A DNA stretch of 25,518 nucleotides from IMG/VR virus record IMGVR_UViG_3300033076_000483, positions 1-25,518 of that record; one strand, given 5' to 3'. Below are positions 1-25,518 of the stretch, one piece after another. Position numbers and translations under genes: made by a program. The notes below the pieces were generated by a model that worked only from the letters and a program-made list of their open reading frames with translations, did no database searches and was not told where the DNA came from. The stretch is from a virus. Its lineage: Duplodnaviria; Caudoviricetes. Position 1 is the stretch's first letter; each line of letters starts with the position of its first letter.

Positions 1-144
1 TTTTCATTGATGCAACACCATAAGTATAGTCTAACTGAACTTGAAAGCATGTTACCTTGGGAACGAGATATCTATGTTACTATGTTAATCCAATATATTG
101 AGGAAGAAAACCAAAAACTTAAAGAACGACAGAAGAATAAATGA
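1..144 (+). CDS. gp51: Baseplate hub assembly protein gp51-like, 5' partial
   Basis: Frame 1 reads FSLMQHHKYSLTELESMLPWERDIYVTMLIQYIEEENQKLKERQKNK*, the typical C-terminus of gp51 in T4-like phages. Its stop overlaps the next ATG (ATGA, 141-144). Not in the ORF track. Confidence 0.8.
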   Translation, partial: FSLMQHHKYSLTELESMLPWERDIYVTMLIQYIEEENQKLKERQKNK

Positions 145-1460
145 TAGAGCAAGAAACAAAACGTCCACGCAGTAAAATGGCAAGTGATTATGTGCCAGAT
201 GATGTGGTGTCTCCGAAATTATCAGAACAGACTACGAAAACAACTTCTAGTCTGTTAAAGTCGTTACACATAAAAGATAATCAAGAATTCTCAAGTTCTT
301 CTTCTAGTAAAGAAATACTTGGTGCATTATATGCATTAATGGTAAAAATAGAATCCAATAAGCAAAAACTTGCCGATATGGATGAATCCAAGAAAGAAGA
401 ATATGATAATGAAGATTTGAGGAGACATAAAGAGATATTGAAAGCTTTGACAGTCCGCAGAATTGAACCTAAAAAACAAAAACAAGAAGAAAAAAAGGAA
501 GAAAAGAAAGCGGAACAAAAAGAAGAACCTCCTACCGAAGGTATATTACCGAATTTTGTCCAGAAAAGTAAGGAACTCGCCTCAAAGGTCAGAGAGAAGT
601 TCACTGGTCAAACCGCTGCAAAGGTTGCAACCACAGCGGCCGTGGGTCTCGGAGGAATGTCCATTGCACAAGCTGTTGGTGCTGCTGAAGCAGGTTCTGG
701 TGGTTATGATGTTGCCTTTGGTGATAGAAAGGTAAATGGTAAAATTGTCAATTCTATGGGATTGAAAACTGCCGAAGAATATAGTGGCAAAAAACTTTCC
801 GATATGACTTTGGCTGAAGTCAGAGATTTCCAAAATTATAGAAACAAGACAAAGAAAAATACTGGTGCCGTTGGTAAGTACCAATTTGTAGGTTCAACCT
901 TACAAAATGTCATAGATGAAATGAACTTGCCTATGGATGCAAAGTTCACACCAAAACTACAGGATGAAATGAATGAACACTTTTATAGAGGCAACGAAGC
1001 ATATCTAAAAAGAAATGGTGTGCAAACAACACCAGGTAATATGTACATGGCACACTATGTTGGTCCTGCCGGTGCCGTTGCAGTAAATCGTGCCGCAGCC
1101 AGAGGTGAAGATATTACTGTCCGTGATGCAATCATCAAAGCAAAACTTAGTGATCCAAAAGACCAAAACCCAGAACTGTCAAGAATAAAAGTAAAAGACT
1201 TTGAATCTGTTTTAGAAACAAGATTGGTTTCAAGTGGTCTTAAAGTGCAAACTATTCCTGCTGTTGCAACAACTGGCACAAGATTAGATGCGACTTCAAA
1301 AGACAGAAAAGATATGATTGAAGCAATGCAAGAGTTTACCTCAATACAACAAATAATCAACAATACAAATGTTGATTTTAATAATTCACAATCTGTGCCG
1401 GTTGAAACTGGTGGTAATGACAGTTCGGTATACCAACAGAAGAAAGATAGAAATAAATGA
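141..1460 (+). CDS. Tail/baseplate-associated protein with a lysozyme/lytic transglycosylase-like domain
   Basis: 439 aa. Motifs GAAEAGSGGY, AVGKYQF..STL, F...QD and YMAHYVGPAGA resemble the lysozyme-like superfamily. Charged coiled-coil N-terminus; directly after gp51. Confidence 0.65.
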   Translation: MIEQETKRPRSKMASDYVPDDVVSPKLSEQTTKTTSSLLKSLHIKDNQEFSSSSSSKEILGALYALMVKIESNKQKLADMDESKKEEYDNEDLRRHKEILKALTVRRIEPKKQKQEEKKEEKKAEQKEEPPTEGILPNFVQKSKELASKVREKFTGQTAAKVATTAAVGLGGMSIAQAVGAAEAGSGGYDVAFGDRKVNGKIVNSMGLKTAEEYSGKKLSDMTLAEVRDFQNYRNKTKKNTGAVGKYQFVGSTLQNVIDEMNLPMDAKFTPKLQDEMNEHFYRGNEAYLKRNGVQTTPGNMYMAHYVGPAGAVAVNRAAARGEDITVRDAIIKAKLSDPKDQNPELSRIKVKDFESVLETRLVSSGLKVQTIPAVATTGTRLDATSKDRKDMIEAMQEFTSIQQIINNTNVDFNNSQSVPVETGGNDSSVYQQKKDRNK

Positions 1461-2755
1461 GTATAACCTATCAACAAGCCAAGCGAATTAGAAAAACAAA
1501 ACTGACCGATTTAATATCGGATCAGATAATGTATGAGAAGAGCATAGCAAAAGGCATCAAAAAAGGTATATCACTAAAGATACGTGGTAAAGTAAAGGGT
1601 ATAACTGAAAAGTTTGACCCCTTGAACATTGCTAAGTTTCTAACATTTGGTTCTTCTTTGGGACCTGCTTTGCTTGGTCACTTATTGGGTAGAGACCCAA
1701 GAGACATTCAATATTTTTCAGGTCGCTTCAAACCAATTCGTGAAAACAGAATCAAAGCCGACAAAATCAGACCACTACCAAAAGAAGATGTAGTAGGTGA
1801 TTTGAATGATATTCTTTCCAAGATGTATAAACTGATGGCAACTACGCATGAAAATGAATTGCGTAGAAAAGAACTTAGTGACAACAAGATGGAAGAAGTC
1901 GAAATGGAAAGAGAAAGACGCCATCAAGAGGTCTTGAATGCTCTTGAGTTGTTGACCGGTAAAAAGATAAAAAGAAAAGCAGTAAGAGTTGCACCAACAA
2001 GTTCTGGTATAGGTGCAGGAACTGTTGCAGCTGCCGTTGCTGCTGGTGCAGGTGCTGTTACGGCTGCTGCGGTTGCTGCCAAGGCTCTACCATCTTTGAT
2101 GAGAATGTTTTTGTTGACACCACTAGGTTTGTATATTACTGCTGGTGCAGCTATGTTGTCATTGTTGTATAATGATGAGAATCCTGAACAAACTACAAAA
2201 CAAATTCTTGGTGCTGGTGATCCTGCAGCAGTTAGTACCGCTATCGTAGAAGCATCAGAAGAAACCTCTGCCATCGAGAAAAAGAGATTGAGAATATTAG
2301 CTGACAGACCATCAAATAAAAAGTCATATTTGTTCTGGCGTGATAAAGATATGCAAGATAATTATTTGAAAGAAATTGGTTGGGATCCACAAACAGGAAC
2401 AACAGCTGAAGAACGTCAAAAAGGTATTCACCATATTGACAGTCAAGGTAGAAATGTAAGTAAAATACTACCTACTGAAAATGAACAAAAAATTCCAGCA
2501 GAAACCAAGAAAAATAACTTAGCACCAAAAGCTACAATTCAAGACTCTCAGACAAATAAAAAATTTGATGAAGTGCAAAAACAAAACTTGGATGTTAAGA
2601 TTGCACCGCCACCAAAGACACCAACTGAAACCACAAATAACACAAATGTGAATACATCACAAATGTCTGTTCCTGTTAAAAGGCCTATTCCTGACGTTCG
2701 TAACCATGAAGATTCGTTCGAGCGCATGATATTTGATTCAACAAGAGTTGTTTAA
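1457..2755 (+). CDS. Putative tail/baseplate hub or tape-measure-like protein, paralog of the upstream gene
   Basis: 432 aa, ATGA overlap with the upstream gene. Ala/Gly-rich hydrophobic middle. Shares a 45-aa motif ending RRHxExLxAL and a C-terminal NNTNV with 141..1460. Confidence 0.55.
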   Translation: MSITYQQAKRIRKTKLTDLISDQIMYEKSIAKGIKKGISLKIRGKVKGITEKFDPLNIAKFLTFGSSLGPALLGHLLGRDPRDIQYFSGRFKPIRENRIKADKIRPLPKEDVVGDLNDILSKMYKLMATTHENELRRKELSDNKMEEVEMERERRHQEVLNALELLTGKKIKRKAVRVAPTSSGIGAGTVAAAVAAGAGAVTAAAVAAKALPSLMRMFLLTPLGLYITAGAAMLSLLYNDENPEQTTKQILGAGDPAAVSTAIVEASEETSAIEKKRLRILADRPSNKKSYLFWRDKDMQDNYLKEIGWDPQTGTTAEERQKGIHHIDSQGRNVSKILPTENEQKIPAETKKNNLAPKATIQDSQTNKKFDEVQKQNLDVKIAPPPKTPTETTNNTNVNTSQMSVPVKRPIPDVRNHEDSFERMIFDSTRVV

Positions 2756-2760
2756 CCAAT

Positions 2761-2784
2761 AAAAAACCCCGCACTAGGCGGGGT
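2761..2784 (-). terminator. Rho-independent terminator between convergent blocks
   Basis: Stem ACCCCGC-actag-GCGGGGT (2766-2784) with an A-run at 2761-2766, which is the U-tract on the - strand, downstream of gp32. Confidence 0.85.
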
Positions 2785-2815
2785 CTAAACAAAGTTCTGA
2801 GAAAGGAGCTTTTGT

Positions 2816-3697
2816 TTAATCTTCAGCTAACTTAGAGAAGTAAGCCATATCATCATCTTCTGTTTCTGGTTCCCATGGTTCACCCTCAGAAGATTTTGGT
2901 GTTTTTGGTGCAGCAGCCTTGATTGTTTCAACAGTTGTCTTAGGCATTTCAGTAGCACCCAAAACTTTGTCCAAACGAGCCTTCAAGTCATCATATGATT
3001 TGAATTCTTTATCTTCTGTCAATACAGACAGAGAGTGTTGAGACTTCCAAATCTTTTCAAGTTCTTCATCGTCATCCAACAATGCTGATGGTGACATAAA
3101 TTCAGACTTGTCATAGTTCTGATAACCAGCAACTTTAGTAATCTTCAACTTAAAGTTGGCACCTTTCCACAAATCAAATGGATTGATTGGTGTTTCATCC
3201 TCAAACTGAGGGTTCATTGCTTCCGTAATCTTCTCAAAAATCTTGGCACCAAACTTAAACAATTTAACTTTGCCTTCGTTTTCTGGATGCTTAGGATCAG
3301 ATACGATATACACGTTTGCAATGTAAGATAGTTTACGCTTTTGTTTACGAACGATATCTTTGTTTGCTTCAATACCTGAGTTCCACAATTTGTTATTGTG
3401 TTCACAAACAGGACATTGTTGACCTTTGGTTGTCAAACACTTGTCGATTAACCAACCACCAGGTCCCTGAAATCCATGTTCAAAGATTTTTGCCCAAGGC
3501 AGACCATCATCACCATCTACAGCTGCAGCTGGCAAGAAACGAATAGTAGCCATACCGTTGCCGGCTTTATCTACCTCTGGTCTCCAATAGTTCTCTTTGT
3601 CGGATTTACCGTCTGACGAAGCGTTGAGTGCTTCTACGGCTTTAGTGAGTTTGTCCAGATTGCCTGAACTCTTTTTCAATTTGGCGAAATCTACCAT
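2816..3697 (-). CDS. gp32: Single-stranded DNA-binding protein gp32
   Basis: DKAGNG.A.IRFLPA, HGFQGPGGW, C..T.G..CPVCE zinc site, GANFKLKI..VAGY.NYDKSEF and acidic C-tail DDDMAYFSKLAED. Confidence 0.97.
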   Translation of the reverse strand: MVDFAKLKKSSGNLDKLTKAVEALNASSDGKSDKENYWRPEVDKAGNGMATIRFLPAAAVDGDDGLPWAKIFEHGFQGPGGWLIDKCLTTKGQQCPVCEHNNKLWNSGIEANKDIVRKQKRKLSYIANVYIVSDPKHPENEGKVKLFKFGAKIFEKITEAMNPQFEDETPINPFDLWKGANFKLKITKVAGYQNYDKSEFMSPSALLDDDEELEKIWKSQHSLSVLTEDKEFKSYDDLKARLDKVLGATEMPKTTVETIKAAAPKTPKSSEGEPWEPETEDDDMAYFSKLAED

Positions 3698-3717
3698 AAT
3701 TTACCTACTTTCTTATT

Positions 3718-3768
3718 AACGGAATATAACGGAATATAAACGGATTGTCCACATTATTCATAATATGG
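3718..3768 (-). promoter_or_regulatory. gp32 5' leader: hairpin followed by three TCCGTT-core repeats (possible autoregulatory operator)
   Basis: The - strand reads CCATATTA-tgaa-TAATGTGG (hairpin), then aTCCGTTt atatTCCGTT atatTCCGTT, ahead of the SD and ATG. Confidence 0.5.
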
Positions 3769-3769
3769 T

Positions 3770-4264
3770 TTATTTAGGCGAGTTTGTCAGTATATCCATC
3801 AATTCTGACAAAGTTTGTTCGGTATTTTTATGATGTATACCAATACCACCTGCCTCTTTCCAATCTTCAATAACACTTAATGTATCGTCAATGATGATTG
3901 AATTTGGTGTTGCCCATTTGTACTTGAGGTGTTTTCCAGGTACAAAGTTTTGTTTCCATGCAATGTTATGTGTTGCTAACCAACGTGCTTTTTGCATAGC
4001 GATTGATTCATAAACTTCTTGGTATGCGGTAGAAGATAGAATCTCTTTTGGAATGTTTAATACATCTAATGCATTAATCAATTTGCGACCATCAGGCATC
4101 AATTCTAATGTTGCAAATTGGCCAGTAGCAATGAAGTCTCCAAAATTTGTACGAAATGATGAACGTCTTTGTTCTTCTGGGATTTTACCATATAACTCTG
4201 TGTATCGTCTTTCGAAGTTGGCAATTACTCCATCCATATCAACATAGATTTTATCTATCTGCAT
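3770..4264 (-). CDS. HAD-superfamily 5'(3')-deoxyribonucleotidase-like protein
   Basis: YVDMDGVIANF (DxD motif I), ILSST, K..W, IIIDD and W.EAGGIGIHH. Confidence 0.85.
   Translation of the reverse strand: MQIDKIYVDMDGVIANFERRYTELYGKIPEEQRRSSFRTNFGDFIATGQFATLELMPDGRKLINALDVLNIPKEILSSTAYQEVYESIAMQKARWLATHNIAWKQNFVPGKHLKYKWATPNSIIIDDTLSVIEDWKEAGGIGIHHKNTEQTLSELMDILTNSPK
3771..3777 (-). promoter_or_regulatory. T4-type late promoter candidate CTAAATA upstream of gp32
   Basis: CTAAATA on the - strand, overlapping the stop of the upstream gene. Similar to the T4 TATAAATA late consensus. Confidence 0.55.
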
Positions 4265-4880
4265 AGTCTTTCAAACTTTCTTTCAAAACAGACAATAATT
4301 TGTCTTTATCATAATTTACAAAAGGTGTATACTTTTCAATTTTTCTTTTCCATTGTGGCCAAATGATTGTGTCTGTAATCTTTTTGTCCCACATAGGTAA
4401 GAAATTCATAATGTCATTTAATATAACCAGAGTTTCAATATTAACGTCATATCTCCAAACATATTGTAACAAGTCTGGATGTTGACCATTAACAACTTTC
4501 AATGAATCATTTGGATTACCATTTGTTTCATCGAGTATATACATTATATCTTCTTTGAATTGATACGTCAAGCTTTGGTTTCTTTTCTGCCAGTCTTTGT
4601 AAATTGTTTCACCATCACCTGTGGCAATATCACCAACCCATGCCACATCCCTTTCCAAGAAATTGGAAATATAAAAGTTTTGTAAATCAGCTAGGTTATA
4701 CTTGCGAGACAGTTTGTAGAAAGTATACTTGTCTTTCCTAGTAGCAAAGTTACTTTTGGAAACGTTGGTCTTTCCGTTATACTTAAAAAAATCGTAACTA
4801 TCAGAAGTAAAATGAAGCTTAATCCCTTGGTAGAGAGCATATGCAGAAAACCCAGACCCTTCTTCAAAATTAAATGTCAT
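4251..4880 (-). CDS. gp59: Helicase loader gp59
   Basis: Y..IKLHF....YDFFKYNGK, RKDKY.F.KL and KYTPF; located between gp33 and gp32 as in T4. Confidence 0.92.
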   Translation of the reverse strand: MTFNFEEGSGFSAYALYQGIKLHFTSDSYDFFKYNGKTNVSKSNFATRKDKYTFYKLSRKYNLADLQNFYISNFLERDVAWVGDIATGDGETIYKDWQKRNQSLTYQFKEDIMYILDETNGNPNDSLKVVNGQHPDLLQYVWRYDVNIETLVILNDIMNFLPMWDKKITDTIIWPQWKRKIEKYTPFVNYDKDKLLSVLKESLKDYADR

Positions 4881-5098
4881 ACTGGCAACTTAGAACTTTT
4901 CTTCAATAGATTTAATTCTTGTGCCTCTTCCCTGATTTTAGATTTTAAGGCACTAGAGACCAATGTGGATGCCACATCAATCTCCATACCTGTGCGCTCA
5001 CAATGGTGAACAATTGTGTCCATGATAGAGGTATTCATTTCCTCTGCTTGCGTCATAATCAAGGTGCTGAATTCAGCAATTTCATTTTTTGTAGGCAT
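4877..5098 (-). CDS. gp33: Late-transcription coactivator gp33
   Basis: F...I.......MD.IVHHCE.....LVS..LKSKI.EEA..LNLLKKS.KLP; synteny with gp59. Confidence 0.9.
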   Translation of the reverse strand: MPTKNEIAEFSTLIMTQAEEMNTSIMDTIVHHCERTGMEIDVASTLVSSALKSKIREEAQELNLLKKSSKLPV

Positions 5099-5574
5099 TA
5101 TCTAGTGTAAAATAAATGGTTACCAATTCGTGCAACGTATCTCAGATTCCAACCTGGATGAACCAAGTTGTTGTGAAAATACATTGACTTTGTTTTGTAT
5201 ATTGTATCGTGTATGATTGTTTCTGTCAAGGCCTTCCTTGCGATAATCATACATTCTTCCCATGCATACTTGTTGGTAACCTTTTTGTTCTTTTCACCCA
5301 CCCAACTGAATTGGTATGTGTTATTAACTTTTTGGTACACCACTTCACAAATAGTTTTTGGAAAATTTGGGTGGTTTGCACGGTTCATTGTAACTTGTGC
5401 TACTGCCAGTTTACCTTCGAATGGTTCTTTGGCTGCTTCAAAGTAAAGATTCTTGGCCATACATTCCATTTGTTTGGCCATATCAAAAGAAACTTGTTGC
5501 ACTTCCGATATTTCTTGTTGGTGTGAAATCACAGGTAACATTGCAAATAGAGTCAATAAAATGAATTTCTTCAT
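5098..5574 (-). CDS. SleB-like cell wall hydrolase (Hydrolase_2) with signal peptide
   Basis: CMAKNLYFEA, GKLAVAQVTMNR, FPKTICEVVYQ, QFSW and IGNHLFY. Start moved to ATG 5574 (MKKFILL), which has SD AGGAG. Confidence 0.9.
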   Translation of the reverse strand: MKKFILLTLFAMLPVISHQQEISEVQQVSFDMAKQMECMAKNLYFEAAKEPFEGKLAVAQVTMNRANHPNFPKTICEVVYQKVNNTYQFSWVGEKNKKVTNKYAWEECMIIARKALTETIIHDTIYKTKSMYFHNNLVHPGWNLRYVARIGNHLFYTR

Positions 5575-5615
5575 TACTTCTCCTTGTGTGTGTAAAGGGG
5601 TCTGAACCCCAACCC

Positions 5616-5888
5616 TCAAGATGACTTTTTAGAAACCTTAACTGGTTCTTGGATATTAGAAACAAAACCATTTAGAGTTTGAGCTTTGTTGATAATATCT
5701 TGTTCTGAGGGGATTGATGGCAAAGCCGGATGTTCAGGTGGTGTTTCACCTTTGGTCTTTGCTGAGTCACACTTAACGTTCCAGTCTTGTGTGATGCGGT
5801 CACGTTCTGCATTATATGAATCGTATAACATATCTCTCGCCATTTTTAATAGTTCGAGACGAATTTCAAAGGGTGTCATGTTTGACAT
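5616..5888 (-). CDS. Phage hypothetical protein
   Basis: 90 aa, MSNMTPFEIRLELLKMA...P.IPSEQDII.KA..LNGFVS; SD AGGAG. Confidence 0.8.
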   Translation of the reverse strand: MSNMTPFEIRLELLKMARDMLYDSYNAERDRITQDWNVKCDSAKTKGETPPEHPALPSIPSEQDIINKAQTLNGFVSNIQEPVKVSKKSS

Positions 5889-5974
5889 AGTTTTCTCCTG
5901 TGATGTGTGTAAGTGTAATGAAGGTTTTTAACGTGGTTGCCTCCAACCACGATCCTAAATGGATTAATTTAACT

Positions 5975-5981
5975 TATTTAG
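5975..5981 (-). promoter_or_regulatory. Late promoter candidate CTAAATA
   Basis: Intergenic CTAAATA just after the beta-barrel gene and upstream of the 5888/hydrolase/gp33 run. Confidence 0.55.
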
Positions 5982-5986
5982 GTTGT

Positions 5987-6538
5987 TTAGAAACTAAAGC
6001 CTAGACCAACACCAAATGCGTTCTCTTTGATTGTCTGACCGCTACGTGATGCGTTCAAGTTAAGAGAAACTTGTTTTGCAACTGGAATGCTGTATGTAGC
6101 AAAACCAACTGTTTGTTTAGTGCGAGCACCATCTTCTGTGGAACCAACACGTGTCTTAACACCAGTCAACAAGAAACCTGGACCAACTGGCAAACCATAA
6201 GTTGCACCAACTAGACCATAGTTATATCCTGTTCCGCCGTTGAAACCATTGTCGTGGCCAACACCAACAAATGGTGTGATTCCCTTAACATTCAAACTGT
6301 TTTTTGCAGCAGTTACTTCAACTGAACTTAGTGAACCAGAACCATCTTTGAATTTAGCGGTACGACCTTGTAGACCATACTGGATACCACCAATTTCTTT
6401 ACCTGCACGAATGTATTGTGCGGTGCTGTCGGCAGAACCATTACGACCTAAAACATTGTCAACATCAACTGAAACATAGTTAGCTGCTGATGCTGCGAAT
6501 GCCAACATTGCAAGGCTTGCGATTGCTATTTTCTTCAT
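5987..6538 (-). CDS. Small outer-membrane beta-barrel protein
   Basis: Sec signal peptide (MKKIAIASLAMLAFAASA), alternating amphipathic strands rich in Gly/Tyr, and C-terminal beta-signal FGVGLGFSF ending in Phe. Confidence 0.8.
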   Translation of the reverse strand: MKKIAIASLAMLAFAASAANYVSVDVDNVLGRNGSADSTAQYIRAGKEIGGIQYGLQGRTAKFKDGSGSLSSVEVTAAKNSLNVKGITPFVGVGHDNGFNGGTGYNYGLVGATYGLPVGPGFLLTGVKTRVGSTEDGARTKQTVGFATYSIPVAKQVSLNLNASRSGQTIKENAFGVGLGFSF

Positions 6539-6553
6539 AAAAACTCCTATAAT

Positions 6554-6592
6554 AAAAAAATAGTTGGTTATTCTGTTACGAGGAAACCAACC
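6554..6592 (-). terminator. Terminator-like hairpin at the 3' end of the tmRNA coding piece
   Basis: The - strand has a GGTTGGTT...AACCAACT stem followed by ATTTTTTT. Confidence 0.6.
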
Positions 6593-6609
6593 GAAACCCT
6601 AGTCAGCGT

Positions 6610-6642
6610 TTAGGCTGCCAATGCGAACTTTTCATCGTTTGC
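6610..6642 (-). other. tmRNA tag reading frame ANDEKFALAA*
   Basis: GCA AAC GAT GAA AAG TTC GCA TTG GCA GCC TAA, a canonical proteobacterial-type ssrA degron. Confidence 0.93.
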
Positions 6643-6914
6643 GTTTACTTTAATTAGTTTTTATAACTACTCTGTTAAGTTGTCCACTTCTATACTCTTT
6701 ACCCTGTCGAAACCAATGCATCCCCATCAAAAGAATTCTATCTAAGAGGCCGGTGTCGCCTTCGTGCCACAGGTTCACTTGTTACTGCTTGACACCAGTT
6801 CACCGCACGACTCAATGCCGGATACGGTACACGTAGAATTCTTTTGGTGGAGATGGGGGGAGTCGAACCCCCGTCCAGAATACTTTTCAAGTTGCTTCAT
6901 ACAACCATAATCAC

Positions 6915-6943
6915 ATTATACATAAAAAATCTTTACTTGTCAA
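6915..6943 (-). promoter_or_regulatory. Consensus sigma70 promoter of the tmRNA
   Basis: TTGACA (6943-6938), 17-nt spacer, TATAAT (6920-6915): a perfect consensus match. Confidence 0.9.
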
Positions 6944-7593
6944 CCGTTCTCACGGTAGAATTTAATATATTCCAATAAAGTATTTAGATGGTTCTCTGTT
7001 TTTTCAACAAACAACAGAGGTTCTGAGTCTTCCACCGCCATAATGATAACAATTTGGTCGATACCTTGACCAATCATTTCTTCATACATGCAGGCATAGG
7101 CAACGCATTGTGCAAAGTAATTATCAATATCTTTGGCTTCTTTCACACGGCGTGAAGTCTTAAAGTCAATAACTGACAATACACCATCAAACTCCGCAAT
7201 ACAGTCAACACGACCTGCCATACCCAATTGGATAGACCACAACGCACATTCTTGATAGTGAATGTTGTCGATTCTGTCCAGTAGTGGCCTGATTTTAAGG
7301 AACATTTCCTTGGCATCAGGCATCACCATGCCAATAGGTTTATTGTTTAGATAATCTTCACAGATTGAGTGTAAGTTTGTACCACGTGATGATGCCTTAC
7401 GTGATATTTGGTTGGCCTTTTCTTCACCAACACGTTTACGCCATTCTAATATGGACTGTTTACCCTTTGCACCAATGACCGTGGTGACGGATGGAAGTTT
7501 AACACCATCTGGTGTGGTGTAGTATCGTTTGCCGTCAGGGAAAGTCTTGGATGTTAGTTCTTCTAGAACCTTAGGTGGGCAGTATGTAAACAT
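6940..7593 (-). CDS. Cas4-like PD-(D/E)XK exonuclease of T4-like phages
   Basis: LPSVTTVI, EWRKRVGEE.AN, RGT..H..CE.YL, AGRVDCIAEFDG.LSVIDFKTS and YF.Q..AYA.M. Confidence 0.9.
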   Translation of the reverse strand: MFTYCPPKVLEELTSKTFPDGKRYYTTPDGVKLPSVTTVIGAKGKQSILEWRKRVGEEKANQISRKASSRGTNLHSICEDYLNNKPIGMVMPDAKEMFLKIRPLLDRIDNIHYQECALWSIQLGMAGRVDCIAEFDGVLSVIDFKTSRRVKEAKDIDNYFAQCVAYACMYEEMIGQGIDQIVIIMAVEDSEPLLFVEKTENHLNTLLEYIKFYRENG

Positions 7594-8378
7594 TATTTAA
7601 TCGCATATTTGTCTGAATAATTTGAATCTTCATATTGTAGTTTAGCTAGAATATAATCTTTCACCAAAGAAGAACGAACGATATCATCTGGTGTAAATTC
7701 AATCTTGGTGAATGCTGTCATGTGGTGTGCAATATCAAAGAACTTGAGAATGCCTGACATATCATTCTTACGTTTGTTCAAGTCTGTTTGTCTGTAATCA
7801 CCACACCAAATAATTTTAGAACGATAACCAACACGGGTCATAACTGTGTCAATTTCTTCATAGGTAAGGTTCTGCATTTCATCCACGATAATGATTGCAT
7901 CATCGAAACTCATACCACGAATAAATGATGTGGAGATAAATTCAATGTAACCTTGTTCACACAATCGTGCATACGCATCTTTGCGGTCGAATAATGTGTG
8001 ACAGATTTGAACGTATGGTTGTTGATAGATTTCCATCTTTTCATCAACATCACCAGGCAAGTGGCCTAGTTCACGTGATTGTACCGCACTTCGTACAATA
8101 ATAATCTTATTGAATGGGTTTGATTTGTCTAATACTTCTTCTAGTGCTTTGTATAATGCACAAAAGGTTTTACCTGTACCTGCAACGCCGTGTAGTGCAA
8201 CAAAGTAATCACCTTGTTTATATGCATCAAAGAATCTCTTTTGATTATCTGTTAATGGCTGAAATGTCTTTAAGTCGTTTATTTTAATCTTTAATGAATT
8301 ATTTACTGGTTGATGTTTTGTCTTAGTTGATTGTTCTTCAATAACATCTTCTCTAGTCACTTGTTTTTTAGTCGCCAT
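7593..8378 (-). CDS. phoH: PhoH-like ATPase
   Basis: PLT.NQ, G.AGTGKT, G.LPG...EK, FIRG.SF...IIIVDEMQN, GD..QTDL and DIVRS.LVK. Confidence 0.95.
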   Translation of the reverse strand: MATKKQVTREDVIEEQSTKTKHQPVNNSLKIKINDLKTFQPLTDNQKRFFDAYKQGDYFVALHGVAGTGKTFCALYKALEEVLDKSNPFNKIIIVRSAVQSRELGHLPGDVDEKMEIYQQPYVQICHTLFDRKDAYARLCEQGYIEFISTSFIRGMSFDDAIIIVDEMQNLTYEEIDTVMTRVGYRSKIIWCGDYRQTDLNKRKNDMSGILKFFDIAHHMTAFTKIEFTPDDIVRSSLVKDYILAKLQYEDSNYSDKYAIK

Positions 8379-8387
8379 TAAAACTCC

Positions 8388-8531
8388 CTATGCTAATAAT
8401 ATTGCAATTCTTTTTGATTGCTTTTCCTCTTTTTTCTTAAATTGTCTTTTCTTGGAGGTTTCTTTCTTCACGGTGGTTTTTTTGTCACTCTCGCTCCTTT
8501 TTGGAAGAAATAATGCGGGTATTTGTTTCAT
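8388..8531 (-). CDS. Small basic hypothetical protein (47 aa)
   Basis: MKQIPALFLPKRSESDKKTTVKKETSKKRQFKKKEEKQSKRIAILLA*. Fills the gap exactly and its start overlaps the upstream stop (ATGA). Below the ORF-track cutoff. Confidence 0.65.
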   Translation of the reverse strand: MKQIPALFLPKRSESDKKTTVKKETSKKRQFKKKEEKQSKRIAILLA

Positions 8532-9028
8532 ACTAAAAATCCAAAAGAAATGTTTAATCTTGGTTTGGTTCCAACAACAGGTTTACTTGCATGAGTGTAT
8601 ATGCCAGCTTGGCAACGCCAAAGCATTTTTTCCTGTATGTGTATCAATTCATTTCCATATATCGGTTCACCACCAGATTCTGGTACCGATAGTAATAGAT
8701 TATATCTGGTGTGTATTAATTTTCCTTTGTTTGTGTCGGAATGTGGATGTATAGATGCACCTTCAAAATTGAAACTTATGAAGTCACCATACACTGGTGA
8801 ACCATTATCTTTTAGATTTTCTGTTTCGACAATTCTATTTTTCACAGTCTTATAAACTTCCGGTAAATCATTCGAAAGTTCCATGTTTTGTTTATATCTT
8901 CTACCATGTCCATTATCCATCGTAGAATCTAAATGTGAATACATCCATTCGATGAGAGCATCTTTTTCTTCATCAGTAATAAAATCAAGGTATGCCCAAG
9001 TATTGTGTGGTAATAATATTTTTACCAT
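8528..9028 (-). CDS. 2OG-Fe(II) oxygenase family protein
   Basis: HSD (HxD), GGEP, distal His in HASKPV, and R.NISFG. Confidence 0.85.
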   Translation of the reverse strand: MVKILLPHNTWAYLDFITDEEKDALIEWMYSHLDSTMDNGHGRRYKQNMELSNDLPEVYKTVKNRIVETENLKDNGSPVYGDFISFNFEGASIHPHSDTNKGKLIHTRYNLLLSVPESGGEPIYGNELIHIQEKMLWRCQAGIYTHASKPVVGTKPRLNISFGFLV

Positions 9029-9300
9029 TCTCTCTGCATTTTGGTTTTGTGGCCACCTTTAATGGTGTTTCCTGGAATGGTTTCTTTCATTCGATTAATG
9101 ACATACTTCTCGAATGTGGAATCAGCCTTGCCTGTTCCTGGTGTGTCCATACGCATACCATCACCTAGACCGACAACATTCTCTGGTGAAAAGTATCGTT
9201 CTAGGTGTGGATTATCTTCTTTGAACTTATCATACTCAGCAAGGCGCATCGTATGTTCTTCAATTTCGTTTGTGTTCTTGTTTAGAAATGTATAAATCAT
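9022..9300 (-). CDS. Phage hypothetical protein (FmdB-like N-terminus without Cys)
   Basis: MIYTFLNKNT.EIEE..M...EYD.FKEDNPHLE; coupled to both neighbours. Confidence 0.7.
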   Translation of the reverse strand: MIYTFLNKNTNEIEEHTMRLAEYDKFKEDNPHLERYFSPENVVGLGDGMRMDTPGTGKADSTFEKYVINRMKETIPGNTIKGGHKTKMQREW

Positions 9301-9848
9301 GGGTTAAACCAAGTTGGTACTGGACGAGAATTAACTTTACCTGACCATGAGGCCAAATGTGTCTTATTCTTTATATAGTAATTTCGATACGACTTCATGG
9401 AATCACCTGGTACTTTTACATCATCAGGCATGGCAGGTGTAGGTTGGTCAAAACCACCACCAAACTCAATGTTTTTTGGCGGTGCGTTGAGATAACCAAT
9501 CAGTTTTTCACAGGCGTGATTCTTGCCATAACGATAGGTGTATTCTTCCATGAGTTCAATCCATAGGCCGAACAGCCAACGATAATGTGATTCACGTACT
9601 CTTACCCAAATAGCACTTGGATGATTGATATGAGTAGCAGAATACAATATGTTATTGCGCTCATCAGGTAATATGTACGATGTTTTCTTTCGTCCAGAAT
9701 CAGACAAACCAACAGACAAATTACCATCAAGAACACGGTGTGCGGTAGATAAAAGTTGAGCATACTCAAGAATCATTTTGATGCAATGCTTGTCGTTGTG
9801 CATACGAGCACATTGCTTGGGGTCGTTGTGTAGATAAAAGATATTCAT
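9297..9848 (-). CDS. Pyrimidine-dimer DNA glycosylase-like (DenV-related) protein
   Basis: MNIFYL..DP..CA..H.DKH.IKMILEYAQLLSTAH, TH.NHPS.IW.R, EYTYRYGK.H and P.AMPD. Confidence 0.8.
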   Translation of the reverse strand: MNIFYLHNDPKQCARMHNDKHCIKMILEYAQLLSTAHRVLDGNLSVGLSDSGRKKTSYILPDERNNILYSATHINHPSAIWVRVRESHYRWLFGLWIELMEEYTYRYGKNHACEKLIGYLNAPPKNIEFGGGFDQPTPAMPDDVKVPGDSMKSYRNYYIKNKTHLASWSGKVNSRPVPTWFNP

Positions 9849-9855
9849 AACGAGT

Positions 9856-9884
9856 ATTATAACACATTATTAACCTGCTGGCAA
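9856..9884 (-). promoter_or_regulatory. Phage early-type promoter TTGCCA-N17-TATAAT with extended -10
   Basis: TTGCCA gcaggttaataatgTGt TATAAT. Confidence 0.75.
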
Positions 9885-10148
9885 GCGTACCCTTTTCACT
9901 GGTGTCCAGTCTTGCCGCAGCTGTCGGACACCATAATTATCGTGTTCAAAGACAGCAACCTGTAATCCAACCTGGGTAATATTACCATCCTTGTCCTCAT
10001 ATTCAGCAACACGGAAATCATAAGACAATGGTTTGGGTATCATTACCGATGATTGTGGTATTTCAAATTTGTGCGGACCACCACTTTGATAAACCTGTGT
10101 TGTTGTATTAAAACTTGTGGTGACGGATATTGTGTTTAATTGTTCCAT
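9870..10148 (-). CDS. Hypothetical protein
   Basis: 92-aa ORF in the coupled - strand array. Confidence 0.65.
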   Translation of the reverse strand: MEQLNTISVTTSFNTTTQVYQSGGPHKFEIPQSSVMIPKPLSYDFRVAEYEDKDGNITQVGLQVAVFEHDNYGVRQLRQDWTPVKRVRLPAG

Positions 10149-10429
10149 AACATTCTAATCAAAGCAATAGTATCAATAGTTGTTAAGAGGATGTAGTTCG
10201 CCAGCATTCCAAAACTCTTTCTACTCCATGCAGCCCAAGCATACATAGCACACCCACTAACCCAAGCAGGGTAAAGGTAAATAAGAGGAGGATTAGGGAC
10301 AGTAACTGCCATACCGATGCTACAAGATAGGCTAGTTGCCCATGCGAGTAATTCGACAAAGAATCGAACTCGGTTTGTTTTGTAGTCATTCTTGATCCAT
10401 TCAAAAATGCCGGCAACTATATCATTCAT
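10136..10429 (-). CDS. Small membrane protein (about 3 TM)
   Basis: Three hydrophobic segments; coupled start/stop. Confidence 0.7.
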   Translation of the reverse strand: MNDIVAGIFEWIKNDYKTNRVRFFVELLAWATSLSCSIGMAVTVPNPPLIYLYPAWVSGCAMYAWAAWSRKSFGMLANYILLTTIDTIALIRMLWNN

Positions 10430-10740
10430 TACAACTTAGGAATGTCCAATGGTGCGTCAACTGGATCTTTTTTCTTCGATGTTGCATTTTTTGCCATTTC
10501 AGCAACCTTAGGGAAACGGCGAGCGATATCTTCTGCACTTACAGTCTGCATAGCAAACTGCTTGAATTCATTATAATCATTCTTAACAACCATAGAACTC
10601 TTAGAATTCATACCTGCACCGTCAGCAGTAAACAATGCACAACCACCTGCGGCCAATGGTGCAATCTCTACGATATGATCCAAATTAATAATAACAGGAC
10701 AACCCTTTTCAAGACTGTCAACTTCTACGAATAAACTCAT
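10429..10740 (-). CDS. Hypothetical protein
   Basis: 103 aa with SD AGGAG. Confidence 0.75.
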   Translation of the reverse strand: MSLFVEVDSLEKGCPVIINLDHIVEIAPLAAGGCALFTADGAGMNSKSSMVVKNDYNEFKQFAMQTVSAEDIARRFPKVAEMAKNATSKKKDPVDAPLDIPKL

Positions 10741-10749
10741 ATTAACTCC

Positions 10750-11004
10750 TTATTTTTTATCACAATCAGGGACACGTACCAAGTATACAGTCACATCATC
10801 GTTTGGTCGTACAAAAAAACATTCACCTTTGATTGACCAGGTCAGGTGATTTTGAATACCGTCCTTAAAATCTTTCAATTCATTAGATGGTTTGTTGTCC
10901 TTTAGGTAGGGTAACAGGAAAGCAATAATACTAATCAACAAAATCAACTCAATAATATTCAATAGAATCCTATTGGTGAAAAAAGATTTAAGTTTCTCAA
11001 ACAT
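10750..11004 (-). CDS. Hypothetical membrane-anchored protein
   Basis: N-terminal TM and two C-terminal Cys; SD AGGAG. Confidence 0.7.
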   Translation of the reverse strand: MFEKLKSFFTNRILLNIIELILLISIIAFLLPYLKDNKPSNELKDFKDGIQNHLTWSIKGECFFVRPNDDVTVYLVRVPDCDKK

Positions 11005-11267
11005 TAGATTACTCCTGCAAGTTTACAAATACCATATACAACAAAACTACCCCAAGCGACAAACGCTAGAATGAAAGTCCATTTAACACATTCATCACCA
11101 TAGTATTCTTTTTCCTTCTTAATGAAGTCACGTTGTGCCAAGACCTGCATAGGTACATCACGTTCAGAATACTTATCACCTTTCAACATAGTGACAGTTT
11201 TCTCAGCCTCATGCAGTCGTCTTACAGCAGAAATATAATCAAGATAACATAACATAATTAACCCCAA
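11004..11267 (-). CDS. Hypothetical protein with C-terminal TM
   Basis: 87-aa ORF; true start may be the ATG at 11255. Confidence 0.65.
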   Translation of the reverse strand: MGLIMLCYLDYISAVRRLHEAEKTVTMLKGDKYSERDVPMQVLAQRDFIKKEKEYYGDECVKWTFILAFVAWGSFVVYGICKLAGVI

Positions 11268-11440
11268 TGGCGTATGACGCCTGCAATAATAAAACCATTT
11301 GTGACCAAGTATGATAACACAATTAGAGTCCTAATGAAAGCCACCCTGTCGGCAAACTTGTCATTAGGACCCGCCTTTTCACCTAGTGCCTTGGCCCAAA
11401 CATTCCACCAATAACGTAGGTATAGTTTCATTAGTCCCAC
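11258..11440 (-). CDS. Small membrane protein
   Basis: W..WAKALGEKA.....ADRVA.IRT followed by a TM segment. Confidence 0.7.
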   Translation of the reverse strand: MGLMKLYLRYWWNVWAKALGEKAGPNDKFADRVAFIRTLIVLSYLVTNGFIIAGVIRHWG

Positions 11441-12030
11441 AGTCCTTCATAATACTTACCAAACAAACGATAACCATTTGTTTTACGTTCTTGGTGTGCT
11501 TTTAGACCTGCCCAATCAACTTTTGGTGGAACATAATCATCACCCCAAAGTTTACCTGTGCTTTTACTATGGTCGAAAAAGTGTTGTTCGTCATCAATAT
11601 CAACCTTTTGTTCAAATGCCCAAATCATTTCGCCAAGAACATAATCCCAACGAGCGTGCCAATGTTCGTCTATATCATAATCTTCCACAGGCCATGCGGT
11701 GTATGAACGCAATTCGAAAGGTACATCCTCATCATCAACAGCAGGTGAACCGTGTTTGGTTTCTTTGAGTTGTTTCAACATTGGCAGAATGATATTGGCC
11801 AAGGTGTGATCCATCGACCAAGTATCATACCTATCAATCTTCACATAATCAATTTGTGGATGAATAAAATCCATCACCTTTTGAATGGCAACACAGATTG
11901 GCATCAAACGGTCTGCCCACTTTTCAATGAACGGATCATCATAGTCAATTTCTTTCCAGAAAAAGACTTTCTCCAAAACTTTGTAAGGAGAAATCCAGTG
12001 GTTGCGGTAATTACTTTTATAGACTTTCAT
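11431..12030 (-). CDS. Phage hypothetical protein
   Basis: 199 aa; DTWSMD.TLA.II.PML.QLK...HG.P and C-terminal G..LFGKYY..LWD. Confidence 0.8.
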   Translation of the reverse strand: MKVYKSNYRNHWISPYKVLEKVFFWKEIDYDDPFIEKWADRLMPICVAIQKVMDFIHPQIDYVKIDRYDTWSMDHTLANIILPMLKQLKETKHGSPAVDDEDVPFELRSYTAWPVEDYDIDEHWHARWDYVLGEMIWAFEQKVDIDDEQHFFDHSKSTGKLWGDDYVPPKVDWAGLKAHQERKTNGYRLFGKYYEGLWD

Positions 12031-12872
12031 AACTTCATCATGTGTTCTAGTGTGTAAACATTTTGTGGCATGTATGGTGATATCTGATAGTCAACATTGA
12101 TAACACCAACGTCACCTTCACGGCGTGGTTTAACCACAACCTCAAAATCACAGTTGTTTGCTTTCTTAAAAGCATCAATACATTGTTTTACAGTAACCTC
12201 TTCTTTGTGACCAAGATATTCATATAATGGCTGAATCTCTGCTGTAGGTACACAACTTGCTCGTTCAATTGCCTTTTCAATTGCATAACAAACTTCTGCA
12301 ATATGCAAATAATCACGCAAGGCAGTACCATCTTTAGTTGCATAATCGGTGCCATACAGGTTGAATGTGCCTGTTTCTATGGCCTTTATTAGATTATACA
12401 TCAGTCCATCGGTGTTGGTTGGTGCATAACCAGCAGAACCAATAACATTACCAAAACGGAAGATAGTATAATTCTTAGCATTCAACTCCGAATACTGGCG
12501 AATCATTCTTTCACCAATAGATTTGGTTGTGCCATACACATGAGGACCATATGCCTGACAGGTTGAAGCGAAAATGAATTGTTTGTAATCAATACGTTCC
12601 AACATATTCATGGTGCCTGTTACATTGGTGCGGTAATAGTCCATCATGGCTTTTTGGCCACCGCCAACTTGTACCAATGCAGCAAGGTGAATGACTGCAT
12701 CATACTCACCGTCAATATGTTTACTGTCCAGAATGTCTTGTTGAATAAACTCATGGCAACCTGTGCCATGGCCACGTTTGTCCAACCCAGTCACGTGGTA
12801 ATTTTTGGACAACCACAAACAAAGGTGTTGGCCAATATAACCGGAACTACCTGTTACTAATACTTTTTTCAT
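12027..12872 (-). CDS. NAD-dependent epimerase/dehydratase (GalE-like extended SDR)
   Basis: VLVTGSSGYIG, HLAA, YGTTK (YxxxK), RFGNV.G, G.DY.T.DGT..RDY.H and RREGD. Confidence 0.9.
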   Translation of the reverse strand: MKKVLVTGSSGYIGQHLCLWLSKNYHVTGLDKRGHGTGCHEFIQQDILDSKHIDGEYDAVIHLAALVQVGGGQKAMMDYYRTNVTGTMNMLERIDYKQFIFASTCQAYGPHVYGTTKSIGERMIRQYSELNAKNYTIFRFGNVIGSAGYAPTNTDGLMYNLIKAIETGTFNLYGTDYATKDGTALRDYLHIAEVCYAIEKAIERASCVPTAEIQPLYEYLGHKEEVTVKQCIDAFKKANNCDFEVVVKPRREGDVGVINVDYQISPYMPQNVYTLEHMMKL

Positions 12873-13222
12873 TCATTGTCCTCGTAATTAATATCATTAA
12901 TGAATTTCATCTTTTGTGAAATGGTCCAATCCTTTAGGTAGTCGTTGTCCTCATCAAAGGTTTCAAGATAATCTTTTGCACTAATTTCACGTACCGATAT
13001 AATATTTTCATCAATGTGTTTCTGTGAGAACTCGCCAAATTCTTCGCAAGTGCCTAGATTCATAACAACTTCATCACATGCGTGTTCAGCTTCACGAGCA
13101 TTCACCACATAGCGATGGCGAAAGATTGAAACTGTTTCGACCATGTATAATTTCTTTTCCATGTTTTTCTCCATCATATCAATTGTTTTCTGAACGTCTG
13201 TGTTTCGCATAGTATTTCTCAA
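12869..13222 (-). CDS. Hypothetical protein
   Basis: Y.VETVS.FRHRYVV...EFSQ.H..E.I; start position uncertain. Confidence 0.7.
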   Translation of the reverse strand: MRNTMRNTDVQKTIDMMEKNMEKKLYMVETVSIFRHRYVVNAREAEHACDEVVMNLGTCEEFGEFSQKHIDENIISVREISAKDYLETFDEDNDYLKDWTISQKMKFINDINYEDNE

Positions 13223-13418
13223 TCTTTTTTGATATGGCTAATATTTCATCAACTAAAGATGGCTTCACAACACCATCAATTTCATCAAGCATTTCCTGCA
13301 ACAAGTCAATTTGACCTTGTTTCCATCTACGGTCAAAATCATTAAAAGCAGAATCACGAATGTCCTTGTGCCAAAGGATACACAGTTCCAAATAAATGGC
13401 AAAAATATCCTTTGGCAT
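13179..13418 (-). CDS. Hypothetical protein
   Basis: Start moved to ATG 13418 (MPKDIF), just after the upstream stop, with SD GAGG. Confidence 0.6.
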   Translation of the reverse strand: MPKDIFAIYLELCILWHKDIRDSAFNDFDRRWKQGQIDLLQEMLDEIDGVVKPSLVDEILAISKKIEKYYAKHRRSENN

Positions 13419-13419
13419 G

Positions 13420-14304
13420 TTACACCTCGATGTATTGCAGTTTGAATTGGTCAGCCAAATCTTCGTAACCGATGTAACCACGTGGGTTTGCTACAACACG
13501 AGTTGTACCAATCATGTAGTCAAACGGCTCATGTGTATGACCATGGGTCCACACTTTAATCTGAGGACGATCCAAAATGAATTCACTCAAATCAGAGCTG
13601 TATGCACCATTAATCAACACTTCGTCTTTGTAACGTGGGTGAGTTGATTGTTTGCTTGGTGCATGGTGACCAACAACAACAAACTTTGCCCATGGCCATG
13701 CAGCACAGCTGGCACTAATATGTGCCAACATTTCTTTATGGTCAGCAACCACATCTTCAGGCATCAATCTAGCAGGTCGAGTATGTGTACCCCATGGGTC
13801 TTGCACAAATTGACCAGCTTCATTGAAATGACCACCTTTGATAACTGATGGAGGATTATTACTGTTGGTAACAGTCTTAAAATCATTCATCACGCCTTTG
13901 ATAGCGTACAAAGTTTGTGGATCTTCCTTGTTCATGTCAGTCCACAAAGTGCCACCAACAAAGGTAACATCCTTGATTGTCACAGATTGTTTATCCAAGA
14001 TATGCAAATTTGGATGCTTGAAGTGTGTGCGTAGAATATCAGCAGTTTTAGCAAAATCACCGTGGTAGTGTTCGTGGTTACCCATGACGTAAACAACGTC
14101 CTCAAACTCAGCACAGCAATTATCCATGAATTCATACAACATCATGGATTTACGTGTCTCAATGATACCTGTAGGATCAGGCAAATGCAAATCCTTGGCA
14201 ACCAAGATATCACCAGAAAGCACCAAAACATCAGCACCTTCTGTATTCAATAATTCAATCGGACCGAATTCCAAATGGATGTCCGAACATAATGCAAATT
14301 TCAT
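13420..14304 (-). CDS. Calcineurin-like metallophosphoesterase
   Basis: SDIHLE, LSGD, GNHEHY, HHAPS, HGHTH and NPRGY. Confidence 0.92.
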   Translation of the reverse strand: MKFALCSDIHLEFGPIELLNTEGADVLVLSGDILVAKDLHLPDPTGIIETRKSMMLYEFMDNCCAEFEDVVYVMGNHEHYHGDFAKTADILRTHFKHPNLHILDKQSVTIKDVTFVGGTLWTDMNKEDPQTLYAIKGVMNDFKTVTNSNNPPSVIKGGHFNEAGQFVQDPWGTHTRPARLMPEDVVADHKEMLAHISASCAAWPWAKFVVVGHHAPSKQSTHPRYKDEVLINGAYSSDLSEFILDRPQIKVWTHGHTHEPFDYMIGTTRVVANPRGYIGYEDLADQFKLQYIEV

Positions 14305-14325
14305 TTACTTCTCCAGTATGTGTAT

Positions 14326-14354
14326 ATTATAACACAACCCGGTTATTTTGGCAA
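14326..14354 (-). promoter_or_regulatory. Phage early-type promoter TTGCCA-N17-TATAAT with extended -10
   Basis: TTGCCA aaataaccgggttgTGt TATAAT, upstream of the phosphoesterase. Confidence 0.75.
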
Positions 14355-14747
14355 GCCTCGTTCCCGCAGTATCCGGACTTGGGTGTCCGGTACGGTACAA
14401 ATCCTGGCACGGTAAATATCTTGCAATTTCGCCTGGTCTTTCATCATCGTAAACTCGACATGGTTGGTTTTCCACAATTCATTGACCAACATTTGAAGCA
14501 ATTCTCTTTTGATAATATCTTTATAATCATCATCATCAACAGGAGAATTCATGCGGTGCATCGTATCAACAATTTTTGAAACGCCTAACATTTCACCTTT
14601 AATCAGGTGTTCTGTTGTTGGTAGTGCTGATGTAGTAGTACTTGAACCTTCCCACATCATATTTGAAGCTGTTATACTAGATATTACGCCATTACTGCCT
14701 ATATTAACTGTTTGTGGTGTTCGTGGTGGTGTTTTGGGATTCGCCAT
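14343..14747 (-). CDS. Hypothetical protein
   Basis: 134 aa; SD GAGG. Confidence 0.65.
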   Translation of the reverse strand: MANPKTPPRTPQTVNIGSNGVISSITASNMMWEGSSTTTSALPTTEHLIKGEMLGVSKIVDTMHRMNSPVDDDDYKDIIKRELLQMLVNELWKTNHVEFTMMKDQAKLQDIYRARICTVPDTQVRILRERGLPK

Positions 14748-15342
14748 AAGTGTAGCCTCTTTTCTTAAATTTTTCTATACGGCCTAGAGCTGGAATAGAA
14801 CCACTATTAATCTTCAAAGTCTTATTCACACAGCAGTCATACTGTCCACGTGAAATGTAAAATTTATTTCCAACCGAAGAATAATATGGTAAACAATGAA
14901 CAAAGTCGAATGTTCTTCTTACCGCATCTGGAATGCCGTGATGTTTAATAATAACTTGGATGCCATTCTTTAATGTCATGGCATTTTCTGTAATAACTAA
15001 TTTTTCACCAGAACCATCATCAAAGTCCACATCACGATATTTTTCATTGTATGTGGCCACTTCATTTTTATATGATTCTGATTTATATAATTTAACAACT
15101 TCGTCACAGATACCTTTGTGTATAAAATACACATCAAAGTCCTTAGGTACTTCACCTTGTAATAAGGATGCGGTGCAACCACCACTCACAAAAAAGTCCA
15201 CCTCAGCACCAATGCCTAACTTTTTAATAGTCATTGCAAATTCTGACACCTTGGATACAATATGATCCTTGGCATTTAGAATATTTGTAACTTCTGCAAC
15301 TGTGAATGCTGGTTCTAACATTTTATGTTTCTTAATCATCAA
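14704..15342 (-). CDS. Putative nucleotidyltransferase (CCA-adding/poly(A) polymerase head-like)
   Basis: SGGCTASLLQGEVPKDFDVYF (GG...DxD), FDFVHC and C-terminal R..KFKKRGY. Confidence 0.7.
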   Translation of the reverse strand: MMIKKHKMLEPAFTVAEVTNILNAKDHIVSKVSEFAMTIKKLGIGAEVDFFVSGGCTASLLQGEVPKDFDVYFIHKGICDEVVKLYKSESYKNEVATYNEKYRDVDFDDGSGEKLVITENAMTLKNGIQVIIKHHGIPDAVRRTFDFVHCLPYYSSVGNKFYISRGQYDCCVNKTLKINSGSIPALGRIEKFKKRGYTYGESQNTTTNTTNS

Positions 15343-15712
15343 TACGTTCGATTGTCATTTCACAATCAATAATCATTTCGGTGTCACCGTATGACCAACC
15401 GTGTTCTTCTAGGTCAAATACAGAGTTTTCTTCCAAGAATTCTTCCAACCAGGCTTGGGTTTCTTCATCACATTCGTCCGTGTCATGTTCTTCCCAACAA
15501 CCATCAGTGGTTTCAATCATTTCAGCTTCGTAACCACAATCGAAAATATCCACTCCCGGTTCCAAATTTGGAGGCGTATCGTCATCGGTGTAGACAACAA
15601 ATTCACCCCAGCGCCAACCCGTTTCAACAATGAGTTTATTCCCATCTTTGAACCACTCTTGTCTTTCAATAATAGATTTTTTCCAATTAGGTGTTACTTT
15701 CCACTCAGCCAT
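15332..15712 (-). CDS. Highly acidic hypothetical protein
   Basis: Start moved to ATG 15712 (MAEWK); 126 aa with about 38 D/E versus 8 K/R. Confidence 0.7.
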   Translation of the reverse strand: MAEWKVTPNWKKSIIERQEWFKDGNKLIVETGWRWGEFVVYTDDDTPPNLEPGVDIFDCGYEAEMIETTDGCWEEHDTDECDEETQAWLEEFLEENSVFDLEEHGWSYGDTEMIIDCEMTIERIDD

Positions 15713-16037
15713 TTTTCTTCTCCGCTGTTGGTTCGATATATTCAGGTTCAAATGGTGGTGCTCTGTGATTAATCACATTCATAATGCTCGTTTTAATGGC
15801 ATACAATGGGAAGAATACAATTGCTAATGATACGGCCAAGAATACACCAAATGCAATAAACATTTTAACATAAAGAACCATTGTCACTTCAAGTAAGAAG
15901 TTCCAGAATCCTTTTACACCAAAGTCATTATCTCTATCACCTTCACAACCTTCACGGATATGTTTCGTAAACATTTCATCCATTGTGCGTGAATTGAAAA
16001 TCAAAATATCAATTAATCCACGGTATAATTTAATCAT
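15705..16037 (-). CDS. Hypothetical membrane protein
   Basis: 110 aa with a hydrophobic core; SD AAGGA. Confidence 0.65.
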   Translation of the reverse strand: MIKLYRGLIDILIFNSRTMDEMFTKHIREGCEGDRDNDFGVKGFWNFLLEVTMVLYVKMFIAFGVFLAVSLAIVFFPLYAIKTSIMNVINHRAPPFEPEYIEPTAEKKNG

Positions 16038-16046
16038 ATATTTCCT

Positions 16047-16547
16047 TTAACGGTATGTTGCCTGTAAAACTACCGCATTAGGTTTACTAATTGCAGCAGC
16101 ACGCTTATCTTTATATTCTTGATTATCCACGTCCAGCAGTTTGACAGAACTGACAGGTCGAAACTCGTGCTCCTTAACGGAGACCTCCTTTGTTTCATTT
16201 ACAATCTTGGTTTCTTCCACACGGCGTTCATTCCATAGTTGTTTGCATTTCAACATAGGATATTCCGCAACTGACAAACAATCTTCCATGAATTGTTGTT
16301 CTTCGGTGACAACCTTGGCTTCTTTGACTTCGGGTACCGATTGTTGGGTTTCTTCTTTAACAACTTCTGGTTGTTTCTCTGATGGTGCAGAAACAAATAG
16401 TAATGCAACTGCAATTAATCCTGCACCTGGAAGAATTACATGCCAATACATTCCAATGACAACTGCTGCCGCTACGAATAGAACAGCAAGAATCAACATT
16501 GAATGTGTGATGCCAACACCTGATAGAGCGGTCATAGCTGGAGACAT
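16047..16547 (-). CDS. Membrane protein with two N-terminal TM segments
   Basis: Start moved to ATG 16547 (SD AAGGAG); two hydrophobic helices followed by a charged domain containing a Cys pair. Confidence 0.7.
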   Translation of the reverse strand: MSPAMTALSGVGITHSMLILAVLFVAAAVVIGMYWHVILPGAGLIAVALLFVSAPSEKQPEVVKEETQQSVPEVKEAKVVTEEQQFMEDCLSVAEYPMLKCKQLWNERRVEETKIVNETKEVSVKEHEFRPVSSVKLLDVDNQEYKDKRAAAISKPNAVVLQATYR

Positions 16548-16548
16548 A

Positions 16549-16794
16549 TTATTCTCCTTTTTGGTTGTGTTGGCCGTAAGGGTCACAATGCACCTCGACA
16601 GGTACAAGAACCACACCATGCTCTGTTTTTTGTGACAGATATTGAACCGTTGGTTTCATACGGCCATTGATACAGTCACGAGCACCACGAATAACGGCAG
16701 GACGATCCAGTGCTTTTGGGCCATCATAACCTGGAATTTTAGAGGTGCCACAGGCCGTAAGGCCGAGCAAGGCAAGTAAAACAAGATATTTCAT
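16549..16794 (-). CDS. Putative lipoprotein
   Basis: MKYLVLLALLGLTAC lipobox; ATG at 16794. Confidence 0.75.
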   Translation of the reverse strand: MKYLVLLALLGLTACGTSKIPGYDGPKALDRPAVIRGARDCINGRMKPTVQYLSQKTEHGVVLVPVEVHCDPYGQHNQKGE

Positions 16795-16822
16795 AACAAA
16801 GTCCTTCACAAAGATGGAAAGG

Positions 16823-16850
16823 ATTATATCAAAATCGGAGGTTCTGGCAA
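16823..16850 (-). promoter_or_regulatory. Phage early-type promoter TTGCCA-N16-TATAAT with extended -10
   Basis: TTGCCA gaacctccgatttTGa TATAAT. Confidence 0.7.
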
Positions 16851-16853
16851 GTA

Positions 16854-17036
16854 CTACTTATTTCTTAATAACCAGATGTTCGCCATCACAATGGCCAGTG
16901 CAATACCGGCACTTAAATGGTGTCCCAGTAACAGTTGGTCTAGGAAATCGCATAGGAAGTATCCTATGAAGAACCAGATACTATACTCAGACCTCATCCA
17001 CTCTTTAATTTTTTCCCACATTTTTAATCCTATCAA
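16854..17036 (-). CDS. Small membrane protein
   Basis: About 55-60 aa with two hydrophobic segments. Confidence 0.55.
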   Translation of the reverse strand: MIGLKMWEKIKEWMRSEYSIWFFIGYFLCDFLDQLLLGHHLSAGIALAIVMANIWLLRNK

Positions 17037-17241
17037 TTATTGCATTGGCTTCGTCAAAGTCTTCCAACTCTACGCATTCCTGCAATTCAATTTGTTCCAC
17101 CATCATTTCTGATTTTGCCCTACGGATCAATTCTAGTGCATAGTCAACATCATCAGGTGTTGCAGTTTCCATCCATGCATCAAATTCATCCTGAGGGCAA
17201 TTCATCAGAAATTTTAGATTGTCACGGTCGTGTTGGTTCAT
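17005..17241 (-). CDS. Hypothetical protein
   Basis: 78-aa acidic helical ORF, coupled to its neighbours. Confidence 0.65.
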   Translation of the reverse strand: MNQHDRDNLKFLMNCPQDEFDAWMETATPDDVDYALELIRRAKSEMMVEQIELQECVELEDFDEANAIIDRIKNVGKN

Positions 17242-17441
17242 TTCTTGGTATCAAGTCCAGTTCGTGTCAATGATGCAACAAGAACCTGTAAACCCCAAGC
17301 CTGCAACCATGAAATTTCGTTCAGACCAATAACAGCAGGAACTAAACAAGCATTCCATAGTAACCAAGTTGGTACTGACAGTAAAAGGCCAAGAAAAATA
17401 ATCAGGCCAATTACACCACAAATTTTAAAGATAATATCCAT
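17238..17441 (-). CDS. Small membrane protein
   Basis: 67 aa, hydrophobic, LWN...P...GL.EISWLQA.GL pattern. Confidence 0.7.
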   Translation of the reverse strand: MDIIFKICGVIGLIIFLGLLLSVPTWLLWNACLVPAVIGLNEISWLQAWGLQVLVASLTRTGLDTKK

Positions 17442-17758
17442 TATACAGTCTCAGCTTCTTGTGTTGTTTGTGTTGCAACTGGTGCAGGTGTTTGTTTGCC
17501 AACATAACGACCATTTGCATCAAACTCGGTGTAGTTCACCAATTGATAGGCTTGAACCTTGCGTCCATCCTTAATAACTTTAACGATACCACCATCTTTA
17601 CGAATGTTGTAAATGTTGGTGCTCAAACGATACATTACCTTCTCTTGGTCCGTACCTTTGAATACAGCCTGAATCTCATCAGGTGTAACAGGTTTGCCAG
17701 ACAACAAGGTGACAGCAACTTTTTCGTGACGGTTAGGTTTACCAGTATGTTTACTCAT
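17441..17758 (-). CDS. Putative winged-helix DNA-binding protein
   Basis: Start moved to ATG 17758 (SD AAGGA). LLSGKPVT.DEI....RLSTNIYNIRKDG.I followed by a beta-hairpin fits a wHTH pattern. Confidence 0.55.
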   Translation of the reverse strand: MSKHTGKPNRHEKVAVTLLSGKPVTPDEIQAVFKGTDQEKVMYRLSTNIYNIRKDGGIVKVIKDGRKVQAYQLVNYTEFDANGRYVGKQTPAPVATQTTQEAETV

Positions 17759-17877
17759 AATATATTTCCTTTCAGGGATTTCCAAATAACAAATTGTAGG
17801 CGGCTTCAAATTGAACCTGCTGTTGCGCCAACTCAGCAGGTGTTGGGTTATTGATTCGGCGAGTTAAACCCGCCCAA

Positions 17878-19026
17878 TCAAAAGGGAATTTCAGCTTCAA
17901 GTGTAGACACTACTTCTGGTTTCTCAGGTGGTGCTGGTGGAGGATTCACCTTCGCATCAACTTTAGAATATAAATCCATGAATGCTTCTTTTGTTTCATC
18001 ATCAAAACGAGCCACACACAACTTGATAGCCTTCATTCTATCTTTGAAAATAGAATATGCCTTTGCAATGTGAACTAAACGGCGTGTAGAGATAATTTCA
18101 TCAACAGCACCTTGTTCATGTGTTTGTCTTACGATATCTGCCCATTGTGTCAGACACTCAACAAAATCTTTATCAGCAATCAATGGTGTGAGAATCTTCT
18201 TCTCAGTCTTGATATCAGGATATTCCTGTTCAACAGTAATTGGGAAACGTTCCAAGAACGCATCGTCCAAAATCTGTGACAGATACTTACCTTCTTCACT
18301 ACCACGACCTTTGGTGTTTGCAGTAGCAATCACGTTGAAACCTTCTTTTGGTTTAACCAACTCACCAGATTTTTTGTTGAAGTGTGGTTTGCCTTCTAGA
18401 ATACCTTGCAAACACATTAGTTTGTTAGAACCACGGTCAACTTCGTCAATCAATAGAACGGCACCACGTTTCATCGCAGTAATAACAGGACCATCACGAT
18501 TAACAACATTACCATTAACAAGTGTAGGCCCACCAAGTAAATCAGTTTCGTCAGTTTCAATAGAAACGTTGACTCGGATACATTCACGGCCCAACGTAGC
18601 ACATACTTGCTCAACCATTAGGGTTTTCCCGTTTCCAGATAGACCAGTAATAAACACAGGGTAAAATTCACCAGAATTAATAATGTTTGAAAGGTCTTTG
18701 TAAAAACCAAATGGGACATAATCTTTATACTTTACAGGGATTGATACATCAGAATCATCAACGAGTTTTGGTTGACGGAACTCTAGCACTTGAGCAGCCA
18801 ATGCAACTTCCATTTCAGGTTCTTTAGTTGCAGTATCGGTGCCAATATTTGGCAGTTTGTATTGACCACGACCTGCACGGTATTCCGACTTGGTTGTGAA
18901 CCAATATGGAAAAGATAGTTTGTTTATATTGACAACTATCTCAATTTCTTCACGGGTCAAAATAGAGCCAACGCCAAATGCTTTTTCAGCAGCTCTGACA
19001 AAGGCCAATTGGTTTCTATTCAGCAT
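17878..19026 (-). CDS. cobS: MoxR/CobS-like AAA+ ATPase
   Basis: GLSGNGKT, ETDETDLLGG, DGPV..AMKRGAVLLIDEVD, GFNVIATANTKG.G, AFLERF and ISTRRL. Confidence 0.88.
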   Translation of the reverse strand: MLNRNQLAFVRAAEKAFGVGSILTREEIEIVVNINKLSFPYWFTTKSEYRAGRGQYKLPNIGTDTATKEPEMEVALAAQVLEFRQPKLVDDSDVSIPVKYKDYVPFGFYKDLSNIINSGEFYPVFITGLSGNGKTLMVEQVCATLGRECIRVNVSIETDETDLLGGPTLVNGNVVNRDGPVITAMKRGAVLLIDEVDRGSNKLMCLQGILEGKPHFNKKSGELVKPKEGFNVIATANTKGRGSEEGKYLSQILDDAFLERFPITVEQEYPDIKTEKKILTPLIADKDFVECLTQWADIVRQTHEQGAVDEIISTRRLVHIAKAYSIFKDRMKAIKLCVARFDDETKEAFMDLYSKVDAKVNPPPAPPEKPEVVSTLEAEIPF

Positions 19027-19285
19027 CTTTCCAACTTTCAGTTTGTTTGAATGATTTTTCTTGCACGGTTAATTTATCTTTTTGTGTCTTACGTGGGTTG
19101 CCACACATTCCACATTCTGGATTACCGCAATCCATGGCGTGGTGTTTTGCAAACTTATGTGGTTCACGTTCTACTTCTTTACGATCCATGCCATGTTGAA
19201 TGGCAATCTTTTGTTGTTTCTTAATTGCAGCTTCTTCTGCATGAAGGCGTTTACTACGCTTGTCCTTCTGTTCTTGGTCGCTCAT
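19016..19285 (-). CDS. Hypothetical basic protein with a Cys cluster
   Basis: HHAMDCGNPECGMCGNPRK motif. Confidence 0.7.
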   Translation of the reverse strand: MSDQEQKDKRSKRLHAEEAAIKKQQKIAIQHGMDRKEVEREPHKFAKHHAMDCGNPECGMCGNPRKTQKDKLTVQEKSFKQTESWKDAE

Positions 19286-19496
19286 CTTTTTTCTCCCAGA
19301 GTTTACCCTTCATACCACATGCACTAAAGAATCCACGTTCACGTTCATCACGACAATTAGAACCATGAAATGTTGCATGAGCTAGTGCCCAAGAATCTTT
19401 TGAATTGACTATTGGATTTTTACAACGCAAATTCCAATTGGATGATTCTTCTGGTTCAGACCACTTACAGTCTTTACAAAACTTAGGTGTTTTCAT
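19254..19496 (-). CDS. Hypothetical Cys-rich protein
   Basis: CKDCKW...C...C...CG..GK.WE pattern. Confidence 0.7.
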   Translation of the reverse strand: MKTPKFCKDCKWSEPEESSNWNLRCKNPIVNSKDSWALAHATFHGSNCRDERERGFFSACGMKGKLWEKKDERPRTEGQA

Positions 19497-19737
19497 GGTC
19501 TACCTTAAATTCTTCAATAACTTCTTTGGCTGTGATATCAGGTTGTTGCTTACACATAACATACGTATCACTTAAAATATATAGAGCAAAGTCCCACAAT
19601 TCATATGGCGTGAACATATAGTAACCGTTAGGGTCTCTAACGGCACCAGCTTCTTTCGCATACTCATCAAGGATAGGATAAGGTGTTTGTGCTAACACCC
19701 TATCGTTTTGCTTCTTCTTGAAAAAGTTAAACATCAA
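19483..19737 (-). CDS. Hypothetical protein
   Basis: 84 aa, coupled to its neighbours. Confidence 0.6.
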   Translation of the reverse strand: MMFNFFKKKQNDRVLAQTPYPILDEYAKEAGAVRDPNGYYMFTPYELWDFALYILSDTYVMCKQQPDITAKEVIEEFKVDHENT

Positions 19738-20852
19738 AATGCATCAAAGTTGTAGGTACGTTCTTTGATACGTGACAGAATCACGGTGATTCCACCTTTC
19801 TCAAAGATAAACTTACCTGATTTAGAATCAAACTTCACCAAGTCACCTGCGGCAAAATCTTCATCAATCCAACCATACTTAACGTCATCTTCTGTTGTTT
19901 CTACCTCATCAGCAGTCATCAAGGTGAGTTCATCTGGTTCAGATTTACCTTTTGGTGCCTTGAAATACATATTCAAACCAATTTCATCATTGGCCAAAGG
20001 TGTACCAGTCCAAACGGATGGGCTTGTGCGTTCTGCCTTTTCATCACCACGGAACACTTCAACGTTGTATGATGTACCAGTGTCAAACTCTGCCTTCACG
20101 TTAAGGATGGACAATGCCTGAGCAGGTGATTCATCGTAACGGTTCATTTCTTCAACAGTTGCCTTCAACATATCAAAGTTAAAGGCCGAGAATACAGAGG
20201 CAATGGATGCCAACTTATCAATGTGTGACTTATTGATAAGGTTATCTTCCGCATATTCACGGATGAAATCTTCATCCAAACCACGAAATGCCAAGTAGTA
20301 GAAGATACGACCGGGACGGTTACGCATATGGGAATCCACACGCCACTTATCGTTACATGTCAACAGAAACAATTTCTTGCTAGAGAAGATACCGTCCAAC
20401 AATGTAAGCATATGCTCTTGTTGTTCACGGTCATACACCTTTTCAAACTCATCAAACAACACAACACATGGTTGTTCAATGGATTGAATTAGTGTATTGA
20501 ATTTATCGCCATGCCATGGCTGGTTGATAACAATAGTTGGCACACCAACTTTGGCAAGGTCAATACAGATATTCTTGCTCAACATGGTTTTACCAGAACC
20601 CTTTTCACCAGTCAACAGAACACCGGTTGACTTATCACGGTTCATAAAGGTTTGGATGATACGGTCAGTTTTTGCCTGAACGTCACCATACATTTTCTTA
20701 GGTGAATCAAAAGAATCAATGTGTTCAATGTATAGATTTTCATGTGGGTCCATCTTAACCACATAATTACCAGCAGGCAACTTATCATGTAAGTCCATTG
20801 CCTCTTTGGTAGATACACGGTAAGTGTTACCATTCTTCAAAAAATATGTCAT
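19734..20852 (-). CDS. AAA+ ATPase
   Basis: GVLLTGEKGSGKT, VLFDEFEK, LLTCN and NRPGRI; start moved to ATG 20852. Confidence 0.9.
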   Translation of the reverse strand: MTYFLKNGNTYRVSTKEAMDLHDKLPAGNYVVKMDPHENLYIEHIDSFDSPKKMYGDVQAKTDRIIQTFMNRDKSTGVLLTGEKGSGKTMLSKNICIDLAKVGVPTIVINQPWHGDKFNTLIQSIEQPCVVLFDEFEKVYDREQQEHMLTLLDGIFSSKKLFLLTCNDKWRVDSHMRNRPGRIFYYLAFRGLDEDFIREYAEDNLINKSHIDKLASIASVFSAFNFDMLKATVEEMNRYDESPAQALSILNVKAEFDTGTSYNVEVFRGDEKAERTSPSVWTGTPLANDEIGLNMYFKAPKGKSEPDELTLMTADEVETTEDDVKYGWIDEDFAAGDLVKFDSKSGKFIFEKGGITVILSRIKERTYNFDAF

Positions 20853-20880
20853 TACAAAACTTTCAATCAATCAAAACATT

Positions 20881-20909
20881 ATTATAACATGCCATCACGA
20901 GGATGGCAA
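20881..20909 (-). promoter_or_regulatory. Phage early-type promoter TTGCCA-N17-TATAAT with an overlapping inverted repeat
   Basis: TTGCCA tcctcgtgatggcaTGt TATAAT; contains TGCCATC-N5-GATGGCA. Confidence 0.75.
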
Positions 20910-20916
20910 GCCATTT

Positions 20917-21702
20917 TTAACCAAAATTGGTAACAAAGGTATCTTGTTCTTGGTTCCAAGAGTTGGCATTGTCCTGCACTGGTGCAGTAAATTCTACCGC
21001 ATCTTCAGGATTTACACCAACTTCACCAATCACTTCATAACGGCAGGCACGACCCTTGCTGTTGTTGTAATCGGTAGGAATGGACACAACATCACGTGGG
21101 TTGATTTTAAGAATCATCACACGGTTACCACCAAAGTGGTTCAAGTAACCTTCTGAACAGAAGTGCAAACCAGCGGAGCAAGTTTGGTTCTGGTCATCGT
21201 TAACTTGGTTGCGTTCCATCTCCACAATTTTACCAACAGAGTTGTCCATTGTACCAGAGTAAACATCCTTGTAGTCATCACGGACTTTCTTGTATGCAAG
21301 GAAGTGGCCATCTGGTGTGATTGGCAGGTTATTCTTTTCCAAGAAACCATACAATTCATTTACAGAACGATATGATGGGTTTTGCATCATGTTTTCCATG
21401 AAAAGAACCAATGGTTCAATTGGGAATTCATCTTGCAACATTTGCACCATACGCTTAACGATGGCACCATGCATTTCGTTGCCTTTCCAGAACAACTTTT
21501 CACCTTGAATGGCCACGTTACCGTTACCATAGTTCAACACAACTTTCTTAGGATCAATAATGTCCTCGACAGTTTGCCAATCATTGGCCTTAATCGCATC
21601 AACAACCTTCTGGTATGTGATGTGTGTCTTAGAAATTGTATGTGGTTTATTTTTGATAACGACCACAACGTTATTACCTTGAATCAAATACGGGAAACTC
21701 AT
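20917..21702 (-). CDS. rIIB: rIIB protein
   Basis: NPS...V.ELYGFL, PITPDGHFLAYKKV..DY.D, CS.GLH.CS..YL, and INP.DVVSIP.DYNN.KGR.CRYEV. Confidence 0.93.
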   Translation of the reverse strand: MSFPYLIQGNNVVVVIKNKPHTISKTHITYQKVVDAIKANDWQTVEDIIDPKKVVLNYGNGNVAIQGEKLFWKGNEMHGAIVKRMVQMLQDEFPIEPLVLFMENMMQNPSYRSVNELYGFLEKNNLPITPDGHFLAYKKVRDDYKDVYSGTMDNSVGKIVEMERNQVNDDQNQTCSAGLHFCSEGYLNHFGGNRVMILKINPRDVVSIPTDYNNSKGRACRYEVIGEVGVNPEDAVEFTAPVQDNANSWNQEQDTFVTNFG

Positions 21703-21833
21703 TTTACACCTTCATTTAGTTTACGAGCAATTTCAAATTGTTTGGCAGTTTCATCTTTCAACTTCTTTGCCAAACGTGTTATAAAAGTATTCACACGCTT
21801 GGTAGCGTCTTTTACTTCTTTATCTATATCCAT
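21699..21833 (-). CDS. Small hypothetical protein (44 aa) between rIIA and rIIB
   Basis: MDIDKEVKDATKRVNTFITRLAKKLKDETAKQFEIARKLNEGVK*. Starts just after the rIIA stop and its stop overlaps the rIIB ATG. Confidence 0.7.
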   Translation of the reverse strand: MDIDKEVKDATKRVNTFITRLAKKLKDETAKQFEIARKLNEGVK

Positions 21834-21835
21834 AA

Positions 21836-24016
21836 TCAAACACCCTTTACAGTATCAACCAAATCAATGTATTCTGCGATATGTTGTTCTTTTGCGTATG
21901 AATTAAATTTTGTTACCAATGGATAACGTTCAGAAAAATCACGCAACAAACCTTTGTATTTGGCAATCAAAGCAGCAAGGTCTTTGTCGGATTTGATAAC
22001 AAACATTTCCAAAAGATTCTTCAACGCACGATGGCCAGACAACTCAGGCAATCCTGTAATGTCTTTGAAGAATGCCTTTGCAGGACTCTTATCGTTGGTA
22101 ATTGTATCATACATTTTTTGGTAATTATACTCAAAAACAGCGTGCTTGTCAAGCGCAATCAACACATCGGACATTACCACTTTATCTTTGATACCATCCA
22201 AAACCTTGTCGATATAGGTTTCCACATTGACCCAGTTCTTTTTACCAAGAATGGTAGGCATATCACCTTTACGGACACCATAAACCTTCACATCAAGTTC
22301 AGGCATTTTGGTATTCTTCATTGTGGCAACCAAATGACTCACACTATGAGTGTATTTCATCTTGTCACTATATTGTGGTTCAAAACCTTTCAATGGAATG
22401 TAGTAGTGTGTTTTGGTATCATCGAACGAATCCAACTTACCAGCATCACGCCACACCAAATCTTTGGATGATGTATGCCAACTGGTACCACCACGTTCTT
22501 CTAAGGTCAGAATGGAAATATTCTTACCCATGCCTTTGCCATGGTTACGTTCACGTTCATCCATTGCAGAAACAACCATGCGTTGTTCTTCTGGTGGATT
22601 ATGAATGTGGTCGTAAAAACCTTTCAAGTCCATATCTTTGGTCTTGTCGATTTTATTCAACAAGATAACCTGGCGTGTCCATGTTTTTGGATCTTCATGG
22701 TTGCGGAAGTGTGCCTTAGCACGTTCGGTACAACCAATCTTAGTATCATTTGCAACAAAATAAACATCGTTACTAATGCCAAAATTGAAATATGATTCCA
22801 AAATATATTGTCCGTTGGCATCTTTTTTGTCAGTTCGTGCTGAACGAAACTTCATGTTTGTTGAACCACGTTCACCACGGCGATTAGTAAAACCACTCAA
22901 TGCAATATTGAATTTGGCTGCATCATTGCACATCAATTCAAAATCATACACACGACCCCATTGGTTGGCAGCATCAAACAACGGTGTGTTGTTCTTGCTA
23001 GCATAGTCTTTGACAGCGGCAACCCACAATGGATTGTTTTTACGGTCATACAAAAATGCCGAACGTTTCCAAGCATTAGTAATTGCATCAGCTTCTTGTG
23101 CCAATACAACAACCAAGGCATCTTTCAACGCAATCAATTTGTTTTTGATAGCGTCAATGGTTTGTGGAATGTAGGACAGACCTTCACGTGATGCTTGGAA
23201 GTCCAACTCACCGATGGCAAACTCCATCACAAGGCCAGTTTTCAACATAGAAAACAAATCATTGCCAAGGTTCTTGTCAGCATTAGGCACTTCAATTGGA
23301 TATGCAATGTTACCCATCACAGCAAGAGCTTTACCTGAATTAGAAACTTGGTGAACACCTGGAATGATATCAGTTTTTACATATTCAAAATCACGGATTT
23401 GAACTTCAGCACCAGTGAATTTTGGTTTCTGTTTGAACCAACGATACACCTTTGAAGCTTCATCTTCAAACTTACTGAAGTCCCAACGGTCATTCACGGA
23501 GAATTTAATCTCTACGCCAGCAGGTTCGGTTGTATCTTCTTCACCCATGAGAGCAATAGAAGGCACACCTTCACCATTAATGAAAGCGGAGTAAATACCT
23601 TTGTGACCATCTTTAATGGTTGTTACGGTGAAGTTATCCGTATAACTAAATGGAGACTTAGAACCAAGACCAAGGGCGCCAATGAAAGCATTGCTATTAG
23701 TCTTAGTGGACTCAAAATAGGTGGTGTAGATATTGGTGACTTGGTCATGGTTAAGTCCTGTACCAAAATCTCGGATAGAAAAATAGGGTTCTAGTGTAGT
23801 TGGCAGGTGAACCTCAAATGGTTGGTCATTACCTGCAGCGATATGTGAATCCAAGGCATTACATGAGAGCTCACGAATGATGGCCTTGATTTTGTTGGCA
23901 TACAAACCAGAAGATAGAATGTTGAATGCCTTAGCGGAATTACGAATACGGAACTCACCGATTTCGCCAACGTTGGACAATACAGCTTCTGCCTGTGGTG
24001 CGTTGTTTAGAATCAT
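21836..24016 (-). CDS. rIIA: rIIA protein (N-terminal GHKL ATPase domain)
   Basis: LY.NKI.AIIREL.CNA.D.H, IRDFGTGL, STK..SN..IG.LGLGSKSPF.Y and SRE.LSY; upstream of rIIB. Confidence 0.93.
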   Translation of the reverse strand: MILNNAPQAEAVLSNVGEIGEFRIRNSAKAFNILSSGLYANKIKAIIRELSCNALDSHIAAGNDQPFEVHLPTTLEPYFSIRDFGTGLNHDQVTNIYTTYFESTKTNSNAFIGALGLGSKSPFSYTDNFTVTTIKDGHKGIYSAFINGEGVPSIALMGEEDTTEPAGVEIKFSVNDRWDFSKFEDEASKVYRWFKQKPKFTGAEVQIRDFEYVKTDIIPGVHQVSNSGKALAVMGNIAYPIEVPNADKNLGNDLFSMLKTGLVMEFAIGELDFQASREGLSYIPQTIDAIKNKLIALKDALVVVLAQEADAITNAWKRSAFLYDRKNNPLWVAAVKDYASKNNTPLFDAANQWGRVYDFELMCNDAAKFNIALSGFTNRRGERGSTNMKFRSARTDKKDANGQYILESYFNFGISNDVYFVANDTKIGCTERAKAHFRNHEDPKTWTRQVILLNKIDKTKDMDLKGFYDHIHNPPEEQRMVVSAMDERERNHGKGMGKNISILTLEERGGTSWHTSSKDLVWRDAGKLDSFDDTKTHYYIPLKGFEPQYSDKMKYTHSVSHLVATMKNTKMPELDVKVYGVRKGDMPTILGKKNWVNVETYIDKVLDGIKDKVVMSDVLIALDKHAVFEYNYQKMYDTITNDKSPAKAFFKDITGLPELSGHRALKNLLEMFVIKSDKDLAALIAKYKGLLRDFSERYPLVTKFNSYAKEQHIAEYIDLVDTVKGV

Positions 24017-24050
24017 TACAAATGCCTTTTATCAATCAATCAAAACACTA

Positions 24051-24101
24051 ATTATACCAGAGTTTGTGGTACCTGGCAACCATTGTTGCAGGAATACAAC
24101 A
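24051..24101 (-). promoter_or_regulatory. Phage early-type promoter with an upstream palindrome
   Basis: TGTTGTA-ttcc-TGCAACA (24101-24084), then TTGCCA-N17-TATAAT with TGg extended -10. Confidence 0.75.
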
Positions 24102-24109
24102 GTAATACT

Positions 24110-24292
24110 TTAGTAGTAAAAAATAGGGACCTCACGGTCAACTTCCACCCATCCATCTTGCCATCGTTGCACGCTGATATAGAATGACAACCAGTATTTG
24201 TAGGATTCGACCTGGGTAGGTAACCATGCAAATCTGGTCACTCTACGTCTGTTGCCGATTTTAGGGATTGGTTTGGGGCTTTTCCAACGCAT
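24110..24292 (-). CDS. Hypothetical protein
   Basis: 60 aa, Trp-rich, FAWLP pattern. Confidence 0.6.
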   Translation of the reverse strand: MRWKSPKPIPKIGNRRRVTRFAWLPTQVESYKYWLSFYISVQRWQDGWVEVDREVPIFYY

Positions 24293-24602
24293 TTTTTAAC
24301 CTTTTAATTTCAGATTCAAGTGCAATGTTTTTTCTATACAATTCACCTGCTTGTCTTTCCATCCGCCTGAATACTTCCATTATCTCCTCTGAGGATGGAT
24401 ACAAATCAGTTTCAGGCCAAATCATAAACTTGCCATGTTCCCAATCAAAACCAGGTGATACAGCCTTGACTGCTCTCATTGGATGAGCACCAACAGTTTG
24501 ATATGGTAATTTGACCACAATCATCACTTCTTGGTCCTCATACTCCTGTTTGGAATCATTCCAATACAGGTTTACTTGGCGGTGTAATTCTGAGAGTTTC
24601 AT
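24261..24602 (-). CDS. Hypothetical protein
   Basis: 113 aa; GFDWE.GK motif and C-terminal coiled coil. Confidence 0.7.
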   Translation of the reverse strand: MKLSELHRQVNLYWNDSKQEYEDQEVMIVVKLPYQTVGAHPMRAVKAVSPGFDWEHGKFMIWPETDLYPSSEEIMEVFRRMERQAGELYRKNIALESEIKRLKNALEKPQTNP

Positions 24603-24949
24603 TTGAAATACTCCAACTGAGATTTTAATTCTTTGAATTTTGCATCACGCCATTCTTGTACCATCGGCATTAGTTTACTATTCGGTACAACATCAGCGAC
24701 AAACTTATCTCGCATGGATGAATAAGTGACCAAGTTTCGGTGTTCAAGGTGACTGAGTGTTTTAGTCTCTGATAAATCAAACGTATAATGATTTGCATCG
24801 GTTGGTTTTGTTTTCTCACAGATAATCACATGGTTGTCCGCAACTGCCAAGACCACATGATAAGGCGAAAACATTTCATGCCAAAAATCCCCTGGTTGAG
24901 GATTTTCAATATGTTTTTGGTTTAACACTTGTCGTTCTTCGTATGTCAT
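24599..24949 (-). CDS. Hypothetical protein
   Basis: 116 aa; PQPGDFWHEMFSPY. Confidence 0.7.
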   Translation of the reverse strand: MTYEERQVLNQKHIENPQPGDFWHEMFSPYHVVLAVADNHVIICEKTKPTDANHYTFDLSETKTLSHLEHRNLVTYSSMRDKFVADVVPNSKLMPMVQEWRDAKFKELKSQLEYFK

Positions 24950-25227
24950 TATGTACCTTCACATTCTGGTTTAACAAATTTTCGTCTACGTTCTGATAAG
25001 TAACGTGCTGTGTGTCGGCATTCTTTCACAACTTCGTCCCAATCATTATACTTGGTTGATTGTGGACCTGCGGGTAATGCCTTCATACACTCATTAAAAA
25101 CTTCACGTTGCATACAAACGTCTTTGACAATCACATCATTAACATCCGATGCGTATGCGGTACTTTCACTTGAATGTTGGCCACAGGCCGTCAATAACAT
25201 TACAACTAACATTAACAGTTTATTCAT
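24949..25227 (-). CDS. Putative lipoprotein
   Basis: MNKLLMLVVMLLTAC lipobox plus four further Cys. Confidence 0.75.
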   Translation of the reverse strand: MNKLLMLVVMLLTACGQHSSESTAYASDVNDVIVKDVCMQREVFNECMKALPAGPQSTKYNDWDEVVKECRHTARYLSERRRKFVKPECEGT

Positions 25228-25334
25228 CTTCCATCCTTTGCATCATTGTAACCTTGCAAATAACCAATCACCCACATAAGAGCCATGCCTGCAATAGCAA
25301 TTACTGATGACCAAAAAGGTGCCCATTTATCCAT
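25224..25334 (-). CDS. Small single-TM protein (36 aa)
   Basis: MDKWAPFWSSVIAIAGMALMWVIGYLQGYNDAKDGR*; SD GGAG; stop overlaps the next ATG. Confidence 0.6.
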   Translation of the reverse strand: MDKWAPFWSSVIAIAGMALMWVIGYLQGYNDAKDGR

Positions 25335-25518
25335 GTTTAACTCCATACATCAACATCATGGCATCCAACAAACAGTCATCAATTGGATTATGTTTGGTGA
25401 TTTCCATTTTTGAATCCCAACCTGGATAATCCACATCGGTATAACCATCTTGTGTGTTGTATAGAAAATCAACAGCAGTTCTCACATCACGCCAACGATT
25501 GAAATACCATATTGGTGT
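25327..25518 (-). CDS. dexA: DexA-like DEDDh 3'-5' exonuclease, partial (C-terminus)
   Basis: WRDVRTAVD...KHNPIDDCLLDAMMLMYG* matches the HxxxxD ExoIII motif of T4 DexA-like proteins. Confidence 0.75.
   Translation of the reverse strand, partial: TPIWYFNRWRDVRTAVDFLYNTQDGYTDVDYPGWDSKMEITKHNPIDDCLLDAMMLMYGVKHG

Follow-up and report, generated by a model that had tools for sequence, protein, structure and literature searches.

The spacer (IVS) of a two-piece, permuted phage tmRNA gene holds a structured RNA module that is conserved and covarying, is exchanged between tmRNA genes, and occurs on three scaffolds in unrelated phages. As to its role, the module may well be a stem-clamped small RNA that decoys a conserved host protein in trans, a reading which we prefer to the alternatives weighed below and hold tentatively.

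The module was recognized in a 25.5-kb virus record (hereafter the window, that is, the whole stretch of 25,518 nucleotides analyzed), which carries a T4-like gene set comprising single-strand binding protein, helicase loader, late-transcription regulator, rIIA, rIIB, PhoH, and exonuclease. The permuted tmRNA gene lies on the minus strand between the exonuclease gene (7593-6940) and a 183-aa ORF of no family; it was called by ARAGORN at 6937-6519 (minus strand) with the tag ANDEKFALAA*, and scores 127 bits with both RF04321 and RF01850. All features expected of a permuted tmRNA gene are present, namely an acceptor piece with CCA, an IVS, and a coding piece with the tag frame. Because the CCA occupies 6847-6845 and G+1, the end made in tmRNA by RNase P, is at 6725, the IVS spans 6844-6726 (119 nt). 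The parts of the gene are as follows:

6915..6943, minus strand: sigma-70-type promoter, 12/12 consensus, 17-nt spacer, directly 5′ of the tmRNA
6845..6906, minus strand: tmRNA acceptor piece with T arm, CCA end at 6847-6845
6726..6844, minus strand: IVS, 119 nt, exchangeable cargo slot
6554..6725, minus strand: tmRNA coding piece from G+1 (6725), tag frame 6642-6610

A weak hairpin with a U run at 6591-6554, at the end of the coding piece, was not called as a terminator. The IVS itself was rejected as a coding region, considering that a 50-aa ORF at 6890-6738 has no Pfam match and that homologous IVSs differ by indels of 1-4 nt. The 183-aa ORF immediately following the tmRNA (5987-6538, minus strand) has a signal-peptide-like start and a terminal Phe and resembles, by eye, an outer-membrane beta-barrel; it has no PHROG or Pfam match.

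A sequence-only reading had singled out this spacer as a G+C-rich, structured candidate small RNA closed by a long stem and containing two crossing helices. Its coordinates are all correct: the 13-bp stem (6846-6834/6740-6728) is perfect on re-checking, the G+C count of the loop is 52/93, and both crossing helices exist in the window sequence. The same properties were set against chance controls. As many as 80 of 25,425 segments of 93 nt in the window, located in three regions, reach 52/93; some 6-bp helix appears in 1003 of 2000 shuffles, and a crossing pair of 6 and 8 bp in 40 of 2000. Compared to shuffled sequences, the inner 93 nt alone show no gain in folding stability (z +0.46), versus z -3.09 when the stem is included, and the long closing stem is not special, being present in nearly all phage IVSs folded. 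On its own, the single sequence is thus suggestive only and weak evidence; the case rests on the homologs.

The first homolog (L074) came from the loci of exonuclease relatives, and the hairpin common to the window and L074 was then used as a search pattern, which identified members in 16 of 26 loci from viral contigs, 12 of 17 from metagenomes, and one of three from genomes; the remaining matches to the pattern lacked the surrounding structure. Two further members were found by a closing-stem scan (L230) and a relaxed scan (L577), respectively. After removal of duplicates, the data set comprised 27 distinct copies of the module, 17 in phage tmRNA IVSs (class A, including the window) and 10 on other scaffolds, with one copy per locus and one in the window. 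In the four copies of class B (L205, L219, L254, L263), the module takes the position of the anticodon arm in a tRNA-like shell, which has hairpins resembling D and T arms and in most cases a long closing stem, and in the six copies of class C (L212, L221, L255, L258, L271, L577) it is mostly located between a long stem and a T-arm-like hairpin; these scaffold labels were assigned by reading the sequences, and a script check of the 10 non-tmRNA copies found no convincing enclosing clamp for L254, L212, and L258. The L263 copy lies within a tRNA array, and L271 belongs to a lambdoid prophage of a Rhodoferax MAG, in which the module is located between a CI-like repressor gene and the genes for RecE, a methylase, and an integrase. 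Promoter sites scoring 9-12 out of 12 were found 5′ of all 12 class-A loci checked.

Searches for additional members were largely negative. An exact window word around one of the crossing helices, B, had no match in viral contigs because the homologs differ there. Three relaxed scans, two of which covered 62 and 37 of the 64 collection parts, added one new member: two of the three (120 loci each; 110 scored with model R2 and 10 known member contigs) yielded none, and the third (20 loci) yielded one. Model R2 run over 150 genus-level genomes recovered the known Rhodoferax prophage only, and an IVS hairpin with loop ends resembling the module loop (L070:6140-6241; model E 0.69) was not counted as a member. 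Neither the IVS nor the class B and C copies retrieved the module from annotated phages and plasmids by BLAST; the matches were due to chance or to the D- and T-arm scaffold of Caulobacter phage DMCA, which carries a different cargo. The DMCA shell (L561:2501-2627), composed of a long stem, D-arm-like and T-arm-like hairpins, and variable cargo at the anticodon position, is unannotated and lies between a transposase and an integrase gene. Three unrelated phages with arrays of small structured RNAs (L219, L221, L263) have a short hairpin unit in common 5′ of the module, and in L221 a weak anti-hemB match (E 2e-5, below the cut-off) is found 3′ of it.

Comparison of these copies yielded a predicted fold with the following elements:

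6728..6846, minus strand: P1 clamp stem, 6846-6834 with 6740-6728, 13 bp
6763..6833, minus strand: portable core module; P2 (6833-6829 with 6767-6763) closes the predicted three-way junction
6802..6828, minus strand: P3 hairpin, with a junction A-U base pair followed by a conserved GA; the distal part varies in length and sequence
6768..6791, minus strand: P4, with pair 6791-6768, a 2-nt purine bulge, a 4-bp stem (6788-6785/6772-6769), and a 12-nt loop (6784-6773)
6747..6761, minus strand: P5 hairpin, 4 bp with a 7-nt loop; classes A and B
6751..6797, minus strand: predicted pseudoknot, 6797-6792 with 6756-6751 (core of helix B-B′), complete only in class A

Two pairs of P1 belong to the CCA of the tmRNA, leaving 11 bp once the CCA is taken by the tmRNA. 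In the 17 class-A sequences, the full model (P1-P5 plus pseudoknot) has 96.3% of cells paired, compared to 35-51% in slid controls, and nine pairs show two-sided change, a count reached in none of 500 shuffles; given that the class-A members are close relatives, these covariation counts are not independent events. Two-sided changes were observed in two of the five pairs of P2 in class A and in all five across classes (14 sequences), as well as in three of the four pairs of P5 (class A), and the pair 6791-6768 forms across classes as CG (6), UA (5), AU (1), or GC (1). Across-class two-sided changes amount to 32 cells versus 8.5 in shuffles. P2, P3, and pair 6791-6768, none of which was included in the search patterns, were recovered in the class B and C copies by a descriptor; the portable core is thus the predicted three-way junction P2-P3-P4 with its 12-nt loop. 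This loop is near-invariant over the 27 copies, with variants at two positions only, an invariance that is partly built in since members were found by that hairpin. Thus, covariation supports a predicted three-way junction with a near-invariant hairpin, plus a 3′ hairpin. A competing fold is favored by MFE and RNAalifold, both of which extend P4 in place of P2; the nested part of the covariation model lies 7.7 kcal/mol higher than the MFE when the pseudoknot is left out of the score. The P2 fold and the extended-P4 fold would be mutually exclusive, and a switch between them is possible.

Collectively, the homolog alignments and the Rfam scan identify the spacer as a conserved, covarying structured RNA of no Rfam family: once aligned, the homologous spacers are neither short nor random, and they covary. 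The IVS is therefore real and under selection, but is folded differently from the drawing in the sequence-only reading. Of the two crossing helices in that drawing, B-B′ is retained in part, its 5-bp core being paired in 98.8% of cells over the 17 IVSs but without two-sided change in the aligned columns. Helix A-A′ fares worse, with 56.9% of cells paired, and its 3′ strand pairs with 6833-6829 (P2) instead; the first copy of a proposed GUGAAC repeat and an alternative CCGG/CCGG closure are not conserved among the homologs. That reading also missed the portability of the module across phages and scaffolds and the nature of the IVS as an exchangeable slot.

The IVS is indeed an exchangeable slot, and the module moves between tmRNA genes. 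Among 15 class-A loci, mean identity is 0.89 in the IVS versus 0.71 and 0.64 in the two tmRNA flanks. Conversely, the tmRNA bodies closest to that of the window (L001, L085, L147, L168; 0.93-0.97 identity) contain unrelated spacers (0.36-0.47). In a tree built from 73 tmRNA bodies with the spacer removed, eight changes are needed to account for the 13 carriers of the module, at least four of them forced by starred, well-supported branches, with the bootstrap not fully settled. The 73 distinct phage IVSs, in a survey that left out three apparent misparses and one bacterial row, range from 40 to 237 nt, so that a length of 119 nt is not unusual among these phages; 60 of the 73 lack the module, with a median of 76.5 nt, and 16 of these reach 100 nt. 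In gene form and in its position from CCA to G+1, the IVS of the window is like those of permuted tmRNA genes in general (RF04321, RF01850), and one bacterial IVS (L532) has a closing stem with the same ends. Unlike the bacterial IVSs L531 and L532, which are about 30 and 40 nt versus 119 nt, the IVS of the window holds a covarying module also found outside tmRNA.

Other phage spacers hold tRNA-like arms or small ORFs, and Rfam identified no cargo family in 20 loci with other IVSs (tRNA-clan overlaps being hidden in the output). T-loop-like hairpins, apparently tRNA-derived cargo, are found in the IVSs of L002, L055, L091, L124, L130, and L168. The small IVS ORFs (L013, L068, L137, L012, L082, L193) have an ATG at the 15th base from the CCA start, preceded by a purine-rich stretch within the clamp; one family is hydrophobic and Trp-rich, another is Cys-rich, and a similar IVS ORF was noted by eye in L061. 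Most of these ORFs continue past G+1 into the coding piece, so that processing would leave a non-stop message. A second cargo family of 66 nt (IVSs of L011, L025, L232, L233) has the first part of the clamp in common with the window and, like the module, is found on divergent tmRNA bodies. One IVS (L132:721-960) contains two clamped cargo units in tandem with a short acceptor-like, CCA-ended hairpin between them, an arrangement that suggests punctuation for separate release of the units.

We compared the module to known RNA families and host RNAs. Rfam returned no match for the class A, B, or C copies. A tRNA or tRNA-like cargo was rejected, there being no T-loop, no ARAGORN tRNA call in the window, and no Rfam match for 6726-6846 at E<=10; likewise, hammerhead, twister, twister-sister, pistol, and hatchet ribozymes were rejected on the lack of Rfam matches for all three classes. 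When checked for a nested double pseudoknot, class A showed a single crossing helix and class C lacked one; no inner P1.1-type pairing was seen. Theta ribozymes require a catalytic C that opens J4/2 and a cleavage site no farther than 5 nt from the tRNA end (PMC10879173). In the module, the corresponding linker contains a single C, which pairs in P5 and is not invariant (C15/U2), and the first helix begins at 6833, at a distance of 12 nt from the CCA. ToxI-type antitoxins are tandem pseudoknot repeats, and mimicry of these was rejected given the lack of tandem repeats and the single copy per locus. A sarcin-ricin bulged-G motif (AGUA/GAA) can be drawn in 26 of the 27 copies, the U being changed in L577, and the G-C/G-U variation in the hairpin fits the other register rather than this drawing. 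The GNRA tetraloop, the recognized element of the sarcin-ricin loop, is lacking here, the loop in the corresponding register being CAAG or CAAU. Several short words are common to class A and the 3′-terminal 60 nt of E. coli 16S rRNA, which is the best rRNA window for six of six copies in a post hoc test on close relatives; for classes B and C it is the best window in none of six copies, and Rhodoferax 16S rRNA gives a weaker signal. A second word cluster, at 23S 449-535, indicates that such clusters arise easily. The likenesses to the 16S end and to the sarcin-ricin loop are accordingly candidate leads only.

The best ungapped match of the 20-nt hairpin in the E. coli and Rhodoferax rRNA operons is 13-14/20, that is, no host rRNA template was found there. 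A pattern with up to two mismatches occurs in 13 of 401 family-level genomes, no more than a reversed control, the only exact match being the known prophage, and the one-mismatch pattern occurs in two of 400 order-level genomes, the second without the structure. Since the Rhodoferax prophage supplies the only exact copy in these 401 family-level and 400 order-level genomes, the module does not belong to the core RNAs of the host.

Several functions other than a decoy have to be considered. About 25 near-invariant bases in the junction, a class-A helix order resembling the outer pseudoknot of HDV-like ribozymes, and the occurrence of theta ribozymes at the 3′ ends of phage tRNAs (PMC10879173) would fit a new class of self-cleaving ribozyme aiding maturation of its tmRNA or tRNA-like carrier. 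Like theta ribozymes, the module is a structured phage RNA 3′ of a CCA end, with crossing helices in class A; unlike them, it is not adjacent to the CCA, has no conserved catalytic cytosine before the pseudoknot strand, and lacks the pseudoknot in class C. Considering further that no Rfam ribozyme matches, that maturation does not need the module since the 60 other phage IVSs do without it, and that the clamp would keep the cleavage products together, we regard a ribozyme as improbable. A junction combined with a pseudoknot, bases that stay fixed in the junction, and the lack of any constant position ahead of a gene could also suit a riboswitch-like aptamer without expression platform, which would sequester a small molecule (for example, a nucleotide immune signal) and reach high copy number from the strong promoter. 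However, no riboswitch family in Rfam matches, most of the fixed bases are in one exposed loop rather than across a pocket, and we know of no natural precedent for a small-molecule sponge aptamer, all of which makes this an unlikely function. Pairing of the 12-nt loop with a conserved host or phage transcript, as in an antisense small RNA, would account for the predicted single-strandedness of the loop and its near constancy over the 27 copies, but the longest same-strand complement in the 17 phage loci searched is 10 nt and none recurs, one loop position is G or U and so cannot keep a Watson-Crick partner, and the fixed junction is not explained by pairing; the chance that the module is antisense thus appears small.

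More dependent on genomic context is the proposal of a cis-acting nascent RNA akin to put, which would bind the host RNA polymerase and promote read-through into downstream early genes. Consistent with this proposal, the Rhodoferax copy lies between the repressor gene and the RecE, methylase, and integrase genes, and class A follows a strong promoter at a distance of about 150 nt in most loci, positions of the kind occupied by put RNAs (PMC9378689). Hairpins resembling terminators were also flagged downstream, in 11 of 21 loci, although these calls are weak and uncontrolled. Set against its published description, the HK022 put RNA is likewise a phage RNA of about 70 nt near early promoters, and its position fits some of the module copies; host-protein binding is proposed for the module. 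However, put consists of two stem-loops (PMC9378689), a topology different from a three-way junction within a clamp, the clamp closes only once the module has already been made, and one copy lies in a tRNA array. Furthermore, the module is enclosed in processing scaffolds, which suggests action in trans, unlike put, and we consider the cis-acting function a poor prospect. Finally, the slot is hypervariable, and high class-A identity could reflect the recent spread of a neutral, functionless passenger by recombination between tmRNA genes. P1, P2, P3, and P5 all show compensatory changes, and phages with little else in common have the same hairpin and junction, which makes a mere passenger very unlikely.

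We therefore return to the trans-acting decoy. The copies sit in closing stems or tRNA-like scaffolds, not at a fixed place before a start codon, and the combination of freely varying stems, fixed loop and junction bases, and three scaffolds resembling processing substrates points to a surface that would be read in trans by a conserved partner. The clamp and the acceptor helix together form 21 pairs with one mismatch; as the clamp extends the acceptor helix, the cargo could vary without disturbing processing. Under the proposed mechanism, the consensus promoter would drive strong early transcription, and the clamp would insulate the cargo and preserve the tRNA-like domain in a form that RNase P can process. 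An endonucleolytic cut near the CCA would then leave the module whole, freed or displayed in the course of tmRNA processing by the host. Its fixed loop and junction bases would be read by an RNA-binding protein of the host, which would thereby be titrated; the most plausible candidates are a translation factor and a nuclease with an anti-phage or stress role. Against this scenario, exonucleolytic trimming of the trailer following RNase P cleavage would destroy the IVS, and survival of the excised piece depends on the endonucleolytic cut near the CCA.

A more specific and rather doubtful extension is that the module is a portable counter-defense RNA, sequestering either an anti-phage nuclease as a decoy or an immune signal as a sponge. 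Spacers of tmRNAs processed by the host, together with tRNA-like shells, could then conceivably serve as interchangeable scaffolds of a natural RNA display system, and the module might, with similar reserve, be passed between lytic T4-like and temperate phages.

Enzymes of tRNA processing cleave the precursors of permuted tmRNAs into two pieces, and the mature RNA no longer contains the IVS (PMC11915505). Two-piece tmRNAs of phages have been published, for instance that of Melnitz, although the word "intervening" does not appear in the available part of that paper (PMC9004378); in the available parts of two others (PMC10085705, PMC3978253), permuted tmRNA is mentioned only in passing. Published IVS inserts include an intact tRNA-Ala and a repetitive element (Nawrocki, Petrov and Williams 2025, PMC11915505), which are likewise foreign RNA elements nested in the IVS of a permuted tmRNA; unlike them, the module is neither a tRNA nor a repeat and is common to tRNA-like scaffolds of unrelated phages. 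The module may be among the 8,495 candidate RNAs from IMG/VR (PMC10690425), without annotation. A search of full-text literature for the loop sequence returned no paper, and topic searches, which covered few subscription journals, found no such module described. Thus, the slot has precedent, whereas the module and its three scaffolds are without precedent in the literature covered.

Known phage decoy RNAs, such as pseudo-ToxI repeats and RNA anti-CRISPRs, copy a recognizable host RNA in repeats or as solitary repeat units. The likeness of the module to these is in the proposed way of working, that is, an abundant phage RNA titrating a host protein; unlike them, it has no host template found and is present as one copy in the window.

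Whereas tmRNA spacers are treated as waste, here one of them holds a selected RNA that moves between tmRNA genes and unrelated phages. The question of why aquatic phages carry a two-piece tmRNA thereby becomes testable, as the cargo may be part of the benefit. With its short length, covariation-backed predicted fold, and three natural scaffolds, the module lends itself to simple cleavage, ligand, and pull-down assays. If the proposed role is true, it would add a class of RNA to the phage repertoire of host takeover and counter-defense, or else the module would represent a new ribozyme or aptamer.
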